A stretch of 48,025 bases of DNA from UHGV virus genome UHGV-0268865. The stretch is one strand, 5' to 3'. The notes beneath the pieces are model-generated. The model saw only the letters and a program-made list of their open reading frames with translations, was not told the origin of the DNA and did no database searches. The position numbers and the translations under genes are program-made. The number at the start of each line of letters is the position of its first letter. Position 1 is the first letter of the stretch. Shown here piece by piece: positions 1 to 48,025 of the stretch. The DNA comes from a virus.

Positions 1-138
1 ATCACCGTTGGAAGCATCACTCTTCCCTATTCCATCAATCGCCGGGGATGGATCGCCCCAAGCGGCGACGTTATCAAAAACCCATTAAAGGCTCAGCGCC
101 TGGCTGAGCTGATGAACAGTAAGAAGGTGATGGCATGA
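1..138 (+). CDS. 3' part of a small early-left ORF; in frame with the 7-codon ORF fragment at the window end (48005..48025) if the sequence is circular
   Basis: Frame 1 is open from position 1 to the TGA at 136-138, and its stop overlaps the next start (ATGA). Confidence 0.3.
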   Translation: MTVGSITLPYSINRRGWIAPSGDVIKNPLKAQRLAELMNSKKVMA

Positions 139-686
139 CTGACTACACCGGAAGCAAAACTCCAGTTGAGCAGAGAAACCTTTGGCAAACGCCGATCCCT
201 CTGTTCGTCGCTCTGGATGCGGAATTCTGCCTGACACTGGACGCGGCAGCCTCAGCTGATAACGCGCTGTGCAACCGCTATATCACAGAAGAGCAGAACA
301 CGCTTGAAAAGCCATGGACTGATTACCTGAGCATTCCCGGCTACGTCTGGCTGAACCCGCCATACAGCGACATCACGCCGTTTGTTCAGAAAGCAGCTGA
401 TGAATCTAAAAACCAGATCGGCACGGTGATGCTGGTCCCTGCAGATACGTCCGTTGGCTGGTTCCGTGAAGCTATCGAGACAGCCAGCGAGGTACGTTTC
501 ATTGTTGGCGGTCGCCTTGCCTTTATCAATCCGGTATCCGGTAAGCCTGTTAGCGGTAACAACAAAGGGTCAATGCTGATTATCTGGCATCCCTACCCGC
601 GCACCCACTGCCAGTTCACGACCGTTGAGCGTGATGCTCTGCTGAGTTTCGGTGCCCGATTGATAGCCAAACGGGAGGCAGCATGA
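135..686 (+). CDS. Phage Dam-like DNA N6-adenine methyltransferase
   Basis: NPPY catalytic motif (LNPPYSD); about 180 aa, the length of the phage N6A-MTase family; RBS AAGGTGA upstream. Confidence 0.75.
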   Translation: MTDYTGSKTPVEQRNLWQTPIPLFVALDAEFCLTLDAAASADNALCNRYITEEQNTLEKPWTDYLSIPGYVWLNPPYSDITPFVQKAADESKNQIGTVMLVPADTSVGWFREAIETASEVRFIVGGRLAFINPVSGKPVSGNNKGSMLIIWHPYPRTHCQFTTVERDALLSFGARLIAKREAA

Positions 687-904
687 CGCCAGAAGAAAAA
701 GAAAACATCCTCCGCGCCCAGGCTCGTCGCTGCGCAGAAGAGCTAACCAAAGCGATGAGCGTAAAGCCTAAACCGAAGTGGAACGCTGTATGCCCCCCCA
801 TCCTTCGCAAGCACTACGAGATGGTCCGGCCTATGGGCGTCAGCTTAGTCAAATTTGTCAGTGTTATTGGGCGGCTTAGCGGCCGCTATGGAGTGGAATC
901 ATGA
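683..904 (+). CDS. Hypothetical small early protein
   Basis: ATGA-coupled to flanking genes in an operon. Confidence 0.45.
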   Translation: MTPEEKENILRAQARRCAEELTKAMSVKPKPKWNAVCPPILRKHYEMVRPMGVSLVKFVSVIGRLSGRYGVES

Positions 905-1149
905 GCAACCCTATTACTGTCGGCCTGTCAGGCTTAACTAACCGTATCTTTGCTGGGCGATCTAAGCCAAGCAAATTAGCCCCAGGCGTGCGCGAATTCA
1001 CCGGGGAAAAGTTCGATGTTACGGATGATGTTCTGTTTGCTGTAGCCCATCTGATGATTGCCCGCGATGACGTGCTTATTTTCCCTGCGGCAAACGGCAA
1101 GGAAATCCATCTGCGCGCTGACCTCAAAGACAAGGCAGGTGCAGCATGA
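901..1149 (+). CDS. Hypothetical small early protein
   Basis: ATGA-coupled; ends with the conserved ...AGAA* junction. Confidence 0.45.
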   Translation: MSNPITVGLSGLTNRIFAGRSKPSKLAPGVREFTGEKFDVTDDVLFAVAHLMIARDDVLIFPAANGKEIHLRADLKDKAGAA

Positions 1150-1889
1150 AAGAACGCGGAATGATTTTTAACGGGGAAATGGTGCGGGCCATTCTCGACG
1201 GCCGTAAGACGCAGACCCGGCGCCCAGTGAAATTCCCTGTGCATGATAAAAACCTTGGGTGCGAGCTGGCTGGCAATGAACTGGCCGGGGAGCTGTCGGC
1301 AGGCAACTATCTGAACAGCGCATTTGGCAAGCCAGACTATCGAATTTGGGTGCGCGAGACGTGGGGAGTCGTCAGCCACGAACTGGATGAGGATGGTCGA
1401 ATCCAACCATGGACGCCAGACCGACCGGCTACAGCCATTCACGAAATGCCGTTTGGCAATGGCTATTACTCTGGCCACGCCATTTATGCAGCTGATGGTG
1501 ATTTTACCTGGGGTGATGACGATGGTTATGAAGATGGTCGTTCGTGCTGGAAGCCATCCATTCATATGCCGAAAGCAGCAAGCCGCATTCTGCTGGAAAT
1601 CACCGACGTGCGTATGGAGCGATTAAACGCTATCAGCGAAGAGGACGCACAAAGTGAGGGAGTGCATACCGAGGTATGGGACCAGACAGTAGTCGCAAGA
1701 AATTACGCAGTCCGTGATGAGTTTTTCCAGTTTTGGTCCGATGACATGCCCCACTACGTAGAAATGAATCAACTATATCAGTCCTCATTCAGAAGCCTGT
1801 GGGAATCCATCTACGGCGAGGAAAGCTGGAAGGCCAACAGTTGGGTTTGGGTCATTTCGTTCAAGCGCGTTGAAGGCGGTGCAGCATGA
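1146..1889 (+). CDS. ASCH (PUA-like) domain protein
   Basis: N-terminus MIFNGEMVRAILDGRKTQTRR is the typical ASCH signature; the C-terminal extension is unknown. Confidence 0.55.
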   Translation: MKERGMIFNGEMVRAILDGRKTQTRRPVKFPVHDKNLGCELAGNELAGELSAGNYLNSAFGKPDYRIWVRETWGVVSHELDEDGRIQPWTPDRPATAIHEMPFGNGYYSGHAIYAADGDFTWGDDDGYEDGRSCWKPSIHMPKAASRILLEITDVRMERLNAISEEDAQSEGVHTEVWDQTVVARNYAVRDEFFQFWSDDMPHYVEMNQLYQSSFRSLWESIYGEESWKANSWVWVISFKRVEGGAA

Positions 1890-2077
1890 ACAGAGCCTCT
1901 CCCGTTGATTTAAGGAAATGCCTTGAGGCGGCACATGGCCTCGCTCATATCGGCATCCGCTTTGTGCCGATCCCGGTAGCGACAGAGGAAGAGTTCCAGG
2001 CACTGTCTGCCGAGCTTTCACGAAAGCTTGAGCTGATGGCGGTTGAAGCGGAAAAAATCGAAGGCGGTGCAGCATGA
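1886..2077 (+). CDS. Hypothetical small early protein
   Basis: ATGA-coupled; ends with the ...EGGAA* junction motif. Confidence 0.4.
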   Translation: MNRASPVDLRKCLEAAHGLAHIGIRFVPIPVATEEEFQALSAELSRKLELMAVEAEKIEGGAA

Positions 2078-2283
2078 GCAATCCCACTGATGATGAAATC
2101 CTTCAAATATTGCGAGAGCACAACTGGTGCATGACGTATGTCGTAGCCTATTGGCTGCGACAAAAATATAAGGAAATCAATACTCCTTACGTGCTTCGCA
2201 GGCTGAAGAAAATGGAAGTGGCAGGAAGCGTTAAGCGTGTAAAAAGTTTTTATAAGCGACAGATTCGCTGGGAGGCGGTATGA
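2074..2283 (+). CDS. Hypothetical small basic protein
   Basis: Coupled ORF, basic, 69 aa. Confidence 0.4.
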   Translation: MSNPTDDEILQILREHNWCMTYVVAYWLRQKYKEINTPYVLRRLKKMEVAGSVKRVKSFYKRQIRWEAV

Positions 2284-2498
2284 GCGCAGAGATCATCGAT
2301 CAGCCCAACGAGTTAGCGGAACTCCAGCGGGAAGCCGCCATTGCGAAATGTCGCATCAACCATAACGCAGTTTCAGCTACTCACTGCCGCGACTGCGGGG
2401 AAGAGATACCCGAGCGGCGCCGGGAACTGGTGGCGGGATGCCTGCGCTGTGCTGATTGCCAAGAAGAGTTTGAAGAACGTGGTAAGCACCTGAGGTGA
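2280..2498 (+). CDS. TraR/DksA-family C4 zinc-finger protein
   Basis: CRDCGEEIP...17 aa...CLRCADC gives the Cx2C-x17-Cx2C pattern of the phage TraR/DksA family. Confidence 0.7.
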   Translation: MSAEIIDQPNELAELQREAAIAKCRINHNAVSATHCRDCGEEIPERRRELVAGCLRCADCQEEFEERGKHLR

Positions 2499-2501
2499 TT
2501 T

Positions 2502-2636
2502 ATGTGGGTAATGATGAAGCTTAAACGCACTGGAGAAGAGGTGTTTTTCCAGTATTACGACAGCAGGGAAGCGGCTGAAATGGCGGTTAAGATTATGAAC
2601 TCCATCGCCAGCGGCTGGGAATTCTATATCAGATAA
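2502..2636 (+). CDS. Small hypothetical protein (44 aa)
   Basis: Strong RBS GAGGTGA 3 nt before the ATG; not in the ORF track because it is under 60 aa. Confidence 0.35.
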   Translation: MWVMMKLKRTGEEVFFQYYDSREAAEMAVKIMNSIASGWEFYIR

Positions 2637-2657
2637 AGAATGCAGCAGAGGTGATGC

Positions 2658-2903
2658 ATGCAAACAATAATCCAGATCGAGCCAAACGAATGGGTTTCAG
2701 AGGACTTGCTGATGGCGGTCACTGGGATGAAGCGCGGCACTATTACACGGGCCCGTAAATCATCCTGGCTGCTTGGGCGTGAGTATAAGCACGTTTCCCC
2801 TGAAGGAGAGCCAAAGCCAACCAGCGAATGCATGTACAACCGCAAAGCGGTAGACGCATGGATTCAGGCGCAAAAGCAACCATTGGGTGATCGGGCGGTA
2901 TGA
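2658..2903 (+). CDS. xis: Excisionase-like protein
   Basis: 81-aa ORF immediately upstream of the integrase in the same orientation with RBS GAGGTGA; resembles excisionase-like proteins of enterobacterial lambdoid phages. Confidence 0.55.
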   Translation: MQTIIQIEPNEWVSEDLLMAVTGMKRGTITRARKSSWLLGREYKHVSPEGEPKPTSECMYNRKAVDAWIQAQKQPLGDRAV

Positions 2904-2945
2904 AACAGGTAAACTTGCAACGCTCCTGGACGTCGGGAGGGATAA

Positions 2946-4205
2946 ATGAGTAAAGAATCATACCCAACGGGCGTTGAGAACCACGGAAAATCACTCCGCA
3001 TATGGTTCATTTTTAAAGGTAAGCGTGTCAGGGAAAATCTCGGTGTCCCTGACACCGCTAAAAACAGGAAGGTGGCCGGGGATCTGAGAACGTCAGTTTG
3101 TTTCGCTATCCGCATGGGGACCTTTGACTATGCGGTGCAATTCCCCAACTCGCCAAATCTGAAAACTTTCGGCATCGGCAAGAAAGATATCACCGTGAAA
3201 GATCTGTCTGAAAAATGGCTTGAACTTAAACGGATGGAGATCTGCGCTAATGCCATAAACAGATATGAATCGGTAGTGAGAAGTATGCTGCCGAGGATTG
3301 GCGAGAAAAAGCTGGTTTCGTCTGTGACAAGGGAAGAACTGCTCTATATCAGGAAGGATATGCTGGCGGGGCAGAAAGGGTTGAGTGTGGTGACGGTAAA
3401 CTACTACATGACCACGATAGCGGGTATGTTTCAGTTTGCTGCTGATAATGGCTATGTAAGTGAAAACCCATTTAACGGCATTAAGCCGCTAAAGAGGGCC
3501 AGGATAGAACCAGATCCGCTCACACGTGACGAATTCGTTCGCTTCATTGATGCCTGCAAGCATCAGCAAACGAAAAACCTGTGGTCAATCGCGGTATACA
3601 CAGGATTACGCCACGGTGAACTGGTCTCACTCGCATGGGAAGACATAGATCTGAAAGCGGGAACGATGACCGTACGCAGAAATTATACGAAACTCGGTGA
3701 TTTCACTCTACCAAAAACCGAAGCCGGCACCGACAGGGTTGTGCATCTTATTAAGCCAGCCATTGACGCTTTGAGGGACCAGGCAGAAATGACCAGGCTA
3801 GGAAGACAACACAAGGTTGAGGTACAACTTCGGGAGTATGGACGGACGGCTATGCATGACTGCACATTTGTTTTCAATCCTCAATTGGTAAAAAAAAGTG
3901 GCAACGTGGGCTATCTGTATAAAGCAGATTCAGTAGGTGATTCATGGGACACGGCCCTTAAACGGTCAGGTTTAAGACACCGCAAAGCGTATCAGTCGCG
4001 ACACACTTACGCCTGCTGGTCGCTGTCTGCCGGGGCCAACCCGAGTTTCATTGCCAGCCAGATGGGACACGCCAGCGCCCAGATGGTTTTCAATGTTTAC
4101 GGCGCCTGGATGGCCGATAGCAGCAGCGATCAGATTGCCATGTTGAACCAGAAATTATCAGACTTTGCCCCATCCATGCCCCACGGCATGGTCATAGGAA
4201 TATGA
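2946..4205 (+). CDS. int: Tyrosine integrase with an N-terminal arm-binding domain
   Basis: N-terminal IRIWFxFKGKRxRE...FDYAVQFPNS arm-type domain; C-terminal catalytic R...HxxR...Y signature (LRHGEL, SRHTYACW, NVYGAW). Confidence 0.9.
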   Translation: MSKESYPTGVENHGKSLRIWFIFKGKRVRENLGVPDTAKNRKVAGDLRTSVCFAIRMGTFDYAVQFPNSPNLKTFGIGKKDITVKDLSEKWLELKRMEICANAINRYESVVRSMLPRIGEKKLVSSVTREELLYIRKDMLAGQKGLSVVTVNYYMTTIAGMFQFAADNGYVSENPFNGIKPLKRARIEPDPLTRDEFVRFIDACKHQQTKNLWSIAVYTGLRHGELVSLAWEDIDLKAGTMTVRRNYTKLGDFTLPKTEAGTDRVVHLIKPAIDALRDQAEMTRLGRQHKVEVQLREYGRTAMHDCTFVFNPQLVKKSGNVGYLYKADSVGDSWDTALKRSGLRHRKAYQSRHTYACWSLSAGANPSFIASQMGHASAQMVFNVYGAWMADSSSDQIAMLNQKLSDFAPSMPHGMVIGI

Positions 4206-4390
4206 GAATGATATAAATCAGCAAGTTAACGCATCACGCCCGCCACTTTAACTGCGTGACGCGGTAAATTTAAAAATCGACAAATATCGTCCAGGAGCGC
4301 CATTTTTAATGGCTGGAGATAGCGATTAACGTGCGTTGTTTGCAATATTTAGCGACTTTTGCTGATTTCTCATGCCCCACCTATGCCCCA
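4206..4390. other. Candidate attP region between the convergent int and tail-fibre genes
   Basis: 185-bp non-coding gap; imperfect inverted repeat GCATCACGC-N13-GCGTGACGC; position matches lambda attP between the b region and int. Confidence 0.4.
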
Positions 4391-5449
4391 TTAAGCCAAT
4401 TCCTCGATAATAACGATCCCATTCTGACCATCTGCACCAGGATTAACCGGCTTTGAAGGACCATTGGAACATCCAGACGCCCCGCCGCCATATCCACCGC
4501 CATTGTTAGCCGGAGTGTTTATGGCCGGAATAGAGCCCCCTACGCCAAGTTGACTATTTGCTCCGCGCGAAGCGATTGCATATTCAGTTGAAATAGCTGA
4601 TGCACATTCAGACCCCGGGCCACTTATCCCGACAATATTCCATCCGGTAGGGCTGTTCGAGTTTGTGTTCGCCACCGGCTGAAATGGAGGATTAGCCGGA
4701 CCCGCAGGCAGGCCCGCTTTGCCGCCGGGAGCAGAAATCAGCGTTCCTACGGAACTGGTCCCGCCATCTTCCCCATAAAGAGAGGATGCAGTCCCGCCTT
4801 TCCCGCCCAGGCCAATAGTGATCATTACTGAGGTTAATGCTGATACGTCATAAATTCCCTCGGCGTATGCGCCAGCCCCGCCGCCATTGCTAATCGAAAC
4901 CTGACCAGCACCGGTCGCCGGCGCAGCAGAACTACCGCCCCCGGCCCCCAAAATTCTAATCCGCCATTTTGTTGCGCCAGGTGTTTTCGTGAACGTTCCG
5001 GTGCTCGTCACGACACGCGGAACGCCCATAAGGCGACCATTGATCGTGCCATCTGACGAGCCGAGATTTAATAACGCCTGTCTTACCGCCTCACTTCCTT
5101 CGGCTGCAATTTCAGAAAAATTATTTGCGATCTGCAGGCAGGAAAGGAAAGACCCCGCGGTCAACATATTTGCCACAATATCATTCGTTGACCAGACTCT
5201 TGCCGAGGTACCTTCACGCCCTCGCTGCACAGTCATCACATCACCAGACACTGAGGTAACGTGCATGATTTCCGTAATTAATTTAGTCGCGGCATCAACA
5301 ATGGTTAATTTGAAATAGCTTTGACCTGATACGGGCTGAGGAAATAAGCCACCTGTTCCGCTACTCACTGTAATAACAGTCGCAGATGCGCTAATTCCTG
5401 ACGCGAGGACGCTTTTAGCATTGTTATTAGCCAGTAGTTTTAGCGCCAT
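4391..5449 (-). CDS. Tail fibre protein, glycine-rich collagen-like C-terminal region (paralog of 8146..9189)
   Basis: GGGSSAAPATGAGQVSISNGGGAGAYAEG block shared with 8146..9189; GGAGGAG RBS before the ATG at 5449, and the ORF-track start at 5509 has no RBS. Confidence 0.6.
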   Translation of the reverse strand: MALKLLANNNAKSVLASGISASATVITVSSGTGGLFPQPVSGQSYFKLTIVDAATKLITEIMHVTSVSGDVMTVQRGREGTSARVWSTNDIVANMLTAGSFLSCLQIANNFSEIAAEGSEAVRQALLNLGSSDGTINGRLMGVPRVVTSTGTFTKTPGATKWRIRILGAGGGSSAAPATGAGQVSISNGGGAGAYAEGIYDVSALTSVMITIGLGGKGGTASSLYGEDGGTSSVGTLISAPGGKAGLPAGPANPPFQPVANTNSNSPTGWNIVGISGPGSECASAISTEYAIASRGANSQLGVGGSIPAINTPANNGGGYGGGASGCSNGPSKPVNPGADGQNGIVIIEELA

Positions 5450-5546
5450 GACTCCTCCAAAAATGAAATGTAATTCAAGAGAGATTGCGGCTATCGATTT
5501 ATAGCGCAACAGTAACCCACTGATTCACCATCCCTGGCAGCTTTAC

Positions 5547-5834
5547 TTACACTACAACTGCCCCGGAAAACTCATCCAGACCCATGATTTGCGCTTGCGC
5601 CTGGCTGAAAATATCTCCATTAAGCCAGGTTATCGGGAATGAGCGCACATCGCCGTTAGATGACCCATTCACTGTGGTTTCCAGGTATGCGGTCCCCGTT
5701 CCGTCCGGGAAAACCGATACACTGGTAACCGTCATGATTAGCTCCGCGCTCTGGGCCTGAGAGCCAATCACAACGCCGTTTGATACCAGGCTCACCTGAA
5801 CCTCTTTCGTGATTTTAAATGCCATAGTTTTCAC
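5547..5834 (-). CDS. Hypothetical tail-fibre-associated protein
   Basis: Small ORF between the tailspike and the distal fibre. Confidence 0.4.
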   Translation of the reverse strand: MKTMAFKITKEVQVSLVSNGVVIGSQAQSAELIMTVTSVSVFPDGTGTAYLETTVNGSSNGDVRSFPITWLNGDIFSQAQAQIMGLDEFSGAVVV

Positions 5835-5835
5835 C

Positions 5836-8136
5836 TTATGAATACGGGACTTGTTTAACCGGGGTAGCTGTACTTACCGTGCCACTTATAAAGTTCGTAC
5901 CAGCTTTCTTTATCTCCGCAGCACTTCCGGAAGTAGGCAGCGGCGCACTTATGGCGGTAGCGCCGATGACATCGCAGCTATCCAGATCAACGGTAGTACC
6001 GGCATAGCAGAATAAAGCCGTACCCGCAGCGCACTGGATAAACGAATCCGCGAACTTGAGGCGAGCGCTGTTATTGGTGTATACGGCCCTCCCGTTTCCG
6101 GTGTTATTTGCCGTAAATCCGGAGAAAATGTTTTTAAGACCGCCATCAACATAAACCAGGGCGTCTGACGTTGCGCCGTTAACGGTAACGTCGCGAAATT
6201 TGCCGTAGTTGGCGTTAATGTAAACTGCCCTGCCTGCGCTGCCCGTATAGCGCACGGTGTCACCCTGAACAGAGAACCAGAAGTTGATGACATTAGGTGT
6301 GACGTGATGGTTGTGGTGCCAGGTTCTGTCCGTCTGAGTATTGCTCGGAATGGATACCGACTGGGCCTGAGAACTAAATAACTTGTTACTGTGGAATGAC
6401 ATTCGTGAAACTGGCATAGAGCCGCCTTCCTGATAGGCAGTTCCTTTGGTAATAATCCGGTTATCGTGGATGTTTACATCCGTTGACACAAAGCCCTGAT
6501 ACATACCGGCAGACAACGTTATTCTGTTGATAATGACGTTATCATGAACATGGGAATCTGCCGCATAGGTACAATAAATCCCTACACCGTTATTATCCCG
6601 CATCATATTGTCTGCGCAGATATAATCGGTCACGTTACGCAGTGTAATACCTGATCCGTCGGCTGTAGGTTTCGTCGTATCAGAATTAAAAAATCCGTTA
6701 CGTCGACAAATATTACCGTTAAAAACGCCTGCTATCGGGACTGGCGAAGACCCTGTGTAGTTAATATCAATACCGTCCGCAGCATTTTCACGGCAGATGT
6801 TGTATGAAATGTTCACGCCATCATAATCCGGATGTGGGCCATACTGCATCCCGGATACACCATTCATGAGGCACCAGTTAGTCGTGAAGGTTAAATCCCC
6901 GACACCGTAACACCAGAACCCATTTCCGCCGTTATCAATCAGTGAAAGCCCGCGAACGGTCAGCCCCCGGATGCCTCCGGCATCAATACCATTACCGTAG
7001 CGCCCGGTAATCCCCGTGCTAGAGCTATTTACATAAGTCCCTTTGCTGCCGTTATTTGAAATCAGGCAATTCAACACACTGACGTTAGTTACGTTGTAAA
7101 TTGATAACCCAACCGATTTCGAACGGTCAGGATTAGAAATCGTTACCCCTTCAAATTTAAAGTTATCGCCACCTGCATCTACAGACACAGCCTCATATTT
7201 ATTTTCAATTCTTCCTGAGCCTTTAATATTTACATCTTTTTCTGTCACTAGGAGGAAAGAATAAGGTGAACGACGATTACTTTCAGACCAGGTGAAATCA
7301 CCGACAGGATTATGCTTCGTAACGCCATCAATGATTATTGTTAATCCCGCCGACGGAATATGTGTGTCAAAAAATTCATAATCAGCAGGCATCCATAGCG
7401 TTCTGGTCGGGTGCTCGGCTGCCGCAGCCATTGCGAGCCGGAGAGCCTCATCGTGGGTTATGTCTCCGGTACCAGAGCCAAACATCTCAGGAGTAACAAA
7501 AGGCAGCCCGCCGATGAGTTTCGATCCGTCGCTTGCAGCCATGTTCTGGCGAAGCGTATCACCATCCATCAGAACAAAGTGGGTAACGTCGTTCGCAAAG
7601 CTGTTTGCATCGGTTCCAGTGGTAGTGAATCCGGTGTCAGTAGCAGCATTCAGACGGTAATACTGGTTGTTGTATCGGATGTACTGATTGCGTGCACTGA
7701 ACTGGAAGGGGCCGTCTTCGTAGCCGCCGAGAAATACATAGCCTGAAGAGATAAGGAATTGTTGAAAACGATCTTCTTTCTCAGTCTGAGATAAGTTAAA
7801 ATCAGAATCCATTTGCACCTGAGATGTTAAGAATGCATCTTCTTTAGTCTGCTGGGCTAATTCAAATTCACTCCTTTGACTTTGCATCTGAGATTCGAAT
7901 TCGGCTTCTTTTTCGGAAATCTCGAAATCAATCCTCGCTGATAATCCAGTGGCAATGTCTTTCGTTTCATCGAGATACATTCCTGAAGCTATAGCGGCAT
8001 TCTTAGCCTCATCGACAGATTCAGCAATATCAATGATTGGCTTTTCTATGCTTAGCGCATACTGCTTAGCTTCAGCCGCGCTAACTGCTGCACTGGCCGC
8101 AAACTGCGCAGTCTGTTGGGTATCAGTAATTGCCAT
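5836..8136 (-). CDS. Tailspike with a right-handed parallel beta-helix domain (probable polysaccharide depolymerase)
   Basis: Periodic Gly/Asn/Asp/Ile-rich turns (NGVGIYC, HDNVIINRI, HDNRIITKG) typical of the pectate-lyase fold; N-terminal anchor domain. Confidence 0.65.
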   Translation of the reverse strand: MAITDTQQTAQFAASAAVSAAEAKQYALSIEKPIIDIAESVDEAKNAAIASGMYLDETKDIATGLSARIDFEISEKEAEFESQMQSQRSEFELAQQTKEDAFLTSQVQMDSDFNLSQTEKEDRFQQFLISSGYVFLGGYEDGPFQFSARNQYIRYNNQYYRLNAATDTGFTTTGTDANSFANDVTHFVLMDGDTLRQNMAASDGSKLIGGLPFVTPEMFGSGTGDITHDEALRLAMAAAAEHPTRTLWMPADYEFFDTHIPSAGLTIIIDGVTKHNPVGDFTWSESNRRSPYSFLLVTEKDVNIKGSGRIENKYEAVSVDAGGDNFKFEGVTISNPDRSKSVGLSIYNVTNVSVLNCLISNNGSKGTYVNSSSTGITGRYGNGIDAGGIRGLTVRGLSLIDNGGNGFWCYGVGDLTFTTNWCLMNGVSGMQYGPHPDYDGVNISYNICRENAADGIDINYTGSSPVPIAGVFNGNICRRNGFFNSDTTKPTADGSGITLRNVTDYICADNMMRDNNGVGIYCTYAADSHVHDNVIINRITLSAGMYQGFVSTDVNIHDNRIITKGTAYQEGGSMPVSRMSFHSNKLFSSQAQSVSIPSNTQTDRTWHHNHHVTPNVINFWFSVQGDTVRYTGSAGRAVYINANYGKFRDVTVNGATSDALVYVDGGLKNIFSGFTANNTGNGRAVYTNNSARLKFADSFIQCAAGTALFCYAGTTVDLDSCDVIGATAISAPLPTSGSAAEIKKAGTNFISGTVSTATPVKQVPYS

Positions 8137-8145
8137 CTTTTATTC

Positions 8146-9189
8146 TCATGAATATTCGTAAATAACTACAATCCCAGACTTGCCGCTGGCACCATTTACT
8201 GCCGGAGAGGATGGTCCTTGTGAAGAACCAGATGCGCCTGAACCATATGCCTGTCCATCAATAGCCGGATCTCCAAATGATGGCACCCATCCCCCGCCTC
8301 CAAAAACGCTACTTGCCCCAGGTGATCCGAGGAATGACTGGGTTGCGTTAGCGTATGCAGGTGTAGATGGGGCTCCTGGAGAGCCTATGATATTGGCACC
8401 AGACGGAGCGCTTGATGCGACATTACCCTGAGGAAGAAAAGGTGGATTTGCTGGTCCGGCAGATGGCCCTCTTGTTCCGCCAGGCGCAACCATCAGCGAT
8501 CCAAATGAGCTTGAACCACCAACAGAGCCAACCGGAGATGCTGCGGTCCCTCCCTGTCCGCCAGCGCCAACAACGATGCTAATGCTGGTGAAATTTATTG
8601 AAAATCTACCCTTTGCATATGACCCGGCCCCACCACCTGAAACTATTGACACCTGCCCCGCTCCAGTGGCTGGGGCGGCGTCGCTCCCACCACCACCGCC
8701 AACCATTTCAACAACAGCCGACTTTGTACCGGGGGTTGGCGTATAGGTGCCGGATGATAAAAATGTCTGCACGTTCAGGAGTCGTCCGGATGAATAATTA
8801 ATCCATCCAATACCGCCAGCATCAGGATTTGTCGTGTTATTTTCGATAGTGCTTTGCCAGAATCCATCCCTGGCTGAATTGATAAGAATCGCGCCTTTTG
8901 GGTATCCACCGATAGCTGCCGAAAATGCAGAGTCGAATGTATAGAAACCTCCTGCTTGCTCCCATTGAAGGCGAGTATAGGCATCATTAAAAATCCCATT
9001 AAAATCCTGCCCTTTTGGCGGCTTACCGCCAGCAGATAGAGCGATGCGGGTCAGCGGAGGAAATCCTGAGTCCATCGCCGCAAGGCCATCAGCCAACGTT
9101 TCAGAGGTGGAATTGACCGGGATCGTGTTTTTGTCGCCACTCGCAGAAAAAACAACCGTCAGACGTGACGGCATGGCTGAATTGTTCAA
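8146..9189 (-). CDS. Tail fibre protein, glycine-rich (paralog of 4391..5449)
   Basis: GGGGSDAAPATGAGQVSIVSGGGAGSYAKG and the downstream Gly-rich blocks are shared with the other fibre; AGGAGG RBS before a TTG start. Confidence 0.6.
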   Translation of the reverse strand: MNNSAMPSRLTVVFSASGDKNTIPVNSTSETLADGLAAMDSGFPPLTRIALSAGGKPPKGQDFNGIFNDAYTRLQWEQAGGFYTFDSAFSAAIGGYPKGAILINSARDGFWQSTIENNTTNPDAGGIGWINYSSGRLLNVQTFLSSGTYTPTPGTKSAVVEMVGGGGGSDAAPATGAGQVSIVSGGGAGSYAKGRFSINFTSISIVVGAGGQGGTAASPVGSVGGSSSFGSLMVAPGGTRGPSAGPANPPFLPQGNVASSAPSGANIIGSPGAPSTPAYANATQSFLGSPGASSVFGGGGWVPSFGDPAIDGQAYGSGASGSSQGPSSPAVNGASGKSGIVVIYEYS

Positions 9190-9190
9190 T

Positions 9191-9778
9191 TCAGACCTCC
9201 TGAACGATGTTTACTTTTACCCCAGGCGGGGAAGGAAGCGCGCCGGAGCTTTGCACTATGGCCAGCTCAGATTCGGAAAGTTGAAACTCGAATACGTAGC
9301 TCATGACATGGTTTCCATCGTCACGCACGTAAGCTCGCCCGCTGGAGCCGAACATGTACATCAGCATGCGATTCATGACCGGCACGGTGCAGTCGCTGAT
9401 GTTCGCCATCGCTTTGCACATGATTAGCTTGCGGTATGCGTCATTGGTCAGGACGACAGTGTTTGTGTCCTGTGCACCGGTATAGAAAGGTGCCTGGTTA
9501 AAGGGTTGCGGATCGGTGAGTTCTGCCGGAGTGCTGGTCGCTTCGCCAAAGCCCAGAAACTGCTGGGATGGCGTCACGGTCAGCAAACGCCCTACATCTA
9601 CGATTTTACCCCAGCACATCAGACCGTAATCGCCACATGTCTCGATGTTAAATACGAGGTCATAGAACGTGTCTATCCAGTCCTCTGGTGCTACAGAAGC
9701 GTTAAAGGTATCAATCAGTGACCGCAGGCTGGTTGAGTTCACGTACTGCGCGTAGATCGTCCAGTCGACATTATTCAC
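9191..9778 (-). CDS. Baseplate or tail protein
   Basis: Sits in the baseplate module; GTG start with a GGAGGCGG RBS. Confidence 0.4.
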   Translation of the reverse strand: MNNVDWTIYAQYVNSTSLRSLIDTFNASVAPEDWIDTFYDLVFNIETCGDYGLMCWGKIVDVGRLLTVTPSQQFLGFGEATSTPAELTDPQPFNQAPFYTGAQDTNTVVLTNDAYRKLIMCKAMANISDCTVPVMNRMLMYMFGSSGRAYVRDDGNHVMSYVFEFQLSESELAIVQSSGALPSPPGVKVNIVQEV

Positions 9779-11006
9779 TTACCGCCTCCGTTATGATGTT
9801 TGTCGCATCCAGAGTCGGTTCCTGATCAATGCCCATGGTCAGCGCACTAGACCAGGTTGTTCCATCCAGGGATATCTGGACCGAAAGAACGTTCATGTTC
9901 TGTGCATCGAGCGCCTGGATAGGGCCGATATACCGGCTGCCATAAATTCGCGCGCCGGCACGTGCCCGGGTGCCACCATCTGCGCCGGTGAAGGAATTCA
10001 GGACGACCGCTCTGATCTGCGCGTTGATATCTGACGGAAGGCCATCATTCTCTTCGTATTCCACCTTGATATGAACGCTCACCGCATCCAGCGTTTTCCA
10101 CCTGTAGGTGTACTCCGGATAAGGGGCGTCATAATTTTCGGTATCCTGCACGGTCCCAGTGGTGTCACCGTTCATAACGGTGCCCGGGGGAAGTTTTTTA
10201 TTGATGGCCGCTGCAATGTCAGCCACTGCTCCGCCATAAACCCCGATATAAATCGAGCTGGCCAGCAGCGTGTAATTCGTGGAACCTTTCTCGACGGAAG
10301 TCGGCTCTTTGTTGTCGATCACATAAACATCAAGCACCCCGTCGACTTCCAGGACAGCAGCCCGCACAGCAGCTGCCGTGTTGAAGGCGTTACGCGCTAC
10401 CGACTGACGGCGCCGATACTCAAAGGCAGATCGCCCTTCCACATTTGATCCCGGAACGCCTGCGGTCTCGTTGGTAATGCTCGACCAGCCACTTACCGCA
10501 ACATAGATGTTTGTCAGCGTCCCGATTGGGCAGGCTATCGGCCCGGTAGTCAGGTTCTGGAACTCGATTTTTACCGTCCCGTCTGCGCCTATCGTTCCGG
10601 CCGCCAAAGACACGTACATATAGCCGTTATCGTCGGTTGCATAGGACTGTGCGGGAATTACCGTTCCCGGCACGCCGGAGCATGTGGCCGTTACAACCGT
10701 GCCCGCCGCAGCAATGCGGTCGAGGAAGTAAATCCTGCCGATGCCATCCTGAAATCTGCCGGAAGAAAAGTCCGGGTTCATGTTGTTGACGATAGCCAGA
10801 AGCTGATCGTTTTTGTCAGCGATGATTGCAGTATCAGTGACAGCCAGTTGCCCCTGCGGCGTCTTGAGGTTCATGCTCATCGCCGTCCCGAATGCAGAAC
10901 CAATATCTGCTATACGCCCGGCAAGAATGTCTCCCTCATCTGGAACATCAAGGCCAGTGGTGGAAAAGGTCACGGCCGGTACCGCCGTAGAGATTGTCGT
11001 CATTTT
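9771..11006 (-). CDS. Baseplate J-like protein
   Basis: Size and position match the gp47/Baseplate_J family; start moved to the MTTIST Met, which has a GAGGAAAAA RBS. Confidence 0.55.
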   Translation of the reverse strand, partial: KMTTISTAVPAVTFSTTGLDVPDEGDILAGRIADIGSAFGTAMSMNLKTPQGQLAVTDTAIIADKNDQLLAIVNNMNPDFSSGRFQDGIGRIYFLDRIAAAGTVVTATCSGVPGTVIPAQSYATDDNGYMYVSLAAGTIGADGTVKIEFQNLTTGPIACPIGTLTNIYVAVSGWSSITNETAGVPGSNVEGRSAFEYRRRQSVARNAFNTAAAVRAAVLEVDGVLDVYVIDNKEPTSVEKGSTNYTLLASSIYIGVYGGAVADIAAAINKKLPPGTVMNGDTTGTVQDTENYDAPYPEYTYRWKTLDAVSVHIKVEYEENDGLPSDINAQIRAVVLNSFTGADGGTRARAGARIYGSRYIGPIQALDAQNMNVLSVQISLDGTTWSSALTMGIDQEPTLDATNIITEAVSE

Positions 11007-11010
11007 TTCC

Positions 11011-11367
11011 TCACAGGGTGACGCTGGAATCCAGGCCGTTGGTATCCACGATCGCAATAACGCCGGTAGTGCGGCGCGTATCTCGGTTGTTAATCAGCGT
11101 CGGCTCAGCGCGCGCGATATAGCTCATTCGCAACGCTTCAACCTGAAGCGCGGCCGCCATGGCGCCAGTGCTAGCCTTAACGTTCAGCAGCTCTTTGTAA
11201 TTAACGCCGGTGTCTTTTTCGTAAATGCATTCGCCGCGTATAGCCAGGCATGCCGTCGCTACGTCCTGAGCGCAGGCGTAGGGGTTTTCTACCGTGGCGA
11301 TATTACCCAGCTCATCAAGGACAAGGTCCCAGGTTTCGGGATCGAGTTTGAGAGAGATTGTTTTCAT
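11011..11367 (-). CDS. Small baseplate protein
   Basis: Start reassigned to MKTISLKLD; the long N-terminal extension in the ORF track overlaps the lipoprotein gene terminator. Confidence 0.4.
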   Translation of the reverse strand: MKTISLKLDPETWDLVLDELGNIATVENPYACAQDVATACLAIRGECIYEKDTGVNYKELLNVKASTGAMAAALQVEALRMSYIARAEPTLINNRDTRRTTGVIAIVDTNGLDSSVTL

Positions 11368-11380
11368 GGATTTCGCCCAT

Positions 11381-11412
11381 AAAAAAACCCCGCCGAAGCG
11401 AGGTTTGAAAAA
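11381..11412 (-). terminator. Rho-independent terminator after the lipoprotein moron
   Basis: CCTCGC-TTCG-GCGGGG hairpin followed by T7 on the minus strand. Confidence 0.45.
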
Positions 11413-11432
11413 CATAAGGTTAAGTGGTTGTG

Positions 11433-12089
11433 TTAATACATTGATTTGATCTGCGTGGTGCCGTCCGCAATACCGTACTTGCTCATTTTCCAGCAAGCCT
11501 CAGCAACCTGGATTATCTGGTATCGCATTTCAGGGCCAATTCCTTCTGTTAGGCTGATATTCTGTTTCATCAATTCCAAAGAAACGCCAGATCTCTCAGC
11601 CTCGCCTGCCGCCCGGCACATACGCCTTACCCCAGCGTCAGAATCAGCCTGCTGGTATGGATATCGGGCCATTAGAGAATAGTAGACATTATTTAAAGTG
11701 TAAGATGCGGAATCGATCTCACGCTTGGCCATGCACTCTTTACTAGCCTGACACTCAGCTTCTTTTTGCTTGGCTAATTCTTCATTTTCTTTTTTCTGCT
11801 GCTCTATCTGCCGCTGATACATCAAGTCGTGAAATAGGTCATTGTACCTATTGAAATAGCATTTATTATCTTTCCTACAATCGCTTGTATCTTGATCAGG
11901 AAGATTTTTACCAGTCACATTTCTATAAATTTCTCGCAAATCAGAAACGGACTGCAGGCCTCCAGAGTTCGTGGAAAATTTTGCCTTATCGAAGTTATTT
12001 GATTTTTGATAATTAATATATTCCGCTGGCGACATTGCACATCCCGCCAAAGAAAACGAAATCATGAGAAGAAAAGACTTTTTTATCAT
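11433..12089 (-). CDS. Cys-rich lipoprotein; AT-rich moron inside the baseplate module
   Basis: Signal peptide plus lipobox (LLMISFSLAGCAM); markedly AT-rich compared with its neighbours; has its own terminator. Confidence 0.65.
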   Translation of the reverse strand: MIKKSFLLMISFSLAGCAMSPAEYINYQKSNNFDKAKFSTNSGGLQSVSDLREIYRNVTGKNLPDQDTSDCRKDNKCYFNRYNDLFHDLMYQRQIEQQKKENEELAKQKEAECQASKECMAKREIDSASYTLNNVYYSLMARYPYQQADSDAGVRRMCRAAGEAERSGVSLELMKQNISLTEGIGPEMRYQIIQVAEACWKMSKYGIADGTTQIKSMY

Positions 12090-12091
12090 TG

Positions 12092-12679
12092 TTACGGCTC
12101 CAGAGGATTTGTGCGGCTTCCTCCAGATTCTACCCCGCCGTGGTCGTGCCCATCAACGATTGAACCATCAACCAACTGCAATTTCCCGTTCGCGAGTATC
12201 TTCAGGCCATTGATGTTAACCACGCCGGGGCTTTTGATGTTTATGCCGCTGCCGGTAAACTCTGCGTACTCAGTAGGATCGCCGTTCAGGCTAGCGATAG
12301 CCGTGATGTAAACGGCATCTGAATACGAGTGCCTGCGCTGAGTTGGTGGCGGACCGCTTTGCCTTGATGCTCTGACATTGGTTGTGTCTTTGTCACAGGC
12401 GATTACCAGACCAATATCACCGATGCGGGGAGTCATTTTTACAGCGCTATTACCTGCCTGATACCGAATGAATGGAATGTCATATACCTCCTGACATTTA
12501 ATCTCCCCACCGGATACGTTCGCCCCGCTCACAAGAGGGAGCACAGTCATAACGCCATCACCAACATCTTTAACCAGAACAATATCAGCAAAAACATTGC
12601 CCTTTGATGCCGAGGCTATAAGCGACAAGATCGCATTCCCCTGACAGGAGATGTCAGAAGCTTTTTGGTTAGTTACCAT
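12092..12679 (-). CDS. Tail or baseplate protein (possible spike)
   Basis: Start taken at MVTNQKAS to avoid a 150-nt overlap with the upstream gene. Confidence 0.4.
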   Translation of the reverse strand: MVTNQKASDISCQGNAILSLIASASKGNVFADIVLVKDVGDGVMTVLPLVSGANVSGGEIKCQEVYDIPFIRYQAGNSAVKMTPRIGDIGLVIACDKDTTNVRASRQSGPPPTQRRHSYSDAVYITAIASLNGDPTEYAEFTGSGINIKSPGVVNINGLKILANGKLQLVDGSIVDGHDHGGVESGGSRTNPLEP

Positions 12680-13538
12680 TGCTATCCCCGCCGATGACAG
12701 ATGCAGGAGACGCCACAACAAATGTCTCCCAAAGTCCACCAGGTACCTTACAAGACAAGTAGTGGGTTGTTCCCGCTTGTACCACCCACTCTCCGCTAGC
12801 ATGTGGAAGCTCTGTTTCAAGAATGATCTTAGTGTTCAATTTTAGCGCCGGTGAATAAATGCACCTAAAGTTAATCCCCATCTCATAAAATATTGGATAA
12901 CCAATAAGCCCAGTGGCTGGAGAAATATACGGAACAACTGAATCCGACGGTGTTTTACCTGTGTAAATTGTGACAGTGCCAAAATCTATATCAACAGATA
13001 TGTTATGCGCTGCCGCAATTTTTAATATTTGCATTATAGCGTTGTCATCGAAATATGGATTTCGATGGGTAGCCTTGACGTCCACGTTAATGAACTTTAA
13101 ACCAACTTTAAAGGCAAGAGCACGAATCATATCAGCCACATCAGCATCGCCACGAATGGACGTTGGCTCACATGGGATCAGGCGCTCCCTTCCGGCTGCC
13201 GCCGCAGTTATCTCAATCGGGGCATCCGGCATCTGGTTCAGGTTAATCCTGGCAGATGTTATTGACCCGGAAAAAACACGGGTATCACCGGCATAAACGA
13301 CGATTGAATTCTGTGCATACGCGATTATCTTTTGCGCGTTTGTCGTCAGCTTGGACATGTTTTCCAGGGAAAGTCCCCAGAGGCTAAGTTCAAGAATGGT
13401 TCCGGTAGCGCCGCCAAAGGCAGATATAGCCGCTTCACACTTGAACCCCTTAACAGTCAGGGTGTCACCAGTATCGCCATCAAAAGTTCCATTGGCCAGC
13501 GTGAACGATACAGTAAGCTCTCTCTCCTTGTAACTCAT
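12669..13538 (-). CDS. Tail or baseplate hub protein
   Basis: Position in the tail module. Confidence 0.4.
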   Translation of the reverse strand: MSYKERELTVSFTLANGTFDGDTGDTLTVKGFKCEAAISAFGGATGTILELSLWGLSLENMSKLTTNAQKIIAYAQNSIVVYAGDTRVFSGSITSARINLNQMPDAPIEITAAAAGRERLIPCEPTSIRGDADVADMIRALAFKVGLKFINVDVKATHRNPYFDDNAIMQILKIAAAHNISVDIDFGTVTIYTGKTPSDSVVPYISPATGLIGYPIFYEMGINFRCIYSPALKLNTKIILETELPHASGEWVVQAGTTHYLSCKVPGGLWETFVVASPASVIGGDSNGN

Positions 13539-13840
13539 CTGCCTACCTCACTGCTCGTCGCATAATACAGCTTGAATCTGGTGCCTATTTCGTCGTAATA
13601 CGGATCGGCTGTGCCTTTCGAGTCAACGAAAACCAGATCGCCACTGAAACCCAGATATTTATACCGAACCAGGTAAACGCAGTTCAGGCAGAGAACACCC
13701 TGAAATATCGGCTTGTCATCGACATACAGATCGGCGTAAAACCCGGTTGATCGCTGATGCAACTTGATAGCGCAGTTCTGGCCGCCAAGCGTGACATACA
13801 CCTTTTGGGATAGTGACGGCGATAAGCTAATTTCCTGCAT
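13535..13840 (-). CDS. Small tail protein
   Basis: ATGA-coupled ORF within the tail module. Confidence 0.4.
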   Translation of the reverse strand: MQEISLSPSLSQKVYVTLGGQNCAIKLHQRSTGFYADLYVDDKPIFQGVLCLNCVYLVRYKYLGFSGDLVFVDSKGTADPYYDEIGTRFKLYYATSSEVGR

Positions 13841-13841
13841 G

Positions 13842-14681
13842 TCACATCACCTTTTCCAGAAAGTCGGAGACGGTGCTTTTTATCTGCTTAGAAACTGCAG
13901 TAGAAGAGCTGTCCCACGTCTTAGAGACTGACTCGGCCGCCGAGTTAACGTTAGATACAATCGCTGCCCCTGTCGTCTGGAGAGCGTCTGATAAGGTTGT
14001 ATCGGCGCTTGACCAGGCATTCTTGACATCGCTCAATGTCACCTCTTTCGTTGCCCCGGTGATCACCTGCGTTGAGGCTGCGGTGCCATTGTTGGTTTTC
14101 GCGTTGCTGGTCGGTGGGCCTTCAATTACAGCGTTTGAAAGCATGACCTCCCCGCCGTCCATGATCTCCTCGAAAGTGCAGTTCGCCATCAACAACGTCT
14201 GCCCACGATACGACCCCACAAAGTAATCAAAATGGGTCAGATCGTAGCTGTAATACACCGTATCAGGTGTCTCGATGTTGTAGGTGCTGGCCGTGTTTTT
14301 CATCTCATCCAGTTTCTGAATGAAATTGTTCCGGCTCAGCAGGGAGAAGTTGGTCAGGTTGGGCAGGGACCCGGAAAAAGCCGTCCACCCTTCAAGGGCA
14401 AAAATGATCCTGAGTTCAGACGGCTGTTTCACTTTGTTGTAGGACGTGTACCGCCCCTTTTCTACCGGCCCCTTAGTCACCGCTGCATCACCGTAGCGAT
14501 CAACACTAACCCAGCCGGACGGGGAGAAAACCTCCTGCCCGGCTGCAGCCGTCAAAAGCGACTCGTCAACGGTGTTATAGGTGATCCGGTAAGTTGGCGA
14601 CAGGGCGCTGTTAAGGACGGATAACAGGCTTCCTCCCTGAATGGCGGATAGCACTGTCGAGACATTCAGAGAAAACGACAT
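13842..14681 (-). CDS. Tail protein
   Basis: Lies immediately downstream of the tape measure gene. Confidence 0.4.
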   Translation of the reverse strand: MSFSLNVSTVLSAIQGGSLLSVLNSALSPTYRITYNTVDESLLTAAAGQEVFSPSGWVSVDRYGDAAVTKGPVEKGRYTSYNKVKQPSELRIIFALEGWTAFSGSLPNLTNFSLLSRNNFIQKLDEMKNTASTYNIETPDTVYYSYDLTHFDYFVGSYRGQTLLMANCTFEEIMDGGEVMLSNAVIEGPPTSNAKTNNGTAASTQVITGATKEVTLSDVKNAWSSADTTLSDALQTTGAAIVSNVNSAAESVSKTWDSSSTAVSKQIKSTVSDFLEKVM

Positions 14682-14684
14682 GAG

Positions 14685-16649
14685 TTATTGTCCTGAGTAG
14701 CCAGCCAAAAGCATGACACGGTTGTCGCCGTGCTTTTTGATGTCGCTGGTAAGCTGTTCCACGTTCTGGGCCTGGGTGGTGATTTTGGTGCCATAAAACT
14801 GATAAGTCGCACCGGACTGTCCGGGCATTGCGCGGTCTACGGCCATCCCGGCGCCAGGGCGCATTCCGGCCATGACTTTAGGGACGTAATTGCGAGTTTC
14901 CGACGGCAGGTTACCCATGCCTTTCTTCTGGACGTTTCCGAGCCCCCAGTTATAGGAGGCAAGAGTTTTTTCCAGGTCGCCACCGGTAGCATCCAGCAGA
15001 TAGCGCAGGTATCTTGCAGCGGCATCAGCTGACTTGTGGGGGTCATAAACGTCCATCCCCTTCAAACCCAAGTCTCTGGCAGTTCCATCCATAAACTGGA
15101 ATGGGCCTTTCGCCCCTTTAGGGGATACTGCGAACGGGTCGCCACCTGATTCAGTACCAGCCACCGAAGACAGCAGCCGGGCGGGGAGTCCATATTTACC
15201 TTCCAGCGCCCCGAATTCGCCAGCCATCGCCTGAAGAAATGCCTTTCCTTTGGCGCCAAGGCGAGCGGCCTGCGCGTTAAGCGGGACGTTTGACTGGTAT
15301 CCCGAGGTATCTGGCTGCATTGTTGCCGCGCCAGCTGGAGAGATCAGGGCGTCAGCGATTTTTGAAAGGAGATTTTTGGTGCTTTCCCAGTAGTCTCTTT
15401 CATCCTGCTGCTGCCGACGCTGTTCAGGAAGTGGCTGAAACTTAACAGCATCAAGCATTTTTTGCGTTGCCTGCTGCTGCGGGCTTAGATACGCAGAGTC
15501 CTGATCAGGTTTAAAATCCAGTGTGCCGCCGTTTTTCTTCAGCGCCTGCTCGGCTGCCCTGGTCACTCCGGGCAGCGCATCATTACCGGTAGGCTTTCCG
15601 TCTTCAGTGCCGTACCACGCCTTTTTAAACTCATCGGCAGCCTTGGAGAAGTTGCCGTTATTGAGCTCGTTTAAAGCGTTACCCAGGTGGTTTAGCACTT
15701 TTCCGAGCATGGAAAAGTTATCTTTGAGGTTGCGCAGATCGCCTGATAGCGTCCAGCTACCAAGGTCAATACCAGTAATGTCGTTAATGTCCCGCTTCAG
15801 CTCTTTGAAGAATGAAGAGGATTTTGCGTTACCAGACGACCACTCAATGAGGAGGCCATTCAGATCGCGAATGGTTGGTATCAATCCCACGTAAATCTGG
15901 TTTTTTACCGTGTCGAGATTTTGCCCCAGCTCCGCCCATGCGGCTGTAAATTCCTTTGCGCCTTTGGTTGAGGCATCTGTAATGCCGGAGCTTTTAGTCA
16001 GCCGGTCAACATCAGTTAGGAATTTTCCTTCCTGATTGCGCTGGTTGATAGCGTCATCAATACCAACCAACTGAAGAATCTGACGGCGGATATCTGGATC
16101 GGTAACCTTCCTTGCCGACTCCAGTATTTTCCTGAACGTGGTTTGTGCTGAGTCGTCCCTGATGTTGAAAGAATCATGGGTCAGTGAATTAAGCCGGATT
16201 GCTGCTTCCTGCACTGGCGTATCGTACACTCCGACCTTGGCCAGTTGCTTTGCATTCTGAAATCCCTGCAATGCTGCACTTATTTTCTCGACAGAACTAC
16301 CGGCCGCCTCTGCCGCCTTACCCACGCCGTCAAGCTCTTTGGCTGTCATCCCCAGCGATTTAGCCTGAATGGACAACTCCATCAGTCCGGAGGTGGTGCT
16401 TTTCACAAAGCTCATCAGGCCGCCGGCCGTGACGGTAACGCCAGTAAGTGCCAGAAGTTCCGTCTTTATGCTGCTGAAGAACGAAGCAGCTTTCTTGCCC
16501 TGCTCTGCCATTTCTTTGGCGGTGTTTTTGGCGTCCTCGCGCTGCTTTTTCAGGTCGTCACTGACTTCCTGCTGGCCTTTGCGGAACTGAGAAGTATCAA
16601 GGCCCAGCGTCACCAGGAGGGCGTCAATTACCGTTGCTGCCATGATCAC
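14685..16649 (-). CDS. Tail tape measure protein with a C-terminal lytic transglycosylase (SLT) domain
   Basis: Long alpha-helical protein; C-terminal ESGGDPFAVSPKGAKGPFQFM...YNWG motifs of soluble lytic transglycosylases. Confidence 0.75.
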   Translation of the reverse strand: MIMAATVIDALLVTLGLDTSQFRKGQQEVSDDLKKQREDAKNTAKEMAEQGKKAASFFSSIKTELLALTGVTVTAGGLMSFVKSTTSGLMELSIQAKSLGMTAKELDGVGKAAEAAGSSVEKISAALQGFQNAKQLAKVGVYDTPVQEAAIRLNSLTHDSFNIRDDSAQTTFRKILESARKVTDPDIRRQILQLVGIDDAINQRNQEGKFLTDVDRLTKSSGITDASTKGAKEFTAAWAELGQNLDTVKNQIYVGLIPTIRDLNGLLIEWSSGNAKSSSFFKELKRDINDITGIDLGSWTLSGDLRNLKDNFSMLGKVLNHLGNALNELNNGNFSKAADEFKKAWYGTEDGKPTGNDALPGVTRAAEQALKKNGGTLDFKPDQDSAYLSPQQQATQKMLDAVKFQPLPEQRRQQQDERDYWESTKNLLSKIADALISPAGAATMQPDTSGYQSNVPLNAQAARLGAKGKAFLQAMAGEFGALEGKYGLPARLLSSVAGTESGGDPFAVSPKGAKGPFQFMDGTARDLGLKGMDVYDPHKSADAAARYLRYLLDATGGDLEKTLASYNWGLGNVQKKGMGNLPSETRNYVPKVMAGMRPGAGMAVDRAMPGQSGATYQFYGTKITTQAQNVEQLTSDIKKHGDNRVMLLAGYSGQ

Positions 16650-16847
16650 TCTCCGCTGCTATGGCTCTGTTGGTGTTATCCACGGTCATTATTTCAATCA
16701 GCCACCACATATCCTGGACGCTGTATACCGTGTCCAGTTCGTGGAGTGTCGCCATTTTCCCGGAGATCACCGCGGCGATACTGCGCGGCACGTTCTCGTA
16801 CTGAATGAAGCCACGATCTGAGTCTTCCGGGACGGATAAGGGGATTT

Positions 16848-17324
16848 CTAGCTTGCGGTGGCTGCTACAAAAGCGATATGGAGTTTGAAGGCTTCGATTT
16901 TCAGGCGCGACCAGGTGCTGATTTCTTCGATCTGACCTTCGTCAACAAGCGCTGTTTCGATACCATTGCCGCCGAGGAATTTCACGCAGCCAAGCAGCTC
17001 ATCAAGCAGAGGCTTTGACTGTGCGAACGGGACTTTAGCCAGTGAAGTGATACCCCACTGAGCGAGACCGGCCATACCGCTGGCCATCACGCTTTCGTAC
17101 AGCTCGCGTGCTTCTGCATTATCCTCGGCCGGGGCCGGAGCAACCGCGGCACCGATGGCCGCCATCATATTGTCGGGAACGGTAACCCCGGCGCCAATCA
17201 CAGCGCACGCCAGGCGGATCGCCCACTCTTCGGCCTTTCTCGCCGGCATTTCGGTTATTTTGAACTGCTTACCCTTGTCACGGTTATCTGCCTCAACCGT
17301 AAATACGATGCTTTTACGAGCCAT
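16848..17324 (-). CDS. Tail assembly chaperone (putative)
   Basis: Lies between the tube and tape measure genes. Confidence 0.4.
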   Translation of the reverse strand: MARKSIVFTVEADNRDKGKQFKITEMPARKAEEWAIRLACAVIGAGVTVPDNMMAAIGAAVAPAPAEDNAEARELYESVMASGMAGLAQWGITSLAKVPFAQSKPLLDELLGCVKFLGGNGIETALVDEGQIEEISTWSRLKIEAFKLHIAFVAATAS

Positions 17325-17352
17325 TTTTGTTTCCTGAATGAGTTATCTGGCA

Positions 17353-17387
17353 ATAAAAAAGCCCACCAGAGTGGGCCATTCAAAAAC
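17353..17387 (-). terminator. Rho-independent terminator downstream of the Rha moron
   Basis: GCCCAC-CAGA-GTGGGC hairpin then TTTTTTATT on the minus strand. Confidence 0.6.
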
Positions 17388-17403
17388 CACTGAACTGTGG
17401 GTT

Positions 17404-17958
17404 TCATGATTCGACAAGCGCACCAGGAAATCCTGGCAATGCCAACTGACCTTGCTTTTCCAATTGCTCAATGCGTGAAAGTAACTGCGGCTTCTTCTCT
17501 TTTCCCCAGCGTCGTAGCAGGCGACCCGACATACTGGCGACATCCTTCTCTTTCATGAACTCCAGCATGACGGCATTACGCTCAGACTCTAAATTTCGCG
17601 TCCCTTGCGCAATCATATCGGCCATCCAGTCAAAAGCGGCAATGTATGCTTCCTTAAATGCAAAGGCGGCAGCACCGGTAAAGCTGAAGACCAGCATAGT
17701 CCATCCGTTGCGAGTCATTTTGTAGAAAGGTTGAGGCTTTCCGTTCTGTAACTCATTGTTTTCATGGCAAAGCGTAAAATTGCGCTCTGCAAAATCTGGC
17801 GAACATGAACTGATTACCTTCCTGGTTTTCCTCATAACGTCCTTGTGTTCTTTCCTGAACGCCTTCGCGACTTTAAATGTATCGGTCGCAGACTCTGTGC
17901 CAGAGAGAAAAATCAGCTCTCGAAAATCGAAACCGTTAATAACAGTTGGGTATTGCAT
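17404..17958 (-). CDS. Rha-family phage regulatory protein (moron within the tail module)
   Basis: VAKAF..H..V...I...Y.MTRNGWTMLVFSFTGAAAFAFKEAYIAAF matches the Phage_pRha signature; flanked by terminators. Confidence 0.7.
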   Translation of the reverse strand: MQYPTVINGFDFRELIFLSGTESATDTFKVAKAFRKEHKDVMRKTRKVISSCSPDFAERNFTLCHENNELQNGKPQPFYKMTRNGWTMLVFSFTGAAAFAFKEAYIAAFDWMADMIAQGTRNLESERNAVMLEFMKEKDVASMSGRLLRRWGKEKKPQLLSRIEQLEKQGQLALPGFPGALVES

Positions 17959-18100
17959 CGGTAATTACCTTTTAGTGATGAACCTTGTCTCACAGGAATC
18001 CGGCCCACAGAAAGGCACCGACAGCCAGCCGGTATCCTCAAGGGTCATCCTGAAAGGTTCTGTGTGAAATGCGCGTGAGATGCGCGGTGAATTGCAGGAA

Positions 18101-18130
18101 TAAAAAAAGCCCGGGCTTAGCCGGGCTGAT
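18101..18130 (-). terminator. Rho-independent terminator after the tail tube gene
   Basis: AGCCCGG-GCTTAG-CCGGGCT hairpin then T7 on the minus strand. Confidence 0.55.
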
Positions 18131-18133
18131 TGT

Positions 18134-18577
18134 TTACGCTGAGTACTCTGCTGGGGTGACAGTTTCCCACTGGATGAGTCCAGTTACCGGCTGAAGAACA
18201 CGACCAGCAGACGGCATACGGCGCGCGCGCTGCAGGATACCGTTGGTCATGATGTACTTTTTACCCAGCGACGGCAGGATCACCGTCCCATTAACACGCA
18301 GCACAGACCGCGTGGTCATCTGCGTGGTTTGCCAGTTGTCGATGTACTTAATCGACGGGGATGATGCCGCCAGATGGAAAGTCCACGGCAGATCACCATA
18401 AACAAAACCACCCAGCAGTTTCCCGTCAGCAGTACGCTGGTACTCTGCCGTGTCGGTATCACCCATTTCGAAGATGTTTTGCGCTTCGAACTGTTCCAGG
18501 TTAAAACCGGATGGGTAGAGCTCAGCGATTACCAGCTCGATGATGGCGTCAGCCGCCGTAATATTTTGACCGGGCAT
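18134..18577 (-). CDS. Tail tube protein (contractile tail)
   Basis: 147 aa, immediately after the sheath; resembles the DUF3277 tube family. Confidence 0.5.
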   Translation of the reverse strand: MPGQNITAADAIIELVIAELYPSGFNLEQFEAQNIFEMGDTDTAEYQRTADGKLLGGFVYGDLPWTFHLAASSPSIKYIDNWQTTQMTTRSVLRVNGTVILPSLGKKYIMTNGILQRARRMPSAGRVLQPVTGLIQWETVTPAEYSA

Positions 18578-20058
18578 TACTGTACCTCCACGCTGTTAAC
18601 GGTGATACCCTGGATGATCCCGCCGTCGGTGTACCAGAAGTAAACCGTTGGCTTGGTACGCGCGGCGCGCATTGCTGGGGTGAACGGACCGATGTAGACG
18701 TAATACCCTTCGGCCAGAAGCGAATCCGTAACATCAACGCCAGTGATGGCGTTAATCTGGTCGATCTGCGACTGGTCAAGATCGGTGCCCGCCGTCATAC
18801 CGCCCCACGTCCTGAATTGCTCAATGGTCGGCTTCATGCACGACTCAATGCGAGCTTTTCCGGCAGCCGCGAAGGGCAGATTGCTCGCCTGCTGGAACAG
18901 CACAACAAGAGCCGCCTGCAGCTGAGCATTCACCCATACCTGACCCGCCCAGGCGTCAAGCCAGGCATAATCACCGGTAATAGAGCCGGGCGCCCACTGA
19001 TTGGTTTCGACGGCATTCGAGGCATAGTTGCCGTAGAAGTTATAGCCGTTAGCCTTGGCAGCCTCGTAATCAGTATCGTTACTGATCATCGGCAACAGGC
19101 CGGACACCTGACGGCCATTCAGCGAACAGCGCCCATTGGCCTGCGTGAAGTTCAGCGCGGCCACAAACCCCATCGCGTTTGCTGCGTGGTTCGGGTAACC
19201 ATACACGGGGCAGGTATCGTTGTAGGCGTAGGTGTTGATGATGTCATACACCAGTGCATTCGAGCTGCCCGCCACGATTGCCGTTCCTGATGCGTCCCAT
19301 GGGACATAGGCAAAGCGGTGGTTCTGGCTGTTTGCCCAGAGCGCAAACGCATTAGCCTGGTCTTTGGTTACAGCGAACGTCGTGGAGAATGTTACCCAGT
19401 CCTGCTCTTTGGCAAGAATGGCAGTAAAGATATCGTCAACTACTGCCGGCGCAGCGCCCTGGGAAATTACCGCGCCAGTCGCCTCGGTAAGCTTGAGGCC
19501 AGCGGCCAGTGTGCCGTCATCGGCGAAGGTGATCGAACTCTCTGAGCCGGTGGTGGCAGAGGTGATGATAAATTTCTTCAGCACGCTATCCCAGGTCACC
19601 ACAACCGAGGAGCCAATACCGGTTTCAATCAGCTCTGCCGCGTTATCAAAACTGGTCACGCCGCTGAGGTTGATAGCCGCTGAAGTCTCCTCCGTACCGT
19701 CGACGGTCAGAGTCAGCGTGCCGTTCAGCAACTTGAGCTGTGCCAGCGTGGTCGCGGCATGCGATCCGGAACGAAGGAATGCAGCCACTGCCGCAGTATT
19801 GAATCGGCTAAAATACAGCTTGCCGGGCATCTGCGTTTTGCCGTTGAAGGCGGCGAAATACAGCACCGCGGCGGTGTACTCAATCGACGCGCTGCCGAAG
19901 TACGCCTTTACCTCATCCGCACTGGAAAATGAGGGTACTGCACCAACCGGCGCGTATGCGCTGTCGGTCAGGAACAGGCCATTGAGATCAATAGCCGTCC
20001 CTGTCGCCTTCAGTACGCCGGGAAGCATCTGGGCGATTTTTGATAGCGAAATTGCCAT
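18577..20058 (-). CDS. Tail sheath protein
   Basis: 493 aa, sheath-like (resembles DUF3383), followed by a tube gene. Confidence 0.55.
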   Translation of the reverse strand: MAISLSKIAQMLPGVLKATGTAIDLNGLFLTDSAYAPVGAVPSFSSADEVKAYFGSASIEYTAAVLYFAAFNGKTQMPGKLYFSRFNTAAVAAFLRSGSHAATTLAQLKLLNGTLTLTVDGTEETSAAINLSGVTSFDNAAELIETGIGSSVVVTWDSVLKKFIITSATTGSESSITFADDGTLAAGLKLTEATGAVISQGAAPAVVDDIFTAILAKEQDWVTFSTTFAVTKDQANAFALWANSQNHRFAYVPWDASGTAIVAGSSNALVYDIINTYAYNDTCPVYGYPNHAANAMGFVAALNFTQANGRCSLNGRQVSGLLPMISNDTDYEAAKANGYNFYGNYASNAVETNQWAPGSITGDYAWLDAWAGQVWVNAQLQAALVVLFQQASNLPFAAAGKARIESCMKPTIEQFRTWGGMTAGTDLDQSQIDQINAITGVDVTDSLLAEGYYVYIGPFTPAMRAARTKPTVYFWYTDGGIIQGITVNSVEVQ

Positions 20059-20061
20059 TTA

Positions 20062-20613
20062 TTATTTCTCCGGAGGAAATCTCACGTCGACCGGCTGCGA
20101 TATCACATCTGCGCCTGTCATAAACTGCTGAGGAACGCTGACGACAATCAGCGGGTTTGCGTGGAATTCAAGCGTCCAGCGGGATTCCCACTGTTTCTCG
20201 CCGTTGATCATCGAGGTTTGCCGCGGTGGGCCGGAATAAAGCGGCACCAGGACATTCGCATTTTCCCTGAACCAGGTGCATGCGAATTCAGAGCGTGCGA
20301 TGCGCGAAAAGATGGTGGCATTGTTTTGCGCCTGATCCCCGTAGAAATCGAGCTGACACTGCCATTCATCAACGCGGCGAAGTTCTGCCCGCCCGTAATC
20401 ACTGACGCCGTCATACTCGTAATCAACAGCACTGGTTGAGAGGTCAGTCAAAAAAAGCGGAGTCATGGTAATGAAACCGCCTTTCGGCATTGGGGTTTGG
20501 TTTTGCTGTGTCTGCGTGACTTCTGCGTCCGGGAAAAGAGCTGAAAGGAAATCGCCGGTCGCCTTAAACAGATCGCTTTCAGTGACCTGCAGGCCTACGT
20601 CAATTGTTGACAT
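20062..20613 (-). CDS. Tail completion or hypothetical structural protein
   Basis: Position between the head-tail joining genes and the sheath. Confidence 0.4.
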   Translation of the reverse strand: MSTIDVGLQVTESDLFKATGDFLSALFPDAEVTQTQQNQTPMPKGGFITMTPLFLTDLSTSAVDYEYDGVSDYGRAELRRVDEWQCQLDFYGDQAQNNATIFSRIARSEFACTWFRENANVLVPLYSGPPRQTSMINGEKQWESRWTLEFHANPLIVVSVPQQFMTGADVISQPVDVRFPPEK

Positions 20614-20963
20614 GCGATAACCCTCGTCCAGTCCGGCCAGACTTCAGGAACAGCCACAACCAGCCATGTTTCATTGCCGATAACGAACTTATCCCCACCC
20701 TGCTGCCGATCCCTGTTAATCCCGCACCAGTTGCCATCCGTCCAGATGCTGACCAGTACACCCTGGATATTCATGTTATCCATGTGTCTGATATCTTCCT
20801 GACTTAACGCCTGCTTCTGCACCATCATCGTCACTGGCGGATCGAAACCAGGCGAGGTCGAATAATCTGGGTTTTTGACGGGCCCGGATGAGCGATAAAT
20901 TTGCGCTTCGACGCGAGGATTGACCGCGCTAATGGCGCTGCGCACTATGGAATGCAGATTCAC
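20595..20963 (-). CDS. Head-tail joining protein
   Basis: Position. Confidence 0.4.
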   Translation of the reverse strand: MNLHSIVRSAISAVNPRVEAQIYRSSGPVKNPDYSTSPGFDPPVTMMVQKQALSQEDIRHMDNMNIQGVLVSIWTDGNWCGINRDRQQGGDKFVIGNETWLVVAVPEVWPDWTRVIACQQLT

Positions 20964-21523
20964 TCTTTCACCTCGTAGTCGACCGAGTTCAGCATGTGAG
21001 CGGAGTCGATTAACGGGTCATTAAACCCTTTTTTGTCGACCGTGCTTTTTGCGTTCGGCGGTTCAGAAAAGGCGATGATTGACGACTGAATCTGCCCCTT
21101 AATCCGCTCCCCCATCAGAGCCAGGCTTTTTCTGGCGTCAAAATCGTTGGCCTTCATGAGTTTCCCAAGTTCCCCGCCCCACTCCGGCCCATGTTCGGAA
21201 ATGGTCTTCCTGAAGTACGGTCGGGATGGGATCGTAACGATATGCTCGGGTATCATTACTGACTGCGCGAAATTGGCCTTCGATGGCTTTGCGAAGCGCG
21301 AAACGCCGTCGCGGCGAACGTAAAAGTTCAAATCCCTGGTATGCGCCGGGATTTTTACCGTACCGCCGAATTCGTTGGTGGCCGCCACAAGCGCTACCGC
21401 CGTCCCGTCGGGGTACCTAGCCCCCTCAAGGAAACCAACCTTTAAATCATCGCCAGAGGACAGCCCCTTTGCGATCGACTTCAGGTGCTCCATCAGCTTG
21501 TCGCCGCCTGACATTCCATCCAT
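20960..21523 (-). CDS. Hypothetical structural protein
   Basis: Position; ATGA-coupled. Confidence 0.4.
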   Translation of the reverse strand: MDGMSGGDKLMEHLKSIAKGLSSGDDLKVGFLEGARYPDGTAVALVAATNEFGGTVKIPAHTRDLNFYVRRDGVSRFAKPSKANFAQSVMIPEHIVTIPSRPYFRKTISEHGPEWGGELGKLMKANDFDARKSLALMGERIKGQIQSSIIAFSEPPNAKSTVDKKGFNDPLIDSAHMLNSVDYEVKE

Positions 21524-21525
21524 AG

Positions 21526-21969
21526 CTACCTCCGGATGAATGAACGGCGGTTGTAATGCCCCGGGTACATAGAAGGGGATGAGCCAGGGACATAAAACCC
21601 GGTTCTGTAAGGCTTAGTAGCCTCCCAGTAAGCTGAACCGTAAGTGGTCTGCTTATACCACCAGGAGCTTTCGCTTGAGGGTCCTGCGTCAGCTGATACT
21701 GACACTGAACCCTCCGATGCGCTTGCCACACGACCAACCAGACCAGAAGCCTTTTCGCCGTTTACGCCTGAATTCAGCGCAGCAATGTGCGCAACCAGCA
21801 TATTCAGGAAAAGAGCCCGGATAGAGATATCTTTTACCGGGCTGCTGTCCGTGTTATTCAGGTAAATCGTTGCCTCCGTGAAGTACGCATTAAGCAGCGT
21901 TTCACTTACGGCATCGAACTCCGGATAACGCTCACGAAATGCGGCAACATCAAAGACAACGATCGCCAT
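21526..21969 (-). CDS. Head-tail connector (DUF4054-like)
   Basis: Position after the capsid genes; size. Confidence 0.4.
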
Positions 21970-22295
21970 TATTTTTTGTCCGCCTTCTCAATGCCCGGGG
22001 CCGGATTGTTCTGATCCAGACCTTCCAGACCGGTTTTCTCCGAAGCGTTTTCATTCGCTTTCGCCTGGGCGCTGCTGGTTTTCGCCTGGGCAAACACCAG
22101 CTCTTTAAGAACGTATGGCTGATCAGCATGTACTGCCAGCCACGCCTCAAAGGCTTCCTTGTCTACGTTTTCGGTCAGGCCGTAGCCGCCGACAACGATA
22201 GAGGAGTTGGAGCCGTTAAGCTCCACTTTGTACCCGCCCTGCTCCAGGATCAGGCCGTTCGGCAGTTTGCATCCTACAGTTACTGTTTCGGCCAT
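21969..22295 (-). CDS. Small structural protein
   Basis: Lies immediately downstream of the major capsid gene. Confidence 0.4.
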
Positions 22296-22296
22296 G

Positions 22297-23334
22297 TTAC
22301 ACCCCGATCATGCTGGCAATACCCAGCGGTTGACGAATGATTGCACCCCAGGTGCCACCAGATTTTTTCTGACGCCAGGAAGACTCTTCCACCACGACAG
22401 CGTGGGCGCGCATCTTCTCGGTGAATGCTGCGTAAGCGGTGTCCTGCTCACCCAGACGCTCAACAATCAGCTGCACAAGCTCGCCCGCGTCGGTGCTGTA
22501 TTCAACAGCGGTTTCGATACGCATGTTCGGGAAGTTTTTCTTCAGCTGATCGGTGACGTTCACGTTGTACTGGTTCGTCTTGGTCAGGTTGACTTCCATT
22601 TCCGGCGACATGCCGAGAACCATGCGATCGGTGCGCTCTACGAGGCCTTTGGTCTGAGAGACCAGCTGCTTATAGAGGCGACCGGAAATGTCGTCATATA
22701 CAGCTTGCCCGTCTTTCGTTGCCCAGGTAACGCTCCCGCCGGAACCAGTCGCCGCCGGCGTCACCGGAGCGCTCAGCGACGGATCGTTGAGCAGACCGTG
22801 GTTTTCCAGCCCGGCGATGCCGTAGAAGTAGGACTTGTTCTGGAACTTGTTCAGCACAAGCGCAGAGGCCACGTTGAGCTCTGCGGCATAGCCGATACGC
22901 CCGGCTCCGTACATGTCCAGCTCGCGCTCACCCCAGCGGGTGTGAGTCTGATAGTGGAACGACTGGCGTGGCACCCAGTTGACGTTGGCGGACGTCATGC
23001 CGTTGTTGTTGAAGTCGCCGTAAGCGCTGGTTTCACCAGTCGACTCGACGATCGGGAACTGCGAGGTCAGCGTAGTCCAGTCGCCTTTTTTCACTTCACC
23101 GATAATCTCTGCGGCCTTCATCGGCGTTACGAGAACGCGGATAAGTTCCGGATCGACGTAGTTAGTGAAGTAGGCCGGGATACCGGCGTTATTCGCAGTA
23201 ACCATTTGCGGCTGGGCATCCATCGCCAGCGCGAAATTCTCCGCAAACTCCGGCTTCAGGTAGTCCTTCGCGCCGGGCAGCACAATGCCATATTTCCCGC
23301 TGGCTGCGGCGTAGTGTCGCTGAAATTCGTTCAT
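22297..23334 (-). CDS. Major capsid protein
   Basis: 345 aa, follows the protease/scaffold gene; resembles the DUF2184 capsid family that travels with DUF1073 portals. Confidence 0.65.
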
Positions 23335-23816
23335 TACTTGCTCCAGGTGCTGATTTTGACCAGCTCGCCAGCGTCACAATCGCTTGCGGCATAGAATGCG
23401 GTCTCGATAAAACCGGACACGGTTGCGCCGGCTGCGGCGACTTGCACCTCACCGGTGGTCAGGGATGCAAAAACCTTCTGCCCCCGGGTGGCAGCGGTTG
23501 ACGTTTTGGCCCAGAAGTCACCGGCTACCATCAGGGTGATTTCACGACCGGGCTGGATAAGCATGGATGCCTGACCCAGCCAAACGGTGATCGAGGCCTG
23601 ACCATCACGATGGACAAAGCCAGACGGAACACCGCTACCGGCATTGGAAGCCACACCGTCAACATCCCAGGCAAAGCGGCCGACAGTCAGGCCGTCATTG
23701 CCAGCAACCAGAGCGCCCTCGCCAGCCTGATAGGTCGCGTGAGGGTTGGTGCCAGCAAAGGCCCCTTCGACACCGGGGGCCGGATACTGGTTAATTCGTG
23801 TCTGAAAACCTGCCAT
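23334..23816 (-). CDS. Head decoration or cement protein (putative)
   Basis: Gly/Ala-rich 160-aa protein between the scaffold/protease and capsid genes. Confidence 0.4.
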
Positions 23817-23817
23817 G

Positions 23818-25647
<1,830 letters not shown>

Positions 25648-25654
25648 TTATGGC

Positions 25655-25685
25655 AATAAAAAAGGCCGCCTTAGCGACCTTGATT
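25655..25685 (-). terminator. Possible weak terminator between the head morphogenesis and ART-scaffold genes
   Basis: Imperfect hairpin AGGTCGC-TAAG-GCGGCCT followed by a T-run. Confidence 0.3.
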
Positions 25686-25697
25686 GATTTTGATTAT

Positions 25698-26486
25698 TTA
25701 CGATAGGCCTGGTATTACTGGTGACCAGGTGCAACGGCAATTGATTTCCTCTCCAGGCATCACCCATTTACCATCCAGATACATTCCCTTGCTTAGCTCA
25801 AACACCTTTCCATCAGCTTTAACGTGGGATGGTCGCGGCTCTTTGCCAGCATGGGAGTGCTTCCATATACCCTGGGTAATGCCTAGCGCCTGCTGTCGCG
25901 CAGACTGAACGACTGAGGTGGCCTTATTGTTCTGATCTCGGGCAATGAACGCCGCACGGCGCCGGGTAATCCCGTATCGCTTCTGGAGTTCATCGGTGAG
26001 ATAGGACAGGTCGCGCCCACGCGCTACCGACCGCATAACCAGACCTTCCACCTCAGTGAAATACTTCTCGGGTATGGATCGGATAAGGCCGACATTCTCA
26101 GCGATGGTCGCCTGAAGAGCGTTATTCATCTGCGAGGTCATCTTGAACTCGACAGTAAACCCCGCATCTTTGAAGGCTGTGGCCAGTGACGCATCCGCGT
26201 TTTTCATGGCGTCGTTAGCGAACCTGTCGGCCAGCTTTTGCGCCATGTCATCAAACCGCCGCTTCCAGCGCTTCACCAGCTTATTCATCGCCTTGCGCAT
26301 AACATCAGCTGGAGATTCATCCATGGCTACAGCAGCGCCGCTGGCCCGATAGTTTGCCGACAGCCAGTAGACAACAGATGCCTGCATTTCCTGCACCTGC
26401 TTATCAAGCTGTCGGCGGTACCATGCTTCGACGCCAGCGTTAGGCCTGATAGGCCGGATAGTTTTTGGCTTTTTCTTTCCGGTCAT
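25698..26486 (-). CDS. Head morphogenesis protein (Mu gpF / SPP1 gp7 family)
   Basis: 262 aa immediately after the portal; characteristic C-terminal NCRCT segment. Confidence 0.7.
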   Translation of the reverse strand: MTGKKKPKTIRPIRPNAGVEAWYRRQLDKQVQEMQASVVYWLSANYRASGAAVAMDESPADVMRKAMNKLVKRWKRRFDDMAQKLADRFANDAMKNADASLATAFKDAGFTVEFKMTSQMNNALQATIAENVGLIRSIPEKYFTEVEGLVMRSVARGRDLSYLTDELQKRYGITRRRAAFIARDQNNKATSVVQSARQQALGITQGIWKHSHAGKEPRPSHVKADGKVFELSKGMYLDGKWVMPGEEINCRCTWSPVIPGLS

Positions 26487-26495
26487 CAGGAATTC

Positions 26496-28442
26496 CTATA
26501 TTGGCTTAAACTCCTCTCCATCTAGACGAATAACCTTGATGGGTAGCGGAGTATCTTTCAGCTTTTGCAAGTCGCCATTTTCGGGGTTGTATTTAATGGA
26601 AAGATGAGCGCGATATTCTGGGTATGAATGTTCTGCACCAGAGGCCTTCAGCTCCGCAAAACGCTTTTGCAGGTCAGGGCTTTCAAGATGCATAACCAAG
26701 GCTCGCCAAGGCTCCTTGCCCATAATTTCGATATCGCCACTAATTTGTGCCTCATAAACCCTAACAGGGTCAGCATCTACCGTGATTGGCTTGTTGCGTG
26801 AGTACATGAGCGTTACATGCATGTCACTCGGGGCGATTAAATTATTTATGCCAAGAGATTCAAGGTGCGAATATATGGCAGACGCCGTTTCTGCATCGGG
26901 CTTAACACTTGCATACCCATTCATCTGATTCGAGTCATTAGCTGTCACGGTGGGCTCTTCCTCTTCGTCGTAGTCGCCTTCGATTTCGAGGTCATCATTC
27001 AGGTCCAGAGAGTGATAGGGCGAATCCGGGTCACCGGCAATTTTTTCACGGACTTCGTTGCCGGATAGCACGCCTGCACTGACATAAGCGGCATCCGTTT
27101 CAGCGTCAAGCTTGCGAATTTCCGCCCGCTCTTTAGCGCTCATTTCGTACAGCGGCTCAAAGTCGAAGGTTATGCCTTCGTCAATGTCCCCGAACTCAGA
27201 TAGCTGAATGATGTCCATCACACGCTTCAGGTTGTCTTTAAAAACAGCCTGCTGCAGGGCATGGATATAGTCATAGAAAACCCGGATTTCGCCTTCAGAA
27301 GATGCATTCAAGCCGCTTGGAGTGATCCCTGCATATTTAACGAGAGGCTCGCTTGATGGTACGCATAGTTGTTCAAAAGCCTGCGCTTGCAACCCATCAA
27401 GGCCAGCTATAGGAGCGCTGACAAACTGCACGGTCTCCGGTTTGTTCGGATCGTTATTGACAGCGAACGCCCCTCGGTTATCTCGGCACTGGTTCATGAT
27501 CTGCAGGCGAGAAATCAGGGTATCCGCTGCGCCACCTGTCAGGATTTGGCTCATATCCGTACTGAAAACCGGTATCGAGTAGGAGTGGATCATGTCGCTG
27601 ACGCTGTCGCGGGTACGAAGCCAGTTATTGACGTAAGGCTCGGCGATCTGTGAAAGAGACAGGCCGCGGAAGTTATACGACGCTTTCAGCAGATCAGGAA
27701 CCTGCCGCGAGACGAAATCAATCATCCGGCTTGCATGTACGGTCCGTCCCATGACAAACCACTGCGTCGGCTTGTAGAAATCCGGGCTCAGCGGGTTGTC
27801 GGAGTTATAAATCCCCGGATAGGTCCAGATAGGCTCAATGACCCTGAACCCCTGCAGGCTGCCTTTCGTGATCTTCTTGTCGCTCATGAAGAGCTTCGAT
27901 TGCAGCTCGTTGTCATCCATCCATGCGGAGATGCCCCGTGGCGAACGAACATCGATATAAATCTGCCCACCGCCGAAGTAGCCGTCATGCTCTGCGGCTT
28001 CTTTAAAGCGCTCGCGCACCTTAAACCGCTTCATGGCCTCTTCGAGCTGTTTTACCCGATCCGCCTTGTCTTCATCGCCGACAGTTTTGAGCTTTATCCA
28101 TTTGCGGGTCATTTCTTCCGCGATGGTGCCAACCATCTTGCGATATTCAGGCTTTTGCGCCAGCGTGGCCAGGTACGGATAGCCCGGGAAGCTATCAAAG
28201 TCACCGTAGCCGTAACCGCCATACGCAGCATTGAGAGCATCGTAAGGCGTGGAGTCCATTGCCAGAATGGCGCTTTTGATAGCCTCGGGGATCACCCCTT
28301 TCGGCGGCTCGTAGCGCTGAAACTCTCTTTTCGGTAATGCGCGGACTTCGGCAACTGCCTCTGGCCTGACCCCGACCTTCGGTGCTTCAGGTTCTTTTGC
28401 CGGCTCAGGCGCGGCGACTTCTTTCTTTTTAAACCACCACAC
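26496..28442 (-). CDS. Portal protein (DUF1073-like) with a C-terminal 2H phosphoesterase domain
   Basis: Portal-like N-terminal 500 aa; the C-terminal 145 aa carry two H-x-T/S-x motifs (MHVTLMY and AHLSIKY) 76 aa apart, as in LigT/CPDase/Acb1 2H enzymes. Confidence 0.7.
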   Translation of the reverse strand: MWWFKKKEVAAPEPAKEPEAPKVGVRPEAVAEVRALPKREFQRYEPPKGVIPEAIKSAILAMDSTPYDALNAAYGGYGYGDFDSFPGYPYLATLAQKPEYRKMVGTIAEEMTRKWIKLKTVGDEDKADRVKQLEEAMKRFKVRERFKEAAEHDGYFGGGQIYIDVRSPRGISAWMDDNELQSKLFMSDKKITKGSLQGFRVIEPIWTYPGIYNSDNPLSPDFYKPTQWFVMGRTVHASRMIDFVSRQVPDLLKASYNFRGLSLSQIAEPYVNNWLRTRDSVSDMIHSYSIPVFSTDMSQILTGGAADTLISRLQIMNQCRDNRGAFAVNNDPNKPETVQFVSAPIAGLDGLQAQAFEQLCVPSSEPLVKYAGITPSGLNASSEGEIRVFYDYIHALQQAVFKDNLKRVMDIIQLSEFGDIDEGITFDFEPLYEMSAKERAEIRKLDAETDAAYVSAGVLSGNEVREKIAGDPDSPYHSLDLNDDLEIEGDYDEEEEPTVTANDSNQMNGYASVKPDAETASAIYSHLESLGINNLIAPSDMHVTLMYSRNKPITVDADPVRVYEAQISGDIEIMGKEPWRALVMHLESPDLQKRFAELKASGAEHSYPEYRAHLSIKYNPENGDLQKLKDTPLPIKVIRLDGEEFKPI

Positions 28443-30119
28443 TTAAATTCTCCTGAGTTGATTCGGGTCGATAACCATCGGCTGCGGGCCGGAAATCAGG
28501 TTGTCGTCGATTGCGTCCATCCAGGTATCGAGGATGTCGTCGTTGTCGTGACTGTCATCAGCGGAGAAAGCAGCGCATTCCGTCATCGCCGTCAGCACCC
28601 ACTCCGTTGAGCCTGCGATCGTGCCGTCCTCGTAGAAGATGCTGGAAAGCTTCTGTCCGTCTTCGGTGTGCGTCGCGGGGACAAACACTTTCCCGGTTTT
28701 GATTTGGGGGATGACGTTAAGGCAGCGAACGAGCTTGTTCTGCCCGGTGCCGCGCGGGATTTCCCTCACCGGGATGGCGAGCTGCCCGGGGGTCTGACTA
28801 CGTTTTTTCAGCGTGGTGATGAGGCCCTGTCCTGCCTGCTTCTCTTCAATGGCCATATGACGCAGCGGCATGACCCGCATGGAGCCAGACAGGCGCCACT
28901 TTTCCCAAACCTCTTCCGCTTTCTTCAGGAGGTCTTCCGGGTCCCACCGTCCGCGAACGACGTCGATGATGTACAAATTCCCGTCCACGCCCATGCCAGC
29001 CAGCGTAAACACGGTGTAATCCAGCCAGTCCTCTACCTTCCCGCTGTTCGTATCGACGTACACGGCACGGTGCGTAAGTTTCGGCAGCGTGGTGTACGTT
29101 CTGAACCAGCTGGTGTCGATAATCCCGCCAGTCAGCGCCATCGGGTTTTGCTGGTATTGCGACAGAAAGGTATAGCGATCCTTTTCCCACAGTTGCAGGA
29201 GGTCGTTGACGTCCTCCATCTGCGGCCAGTAGGACCAGTATCGAACGCCACCAACGACCACAGAATCGGTATCTTTGACCGTTTCCCAGCAAAGCGAGCG
29301 CCATGGCTCATCGAGCGACTGGATGTACTTCTCGTCGATCATGGCCGGTATGGCGACATGGTGAAACGGCACGCCCATTCCGCCGGCAAGCATGAAGCCT
29401 GTTGCGTCGTCGGTGTGCAGACGCTGCTGAATGCTTACAAATGGCGTCGGGTGCTCTTTTGACTTATCGCCGCGGCGTGAGCGAATGGTGTTTACCAGCA
29501 GCGTATTCGCGCTTTTGCGCCGGGACTCGCTGAGCATGTCAACCGGCTTGTTGTAGTCGTCCAGCATTACCATGCCGGAGAACTCTGGTCCGTAGTAGCC
29601 ACCACGACCACCGGTGATCTGCCCGTTGCTTGAGCGCGATACCGTCTGCCCTATAGAGCGCCCTCGTTCGTCCTTTATCTCCCACTCTTCCGCCTGGTTG
29701 ACACCAAACGAGCATGGCCAGAATTCCTGATATTCGCGGCTGGCGATAATGTCGCGGGTACGCCGGCTGTTACGCTTTACCAGCGTGTCAGCAAAAGAGA
29801 TATTCAGGTTGCGAAAGCGTTTAAGCCACTTCTCCTGCACCAGCGCGTTGACATACGCCGGGAAGTGGATGGAGAAGAACTCAGTTTTCGTGCCGCCTGG
29901 CGGGATATTGATAATGAGATTTCGCGGGACAAGTTGCCCGGCAAGCAGATCATCAATTTTCGAAGCCATCAGGCGGTGATGCCAGTTAACCAGCAGCCGA
30001 TCGCCCTGAATCAGTTCGAACCATATTCGGGTGAAGTTCAGGAATGACTTCGTGGACTTTGAACGGATGATCACGCGCTCCGGGAATGACAGGTCATCCC
30101 ATTCGATAATTCCGCTCAT
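28443..30119 (-). CDS. terL: Terminase large subunit
   Basis: 558 aa; ATPase N-terminal region and nuclease C-terminal region typical of Terminase_6-type large subunits; adjacent to the small subunit and portal. Confidence 0.85.
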   Translation of the reverse strand: MSGIIEWDDLSFPERVIIRSKSTKSFLNFTRIWFELIQGDRLLVNWHHRLMASKIDDLLAGQLVPRNLIINIPPGGTKTEFFSIHFPAYVNALVQEKWLKRFRNLNISFADTLVKRNSRRTRDIIASREYQEFWPCSFGVNQAEEWEIKDERGRSIGQTVSRSSNGQITGGRGGYYGPEFSGMVMLDDYNKPVDMLSESRRKSANTLLVNTIRSRRGDKSKEHPTPFVSIQQRLHTDDATGFMLAGGMGVPFHHVAIPAMIDEKYIQSLDEPWRSLCWETVKDTDSVVVGGVRYWSYWPQMEDVNDLLQLWEKDRYTFLSQYQQNPMALTGGIIDTSWFRTYTTLPKLTHRAVYVDTNSGKVEDWLDYTVFTLAGMGVDGNLYIIDVVRGRWDPEDLLKKAEEVWEKWRLSGSMRVMPLRHMAIEEKQAGQGLITTLKKRSQTPGQLAIPVREIPRGTGQNKLVRCLNVIPQIKTGKVFVPATHTEDGQKLSSIFYEDGTIAGSTEWVLTAMTECAAFSADDSHDNDDILDTWMDAIDDNLISGPQPMVIDPNQLRRI

Positions 30120-30120
30120 A

Positions 30121-30606
30121 TCAGTCCAGCCCTTCTAACCTTCCCTCCAGCTTCTGCTGGGCCTTCGCATAGTCTTCAGCGGTGTACGTCACCTGATTCA
30201 GCGGGCCGCCGTCTTTACCGGTCAGCTCGACCTTTTGCTTGTTACTGTAGGCGTCCCCAACCTCTTTTGCCGCCTGCTCCAGTAACTGCGCTGTCATGCC
30301 GAGGTTTTTCATACCTTCGGCAGTCGTCGACATTCGCTGCAGTACGCGCAGACGATAGGCTTTGTTGGCGATCGGGATATCGGAAATTTCGTTGAGAAAG
30401 CGGTCGCGGGTAAGGTTAAAAATGTCGACCCATTTTTTGGCGAGAGTCTTCCCGCTAACCTTTGTCGGATCGTGTGTTTCGACCTGCTGCCGGGTTATGG
30501 CGATACCGAAATCTTTCTGGACGGCCTCGACCACCTGCGAAGGCGTGTCATAGCACGCAAGCATCTGAATGATGTAGGCTTTCACTTCTGGTTTTAGTGC
30601 AGCCAT
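30121..30606 (-). CDS. terS: Terminase small subunit (DUF2280-like)
   Basis: 161 aa immediately upstream of terL; N-terminal HTH-like region. Confidence 0.55.
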   Translation of the reverse strand: MAALKPEVKAYIIQMLACYDTPSQVVEAVQKDFGIAITRQQVETHDPTKVSGKTLAKKWVDIFNLTRDRFLNEISDIPIANKAYRLRVLQRMSTTAEGMKNLGMTAQLLEQAAKEVGDAYSNKQKVELTGKDGGPLNQVTYTAEDYAKAQQKLEGRLEGLD

Positions 30607-30637
30607 GTTTCACCATCCGTCCAGTACAGTCCAGTTA

Positions 30638-31282
30638 TTAAGCCAGTTTCAGCATGCACGTCCCGCACGCCCTGGCAACATCGATATGAGCAACCTCCGC
30701 CGGCCTGTTCGCCGCATCCACCATTTCCTGCACGTCTTTGCTGGCACCGTAACGCCGGACCACTCCAACGAACTCCTCGACGTCATGGCCGCGAAGTTTG
30801 AGTACCGGCATACCGGTCTCTTTGTTGAACTTCGGCGCGCCATAGTCATCGGTAGCCTGGGCGATGTGGTAAAGCTCATGCTCAACCAGTGCGCAGAACT
30901 CCAGATCGTTGCATTGCTCGCAGTAGTCGGCAGCCAGGGTGATGATGAACTTCGGTATGCGACCGAACCATTCATGCATCTGCTGCTCCATGCGGGACTT
31001 CTGCCAGCCTCCGGCGCGCATCATTACCTGTTCACACTGACCAAGCACAATGCGCCCGCTTTTGGCGAATGAGCCAGAGGCCCACATAAACGCGACATCA
31101 GCGTCGAGCAAGTGCGCATGGTCAGGGTTATGGATTCGCCCATCTTCGGAGAGGATGTTCTGATTTACCCACTCTCCGATTTCAGTGGCCGGGATAATCC
31201 GCGTATACGGTAGCCAGTTTTCGCCAGTGAAGTTGACAGGGGGGAATGGTCGGCGGTCTTCATTTTGAGCCATACAGAACAT
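30638..31282 (-). CDS. SprT-like putative zinc metallopeptidase (HExxH)
   Basis: HELYH motif plus flanking Cys pairs (CEQC, CGTC). Confidence 0.5.
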   Translation of the reverse strand: MFCMAQNEDRRPFPPVNFTGENWLPYTRIIPATEIGEWVNQNILSEDGRIHNPDHAHLLDADVAFMWASGSFAKSGRIVLGQCEQVMMRAGGWQKSRMEQQMHEWFGRIPKFIITLAADYCEQCNDLEFCALVEHELYHIAQATDDYGAPKFNKETGMPVLKLRGHDVEEFVGVVRRYGASKDVQEMVDAANRPAEVAHIDVARACGTCMLKLA

Positions 31283-31702
31283 TCCTCTGGGTTTCTCGAA
31301 TACTTACCGGGTAATTTTTTAACCGGCAATTCATTAAACTTATATAAAACTCTGCCAATGGCACTTTTCAGATAACATTTGCAGAATATTATAAACGCGA
31401 CATTGCCACTTCTTCTCAGAGTTGCGCCGCCACTTCTCGTCTTTGCGAGCCGTCAAGATGTGGATCACCTCTTTGGTAGACACCAGATCTATGCTTCTTG
31501 TCGGGTAAGCATTATCGAAGCCCCTCAATGAAGGACTTCTGTAATGCGGGCTCTTATCTCAGCGCAGCCCCTTGCTGCGTGCCGGATACTCGGTTACGAG
31601 CGCCAGCTGTGAGATGAATGGGCTGGCTTCTGGCCAGCCCGGCCTCTCCGGTAGTCGACAGAGCCAAATCGACAGGAGAATGAAGAGAATCAGCATGGCG
31701 CG

Positions 31703-31903
31703 TTACTTCTTAACGCTGTCCGGCATTACCGCACCAACAACGCCAGCCAACGCTACGCCGCCAGCGATGACGGTTTCCTGAATGCCCGGAGGCAACTGAT
31801 AACCAAATACGCCAGCAACAACAAGAATGATGCCGCGCCAGGTGGACGGCTCTTTCAGTCGATTAATGAGATAGTTCATAGCTCCACTCTTTCCTTTACC
31901 CAA
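31703..31903 (-). CDS. Small two-TM membrane protein (lysis accessory or antiholin candidate)
   Basis: 66 aa with two hydrophobic helices; overlaps the 3' end of the endolysin gene. Confidence 0.4.
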   Translation of the reverse strand: MGKGKSGAMNYLINRLKEPSTWRGIILVVAGVFGYQLPPGIQETVIAGGVALAGVVGAVMPDSVKK

Positions 31904-32418
31904 CCATAGAGAAAATCTTCATTTGCCGCCCGAGCTTCAGCAAGCTCAAGATAGCGAGCGCCCTGGCTACAATTCAGCCCCTTCAGCAGTGTGGTTTCAC
32001 CATCTTTGCCACGAACAGCGAGATAACTTTTCAGGGCGGCGATGGTGATATTGCCGATCGCGCCGTCCGGCTTCAGGTCCGGATATAGCTTGCCCTGCAT
32101 ATTCAGCGCCGATAACCAGCGCTGCAGGAATGTACTGGCGACACGTGGCCCCATGTTCACGCCGGTATCACACAACTCCTGTGCAATGGCTGGCGACAGC
32201 TCGGCGATGCGGTCGAACTTCGGTTCAGTCCAGTATTGCGACAGGTAAATGGCTTTGGCGGTTTCCCGTGGTAACGCCTTCATATCACCTGCGTAACCAT
32301 ATGCGCGGGCGGTAGTCTGCGTGATGCCCCAACGCGTAGGGCCGCCTTTATCATTCGGGTTATTTACGTAACCCCCTTCTTTACCGAGGATGCCCTCGAT
32401 AATCTGATCTGCTGTCAT
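31876..32418 (-). CDS. Endolysin, GH108-type lysozyme with a peptidoglycan-binding domain
   Basis: EGGYVNNPNDKGGPTRWGIT N-terminal motif of the GH108 family. Confidence 0.8.
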   Translation of the reverse strand: MTADQIIEGILGKEGGYVNNPNDKGGPTRWGITQTTARAYGYAGDMKALPRETAKAIYLSQYWTEPKFDRIAELSPAIAQELCDTGVNMGPRVASTFLQRWLSALNMQGKLYPDLKPDGAIGNITIAALKSYLAVRGKDGETTLLKGLNCSQGARYLELAEARAANEDFLYGWVKERVEL

Positions 32419-32726
32419 GGCGCCTTAACTCCGGTAATGCGCTCCCAGAAATAGGTCAAAGCAACAGAACCCATTGCCCCGCTAATCCCGGAAGTGGCCA
32501 GTATCATGTAAATGCTCAGTCCGCTTTCAATGCTCACCAGGCCAGCAATAACGCCGGTAAACCCTGAAACCACCATTTGGGCAAGAGCATTGATCAAGCT
32601 CCATGTTGCCTTGCTCTGCTTCACATCTATCAGGTAGCGGACAAGTCCACCCCAGCAAGCAATGATCAGCAGAACCAGCCAGGACATCCCGGCAATGCTC
32701 TCTTTGTCTTGCATACGTTTAGCCAT
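32415..32726 (-). CDS. Holin (three predicted TM segments)
   Basis: 103 aa with three hydrophobic helices, immediately upstream of the endolysin and ATGA-coupled to it. Confidence 0.65.
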   Translation of the reverse strand: MAKRMQDKESIAGMSWLVLLIIACWGGLVRYLIDVKQSKATWSLINALAQMVVSGFTGVIAGLVSIESGLSIYMILATSGISGAMGSVALTYFWERITGVKAP

Positions 32727-32842
32727 AGTTACCGCCTCCGATGAAAGATCGGGAAGCTGTGTGTTTTAAAAGGGGTCAGGCCCGTCAGGATGGATTTAAC
32801 AACGAAGCATGTCGATGATGATTCCTGCGGGACCTGATAATA

Positions 32843-32872
32843 AAAAAGCCCGCAAAAAGGCGGGCAATAAGC
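32843..32872 (-). terminator. Hairpin plus T-run between the tRNA and the holin
   Basis: GCCCGC-CTTTTT-GCGGGC then TTTTTT on the minus strand. Confidence 0.4.
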
Positions 32873-32999
32873 ATGAGGGTAATAGCAATGTCGGTGATGA
32901 CCGAAAATACCCTGGCTGGGTCTGGCGGCCTGCGACGCTGTTGCAGCAGCGCCCCTGATGGATTGGATTATGAGCCCGTCATCAGGTCAGGCCATTATG

Positions 33000-33075
33000 T
33001 GGTGCTGATTGACGGAATCGAACCGCCGGCATCCTGCTTACAAGGCAGGCGCTCTACCTGCTGAGCTAAATCAGC
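33000..33075 (-). tRNA. tRNA-Thr (anticodon UGU), phage-encoded, in the late operon
   Basis: Manual cloverleaf: acceptor GCTGATT/AATCAGC, D-stem GCTC/GAGC with G18G19, anticodon stem CCTGC/GCAGG, loop CTTGTAA, T-arm GGCGG-TTCGATT-CCGTC, A73, encoded CCA; 76 nt. Confidence 0.7.
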
Positions 33076-33158
33076 AATCTGGTTCAGAGCTCTCGCGTAT
33101 GAGCTTCAGCGTGTAGTGCGGCACGCATTCACTCAAGAGCCCTGACCGGATTGCGGAC

Positions 33159-33186
33159 ATAAAAAAGCCCCGGCGGATGCCGAGGC
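33159..33186 (-). terminator. tR'-like intrinsic terminator downstream of PR'
   Basis: GCCTCGGC-ATCC-GCCGGGGC hairpin followed by TTTTTTAT on the minus strand, about 90 nt after the predicted start. Confidence 0.6.
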
Positions 33187-33263
33187 TAACTTTGCAAACT
33201 GGTGTGCGACTATCATCTTCATGCCGCCACTTAAAGTTAAGGCAGCATATCAAAGGTGACTCA

Positions 33264-33292
33264 AATATGACTCATTTAATCCAGTTTTGCAA
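33264..33292 (-). promoter_or_regulatory. PR'-like late promoter overlapping the end of Q
   Basis: Minus strand: -35 TTGCAA, 17-bp spacer, -10 CATATT. Confidence 0.4.
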
Positions 33293-33968
33293 GACTTGAG
33301 TCTAAATTTGTCGCCTTTTGTTGTGAACGTGATCGCGTAACCTGCAAAAGAGAATCGCTATCAAGGCTCAGCAAGGTCCTTTTCATCTCCTCCCACCGCT
33401 CCGTAAACGTTTCTGACCAGTTCTTCGGGGTCACGCCGACCACAGAAGCAAGCTTTTGGTATTCATAAGTCTCCCGGCCTGCCAGCTCGGCTTTCACATC
33501 CTGCGCCGCCAGCCAGATAAGCTGACGCAGGCGATCGACTGTTTTCTTTGCAATGCGCACACCGGCCAGCTTTTCTTTGAATTGCTCCCATGCCCACCGG
33601 GTGATCGTCTCCTGGTTCTCCCAGCGGATATTGTCGCTGTAGTTCCAGAGCAGCCACGCTTTCTGATGCTCTTCCAGCGACAGCAGCGCGCGGCGCCAGC
33701 TGGCTGTCGAGTACTCAACGGGCATAACGAGGGCGATTGCGGAACCTTTCGCGCGGGACTGCTGTCCGGGGATTGGCGGGTTTGATGGGTTTACCATGCG
33801 CCCGGTGACCGGATCGGCTACTTTCTTCCTTCCCCGGCTGCGCGCCGTCGCCGCGAATTGAGCATTCTCAGCAAAGGCTACCAGTTGCCCTTTCGTCGCG
33901 CCGCTCAGATCGGCGGTGGCCACTATCAGCTGCTGGCGAACATACTGGAGGTATTGAGTGTTAATCAT
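33276..33968 (-). CDS. Q: Late antiterminator Q (phage 82-type)
   Basis: 230 aa, located between the nin region and PR'/tR'/lysis; resembles the Antiterm_Q family. Confidence 0.75.
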   Translation of the reverse strand: MINTQYLQYVRQQLIVATADLSGATKGQLVAFAENAQFAATARSRGRKKVADPVTGRMVNPSNPPIPGQQSRAKGSAIALVMPVEYSTASWRRALLSLEEHQKAWLLWNYSDNIRWENQETITRWAWEQFKEKLAGVRIAKKTVDRLRQLIWLAAQDVKAELAGRETYEYQKLASVVGVTPKNWSETFTERWEEMKRTLLSLDSDSLLQVTRSRSQQKATNLDSSLAKLD

Positions 33969-34105
33969 GCTTTCTCTCCCAGGGTCTGATAGATGCGAAC
34001 GAAATTCTTGAGGATGCGGTAGTCAACCAGTACGGTGCCGCTGCTGCGTAAAAGGCGAAGCTTTATCCAGCGGTCGCGGATGCGTTCGATAACGTCACGG
34101 CTCAT
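33965..34105 (-). CDS. Small ORF (46 aa) coupled between two genes
   Basis: ATGA overlap at both ends (34102-34105 and 33965-33968); absent from the ORF track only because of its size. Confidence 0.35.
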   Translation of the reverse strand: MSRDVIERIRDRWIKLRLLRSSGTVLVDYRILKNFVRIYQTLGEKA

Positions 34106-34320
34106 TTGGATGCCCTCGCCATGGCCTTATACGCCCTGAGCACATATGCGCTTTTCCCGTACAGGGTGATCTGGAAGGTGATGCCGCGAGACTCCCAGGT
34201 ATTGACCGGGGACTCGTCCAGACCCGCATCCGCAATACGCCTGGCCTTAGCCAGCTGCCAAAATGGACCGGTCAGCCAGATGCGGGCGTAAGCCCCTTCG
34301 TCGCTATAGGTGATCTTCAT
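34102..34320 (-). CDS. Hypothetical nin-region protein
   Basis: 72 aa, coupled. Confidence 0.4.
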   Translation of the reverse strand: MKITYSDEGAYARIWLTGPFWQLAKARRIADAGLDESPVNTWESRGITFQITLYGKSAYVLRAYKAMARASK

Positions 34321-34964
34321 GCGGCCTCCTGATGGCGTGCTCGGCGCTTCTCCAGCGCGCGAGCTCTGCGGGTGAATATGGATTTGATGCGCTGCAGGTA
34401 GGGAATATCGAACCGGCGCGGCTCGTTATCAGCCTCAAGGCGCTCTACGCGGTCCAGGCCAATACGTTCAATCAGGTGAATGCGGTACTCAACCGCGTTC
34501 CCGCTCAACTGCCGGTTGCAGCGGGTACAGGCGGAGTGGACATTGAATACGTTGAACTTCAGGTGCGACGCCGCGCCGCGGGAACGGTAATGGCTGGCAT
34601 CAATGGCGCTGCCGGTCAGGTAGTTGCTCTTCCCGACGAGTGGATTGCCGCAACTGGCGCAGGGCTTACCTTCATCACGAATGCGAATGTACCGGTTAAA
34701 GGCTGACTGAGCCTCTTTATCCCATTGGGCCTTTGTCTTGAATGACTCACGCTTAGCGCGGCGACGCTGGCTCCCCTCTTTCTCGGATTCGCGCAGGCGC
34801 TTCACCGCCCTGGCTTTCGCCGCTTCCCGGGCTTTTGCTGTCTGTTTTTTGCCGATCGCGCTGGCGCATTCAAAACTGCATACCACCTGCCCTTCCCGGG
34901 CAGGATGGAACCATTCGCGGCAGTGGGCGCATTTACGACGTGCTGGTTTACGCATGCTCACCAC
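34317..34964 (-). CDS. ninG: NinG (Rap) recombination protein
   Basis: Cys clusters ([23 protein letters not shown]) and a basic C-terminus typical of NinG. Confidence 0.8.
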
Positions 34965-35616
34965 CCTGGATCTGCACCAAGGTCAGGCGGCCGCAGAATA
35001 CAGCCCCGGTGTCGATATACATCTGATTGGCGTACTGGCTTGGTTGATGTGTCGGGGTATGACCAAAAATAAACAGGTCTGCACCGGATATTTCATTCAC
35101 AATCCCATCCTGAGCCGCGCTCACTCGCTCACGATTCCAGATCACCTGTTCTGCATCGACGGGCTTGTCATACGCATATTGGTTATGCGGGTAGTCCGCA
35201 TGGCATATCACCACCTTCTTACCCTCGGTCATTACCTCGATGATGAGTGGCAAACCAGCAACCAAATGGGCCAACGCGATAGCCAGGCGTTCTTTGTCGT
35301 AGTCAAGGTTAAAGAACCATCCGCCACCGTTAGCGAGCCAGTGATTCACGTTCCCGGAGGAGGATAGTCCGTCGAGCATCATCTGCTCATGGTTTCCGCG
35401 AACGGCCATAAACCAGGGCATTGTGATTAGCTCAAGGCATTCGACGTTTTCCGCCCCGCGATCGATAAGGTCACCTACCGAGATCAGCAGGTCACACAAC
35501 GGGTCAAAACGGACCCTTTCCAGCTCGTTCATCAGCAGCGTATGGCACCCATGAAGATCGCCAACAACCCAGATGTTGCGCCAGATAGCTCCATTAATGC
35601 TTTGGTAAAGGCTCAT
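34948..35616 (-). CDS. Ser/Thr protein phosphatase (lambda NinI / PP-lambda family)
   Basis: GDLHGC, GDLIDRG and GNHE metallophosphatase motifs. Confidence 0.85.
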
Positions 35617-35785
35617 GCGATTTTCCTTCTGGCAGCGCGGCGCAGCCAGCGGACATCTGCCAGGTGAGCCGTATAGTGAAAGGTGGGGATGTCGGAAGGC
35701 TTAACCTCTACCTTGCGTTTGCGGCGCGCCGGCACGCGGAATATGCCGCGATCCATTACTTTGGCGAGAAGACATTGCATACCCA

Positions 35786-36382
35786 TCACCCCGCAAAGCT
35801 CAGCAGTTGACTGGCAGCGTTTTCAGCCTCAGCCGGCGAGTGGAATTTGCGACGCAGAATGTAGTTCCAGAGCACATTCAGCACTGATTTGTAGACGCCG
35901 TTAAACTGGCTGTCGTCCATGCTGGCGAAGGAGATCGACTTTGCGACACGACGACGGCTACCGTCAGGCATCTGGTATTCGTCGTAAAAGCCAGCCTGAA
36001 TGGTTGCCCACTCGCGGAAGGATTCGAAGTGTTTCAGAAGGGCCATATCGCGGGAACGAGAAATACCGACCGAGGATAGATACATCTCGGAGGCGTTCTG
36101 GAGCGCAGCGCGCTGTTCGAGGTCGGATGAAAGGAAGTCGATAAATCCGGATATGAGGGTTCGCTCCGCGGGCTCAATGAGTCCACCGGAAGGCGTCCAG
36201 TAGTGATACCCGAGAGTAAGAAGCTTGAAGAACTTTTTGTGGAATGCGTAATTCCGGGGCTTGCGGAACTCACCGCAAAGCAGTTGCCCTACGGGGAGAA
36301 GTTGCAGGTATTCGCTGGTTCCCGGCTCTGCGGGAATCAGTACGTTTTGATAACTCTTCTCAAATTGCAGTGTTTGCGCCAT
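35786..36382 (-). CDS. Hypothetical nin-region protein
   Basis: 198 aa; position. Confidence 0.45.
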
Positions 36383-36540
36383 GTGTCCCCACTTGGCGCC
36401 GGGGTAAAGTCGTCAGTTGCCCAGACTGACCAGGTAATTATCGCCCTTCCCGGGGATAAAAGCAAAATGAGCATATACGATAAAAACCCCTCCGGAGAGG
36501 GGTTTGAGATTAGCATGTGGCTTTACGTTCTACGGGGGAT

Positions 36541-37218
36541 TTAGGCATCACTAACCTCCTGCGGGGCGGCTGCAATCATCGCTCGATAAGCTGTTGGGCT
36601 ATATACGGACGCTTCACGATAGGAAGCCTGTAGCATTTCCTCCGTAGGCTCCTTCGGCACCATAACGTAACCATCCGGAATTGCCGGAGAGTTGCCAGGA
36701 GCAGCCGTCGGCGGAACATATCCGCTATGTGCATCAGAATCGTATTCCAGAATGTCTGGCTCATATTCCAGATCACCTATCAGGTAGCGCATGCGGTCAG
36801 CTTCGTATCGAACACGGTCAGGATACTCTGATCGATCGATAGTGATGCCGGTAGAAAGGCATTCCCCCTTGCGGTGAAGGATTGCAGTCCAGTTCGTTTT
36901 GCCGTTCGTTTCTGGCATATCTCCATACCAGACGGTTAGCGCGGGAGAGTTGCCAGCCTTGAGCATGGCGGCGCGGCAGGATTCATACTTTGCTATCACA
37001 GCCAAAACGCCATGATTCCATGCATGCTCATCAATTGAGTCGCACGTTTTACATTCTTCAATTGCCGCTTCGAATATCGACACATCATCCGGCACTACCG
37101 GAGAGTTGCCAGCCTCATAAGCTACGCGCATCCAGTGATAAAAAGCCTCAGTGGTAACACAGCCGCACTCAACCTCAATGACGTCATCCTGTTGTGCTAA
37201 CCATTCTTCGAATTTCAT
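36541..37218 (-). CDS. Hypothetical protein with three GNSP(A/V)xxP repeats (Ea22-like region)
   Basis: Internal repeats at both protein and DNA level (CCGGAGAGTTGCCAG x3). Confidence 0.45.
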   Translation of the reverse strand: MKFEEWLAQQDDVIEVECGCVTTEAFYHWMRVAYEAGNSPVVPDDVSIFEAAIEECKTCDSIDEHAWNHGVLAVIAKYESCRAAMLKAGNSPALTVWYGDMPETNGKTNWTAILHRKGECLSTGITIDRSEYPDRVRYEADRMRYLIGDLEYEPDILEYDSDAHSGYVPPTAAPGNSPAIPDGYVMVPKEPTEEMLQASYREASVYSPTAYRAMIAAAPQEVSDA

Positions 37219-38030
37219 GACTTACCTCCGCTGAGCATGGCTGAGCGCTGCGCTACTATCTCAAGCAACCTCTCTTCAGCCTCCCAAAGACAACTACCTA
37301 CACCACGGCAATCTCCATCAAGGCCATTCAGGTCTACGCGTATTTGGGCAACCTCCTGCAATGCGTTCAGCACATCATCCGGCACTACCGGCGCTGGCTG
37401 CTGAGATACCGCTGCATGGCAGTCCTCGCACAGACCATCGACTGAATATCCGTAGATAGGCTTATTGCAGTTTCTGTCTTTGCAGCGGCGTCGTTCATGT
37501 TTCTGAAGAGCATTGTCCAGCGTGAGGAAATCAACGCTTGGATGCGCCATGCGGGCATCTATCGCTGCGTCAAAATCATTCGTGTCGAGTTCAATAAGGT
37601 CATCCCAGCTCGCAAGTCCTGGCTCACCGTCATCGCCAAAAGCATCTCTTTCTCGCAAAAAACGGTAGCGTTGGGCATCTCGTTCAATGTTTGCCGTGAG
37701 CGCCACCGGCTCGCTGTCCGCTACCGGCTGCGCTGGCGGCATATCTGGACCTTTGCGAATAGCTTTTGCCAGCTCGATAGGGTCATCGTAAAGCCAGTCT
37801 CCGGTTTCATGGTGGTTGGCTTCTGCCAGTTGGGAGGCCCACTCCAGGCCGTCTTTGTGTCCCTGTAAGTAGTCGAGAGGCAAACACCAAGACTCGCTGT
37901 CCATTGCGGCCAGCGCCATGCGGGCCACTCGCTTGAGAATCTCTATGTCGGCAAACCCAAGACGATAGCCAACCTTTAAATCAAATACGGCCTGAATGCT
38001 TTCTTCTCTGGTTGTGGTTGATTTGGTCAT
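37215..38030 (-). CDS. Hypothetical protein sharing a PVVPDDV segment with the downstream gene
   Basis: 21-nt exact DNA repeat CACATCATCCGGCACTACCGG at 37370-37390 and 37081-37101. Confidence 0.45.
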   Translation of the reverse strand: MTKSTTTREESIQAVFDLKVGYRLGFADIEILKRVARMALAAMDSESWCLPLDYLQGHKDGLEWASQLAEANHHETGDWLYDDPIELAKAIRKGPDMPPAQPVADSEPVALTANIERDAQRYRFLRERDAFGDDGEPGLASWDDLIELDTNDFDAAIDARMAHPSVDFLTLDNALQKHERRRCKDRNCNKPIYGYSVDGLCEDCHAAVSQQPAPVVPDDVLNALQEVAQIRVDLNGLDGDCRGVGSCLWEAEERLLEIVAQRSAMLSGGKS

Positions 38031-38299
38031 GGCCTAATCTCCGTTCTGCCGCCGAGGATGCGGATTGCAATCCGTTCCCGGAGGCTGAGTTGCCTGCGTT
38101 TTCCTCTGGCGTTTATGATTTCTGGCCTGCCTGCGGGAGGATAGTGAACCCGAACCGACTGCCCATCTAATGCATGGGACGCCTCAAGGAGCGCGGATTT
38201 TAAATATGCAGGACATTCATGCTGCACTCGTTCACCGTCTGAAATAACGCCAGCTATACCCTGCAGAGTTGACGCCAGATTACTCAAATAATTTTTCAT
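38027..38299 (-). CDS. Hypothetical small protein
   Basis: Start reassigned to MKNYLSNL, which has an AGGTGGAGG RBS; the long upstream extension in the ORF track overlaps the previous gene. Confidence 0.4.
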   Translation of the reverse strand: MKNYLSNLASTLQGIAGVISDGERVQHECPAYLKSALLEASHALDGQSVRVHYPPAGRPEIINARGKRRQLSLRERIAIRILGGRTEIRP

Positions 38300-38303
38300 A
38301 TCA

Positions 38304-38756
38304 CTAAGCCTCCACCTTGATGCCAGCGGCGGCACGTTCAGCCTCGCTCTGTTCCCAAAACCACTTGTGAAGCGCCATAAGCTCTTCATCGAGCGGAGCA
38401 TATTTGCGGTCGAAATAGGCCTGTGCGTCTTTCTCCGCTTCATCAGGCAATTCGCCTGGCCCGAAGAGCGTGTTATAAATCCACGCCAGCCCGTTTTTAG
38501 CATCGCCAGTGGCCTGCCATTCGATGATTGCAGCCTGCATAACCAGGATATCTTTCCCGATTAGCAGATCGAGCTGCTGATAGCGCTTACGGATATATTC
38601 CTTTTGCGCTTCAAGTTCTGCGTTGCGCTGCTGCGCCTTCTCCAGCGCCTCTACCAGCGCGAAGGCTTCACCCTCTTTCAGCACTACGGTGTCAAAGTTT
38701 TCGAGCTGCTTTTTGATTTTGGTGATCAGCGCGAGTTCGTTGATATCAGTTGTCAT
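38304..38756 (-). CDS. Hypothetical coiled-coil protein
   Basis: Coupled ORF. Confidence 0.45.
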   Translation of the reverse strand: MTTDINELALITKIKKQLENFDTVVLKEGEAFALVEALEKAQQRNAELEAQKEYIRKRYQQLDLLIGKDILVMQAAIIEWQATGDAKNGLAWIYNTLFGPGELPDEAEKDAQAYFDRKYAPLDEELMALHKWFWEQSEAERAAAGIKVEA

Positions 38757-39157
38757 GCTGAGACTCCTTGTACAAGAGAATCGCGGATTTTCACGGTCTC
38801 CGCGTTGTATGCGTTGGCATAAGCCATACGGCGCTTATCCATCAGGACGACAAGCCGATATGCGCGAAATGCGTATTTGCGGTCGCCTTCACGGCCTTGC
38901 TCACGGAGGTGGTCACGCAGCATCGTGAAGAAATACGAATGGCCATCTCCGTCGATATCGTCAGGCCAATCAGTTTCGTTAAGCAGCCAGTCACGTGCTT
39001 CTGTGCATTTCTGGCATGTCTTGAAGTTGCTGGCATCGCCATCCTGGACAATAAACGCTTTCTCGTAGGTATCGCCTGGATTAATAGCGCCGTAACATTC
39101 ACAGCAGCGATGTAACTTGCGAGCCTTAACTTTTGATGAAGTATCGAAGTCGCTCAT
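38753..39157 (-). CDS. Cys-rich zinc-ribbon protein
   Basis: CCECYG...CQKC motifs. Confidence 0.45.
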   Translation of the reverse strand: MSDFDTSSKVKARKLHRCCECYGAINPGDTYEKAFIVQDGDASNFKTCQKCTEARDWLLNETDWPDDIDGDGHSYFFTMLRDHLREQGREGDRKYAFRAYRLVVLMDKRRMAYANAYNAETVKIRDSLVQGVSA

Positions 39158-39642
39158 TTGCCGTCCCCCTCGCGCAGTTGCTTGGCGAAGTCGTCAGCGT
39201 GTTCACCGGCAAGCCACCAGTTTTCACGGATATCTGAAGAAATGGCCTGCTTAGATTTCTCACGGCATTTTTCAACAAACATCTCCACCCCATCAGCCTT
39301 AATCCCGGCTACGATGCGATCGGTGGCGGGCGAGCTTTTCATCACATACACGCTGTCTTCGCCAGCCTCATGACCACAGATATACCCATGCAGCACAGGC
39401 TGGTAAGTTTCGCGACCAAACAGCCCGAGACGCTCACCTATCTCCTGAATATCTGAGCCATCCAGCGATGCGCCGTCTGCTGCTGCGCGGAAACAGATTT
39501 TGACGAATTCCTGCCTGACTACATTCTCCGCAGCCAGCTGCTTAAACGCTTTCGCCAGCTTCAGGAACTTCTGCTCTCTGATCGACAGCTCGCCCGCCGA
39601 CTCCAGCGACTGAATGAGCTCGTTTACTGTTTCAATGTTCAT
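39154..39642 (-). CDS. Hypothetical protein
   Basis: Start at MNIETV gives an ATGA overlap with the upstream gene stop. Confidence 0.4.
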   Translation of the reverse strand: MNIETVNELIQSLESAGELSIREQKFLKLAKAFKQLAAENVVRQEFVKICFRAAADGASLDGSDIQEIGERLGLFGRETYQPVLHGYICGHEAGEDSVYVMKSSPATDRIVAGIKADGVEMFVEKCREKSKQAISSDIRENWWLAGEHADDFAKQLREGDGK

Positions 39643-39944
39643 TTTCTTACTCCCGCCAGGCACTGGTTAAAAAGGTTGGTCAGCTTGTTGGCGCCGCAAT
39701 GATGATTGCTAAACTGAAAATCCGCCGACGTGCTTTCGGTTACGGCTGTCTGATCTGCCAGGGTGTAGCGATAGCCTTTGCGCTCCCCTGCTCGCAAAAC
39801 CCGGCCATCGTTAAACGTGGCCCAGATAGCTGAGTTGACGACAGAAGAGTCCAGGCCCGTTCCGTTGCGTATCTCTGAAAAAGTGCAACCAGGATTGCTA
39901 CCGATAAAATTGATGACGATTTGAGTACCGGATATACGTTTCAT
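39639..39944 (-). CDS. Hypothetical protein (ren position)
   Basis: Start at MKRISGTQ makes an ATGA overlap with the P stop. Confidence 0.4.
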   Translation of the reverse strand: MKRISGTQIVINFIGSNPGCTFSEIRNGTGLDSSVVNSAIWATFNDGRVLRAGERKGYRYTLADQTAVTESTSADFQFSNHHCGANKLTNLFNQCLAGVRK

Positions 39945-40720
39945 TGAATCAGCCCTTTTTCTTTGCCAATCAGGTATTCGTCCCGCAGCCACTGAGCCGG
40001 GGTTAGCGCGCCGAGTGATGCGGCACTTGGCATGCAGCCAAAGCTTTTGCCTTCCGGGTGATAACCGCGCTGCCTGCTGGCGTGGTTTGTGGGGATCACT
40101 TCCTGGTTGTTCTCCAGAGCCAGTACCGGCGACGGTATTTGTTCTCCGGCGGCGACTTTCAGCGCCCAGTCTTCCAGCTTTTTAGCAGCGTATTTCTCGG
40201 TTTCTGCCTCGCTGAGCTGGCGCTGGTACATTGCTCGCCGGGTATCGGTAACAACCCAGTACATGACAGGGTGAGACCACGGGAAGCGCTCAGCACCGCC
40301 GGTATGCAGCCCTTTTTCACGGCTGTAGCGGTGGAACTCGTTCATCACGTCGACAAGAGTCACGCCGAGCACAGTGCCGCTATCCTTGCACCACTTGATG
40401 AACTGGCCCGGCGATGGCCAGAACGGCGATTCGCTGGCTCTCGCATGTCGCACGCCGGCGGATAACTGCTCGCGGGTGCGGATCCCGTTTTCGGCAAAAG
40501 CGGCAATCCACTGGCGCTTCGCTGTCTTCTCTTCGGCGTCGGTCCGCAGGTTAGTCTGGGTAGATGCCGGGAAGATCTGCTTCAGCTGACGGAACAGAGA
40601 GTCAACCAGCCTTTCAGCTTCGAAATCGAGAAGCCGCTGTGGCTCCGTACGCCCTGCAGCCATTCTGGCCAGCGCATCACCATCGCGATTGCTGATCGCG
40701 GTCATAAGCTGTGCGGTCAT
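39941..40720 (-). CDS. P: Replication protein P-like (helicase loader)
   Basis: 259 aa immediately after the O-like gene; similar to the lambda P family. Confidence 0.65.
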   Translation of the reverse strand: MTAQLMTAISNRDGDALARMAAGRTEPQRLLDFEAERLVDSLFRQLKQIFPASTQTNLRTDAEEKTAKRQWIAAFAENGIRTREQLSAGVRHARASESPFWPSPGQFIKWCKDSGTVLGVTLVDVMNEFHRYSREKGLHTGGAERFPWSHPVMYWVVTDTRRAMYQRQLSEAETEKYAAKKLEDWALKVAAGEQIPSPVLALENNQEVIPTNHASRQRGYHPEGKSFGCMPSAASLGALTPAQWLRDEYLIGKEKGLIQ

Positions 40721-41451
40721 ATGAAGTCCTTCCAGCCTTCAGGGCTGTTCCAGTGTGGGGAATCAGGTTCGCTTCTCTGGCGCCCGGAAAGCGGATTAAC
40801 TCTCGCGTTCCTGAGCCATACCCGGAATGCCGAGTTCCAGTCGATCAGCTTTGTGCCGCGTGCCTGGTGATAATCACGAAAGTTCAGCAACTCGGTTTCA
40901 ATGTTGATCCCTTTCCCCGAGGCAATCGCAATGTGATCTGCCGATGGCTTGAAGGCAGGAGGGAAAGGTATCTCCCCGTTGGGTGAAATCCCGATCCGTC
41001 GCTTTGCAGCCTCGCTGATAAACTGCCCTCGCGCAGAGAGAGAGTCTGGTTCAGTGACTGGTTCAAAAGAGTGACTGGTTCTGGTGCCATCTGGTGGCAT
41101 AGGGGGTGTGCCATCAGATGGCATAGGGGGTGCTATTTCATGGCATACCCCTGTGCTTTTTGGTGGCATATGGGTGGCATCAAGGTTCAGATAATACACG
41201 TTGGATGTATTACCTTTCCCGTTGTTGACCCCAACGCGATTTTCACGCTTGAGCAGCCCCATATCCTCAAGCGCATCAATATGGTTGCGAACAGCGGATT
41301 TGCTGCATTCGCACTGATCGGCAATGTGTTGATAAGAAGGCCAGCATTCGCCCTTGTCATTGGCGTTGTCGGCCAGCTTGATAAGAACGAGCTTACGCAG
41401 TGAGTTTCCCACTTTGACCCCCATTGCTTTCGCCATAAGTGACATGCTCAC
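40717..41451 (-). CDS. O: Replication initiator O-like (N-terminal HTH, C-terminal DnaT-like), with internal iterons
   Basis: N-terminal HTH; Pro/His-rich linker encoded by the iterons; basic C-terminal region. Confidence 0.65.
   Translation of the reverse strand: MSMSLMAKAMGVKVGNSLRKLVLIKLADNANDKGECWPSYQHIADQCECSKSAVRNHIDALEDMGLLKRENRVGVNNGKGNTSNVYYLNLDATHMPPKSTGVCHEIAPPMPSDGTPPMPPDGTRTSHSFEPVTEPDSLSARGQFISEAAKRRIGISPNGEIPFPPAFKPSADHIAIASGKGINIETELLNFRDYHQARGTKLIDWNSAFRVWLRNARVNPLSGRQRSEPDSPHWNSPEGWKDFI
41054..41185. repeat. Iteron cluster inside the O-like gene (putative ori)
   Basis: TGGCATAGGGGGTG x2, TGGCATACCCCTGTG, TGGTGGCATATGGGTGGCAT, and GTGACTGGTTC x2; followed by the inverted repeat TAATACA-N7-TGTATTA. 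Confidence 0.5.
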
Positions 41452-41507
41452 GTGCTACCTCCGGATTGTTTACTCTTACAGATTTACCAGGCATAATTAC
41501 CTCGCAA

Positions 41508-42083
41508 TTACCTCTTCGTTTTTGCACCTGAAAGCCGTTGGTGTTCGAGCACCGCGGCTTTCCCTTCAAATCCAACATATCCTTCGTGCATTCTTTGCTT
41601 CGCAGCCAGATAGCAATTAATGGCCTCCTGTTTATCCAGAAATTCACCCAGTTGAATCATTCGTCCGCTCACTGATATGCGCGCAGCCCACTTCCCTGTT
41701 TTCTTGTTCTGCAGAATCCCAGGGTGCCCACTGGTGTTATGTTTTGGTTTTCTGGAGTTCTGCATGTTTACCGCATGAGTAACCAGGCGAAGATTGCTCC
41801 ATTTGTTGTCAGAGCGATTTCCGTTGATATGGTCAACCTCTAGGTCGCCAGGTGGCAGCTCACCAGTCATGAAGTAAAACGCCAACCTATGCGCCTGAAA
41901 TCCCATACCAAACATCATGATGCGCACATAACCTTGCTTATTAACGGTTCCGGCCTCATCACCCACCTTGAAGCGGTGACCGATTACTCTTATCCGGCTA
42001 AATTCGCCCGTCTCAGGGTCATATTTCAAAAATTCCGGTATGCGTTTTAAGTTTTGCTCTGAAAAGTTCTTAATTGCCCTCAT
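41508..42083 (-). CDS. HNH endonuclease with an AP2-like DNA-binding domain
   Basis: HRLAFYFMTG...LEVDHINGNRSDNKWSNLRLVTHAVN is an HNH_3 motif; the C-terminal region is AP2-like. Confidence 0.8.
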   Translation of the reverse strand: MRAIKNFSEQNLKRIPEFLKYDPETGEFSRIRVIGHRFKVGDEAGTVNKQGYVRIMMFGMGFQAHRLAFYFMTGELPPGDLEVDHINGNRSDNKWSNLRLVTHAVNMQNSRKPKHNTSGHPGILQNKKTGKWAARISVSGRMIQLGEFLDKQEAINCYLAAKQRMHEGYVGFEGKAAVLEHQRLSGAKTKR

Positions 42084-42301
42084 GCCTCAAAATCCCCCTT
42101 TTCTCCCGTTCGGTTAGAAATCAGGATGGCCAGAAGCAACGACATGTTCGGCAGCAGGCTTTCCCGCCAGCGACTTACCGTTGACTTATTCACTCCGGCC
42201 ACTTTGGCGATATTCGTGGTTCCCAGTTCTGCTATCTGGCTGTGCAACCAGCTTTCAATTCTCCTGGCCTCCACTTTGTTGCGTGTTGTTGAACTCTCCA
42301 T
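42080..42301 (-). CDS. cII: CII-like transcriptional activator
   Basis: RIESWLHSQIAELGTTNIAKVAGVNKSTVSRWRESLLPNMSLLLAIL is collinear with lambda CII; start placed at MESSTT with a GAGGAAG RBS. Confidence 0.75.
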   Translation of the reverse strand: MESSTTRNKVEARRIESWLHSQIAELGTTNIAKVAGVNKSTVSRWRESLLPNMSLLLAILISNRTGEKGDFEA

Positions 42302-42341
42302 TTGTGATACTTCCTCTGGTGTTGATTGGAATGGCCGCCAG

Positions 42342-42572
42342 TCAGGCGGCATTAGCTTTTGTTGGCGGCGGAAACAAATCAGGAAGATCAGGGCGAATTT
42401 CATGCGCCTTAACCTTACCGCCGGTTGCGCTGACTATGGCTTTAACTTTTTCTGGTGAAACTAAGCCACCATTTAGCCACTTATGAACCGCAGGCTGACT
42501 TACGCCACAGATATCGGCGAGGCGCTGTTGACTGCCAACGATTTTCAAAGCTCGTTGAATAACTTTATTCAT
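42342..42572 (-). CDS. cro: Cro-like HTH repressor
   Basis: HTH (QQRLADICGVSQPAVHKWL); divergent from cI across the operators; AGGTGA RBS before the ATG at 42572. Confidence 0.7.
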   Translation of the reverse strand: MNKVIQRALKIVGSQQRLADICGVSQPAVHKWLNGGLVSPEKVKAIVSATGGKVKAHEIRPDLPDLFPPPTKANAA

Positions 42573-42608
42573 GGATTTCACCTATCCGATTACTGGATTA
42601 ATGAGAAG

Positions 42609-42671
42609 ATAACTCAAGTTATGATATTTGTCCATAACCTTTGTTATTTTACGAAACATAACCTTGGTTAT
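42609..42671. promoter_or_regulatory. oR: three 14-bp palindromic operators with consensus ATAACC-N2-GGTTAT
   Basis: ATAACTcaAGTTAT (42609-22), ATAACCttTGTTAT (42634-47), ATAACCttGGTTAT (42658-71); 24-25 bp centre-to-centre. Confidence 0.6.
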
Positions 42672-42682
42672 ATATTTGCCGT

Positions 42683-43375
42683 ATGAAAACATTTGCAGAA
42701 AGACTGAATGCAGCCATGATTGCCGCTGGCGTTTCTCAAGGTCAGTTAGCTGAAATGGTTGGGGTATCACAGCCAGCAATCCAGAAAATGACTTCTGGAA
42801 AAACTAATGGCAGCCGAAAAATGGTTGAGCTCGCTAACGCGCTTGGTGTTAGACCTGAATGGCTTTCATCTGGTCAAGGGGCAATGCGGGAAGACGGACA
42901 GCAGCCTCAATCGCAGTTGACTAAAACTGGTGATTCAGATGTGTTCCGATTGGACGTGCTGGATCTGACGGTAAGCGCCGGCCCTGGCATCATTAATCAG
43001 GAATTCGTTGAAATTTTGCATTCCGTCGAGTACGCGCCAGCTGAAGCACGCCACATGTTCGATGGGCGCAAGTCCGAGAATATCCGGATCATTAACGTCC
43101 GCGGCGACAGCATGTCGGGCACGATTGAGCCTGGTGATCTGCTGTTCGTAGATATCAGCGTTAAGAGCTTCGACGGCGACGGTATTTACGCGTTCCTGTA
43201 CGACGATACGGCACATGTTAAGCGCCTGCAGAAGATGAAAGACAAGCTGCTGGTTATCTCAGACAACAAGATTTATACGCCATGGGACCCGATCGAGAAA
43301 GACGAGATGAACCGGGTGTTCGTGTTCGGCAAGGTGATTGGCAGTATGCCGCAGACTTACCGTAAACACGGTTGA
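42683..43375 (+). CDS. cI: CI-like repressor (N-terminal HTH plus C-terminal S24 LexA-like autopeptidase)
   Basis: HTH QGQLAEMVGVSQPAIQKM; S24 motifs GDSMSGTIEPGDLLFVD and the catalytic K in AHVKRL. Confidence 0.9.
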   Translation: MKTFAERLNAAMIAAGVSQGQLAEMVGVSQPAIQKMTSGKTNGSRKMVELANALGVRPEWLSSGQGAMREDGQQPQSQLTKTGDSDVFRLDVLDLTVSAGPGIINQEFVEILHSVEYAPAEARHMFDGRKSENIRIINVRGDSMSGTIEPGDLLFVDISVKSFDGDGIYAFLYDDTAHVKRLQKMKDKLLVISDNKIYTPWDPIEKDEMNRVFVFGKVIGSMPQTYRKHG

Positions 43376-43395
43376 TACAGCAAGGAGTGCAGTTC

Positions 43396-43839
43396 ATGAT
43401 TGAAGAAAAAATTCTTATCCTCTATCCCACGCTAGTCCAGGCGGGGCTTGCCATAACAGCCTATATGGCTCCAACGCCACTTATAACAGTAGGTAGCTTT
43501 GATTCTCCCTTGTCTTTTTATATAACTATGGCTGTTTTCCTAGATTCATCAAAAGAGTATGTAACTACCCTTGACGTTAAGCATAACGGTGATTCAGTTT
43601 TAGACTCGAACGCAAACAATGACGAAAATCATTCGCAAAATTTTATGTTCACAAAACCTGATGAGAACAGTCTCCTTGTTGGAACTCAGTTGCATCTAAA
43701 AGGAGTTAAGCCTACAACCCCAGGTACATATGACATAACTTTGGAGTTATTTGAAATAGATGAACAAAGCAGGCAGCATTTGGTTGATGAAAAGACTTGC
43801 TCTATAGTAATCGTTAAAACAACGTTGAGGGATCAATAG
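43396..43839 (+). CDS. AT-rich moron gene X: membrane protein with a hydrophobic N-terminus and a soluble C-terminal domain (rexA position)
   Basis: AAGGAG RBS 8 nt before the ATG; sits directly downstream of the cI stop; visibly AT-rich. Confidence 0.5.
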   Translation: MIEEKILILYPTLVQAGLAITAYMAPTPLITVGSFDSPLSFYITMAVFLDSSKEYVTTLDVKHNGDSVLDSNANNDENHSQNFMFTKPDENSLLVGTQLHLKGVKPTTPGTYDITLELFEIDEQSRQHLVDEKTCSIVIVKTTLRDQ

Positions 43840-44141
43840 TGACAGCAAGGATGTACAAGCTGAGGCCTGAAGATGAAGAACGAATCCCTCAACCACATAA
43901 TAATGATGATGGAGGGGGCGGAGGAGACGATATGCTTCAGAGAGTGAAAGAACTTGAAAACAAAGTCGCAACCCTTGTAACCGATGTTGCAATCATCAAA
44001 GACAAGCTAGCTTCCAAGGAAGATATTCAGTCAGTAAAGACAGAGCTACATAAGGAGTTGAATGCTCAAACATGGAAAATCATTACAGCTATAGTGATAA
44101 CCGTGTTACTAGCTGTTTTTTCTAAATATTTCATTAAATAA
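43839..44141 (+). CDS. AT-rich moron gene Y: acidic/Gly-rich N-terminus, coiled coil, C-terminal TM anchor (XhlA-like architecture)
   Basis: GTG start overlapping the X stop, with a GAGGGA RBS; C-terminal IITAIVITVLLAVFSKYFIK helix. Confidence 0.45.
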   Translation: MTARMYKLRPEDEERIPQPHNNDDGGGGGDDMLQRVKELENKVATLVTDVAIIKDKLASKEDIQSVKTELHKELNAQTWKIITAIVITVLLAVFSKYFIK

Positions 44142-44165
44142 CCCGGCCACCGATCCGGGTTTTTA
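44141..44165 (+). terminator. Rho-independent terminator ending the cI-X-Y operon
   Basis: CCCGG-CCACCGAT-CCGGG followed by TTTTT. Confidence 0.55.
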
Positions 44166-44387
44166 ATGCCCCTTCCTTGCGAACTCCGCCGCATCACGCA
44201 GCAACCCCTTGTGAATGACATTGCCTACAGAGCGTCGCTTTGCCTCCAGCCGTTCGACAATAGCGTCACGGTCAATTGTCGCGCCGTCGATTATCAACTC
44301 AACAACAGCCCCGCTGATTTCGCCAGCGATAAATGCTGCACGGTCTTCCAGTAACTCATCCCGTTCCATATCCATACCCAGCCCCAT
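44163..44387 (-). CDS. Small hypothetical protein (74 aa) transcribed from the oL region toward cI
   Basis: GAGGGAAAGG RBS before the ATG at 44387. Confidence 0.4.
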   Translation of the reverse strand: MGLGMDMERDELLEDRAAFIAGEISGAVVELIIDGATIDRDAIVERLEAKRRSVGNVIHKGLLRDAAEFARKGH

Positions 44388-44440
44388 AACCTTTCCCTCA
44401 CTGATGTTTTTTTGAGCATAACAGCACGCTTTACAAAAAT

Positions 44441-44530
44441 AAATAACCTTCTCAATCATAAATTTATAACTTATTTCGTTAATATTATAATTTAGGTTAT
44501 TGCCATAAACCATAACTAAGGTTATCTTTA
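44441..44530. promoter_or_regulatory. oL operators plus a pL-like promoter
   Basis: ATAACTaaGGTTAT (44512-25) and ATAATTtaGGTTAT (44487-500) match the oR consensus; -35 TTGCCA (44500-05), 17 bp, -10 TATCTT (44523-28) on the plus strand. Confidence 0.5.
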
Positions 44531-44607
44531 ACTCATCCAAACAACACCGGCAACGCCGGGGTGAAGTCAAAACGTCCCGTTAGCCGCGATAAGGCAAAGG
44601 TGAAGAG

Positions 44608-44715
44608 ATGATCCGAGAAGAAGACAGGCCTGCATGGCGTAATTTTTGGTTAAAGGTCGTTCCGTTTTTGGTTGCTGTCCTTTTTTTTAGCTTCGCATGC
44701 TGGGGTGGAAAATGA
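44608..44715 (+). CDS. Small hydrophobic peptide (35 aa)
   Basis: First ORF after pL; ATGA-coupled to the next ORF. Confidence 0.35.
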   Translation: MIREEDRPAWRNFWLKVVPFLVAVLFFSFACWGGK

Positions 44716-44822
44716 GCAAACAAGGCATTCGTTCACTGATTTACTGCCTGCTGATCTGCGGTGTTATCTGGTCAGCGTTGATTATCAAAATTCTGCACGT
44801 TACGGGGGTGTTCAATGGCTAA
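44712..44822 (+). CDS. Small hydrophobic peptide (36 aa)
   Basis: Single TM helix; ATGA-coupled; overlaps the start of the next ORF. Confidence 0.35.
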   Translation: MSKQGIRSLIYCLLICGVIWSALIIKILHVTGVFNG

Positions 44823-45009
44823 ATCAATTCCTAACAGCGGACGCGCCGTGATGATGCGCAATAGCCGCACCGGCGCAGCCTGGCTGGTCAGCTTCGACTA
44901 TCGCGACGGCAGCTACTGGCATGAGCCGCAGGGTAATCTGCGCCACATCCGCCGGCCATACGCTTCACGCAGCATTGAGCCGAACCTGGTTCCAGCCGGG
45001 ACGCATTAA
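44815..45009 (+). CDS. Small Arg-rich protein (64 aa)
   Basis: Start lies inside the end of the preceding mini-ORF. Confidence 0.4.
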   Translation: MAKSIPNSGRAVMMRNSRTGAAWLVSFDYRDGSYWHEPQGNLRHIRRPYASRSIEPNLVPAGTH

Positions 45010-45096
45010 CCGCGCATATCAGCGCAAGAATTTAACTGAGCTATCAGGCAGCCAATACGGTGCCGGGCGTTTCACAACCAAATTTCAGGGGAAACC

Positions 45097-46101
45097 ATGA
45101 GCGAAATAATGGATTTAACCGTCATCGAAATAAAACCAGAACAGGCACCGACCCTGTACCGGGCTGGCGGTCTTGACGCTTACCTGGAGCAGATTCGCCA
45201 GGCCGTGAACGAGGTTCCGGACCTGACCACCAAGAAAGGTCGTGACCGTGTCGCTTCTCTCGCGGCGCAGGTATCACGCAGCAAGACGGCAATCGAGAAG
45301 CCGGGTCGCGAGTACCTGAAACGCCTTAAAGAGGCTGTGCGCCCTGCTGAGGCGGAAATTAAGCGGTTTGTTGATGCATGTGACGAGCTGCGCGATGCGA
45401 CACGTAAGCCGCTGACCGAATGGGAAGCTGAGCAGGAACGCATTAAAGCCGAAGAAGCCATGATCGCGCTGCACGCCGAAGCGCTGGGGATGAACGAAGA
45501 GTTCGACCTCCAGCGTGCCGCGCAGATCGAAGCAGACCACGAAATGGCCCTGCTGATGGATAAAGATATTGACCGCGAACGCGCAGATAAAGCAGCCGAA
45601 GCAGAACGCCAGCGCATTGCCCGCGAAGAAGAGATTAAGCGTCAGGCGGAAGAGAAAGCCAAACGTGAAGCAGCAGAAAAGGCACAGCGTGAAATTGACG
45701 CTGCGGCTGCCAGAGAGCGCGAGGCGATTTTGGCAAAAGAGCGCGCAGAACGTGAGCGCATTGAAGCTCAGCAGCGGGCCGAACGCGAACAGCGAGAAGC
45801 TGCTGAACGTGCTGAGCGTGAAAAGCAGGCCGCCGTGGAAGCAGAACGCCGCAAAGCTCAGGAAGAAGCCGATCGCATCCGCCGCGAGGCAGAGCAGCGC
45901 GAACAGGCCCGCCTGGCTGAGGAGAAGCGTAAAGCCGATGAGCAGGCGCGCCGCGAAGCCGACGTTAAGCACCGCAAGGCTGTAGGCACGGAAATCGTCA
46001 AAGCTCTTCTGGCCAATACCAGCTTAACCCGCGATCAGGCGATTGAAGTCCTGACTGCGATTAAAGACGGAAAAATCCCACATACCGGGATCAGCTACTG
46101 A
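45097..46101 (+). CDS. Coiled-coil protein with a highly charged ERA/ERE repeat region
   Basis: 334 aa; low-complexity AERE-rich central region; sits upstream of gam in the recombination module. Confidence 0.5.
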
Positions 46102-46108
46102 GGTGTTT

Positions 46109-46405
46109 ATGGCGGCTTATCACTTTCAGGACCGGATTGAAGAGCAATCCTGGAACCAGCATTACCAGAAGCTGGCGCGCGAAGAGAAAGAATCTGAGCT
46201 CGCGGATGACATGGAGAAAGGTCTCCCTCTCCGTCTGCTGGAATCGCTGTGCATCGACGAACTTCAACGCCGCGGCGCCAGCAAACAGGCGATTAGCCGC
46301 GCATTCGACGATGACGTGGGTTTTCAAGATCGGATGGCAGCTAACGTCCGCTACATGGTTGAAGTTATCGCCAGGCATCAACTCAACATTGAAGAGGAGC
46401 AATAA
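46109..46405 (+). CDS. gam: Host-nuclease inhibitor Gam (GamS-length)
   Basis: [36 protein letters not shown]...[13 protein letters not shown] is collinear with lambda Gam; ATG at 46109 with a GAGGTG RBS. Confidence 0.85.
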
Positions 46406-47331
46406 TGGCTACTCAACTCATCGAACAGGTATTTAGCCTAGTAAATCCACTAAAGGCTGAATTTGAGCAGGTTTGCTCTGAACCTTCTATCAATTTCAGG
46501 CGTGAATCTGAGTTCGCAATGCAGATTTTCGCCAATAACGACTACCTGGCTAAAGTCGCCATCGGCAATCCGGTTAGCACCAGAAGTGCAGTAATGAATG
46601 TTGCCGGGATCGGCGTGTCCCTTAATCCGGCTCAGAAGCTGGCTTATCTGGTGCCACGCAAAGGGGCTATCTGTCTCGACATCAGCTACATGGGCCTGAT
46701 GCATATCGCACAGCAATCCGGGGCTATCAAGTGGTGCCAGTCGGCAATTGTTCGTAAGAACGATCAGTTTCACCGTGAAGGTCTGGATAAGCCACCGGTT
46801 CATATTTACAACGATTTCGACACCGCAGAACAGCGCGGCGACATTGTAGGTGCCTACGTCGTTATCAAAAGCGACGATGGCGACTACCTGACTCACACGA
46901 TGCGCATTGCTGATATCTACGCGATCCGAGATCGCTCAGAAGCATGGAAAGCCTACAAGAATAAAGGAACATCGTGCCCGTGGGTCACAGACGAAGAGCA
47001 GATGATCCTCAAGACGGTTGTTAAACAGGCTGCGAAATATTGGCCTCGCCGTGAGCGCCTGGATGCGGCAATTGACCACGTGAACACCGAAAGCGAAGAA
47101 GGTATTAACTTTTCAGCACAACGCCAGCCAGAACGCGATGTTACCCCGGCAGAAACAGCAATCATCAAAGAGATTAACGACGTTCTTATCGCGATGAATA
47201 AGACATGGGATGACGACCTGCTGCCCCTGTGTTCAAAAATATTCCGCCGTGACATTCGTGAATCATCAGAACTGACTCAAGAAGAGGCGGTTAAGGCTCT
47301 CGGATTTCTGAAAAATAAGGCGGCCGCATGA
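46405..47331 (+). CDS. recT: RecT-family single-strand annealing recombinase
   Basis: 308 aa between gam and exo; resembles the RecT/Red-beta superfamily. Confidence 0.7.
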
Positions 47332-48008
47332 CACCTGAAATCATCCTTGCGCGCACCGGTATTGACGTTACCCGCGTTGAACAGGGCGATGAAGCTTGGC
47401 ACCGCTTGCGCCTTGGCGTCATAACCGCCTCAGAAGTTCACAACGTCATTTCAAAACCGAGATCTGGCACAAAGTGGACTGACATGAAAATGTCCTATTT
47501 CCACACGCTACTCGCAGAGGTTTGCACCGGTGCGGCACCGGAAGTTAACGCCAAGGCGCTGGCCTGGGGGAAACAGTACGAGGACGACGCTCGTACCCTG
47601 TTTGAGTTCACCACTGACGTGAAAGTCACCGAGTCGCCGATCCTCTTCCGCGACGAAGGAATGCGCACCGCCTGCTCACCTGACGGCCTGTGCAGTGATG
47701 GTCGCGGCCTTGAGCTGAAGTGCCCTTTCACCTCTCGCGACTTCATGAAATTCCGGCTTGGCGGCTTCGAGGCTATCAAATCTGCTTACATGGCCCAGGT
47801 GCAATTCAGCATGTGGGTAACCGGAAAGGATGCCTGGTATTTCGCGAATTATGACCCTCGCATGAAGCGAGAAGGCATCCTCCACGTGGTTGTTGAGCGC
47901 GACGACAAATACATGTCCGACTTCAACGAAATGGTGCCGGAGTTCATCAAGAAGATGGACGAATCGCTGGCGGAGATCGGCTTCACCTTCGGGGAACAGT
48001 GGAAATGA
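47328..48008 (+). CDS. exo: Lambda-type exonuclease (Red-alpha / YqaJ)
   Basis: Near-identical to lambda Exo over the full length (MTPxIILxRTGIDV...[15 protein letters not shown]...[33 protein letters not shown]). Confidence 0.95.
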
Positions 48009-48025
48009 AAACTAACCACGACGGA
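48005..48025 (+). CDS. 5' fragment of a small ORF (MKTNHDG...) that continues in frame at position 1 if the molecule is circular
   Basis: ATGA overlap with the exo stop; exactly 7 codons to the window end. Confidence 0.3.

Follow-up and report, generated by a model that had tools for sequence, protein, structure and literature searches.

The window that we analysed, a stretch of 48,025 nucleotides of the virus genome UHGV-0268865, carries on its minus strand, to which all the features described below belong, a portal gene of 648 codons plus a TAG stop (26496..28442, with the stop at 26496..26498), the GTG start of which directly adjoins the stop codon of the upstream gene for the large terminase subunit (28443..30119; phrog_38, 7.6e-100). 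Downstream are found the gene for a MuF-like head morphogenesis protein of 262 residues (25698..26486; Phage_Mu_F 4.6e-15, phrog_324) and that for the head maturation protease/scaffold (23818..25635), which has DUF2213 at residues 231–399 and, in addition, an N-terminal Alt/VIP2-type ADP-ribosyltransferase (ART) at residues 44–193. The portal gene is part of the late operon that follows the Q antiterminator, and its product matches phrog_146 portal at 4.6e-133. As described below, the gene encodes a fusion of this portal with an Acb1-family domain.

The portal core (27090..28178, residues 89–451) belongs to Phage_portal_3/DUF1073, as indicated by the family match (Pfam, 2.1e-86), by the adjacency to terL and by the portal body being predicted confidently in the full-length structure model; the E217 portal gp19 matches the same core at 3e-33. 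The sequence-only reading had taken the protein to be about 150 residues longer than is typical, and this holds, since most of the 120 closest portal clusters are of 503–518 residues and a few are shorter, with 119 of them having no Acb1 domain on record; the portal of Klebsiella phage RCIP0114 has 506 residues. The core is followed by an acidic flexible linker (26919..27032, residues about 471–508, DPDSPYHSLDLNDDLEIEGDYDEEEEPTVTANDSNQMN), delimited on the basis of the pLDDT profile. In the full-length model this linker appears as a disordered stretch between two confident domains, with residues 483–505 having a pLDDT below 50, and it is 57–61% identical in loci of which the overall identity is 75%. 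Moreover, as had also been claimed, neither a stop nor a frameshift separates the portal body from the extra domain, the whole being a single 648-residue reading frame. The gene product is thus a genuine two-module protein, in which a DUF1073-type portal bears an Acb1-family domain on an acidic disordered tail.

The second module (26499..26918, residues 509–648) is assigned as an Acb1-family 2H phosphodiesterase domain by the PF23474 match and the structure model. In the whole protein the Pfam profile PF23474 (Acb1) matches residues 510–637 at 8.2e-24 with 84.4 bits, and for the domain alone the score is 89.1 bits, covering profile positions 4–129 of 144; with the curated family cut-off being 27 bits, the match, as judged from the profile score, lies far past chance level. 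With phmmer, the Acb1 of FBB1 is matched at 1.9e-9 with both His motifs aligned, and a search of the PDB sequences with the family profile matched Acb1 structures at 3.5e-22. The AF2 model of the domain alone has a pLDDT of 94.1, and within the full-length model the domain has a pLDDT of 94–98. The five best Foldseek matches are structures of Acb1 and of the BCSR5 phosphodiesterase (E 3e-9 to 3e-8, TM 0.72–0.79), while LigT, Usb1 and CPDase structures together give TM 0.44–0.66 at E of about 2e-3 or weaker, with the LigT structures at TM 0.44–0.48 in the same E range. The earlier proposal that the C-terminal extension is a 2H phosphoesterase is therefore borne out by Pfam, by the predicted fold and by both His motifs, and the 2H fold itself is recovered by structure prediction; the Pfam match, the PDB sequence search, the predicted structure and the Foldseek ranking support the view that among the 2H enzymes the domain is closest to Acb1. 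The position 26925 given earlier for the start of the domain is slightly inside the module and needs to be refined, as the folded part starts at about G509 (26918) and the foreign DNA at about 26958. It is noted that a word-indexed protein search with the domain alone gave 3 matches only, and an exhaustive search of representatives was used instead, and that a search of reference genome contigs (one genome per species) with the domain and with a 4-sequence alignment gave no confirmed relative.

The two H-x-T/S-x motifs that had been read from the letters are present, the first being M-H542-V-T544-LMY (26811..26819), equivalent in the alignment to H44/T46 of T4 Acb1, and the second A-H613-L-S615-IKY (26598..26606), equivalent to H113/T115; their spacing, however, had been put at 76 residues, and the catalytic histidines are 71 residues apart. 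All four residues of the active-site tetrad, H542, T544, H613 and S615, are thus aligned with those of Acb1. The positions of H542, T544 and H613 are invariant across 73 homologues, and the equivalent of T4 T115 is a serine, which 2H enzymes allow.

By contrast, the pocket of the domain departs from that of T4 Acb1, in which E141 contacts the adenine N6 and a role of W147 is likewise described (PMC9117128). In the alignment with T4 57B, the E141 position is taken by K646 (26505..26507), and the C-terminal lid (T4 residues 145–152, with W147) is missing: the protein terminates at I648, the equivalent of T4 L143 and two residues past K646, and because it ends before that position the W147-type lid is absent. 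A lysine at the E141 position is also present in the portal-fused relatives L021, L022 and L024, and in the majority of the 73 family representatives that are closest the chain terminates within 0–4 residues of the point equivalent to I648. In the comparison of the aromatic base-stacking residues (T4 Y12, W74, F107 and W147), two are retained, as Y510 for Y12 and Y607 for F107, while W74 aligns with Met574, a conserved Trp being 5 residues further on, and W147 has no counterpart. With the lid and W147 absent, E141 replaced by Lys and W74 by Met, the substrate of the portal-fused domain may therefore differ from 3′3′-cGAMP or cAAA. The present example shows that the portal-fused clade is devoid of the Acb1 lid and of the adenine-reading Glu.

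The domain lies within an accessory cassette of 514 nt (26445..26958), which is delimited by its breakpoints and GC content and which takes the place of 32 nt of Klebsiella phage RCIP0114. Homology with RCIP0114 stops at 26958 and picks up again at 26444, and the megablast matches end at query position 461 (26956 in the window). Within the cassette the sequence of the Acb1 domain is followed by the stop codon, by a spacer of 9 nt and by a new 5′ end of the MuF gene. The cassette has a GC content of 46.7%, whereas that of the portal body is 53.6%, and it is missing from the nearest sequenced phages. The domain is 99–100% identical between phages the portal bodies of which are only 89–95% identical, and relative to locus L010 dS is 0.067 in the domain and 0.29 in the portal body. 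These features suggest that a mobile cassette of lower GC content recombined between the last codons of the portal and the MuF gene, and that it was probably acquired by a subset of the Klebsiella-type lambdoid temperate myophages, where the term Klebsiella-type is based on the similarity to Klebsiella phages. Close to the upstream breakpoint there is an in-frame GTG (V499, 26946..26948) that is conserved in the 75%-identical loci, with the Shine-Dalgarno-like GAGGAAGAG located 6 nt upstream (the whole element at 26946..26963). Translation of a free Acb1 could begin internally at this GTG, or the codon may simply be a footprint of the original start of the cassette.

With the ART on the head protease, the phage has a second effector domain that is joined to a protein of head assembly, and the protease version of RCIP0114, with 389 residues, has no such domain. 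A linkage of the ART and Acb1 modules was considered and rejected, as the ART is present in only 4 of the 19 Acb1-portal loci with a readable protease gene.

Based on the above, we propose that the two-module protein originated by a cassette graft and that the domain is an active enzyme of the Acb1 type, located inside the head and serving counter-defence either late in infection or upon ejection or both, a reading that we consider moderately probable. As to the chemistry, the domain would most likely act as a metal-independent phosphodiesterase, in which the tetrad H542/T544 and H613/S615 would open 3′-5′ cyclic oligonucleotide immune signals of the CBASS type, with the cleavage expected to proceed via a 2′,3′-cyclic phosphate intermediate as in the Acb1 of T4 and FBB1; the chemistry of Acb1 and its use in CBASS evasion are described in PMC9117128. 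Since the C-termini of portal proteins point into the capsid interior, the head of each virion would contain 12 built-in copies of the domain. Two routes of action are then conceivable, which are mutually compatible. In the first, the domain is made together with the late structural proteins and would therefore be present when virion assembly triggers CBASS, late virion assembly being the reported trigger (10.1101/2023.05.21.541620). In the second, the head maturation protease would cut the linker and the domain, as a counter-defence enzyme made beforehand, would leave the capsid along with the DNA, and the ART on the neighbouring protease/scaffold would share this route of ejection. If the domain is active and packaged, counter-defence enzymes, namely the portal-borne Acb1 and the protease-borne ART, would enter the cell ahead of any phage gene expression. 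The small dose that twelve copies per cell amount to counts against the proposal, as does the loss of two features by which canonical Acb1 binds its substrate, the lid with W147 and the adenine-contacting E141.

The packaging is addressed by the other carriers of the same domain, which is found fused to four Phage_portal_3 portals, to one HK97-type portal with InPase, to DarA_N (twice), to MuF and to a polyvalent protein with SLT and ART-PolyVal; this repeated fusion to head-internal carriers would count for packaging. Fusions of Tad5 with Acb1 also exist, which gives an anti-defence context. Separately, a free Acb1-like protein of phage YerA41 is annotated as 'structural protein', and virion proteomics of YerA41 lists 63 particle-associated proteins, polymerases included. 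Because that set includes polymerases, the annotation gives weak support for packaging.

It is also possible, though clearly less probable than the proposal above, that the domain acts solely as a cytoplasmic enzyme expressed late, its fusion to the portal serving only to have it expressed along with the CBASS-triggering structural genes. In that case it would never be ejected into a new host, and it would work on unassembled portal subunits or be irrelevant inside the capsid. The late-operon position of the portal gene, past the Q antiterminator, and the reported triggering of CBASS by late virion assembly both speak for this; moreover, as long as the domain is attached to the portal it has no way out of the capsid, so that ejection needs cleavage, and the paper on the virion of cyanophage Pam3 (see below) describes no such portal domain. 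However, co-expression alone would not need the presence of the same domain on several unrelated head-internal carriers, and the same phage has the Alt-like ART on its head protease, the T4 homologue of which is a classic injected protein (PMC5512222).

A more specific form of the ejection route, which we regard as doubtful in its entirety, would be that the lidless Lys646 Acb1 constitutes a pre-loaded counter-defence dose on the capsid-interior face of the portal, that it is clipped off by the DUF2213 protease or is made free from the GTG at 26948, and that it is ejected with the DNA and the protease-borne ART, with a substrate range that could differ from that of T4 Acb1, comprising for example signals that have no adenine or are 2′-5′-linked. 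If this were true, it would be the first demonstration of a portal protein delivering an anti-signalling enzyme.

Another alternative, raised in general terms in the sequence-only reading, is that the domain is a 2H enzyme of RNA-end processing or repair. It could be a LigT-like 2′,3′-cyclic phosphodiesterase or a Usb1-like RNase, with a role in mending tRNA or mRNA after cleavage by host anticodon nucleases or in attacking host RNA. The 2H chemistry is common to both kinds of enzymes, an RNase role is among the options considered by Iyer et al. 2017 (PMC5512222), and, with the Acb1 lid and E141 both lost, other substrates are conceivable. Yet the nearest sequences and structures are those of Acb1 (TM 0.72–0.79) and not those of LigT, Usb1 and CPDase (TM 0.44–0.66). 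The domain matches PHROG 755 at 1e-29, and this family and many GenBank homologues are labelled 'RNA ligase', but the label is historical, because T4 57B, the founding Acb1 (PMC9117128), also bears it in RefSeq. Among the 37 ORFs of the window that were scanned with Pfam there is no RNA ligase or polynucleotide kinase, and such 2H versions were never seen associated with RNA ligases by Iyer et al. 2017. We thus consider an RNA-directed role improbable.

Concerning the reality of the fusion itself, the domain is in frame in 20 of 20 full-length IMG/VR loci, with portal ORFs of 598–651 residues and with no portal stop codon in any of them (a 21st locus, L017, is cut upstream by the contig end and is not counted), and one ENA metagenome fragment also crosses the junction between the portal and the domain. 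The versions include ones that are 76–78% and 49% identical in the domain, which have accumulated many substitutions and no stop or frameshift, and dN/dS of the domain is 0.07–0.08 relative to loci L021 and L022. These comparisons support the view that the fusion is real and under purifying selection. That the fusion is a sequencing or assembly artefact or a recent read-through into a separate downstream gene, the real product being a free Acb1 of about 150 residues, is therefore very improbable, for although the Shine-Dalgarno-like element before the conserved GTG and a 152-residue 'hypothetical protein' of Cronobacter sakazakii in NCBI (P0001) might seem to favour it, the concordant in-frame assemblies, divergent as they are, rule out a frameshift, translation from an internal start would yield a free form besides the fusion and not in its place, and P0001 does not count as evidence of a free gene, its sequence being identical to the C-terminal portion of the fusion in L022 when this is read from the internal in-frame GTG.

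It should be mentioned that fusions of 2H domains to portal and MuF proteins were reported already by Iyer, Burroughs, Anand, de Souza and Aravind in 2017 (PMC5512222) and by Iyer et al. in 2022 (PMC9503650), together with the prediction that the products are packaged and injected and counter nucleotide-based immune signalling. The novelty implied in the first reading of this locus was therefore overrated: both the portal-2H fusion and the delivery hypothesis are in print, and what is new here is a well-delimited example. The two papers are computational surveys, in which neither this Klebsiella-type lineage nor the limits of its cassette are described, nor the Lys646 variant without a lid, nor the occurrence of a protease-borne ART beside it. 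The P7-1 Pakpunavirus paper does not mention portal extensions, nor do the EVADES, sponge and AntiDefenseFinder papers mention portal fusions. Near-isogenic phages exist that differ in the presence of the 514-nt cassette or in that of the ART module, and they provide a natural experiment for the prediction of 2017 and 2022.

We now compare the domain with the known systems. With the Acb1 of T4 (gene 57B) and of Erwinia phage FBB1 (PDB 7T26/7T27) it shares the Pfam family PF23474, the predicted 2H fold, the aligned tetrad and the encoding by a phage, and the phosphodiesterase of Burkholderia phage BCSR5 (PDB 9Q2G/9Q2Y) is of the same family and predicted fold. The canonical Acb1, however, is a free protein of 150 residues, whereas here it is the C-terminal domain of a 648-residue portal, with an identity of about 24–27% to the Acb1 of FBB1 and T4, and it differs from the canonical form by the pocket changes described above (no lid, Lys646 for E141 and Met for W74). 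LigT, the 2′,3′-cyclic nucleotide phosphodiesterases and Usb1 have the 2H fold and the His-x-Thr/Ser chemistry in common with the domain, but they differ by their weaker structural likeness and by their sequence family, and among the window ORFs scanned here there is no RNA ligase partner; on these grounds the RNA-repair alternative is disfavoured (LigT TM 0.44–0.48 as against 0.72–0.79 for Acb1).

A parallel in architecture is the portal gp3 of cyanophage Pam3 (PDB 8HDS, 621 residues), likewise from a myophage, which also has a C-terminal Acb1-like domain: its residues 482–599, in which the motifs read LHVT and SHIS, are matched by the family profile at E 1.3e-10, while its portal body is only distantly related to the portal here (1.8e-15). 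As the Pam3 cryo-EM paper describes only the canonical portal parts and leaves the C-terminal domain unmentioned, and as the 50 Foldseek matches listed for the domain model do not include the 8HDS chain, it seems that in mature virions the Pam3 domain is either not resolved or has been removed, which counts against the proposal made above.

Finally, the protein falls into the architecture class of the 'polyvalent' and virion-packaged effectors of Iyer et al., as it joins, in a phage of the terminase-portal type, a 2H effector covalently to an anchor that is packaged in the head. In T4 Alt (an ADP-ribosyltransferase), the T4 internal proteins and P1 DarA/Hdf, an enzyme or anti-defence cargo is likewise held in the capsid and delivered with the DNA, as is proposed for the present protein; the homologues of the domain that are fused to DarA_N, and the Alt-like ART on the head protease of this phage, are parallels to DarA and Alt. 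The difference is that T4 Alt, the internal proteins and DarA are separate prohead-targeted proteins, whereas here the cargo is covalent to a portal that remains in the capsid, so that its release would require proteolysis. If the prediction is true, it would have relevance to the host range in phage therapy, and the principle known from T4 Alt and P1 Dar would also hold for CBASS-type signalling and for temperate Klebsiella phages.

The minus strand of the window holds a late head-morphogenesis operon, which comprises the gene of the large terminase (28443..30119 (-)), the portal-Acb1 ORF of 648 codons (26496..28442 (-)), a MuF-like head morphogenesis gene (25698..26486 (-)), the gene of a 605-aa DUF2213 head maturation protease/scaffold (23818..25635 (-), phrog_2229) and, in the same operon and on the same strand, those of the minor head protein and the major capsid protein. 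In the 648-aa protein, Pfam places Phage_portal_3 at residues 89-451 (2.1e-86) and PF23474, 'Anti-CBASS protein Acb1', at residues 510-637 (8.2e-24; 84 bits versus a 27-bit cut-off). PHROGs is in agreement, assigning the whole protein to phrog_146 'portal protein' and its tail to phrog_755 (1e-29), whose label 'RNA ligase' is the historical label of T4 57B; among the 37 window ORFs scanned, no RNA ligase or polynucleotide kinase was found.

The sequence-only reading took the C-terminal extension for a 2H phosphoesterase domain with two H-x-T/S-x motifs 76 aa apart. Both motifs are present, as M-H542-V-T544-LMY and A-H613-L-S615-IKY, with a His-His distance of 71 rather than 76 residues, and the assignment itself is borne out by the Pfam match, the two motifs and the structural comparison. 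The AlphaFold2 model of residues 496-648 has a beta-alpha-beta arrangement with a pLDDT of 94.1, and its top five Foldseek matches in the PDB are Acb1 structures of Burkholderia phage BCSR5 and Erwinia phage FBB1 (E 3e-9 to 3e-8, TM 0.72-0.79), while Usb1, plant CPDase, LigT and the poxvirus cGAMP phosphodiesterase rank below Acb1 (E about 1.5e-3 or weaker). In sequence searches, the domain matches the crystallised FBB1 Acb1 at 1.9e-9, in an alignment that pairs up both His motifs, and the profile of 73 homologues finds the FBB1 enzyme at 3.5e-22 and the BCSR5 enzyme at 1.6e-17. Based on the alignment with T4 57B, with residues taken from the T4 record, H542/T544/H613/S615 correspond to T4 H44/T46/H113/T115, Y510 to Y12 and Y607 to F107; the catalytic His, Thr and His are invariant across the 73 homologues. 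By sequence and fold the domain thus belongs to the Acb1 family, and its catalytic tetrad is intact.

The portal-Acb1 fusion is real. That no stop or frameshift separates the domain from the portal, as read at the outset, is upheld by 20 of the 21 distinct IMG/VR loci encoding the domain, where domain and portal share one ORF of 648-651 aa (598 aa in the most distant locus), the contig of the remaining locus being cut upstream, and by an ENA metagenome fragment that also reads across the junction. In two of the loci, L021 and L022, the portal body is 74-76% and the domain 79-80% identical to the window, again with no stop or frameshift; the dN/dS of the domain is 0.07-0.08 in these comparisons, and the domain is under selection. 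In the full-length AlphaFold2 model, a confident portal body is joined by disordered residues 483-505 (pLDDT <50) to the C-terminal domain (pLDDT 94-98). It is noted that an in-frame GTG lies 6 nt past GAGGAAGAG (26946..26963 (-)), at the boundary of the inserted cassette. Since this GTG is conserved in L021 and L022, and since the 152-aa Cronobacter sakazakii protein P0001 is annotated at NCBI from the equivalent codon, a free Acb1 could possibly also be made by internal initiation; this is only a lead, because the acidic codons resemble a Shine-Dalgarno sequence in any case.

The Acb1 domain is carried by an accessory cassette. The nearest sequenced phages are the Klebsiella phages RCIP0114, KP12, ST15-VIM1phi2.1 and others, in which the portal body has 88-92% nucleotide identity and the match ends at window position 26956. 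The RCIP0114 portal has 506 aa, as against 648 aa in the window. By pairwise alignment with RCIP0114 the breakpoints are 26958 and 26444, with a 514-nt segment in the window taking the place of 32 nt; the GC content is 46.7% in the cassette, 53.6% in the portal body and 54.1% in MuF. In RCIP0114 the MuF start (MMTSKSK...) is nested, in another frame, within the last part of the portal gene, whereas MuF in the window has a 5' end supplied by the cassette. A 17-codon relic ORF, MMTSKSKATTTKRKSPP followed by a stop (26945..26998 (-)), is retained within the portal linker in another frame and corresponds to the RCIP0114-type MuF start. This relic, together with the cassette-supplied 5' end, argues that the arrangement without Acb1 is ancestral and that the cassette is a derived insertion. 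The domain occurs in only one of the 120 closest portal clusters of a 5.8-billion-protein collection, in a truncated 549-aa protein, and is absent from E. coli prophage relatives. Among cassette-carrying phages the domain is 99-100% identical while the portal bodies are 89-95% identical, and relative to the locus L010 dS is 0.067 in the domain and 0.29 in the portal body, which indicates that recombination has spread the module recently.

The window is a temperate phage of the lambdoid type, with an integrase, a CI-like S24 repressor, CII, replication protein P, NinG and the Q antiterminator; it also has RecT/YqaJ, Dam, a holin, an endolysin and a beta-helix tail spike, and its structural genes are similar to those in Klebsiella pneumoniae prophages. 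The Dam methyltransferase gene (135..686 (+), near the integrase end) and a calcineurin-like metallophosphoesterase gene adjoining NinG in the nin region (34948..35616 (-)) are ordinary lambdoid accessory genes. The head protease/scaffold (23818..25635 (-)) carries an extra N-terminal ADP-ribosyltransferase (ART) of the Alt/VIP2 type (residues 44-193, 2.8e-18) with R, S-T-S and E-x-E-like motifs. By contrast, the RCIP0114 homologue has 389 aa and no ART, and only four of the 19 Acb1-portal loci with a readable protease gene (L004, L008, L015, L017) have it, so that Acb1 and ART are two effector modules added independently to proteins of head assembly. In the related phage L021, an extra 184-aa ORF (5255..5809 (+)) separates MuF from the head protease; the junctions between genes in this head module seem to be hot spots for accessory genes.

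Searched exhaustively with HMMER, 1.84 billion cluster representatives yielded 807 relatives at E up to 1e-3, most of them free proteins of 140-190 aa. Pfam scans of 20 longer matches gave as fusion partners Phage_portal_3 portals (four), DarA_N (two), and, once each, an HK97-type portal with InPase (inorganic pyrophosphatase), MuF, SLT with ART-PolyVal in a 1954-aa polyvalent protein, an ADP-ribosyltransferase, GNAT and the Thoeris inhibitor Tad5. The fusions outside Phage_portal_3 (Tad5, ART, GNAT, DarA_N, HK97-type portal, polyvalent) include the homologues P0258, P0250, P0145, P0225, P0125, P0128 and P0268. The isolated Vibrio phage vB_VpM-PP270 has a portal-Acb1 fusion with a portal CDS of 557 aa, and Aminobacter phage Erebus probably has one, the domain match falling under its 'portal protein' CDS. 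In the portal gp3 of cyanophage Pam3 (PDB 8HDS, cryo-EM), residues 482-599 make up an Acb1-like domain that bears LHVT and SHIS motifs (profile E 1.3e-10) and is unmentioned in the Pam3 structure paper; as the 8HDS chain is not in the list of 50 Foldseek matches to the window domain model, we infer that the deposited model does not include this part of the portal. In Yersinia phage YerA41, a free Acb1-like protein (YerA41_084, L025 2444..2941) is annotated 'structural protein', which hints only weakly at packaging because virion proteomics gave 63 particle-associated proteins, including polymerases.

The C-termini of portals (crown, barrel) point to the capsid interior, and T4 Alt and the P1 Dar proteins are carried in heads and ejected. 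With the fusion, twelve enzyme copies per head would be built in on flexible acidic tethers, and the tethered Acb1 would act late, at assembly-triggered CBASS, late virion assembly being the reported CBASS trigger (10.1101/2023.05.21.541620). The maturation protease may also free Acb1 for ejection along with the DNA, although we hold actual ejection of the domain into the next host to be a little short of an even chance. The domain is already labelled by Pfam. Iyer et al. (2017, PMC5512222) described fusions of 2H domains with MuF or portal domains, with proposed roles as RNases or in degrading nucleotides from nucleotide-activated defence systems, and Iyer et al. (2022, PMC9503650) took the fusions to suggest head packaging and injection against SMODS (CBASS), cyclic-mononucleotide and CRISPR signalling, so that the hypothesis initially proposed was already in print as a prediction; no experiment testing an Acb1 fused to a portal was found. 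Modestly new are the exact delimitation of the cassette, the Lys646 clade without a lid and the co-occurrence of an Acb1-portal with an ART-protease fusion.

Finally, we compare the domain with T4 Acb1, in which W74, the adenine-contacting E141 and a lid with W147 are tied to substrate binding (Hobbs et al., PMC9117128). By alignment W74 is replaced by Met574 and E141 by Lys646, and the closing lid (145-152, including W147) is missing because the chain ends two residues past Lys646. Lys at the E141-equivalent position is also found in portal-fused relatives, and in most of the 73 closest family representatives the C-terminus lies no more than 0-4 residues from where the window protein stops. 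With W74, E141 and the lid not kept, the substrate range need not match that of T4 Acb1. We predict that the domain is very probably an active 2H phosphodiesterase and that, more likely than not, cyclic-oligonucleotide immune signals are its substrate; Acb1 itself linearises 3'-5' cyclic di- and trinucleotides through His catalysis that requires no metal, and it rescues phage from CBASS (PMC9117128).

What the first reader, a model, noticed from the sequence alone, without database searches (positions are those of the whole stretch)
43396..44165. AT-rich two-gene membrane module co-transcribed with the CI repressor in the rexAB position: candidate new exclusion or abortive-infection system
Two genes sit immediately downstream of the cI stop codon, in the same orientation, and end in a strong terminator. 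This is the position of lambda rexA-rexB, which would place them in the lysogen together with the repressor. Both are visibly AT-rich compared with the rest of the phage, which suggests horizontal acquisition. Neither resembles RexA/RexB or SieB. X is 147 aa with a hydrophobic N-terminal 45 aa and a soluble beta-rich C-domain. Y is 100 aa with an acidic/poly-Gly N-terminus (DDGGGGGDD), a coiled coil and a single C-terminal TM anchor. That tail-anchored topology recalls XhlA-like membrane-disrupting proteins. A sensor plus membrane-effector pair at the prophage immunity locus is the classic layout of phage-encoded exclusion systems.
Basis: partly seen in the sequence, partly recalled or inferred. 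Interest (0 to 1): 0.85.

Follow-up and report, generated by a model that had tools for sequence, protein, structure and literature searches.

The report
Prophage two-gene module behind the repressor
Right after the repressor gene of this Klebsiella-type lambdoid prophage sits a conserved but uncharacterised gene pair, a soluble beta-sandwich protein and a tail-anchored coiled-coil membrane protein; comparative genomics makes it a good but untested candidate for a new phage-exclusion system.

Summary
cI (42683-43375) is followed after 20 nt by X (43396-43839) and the overlapping Y (43839-44141). A strong hairpin terminator follows, and all of this lies between the OR and OL operators. GC is 0.39 against 0.52 for the window.

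One correction: X is not a membrane protein. It models as a cytoplasmic Ig-like beta-sandwich. Only Y has a transmembrane (TM) helix, at its extreme C-terminus.

The pair is not unique. In 74 of 77 related loci the order is repressor, X-like, Y. This includes Salmonella phage epsilon34 gp45/gp44, whose rex-like position was noted in 2008.

Y belongs to a large unnamed family, with 916 representatives in an exhaustive profile search. Its layout is a variable N-tail, a poly-Gly hinge, a coiled coil and a C-terminal TM helix. It resembles XhlA in architecture but fails XhlA's thresholds.

X and the Y N-tail form one swappable unit: 17 X types match 18 tail types with no discordant pair. The roughly 230-bp Y core and its terminator stay 88-97% identical.

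Distant members sit downstream of Mnt/Arc-type repressors, which is the P22 sieA position. Some use an unrelated Zn-ribbon partner instead of X.

There are no hits to RexA/B, SieB or PADLOC models. The function is untested. The best reading is a lysogen-expressed exclusion module with a variable specificity part and a conserved membrane part.

The parts
42610..42670 (.). Three OR-type operators (TAACCnnnGGTTA-like) between cro and cI
   Evidence: sites at 42610, 42635 and 42659; 20 matches in the window against 5.1 expected
42648..42676 (+). PRM-like promoter (TTTACG-17-TATATT) ending 6 nt before the cI ATG, which would give a near-leaderless cI mRNA
   Evidence: consensus match only; function inferred
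42683..43375 (+). cI repressor (HTH_3 + Peptidase_S24), first gene of the operon
   Evidence: S24 2.3e-17, HTH_3 6.6e-9; phrog_4, 3.6e-68
43383..43388 (+). Shine-Dalgarno AAGGAG for X
   Evidence: read directly from the sequence
43396..43839 (+). X: 147-aa cytoplasmic Ig-like beta-sandwich protein; the variable (specificity) partner
43839..43904 (+). Y N-terminal variable tail (aa 1-22), which always travels with the X type
   Evidence: Mantel r = 0.86; 17 X types against 18 tail types; 0 discordant pairs of 780
43905..43931 (+). Y acidic/poly-Gly hinge DDGGGGGDD (aa 23-31); the recombination boundary
   Evidence: DNA identity to other modules jumps from about 45% to 88-97% here; the G-rich motif followed by D-M is a family signature.
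43932..44072 (+). Y conserved coiled coil (aa 32-78; ML.RV..LE ... ATKED ... LHKELNAQT)
   Evidence: The epsilon34 type lacks exactly one heptad, IQSVKTE. PDB profile hits are coiled coils only.
44073..44141 (+). Y C-terminal transmembrane tail anchor (WKIITAIVITVLLAVFS) followed by KYFIK and the stop codon
   Evidence: Kyte-Doolittle 19-residue window of 2.1-2.65 at the extreme C-terminus in all members
44140..44165 (.). Rho-independent terminator (ACCCGG-N8-CCGGGT + U5), flanked by an A-run, so probably bidirectional; part of the conserved cassette
   Evidence: -15.2 kcal/mol, z -3.8; hairpin plus T-run conserved in 31 of 39 distinct loci
44488..44524 (.). Two OL-type operators that close the immunity region; a PL-like promoter lies at 44463-44491

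Best explanation
X-Y is a lysogen-expressed accessory module of the prophage immunity operon. It most likely protects the lysogen against other phages.

Shown here:
- The pair is transcriptionally placed behind cI, inside the OR-OL immunity region, and ends at its own terminator.
- X and Y are translationally coupled.
- X is a soluble cytoplasmic beta-sandwich.
- Y is a tail-anchored inner-membrane protein whose bulk (tail, Gly hinge, coiled coil) faces the cytoplasm.
- X and the first 20-45 residues of Y are inherited as one hypervariable unit.
- The Gly hinge, coiled coil, TM helix and terminator form a nearly invariant cassette shared by many X types.

Inferred:
- X docks on the variable N-tail of Y, and together they form the specificity part. 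This part either recognises a component of an invading phage or is the part that phages evolve to escape.
- The conserved coiled-coil and TM core is the membrane-acting part.
- My favoured mechanism is Rex-like or XhlA-like. In the resting lysogen, X holds Y in an inert state. Binding of a phage product changes the X-tail complex, and Y oligomerises through its coiled coil. Y then either perturbs the inner membrane itself or cooperates with the invader's holin. The result would be loss of membrane potential or premature lysis before progeny are made (abortive infection).
- A non-lethal block of DNA entry at the inner membrane is the close alternative, listed as a rival.
For: Position and operon structure.

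Conserved synteny. The order repressor, X-like, Y holds in 74 of 77 loci from Klebsiella, Enterobacter, Salmonella, Serratia, Cronobacter, Edwardsiella and Pantoea prophages and from IMG/VR contigs. The same X/Y pair occurs with up to 4 different repressor alleles and with different replication and recombination modules.

Second lysogen-type location. An X-family protein plus a Y-like protein sit behind an Arc/Mnt-type repressor next to an antirepressor (L085-87). A Y-like gene sits behind mnt in the P22-like phage UPF_BP1. That is the neighbourhood of sieA in P22 (PMC10883804).

Modular design.
- DNA identity jumps at the poly-Gly codons.
- X identity tracks tail identity: r = 0.86, partial r = 0.85 controlling for the core.
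- X types and tail types correspond one to one, while core types are shuffled against X types.
- An unrelated Zn-ribbon partner replaces X in L025 and L088.

Purifying selection acts on both genes.

The cI-N interval is a recognised hotspot that holds rexAB and bstA and is highly transcribed in lysogens (PMC8585504).

Architectural and weak sequence similarity of Y to XhlA-type holin partners:
- PHROG 'hemolysin' and holin hits at E 0.003-0.01.
- 17 of 79 distant members hit Pfam XhlA, best E 1e-6.
- hhalign probability 23%, E 9e-4.
- XhlA and SPP1 gp24.1 are harmless alone and kill together with a 2-TM holin (PMC6316719).
Against: - There are no functional data of any kind. Expression in lysogens, toxicity, X-Y binding and phage exclusion are all untested.
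- PADLOC-DB v2 gives no hit. This is expected for a new family, but it also means no support by homology.
- The X fold is a generic Ig-like sandwich with no informative neighbour.
- The X-tail co-inheritance could be mere physical linkage of adjacent DNA.
- The XhlA link is below every curated threshold and is partly driven by coiled-coil composition.
- In one locus (L072) X is frameshifted while Y is intact. That argues against Y being a constitutive toxin held in check by X, though it may be a sequencing error or a decaying prophage.
Confidence: 0.45

Rival explanations
1. Non-lethal superinfection exclusion. Y tethers X (or an X-Y complex) to the cytoplasmic face of the inner membrane, where it blocks DNA translocation or the ejection proteins of incoming phages, as P22 SieA does. 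The cell is not killed.
For: Y-like genes occupy the mnt-adjacent (sieA) position in UPF_BP1 and in L085-87. Y is membrane-anchored. Hypervariable X plus tail fits recognition of variable ejection or tape-measure proteins. A frameshifted X beside an intact Y is tolerated.
Against: Almost all of Y and all of X face the cytoplasm, and only about 5 residues can reach the periplasm. Most known injection blockers act from the periplasmic side (own knowledge: T4 Imm, HK97 gp15, Ltp). A mere anchor would not need a core conserved at 86-97% identity with invariant charged residues.
Confidence: 0.2
2. The module serves the prophage's own life cycle. It could be a modulator of the lysogeny-to-lysis switch, as proposed for RexA/RexB, or an XhlA-like accessory holin that tunes the phage's own lysis timing.
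For: Lambda RexAB are reported to assist the transition to lytic growth (cited in PMC12315714). Y has XhlA-like architecture.
Against: The pair is far from any lysis cassette, sits in the repressor operon and is insulated by its own terminator. In Bacillus phages XhlA genes lie next to the holin and endolysin genes, which is not the case here. The same module combines with many repressor alleles and many phage backbones, so it is not tied to one regulatory circuit. Cassette-like hypervariability of X is unusual for a housekeeping phage function.
Confidence: 0.12
3. Lysogenic conversion unrelated to phages. A membrane-associated pair would alter host envelope physiology, stress tolerance or virulence, by analogy with tail-anchored ElaB/YqjD-type proteins.
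For: Tail-anchored topology and a size of about 100 aa. An AT-rich moron in a lysogen-expressed operon. No defence-database hit.
Against: No similarity to ElaB/DUF883 or to any host family. The family is found only in prophage regulatory operons in every context examined. Swappable specificity cassettes are typical of conflict systems.
Confidence: 0.13
4. Addiction or toxin-antitoxin-like pair that stabilises the prophage. Y would be a membrane toxin, in the manner of Hok or TisB, and X its protein antidote.
For: Two small translationally coupled genes, with a single-TM small protein as the distal gene.
Against: L072 keeps Y with a broken X. XhlA-type proteins are not toxic alone (PMC6316719). 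The pair has no own autoregulated promoter evident. The antitoxin-first, toxin-second order fits, but a TA pair does not explain the one-to-one diversification of X with the Y tail alongside an invariant core.
Confidence: 0.07

Closest known systems
Lambda RexA/RexB (abortive infection, cI-rexA-rexB operon from PRM)
   Same: Same genomic slot: immediately downstream of cI, same strand, inside the immunity region, terminator before OL/PL. Same two-gene logic of a soluble cytoplasmic protein followed by an inner-membrane protein. Both are AT-rich morons.
   Different: No sequence or profile similarity. RexA is a 279-aa DNA-binding protein (own knowledge), whereas X is a 147-aa Ig-like sandwich. 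RexB is a polytopic 4-TM protein (own knowledge), whereas Y has one C-terminal TM helix and a cytoplasmic coiled coil. X-Y shows a cassette-like variable/conserved split that is not described for Rex.
Salmonella phage epsilon34 gp45/gp44 (also g341c and NM-3)
   Same: True homologues. Y is 52% identical to gp44 (E 2e-30). X is 24% identical to gp45 (E 1e-4; joined by the family profile). The layout behind the repressor is identical. The epsilon34 genome paper already calls them rexAB-like in position (PMC2629481).
   Different: A different X type and a different Y tail. The epsilon34 Y core lacks one heptad and its terminator has decayed. No function is known for either.
XhlA / SPP1 gp24.1 (Pfam PF10779), accessory holin of Bacillus phages
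   Same: Length of about 80-100 aa, an N-terminal coiled coil, a single extreme C-terminal TM helix, and a juxtamembrane ..L.K....(N/Q)TW motif. Sub-threshold profile links. Some database entries of Y homologues are labelled 'hemolysin XhlA'.
   Different: Below Pfam's gathering score in every case seen. Y has an extra variable tail and poly-Gly hinge. Y is encoded in a repressor operon with a soluble partner, not in a lysis cassette beside a 2-TM holin and an endolysin.
P22 SieA and the mnt-adjacent immI accessory locus
   Same: Distant Y-family members with a small partner lie directly downstream of mnt/arc-type repressors. This is the neighbourhood of sieA in P22. Both are inner-membrane and lysogen-expressed.
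   Different: No similarity to superinfection-exclusion PHROGs was detected. SieA is a single larger polytopic protein (own knowledge). The window's copy is at the cI locus, not at immI.
Mycobacteriophage Sbash gp30/gp31 and Butters gp30/gp31; S. aureus PdpSau
   Same: Prophage-encoded, repressor-adjacent defence made of a cytoplasmic protein plus a membrane protein, or of a single membrane-anchored Abi protein (PMC7542560 and PMC10127798, titles and abstracts seen; details from own knowledge).
   Different: Unrelated proteins in Gram-positive or mycobacterial hosts. Their membrane components are polytopic or N-terminally anchored.

Membership tests
RexAB | Sequence or profile homology to RexA and RexB | tested here: not met
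   No Rex family among the Pfam, PHROG or PADLOC hits for X or Y at E <= 1
RexAB | Two genes immediately downstream of cI, same strand, inside the immunity region, ending at a terminator | tested here: met
RexAB | Polytopic (4-TM) membrane component | tested here: not met
   Y has one C-terminal hydrophobic segment only
RexAB | Abortive infection with loss of membrane potential on superinfection | not testable with these tools
   needs experiments
XhlA (PF10779) | Match to the Pfam model at or above the gathering score (34.7 bits) | tested here: not met
   Window Y has no hit at E <= 1. One of 26 close relatives hits at E 0.13. Among 79 distant members, 17 hit below threshold, best E 9.7e-7; the two scores inspected were 22.9 and 20.2 bits.
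XhlA (PF10779) | Profile-profile similarity to bona fide XhlA proteins | tested here: inconclusive
   hhalign probability 6% (A3 vs A5) and 23%, E 8.8e-4 over 54 columns (A6 vs A5)
XhlA (PF10779) | About 80-100 aa, N-terminal coiled coil, single C-terminal TM helix | tested here: met
XhlA (PF10779) | Encoded in a lysis cassette next to a 2-TM holin and an endolysin | tested here: not met
   Y lies in the cI operon. Bacillus XhlA genes lie beside holin and endolysin genes.
SieB (PF14163) / superinfection-exclusion PHROGs | Profile match | tested here: not met
   No such family. SieB is present elsewhere in some related prophages (L020, L021), so it is a separate gene.
Known defence systems (PADLOC-DB v2.0) | Any component HMM match | tested here: not met
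   0 families for X and for Y at E <= 1
phrog_6324 (unknown function) | Profile match over most of the protein | tested here: met
   Y residues 20-100 match profile positions 19-94 of 94, E 4.8e-30
Type II-like toxin-antitoxin pair | Distal gene product lethal unless the proximal one is present | tested here: inconclusive
   One natural locus has a frameshifted X and an intact Y (L072). No expression data.

The most novel reading that the evidence does not exclude
Y would define a large, unnamed family of tail-anchored, XhlA-like 'co-holin' effectors that temperate phages keep in the membrane of the lysogen. They sit at both classical exclusion loci, behind cI/C2 and behind Mnt. Each is armed by a swappable cytoplasmic sensor (beta-sandwich X, a Zn-ribbon protein, or others) that docks on the variable N-tail through a poly-Gly hinge. 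On sensing an invader, the conserved core would cooperate with the invader's own holin, or self-assemble, to lyse or depolarise the cell prematurely. That would be a new, modular class of abortive-infection system. It would also give a mechanistic bridge between phage lysis proteins and anti-phage defence.
Probability: 0.17. Interest if true: 0.85.

Novelty: new variant of a known kind. Interest (0 to 1): 0.62.

Why it matters
The interval between cI and N is where rexAB and bstA were found. Sixty years on, Rex is still mechanistically unclear. This analysis gives an unrelated, much smaller two-gene module in the same slot.

The module is widespread. Hundreds of Klebsiella, Enterobacter, Salmonella, Cronobacter and Serratia prophages carry it, and the Y superfamily has 916 representatives at 50% identity. 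It is absent from the one defence database that could be searched here (PADLOC-DB v2.0).

Its architecture divides cleanly. There are 17 or more interchangeable X-plus-tail specificity cassettes on one nearly invariant coiled-coil and TM core. That makes it an unusually tractable system for asking how a cytoplasmic sensor controls a membrane effector, because natural chimeras already exist.

It also bears on phage therapy against Klebsiella and Enterobacter, where such prophage modules could limit host range. If it turns out not to be a defence system, it is still the commonest unexplained cargo of the immunity operon in these genera.

Tried and rejected
- Pfam, NCBIfam and PADLOC scans of X and Y gave nothing significant. 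RFX5, KCNQ, DUF4709 and Inhibitor_I71 are low-scoring composition hits and were rejected.
- The PDB sequence search found only designed or GCN4 coiled coils for Y and nothing for X.
- Single-sequence AlphaFold of X was useless (pLDDT 42). The run with a 44-sequence alignment gave a usable model.
- A double-glycine bacteriocin leader was considered for the poly-Gly motif. I rejected it because the segment before the glycines is hypervariable rather than a conserved leader, and because the downstream part is a membrane anchor.
- The small convergent ORF (44163-44387) was considered as a third component. I rejected it because it is present in only 26 of 77 loci and also occurs beside unrelated cargo in HK225.
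- Rfam found no RNA family in 41000-46000.
- Positive selection on X was tested. Within-type dN/dS is 0.18, so the diversity comes from old cassettes rather than ongoing fast evolution.
- The search for related loci on species-representative genomes gave only 5 loci. The Bacillota and Uhrbacteria contigs (L022, L026) look like contamination and a spurious partial hit.
- Literature searches found no functional study of the family.
Full report
**What is in the window.** The window is a Klebsiella-type lambdoid temperate phage. Its structural half is about 92% identical to Klebsiella phages such as ST15-VIM1phi2.1. In the orientation given, cro (42342-42581) is on the minus strand. cI (42683-43375) is on the plus strand and carries HTH_3 and Peptidase_S24. 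Between them lie three operator-like sites, TAACCnnnGGTTA, at 42610, 42635 and 42659. Two more lie at 44488 and 44513 (20 matches in the window against 5.1 expected). The immunity region therefore runs from about 42610 to about 44525.

Inside this region, 20 nt after the cI stop, X starts at ATG 43396 behind an AAGGAG Shine-Dalgarno and ends at TAG 43837-43839. Y starts at GTG 43839, overlapping that stop in TAGTG, and ends at 44141. A hairpin at 44140-44161 plus U5 follows directly, at -15.2 kcal/mol and z = -3.8. The consensus scan found no other plus-strand terminator between cI and that hairpin. It did find a PRM-like promoter ending 6 nt before the cI ATG. GC is 0.389 over X-Y against 0.523 for the window.

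Y is as described: a variable tail (aa 1-22), DDGGGGGDD (aa 23-31), a coiled coil, and a very hydrophobic segment at residues 79-95 followed by KYFIK. It is a tail-anchored inner-membrane protein with nearly all of its mass in the cytoplasm.

**The pair is a conserved, mobile module.**
- Y matches phrog_6324, of unknown function, at E 4.8e-30.
- Y has 90 clusters of relatives in Enterobacterales.
- X looked almost orphan in a single-sequence search, with 3 clusters. The genes upstream of Y homologues nevertheless align with X as one very divergent family. A profile search then recovered 47 clusters.
- In phage records the only hits are Salmonella phages epsilon34, g341c and NM-3. There the order is repressor gp46, gp45 (X-like), gp44 (Y-like).
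- Across 77 loci gathered from assemblies, species-representative genomes and IMG/VR, 74 show the order repressor-like ORF, X-like, Y on one strand. Most repressors carry the S24 GxSM motif; some are short HTH-only proteins.
- The same X/Y pair is found with up to four different repressor alleles and with different replication and recombination modules. It is therefore an autonomous mosaic unit.
- It is AT-rich (0.37-0.41) in every host background (0.43-0.54).
- Within-type dN/dS is 0.18 for X, 0.10 for the Y core and 0.45 for the Y tail. Both genes are real and under purifying selection.

**A variable part and a constant part.**
- DNA identity between the window and modules carrying other X types is at noise level (about 40-50%) through cI, X and the first 22 codons of Y. 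It jumps to 88-97% exactly at the poly-Gly codons (about 43913) and stays high through the Y stop and the terminator. It falls back to noise after about 44150.
- The terminator hairpin ACCCGGCCACCGnGCCGGGTTTTT is conserved in 31 of 39 distinct downstream sequences.
- Over 40 distinct X/Y pairs, X identity correlates with Y-tail identity at Mantel r = 0.86. The partial r controlling for the core is 0.85. X identity correlates with Y-core identity at only r = 0.36.
- Clustering gives 17 X types and 18 tail types in essentially one-to-one correspondence. None of 780 pairs is discordant.
- Core types are shuffled against X types. One core type carries ten X types, and one X type occurs with three core types.
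- Recombination breakpoints thus fall inside gene Y, at the Gly hinge, rather than at the X/Y gene boundary, where mosaic joints usually lie. Physical linkage alone could produce some of this. The complete absence of joints at the gene boundary is the best available argument that X and the Y tail work together, most simply by X binding the tail.
- The epsilon34-type core differs from the window's by deletion of exactly seven residues, IQSVKTE. That is one heptad, which supports a genuine coiled coil.

**The wider Y family and its contexts.** An exhaustive HMMER search with the Y profile found 916 cluster representatives at E <= 1e-3 and 140 at E <= 1e-10. These proteins are about 90-125 aa with the same plan:
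- a variable tail;
- a G-rich motif ending in D-M;
- xxR[VI]xxLE;
- a coiled coil with ..D.AVIKSNYATKxD;
- a juxtamembrane QTWK or NSIIxWVV;
- a C-terminal TM helix.

Contexts of distant members keep the same logic.
- L085-87: an Arc/Mnt-type ribbon-helix-helix repressor, then an X-family protein (E 2.7e-11 to the X profile), then a Y-like protein. This sits next to an ORF6N antirepressor and near the tape-measure gene.
- P22-like Salmonella phage UPF_BP1: mnt, then a 94-aa ORF, then a Y-like 149-aa ORF, between arc-ant and gene 16. In P22 this is where sieA and orf59a lie next to mnt (PMC10883804).
- L088 and L025: the gene before Y is an unrelated Zn-ribbon protein (CxxCG...CxNCGH). The two are homologous to each other at E 2e-9.
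- L084: the gene before Y is an 85-aa helical protein, downstream of an S24 protein.

The Y family is therefore consistently the last gene of an operon headed by a lysogeny-type repressor. It is preceded by a translationally coupled partner of variable type.

**Comparison with known families.**
- RexA, RexB, SieB and all PADLOC-DB v2 models give no hit. NCBIfam gives nothing.
- Some database entries call Y homologues 'hemolysin XhlA', so I tested that label.
- The window's Y does not hit Pfam XhlA at E <= 1. One of 26 close relatives hits at E 0.13.
- Seventeen of 79 distant family members hit it, best E 9.7e-7. The two scores I inspected (22.9 and 20.2 bits) are below the 34.7-bit gathering score and sit among many coiled-coil families.
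- hhalign against an alignment of bona fide XhlA proteins (SPP1 gp24.1 and relatives) gives probability 6% with the close family. With the wide family it gives 23%, E 8.8e-4 over 54 columns. The aligned juxtamembrane motif is I-x-x-V-x-x-x-L-x-K-x-x-x-(N/Q)-T-W.
- XhlA-type genes sit in lysis cassettes beside a holin and an endolysin. Y does not.
- My conclusion is that Y works from an XhlA-like architecture and may be a remote relative, but membership is not established.
- It is relevant to mechanism that XhlA and SPP1 gp24.1 are harmless alone and kill only together with a two-TM holin (PMC6316719).

**Most likely function.** The cI-N interval is a recognised hotspot of mosaic diversity that holds rexAB and bstA, and the cI promoter is among the most active in lysogens (PMC8585504). 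Four lines of evidence point towards a lysogen-expressed phage-exclusion module:
- X-Y sits in that slot.
- Its relatives sit in the other classical lysogen-expressed exclusion slot, behind mnt.
- It shows the variable-specificity, constant-effector design typical of conflict systems.
- It pairs a cytoplasmic binder with a membrane protein.

I favour an abortive-infection-type mechanism. X bound to the Y tail would sense a phage product. The coiled-coil and TM core would then oligomerise and either depolarise the membrane or cooperate with the invader's holin to lyse the cell early. All steps after 'X and the Y tail are one unit' are inference.

The main rival is a non-lethal SieA-like block of DNA entry. 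Lesser rivals are a role in the phage's own induction or lysis, phage-unrelated lysogenic conversion, and a TA-like addiction pair. One locus with a frameshifted X and an intact Y (L072) argues weakly against Y being constitutively toxic.

**Novelty and score.** The positional analogy was published for epsilon34 in 2008. I found no functional study and no defence-database model. Four things are new here:
- X is a soluble beta-sandwich.
- The family is large, with a defined signature.
- X and the Y tail form a swappable cassette on a conserved Gly-hinge, coiled-coil, TM and terminator core.
- The family also occupies the mnt/sieA slot and uses alternative partners.

In kind it is a new variant of a known type of system: a repressor-linked, prophage-encoded pair of a soluble protein and a membrane protein. 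It is a well-founded candidate, but its function is untested, so I score interest at 0.62.

The X-Y DNA, and even the conserved Y core, have no match in 5,426 complete E. coli genomes. This is despite their abundance in sister genera, and I cannot explain it.

Noticed in passing
window 44163-44387 (-): A 74-aa acidic ORF (phrog_3975, E 4.5e-33) is convergent with Y and shares the probably bidirectional terminator. It lies between the module and OL/PL. It is present in 26 of 77 related loci and also in coliphage HK225 beside unrelated rex-position cargo (HK97 gp48/49-like). It is therefore a separate small gene of unknown function.
   Followed up: partly
L089 2102-2839 (Salmonella phage UPF_BP1); L085 2327-3369: Y-family genes with a small upstream partner lie directly downstream of Mnt/Arc-type repressors in immI-like regions. 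This is the slot that holds sieA in P22.
   Followed up: partly
L025 3092-3442; L088 2559-3008: A Zn-ribbon protein (CxxCG...CxNCGH, 116-149 aa) replaces the beta-sandwich X as the gene translationally coupled to Y. The two are homologous to each other (blastp E 2e-9). This is a second partner family.
   Followed up: partly
L072 2997-3490: X is split by a frameshift while Y and the downstream small ORF are intact. This could be a natural X-null variant or a sequencing error.
   Followed up: no
window 41508-42083 (-): An HNH_3 + AP2-domain homing-type endonuclease gene (phrog_99, E 3.7e-59) is inserted between cII (42080-42403) and the replication gene (40717-41451).
   Followed up: no
window 33000-33075 (-): tRNA-Thr (anticodon TGT), the only tRNA in the window.
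   Followed up: no
window 45097-46101 (+): A 334-aa extremely charged (E/R/A/K-rich) protein is the first large ORF after the PL-like promoter, upstream of a 100-aa ORF, RecT (46405-47331) and a YqaJ exonuclease (47328-48008). No N-like gene was recognised between PL and it.
   Followed up: no
window 43376-44165: Neither the whole module nor the conserved Y core has any DNA match in 5,426 complete E. coli genomes, even in distant blastn mode. The module is common in Klebsiella, Enterobacter, Salmonella, Cronobacter and Serratia prophages.
   Followed up: partly
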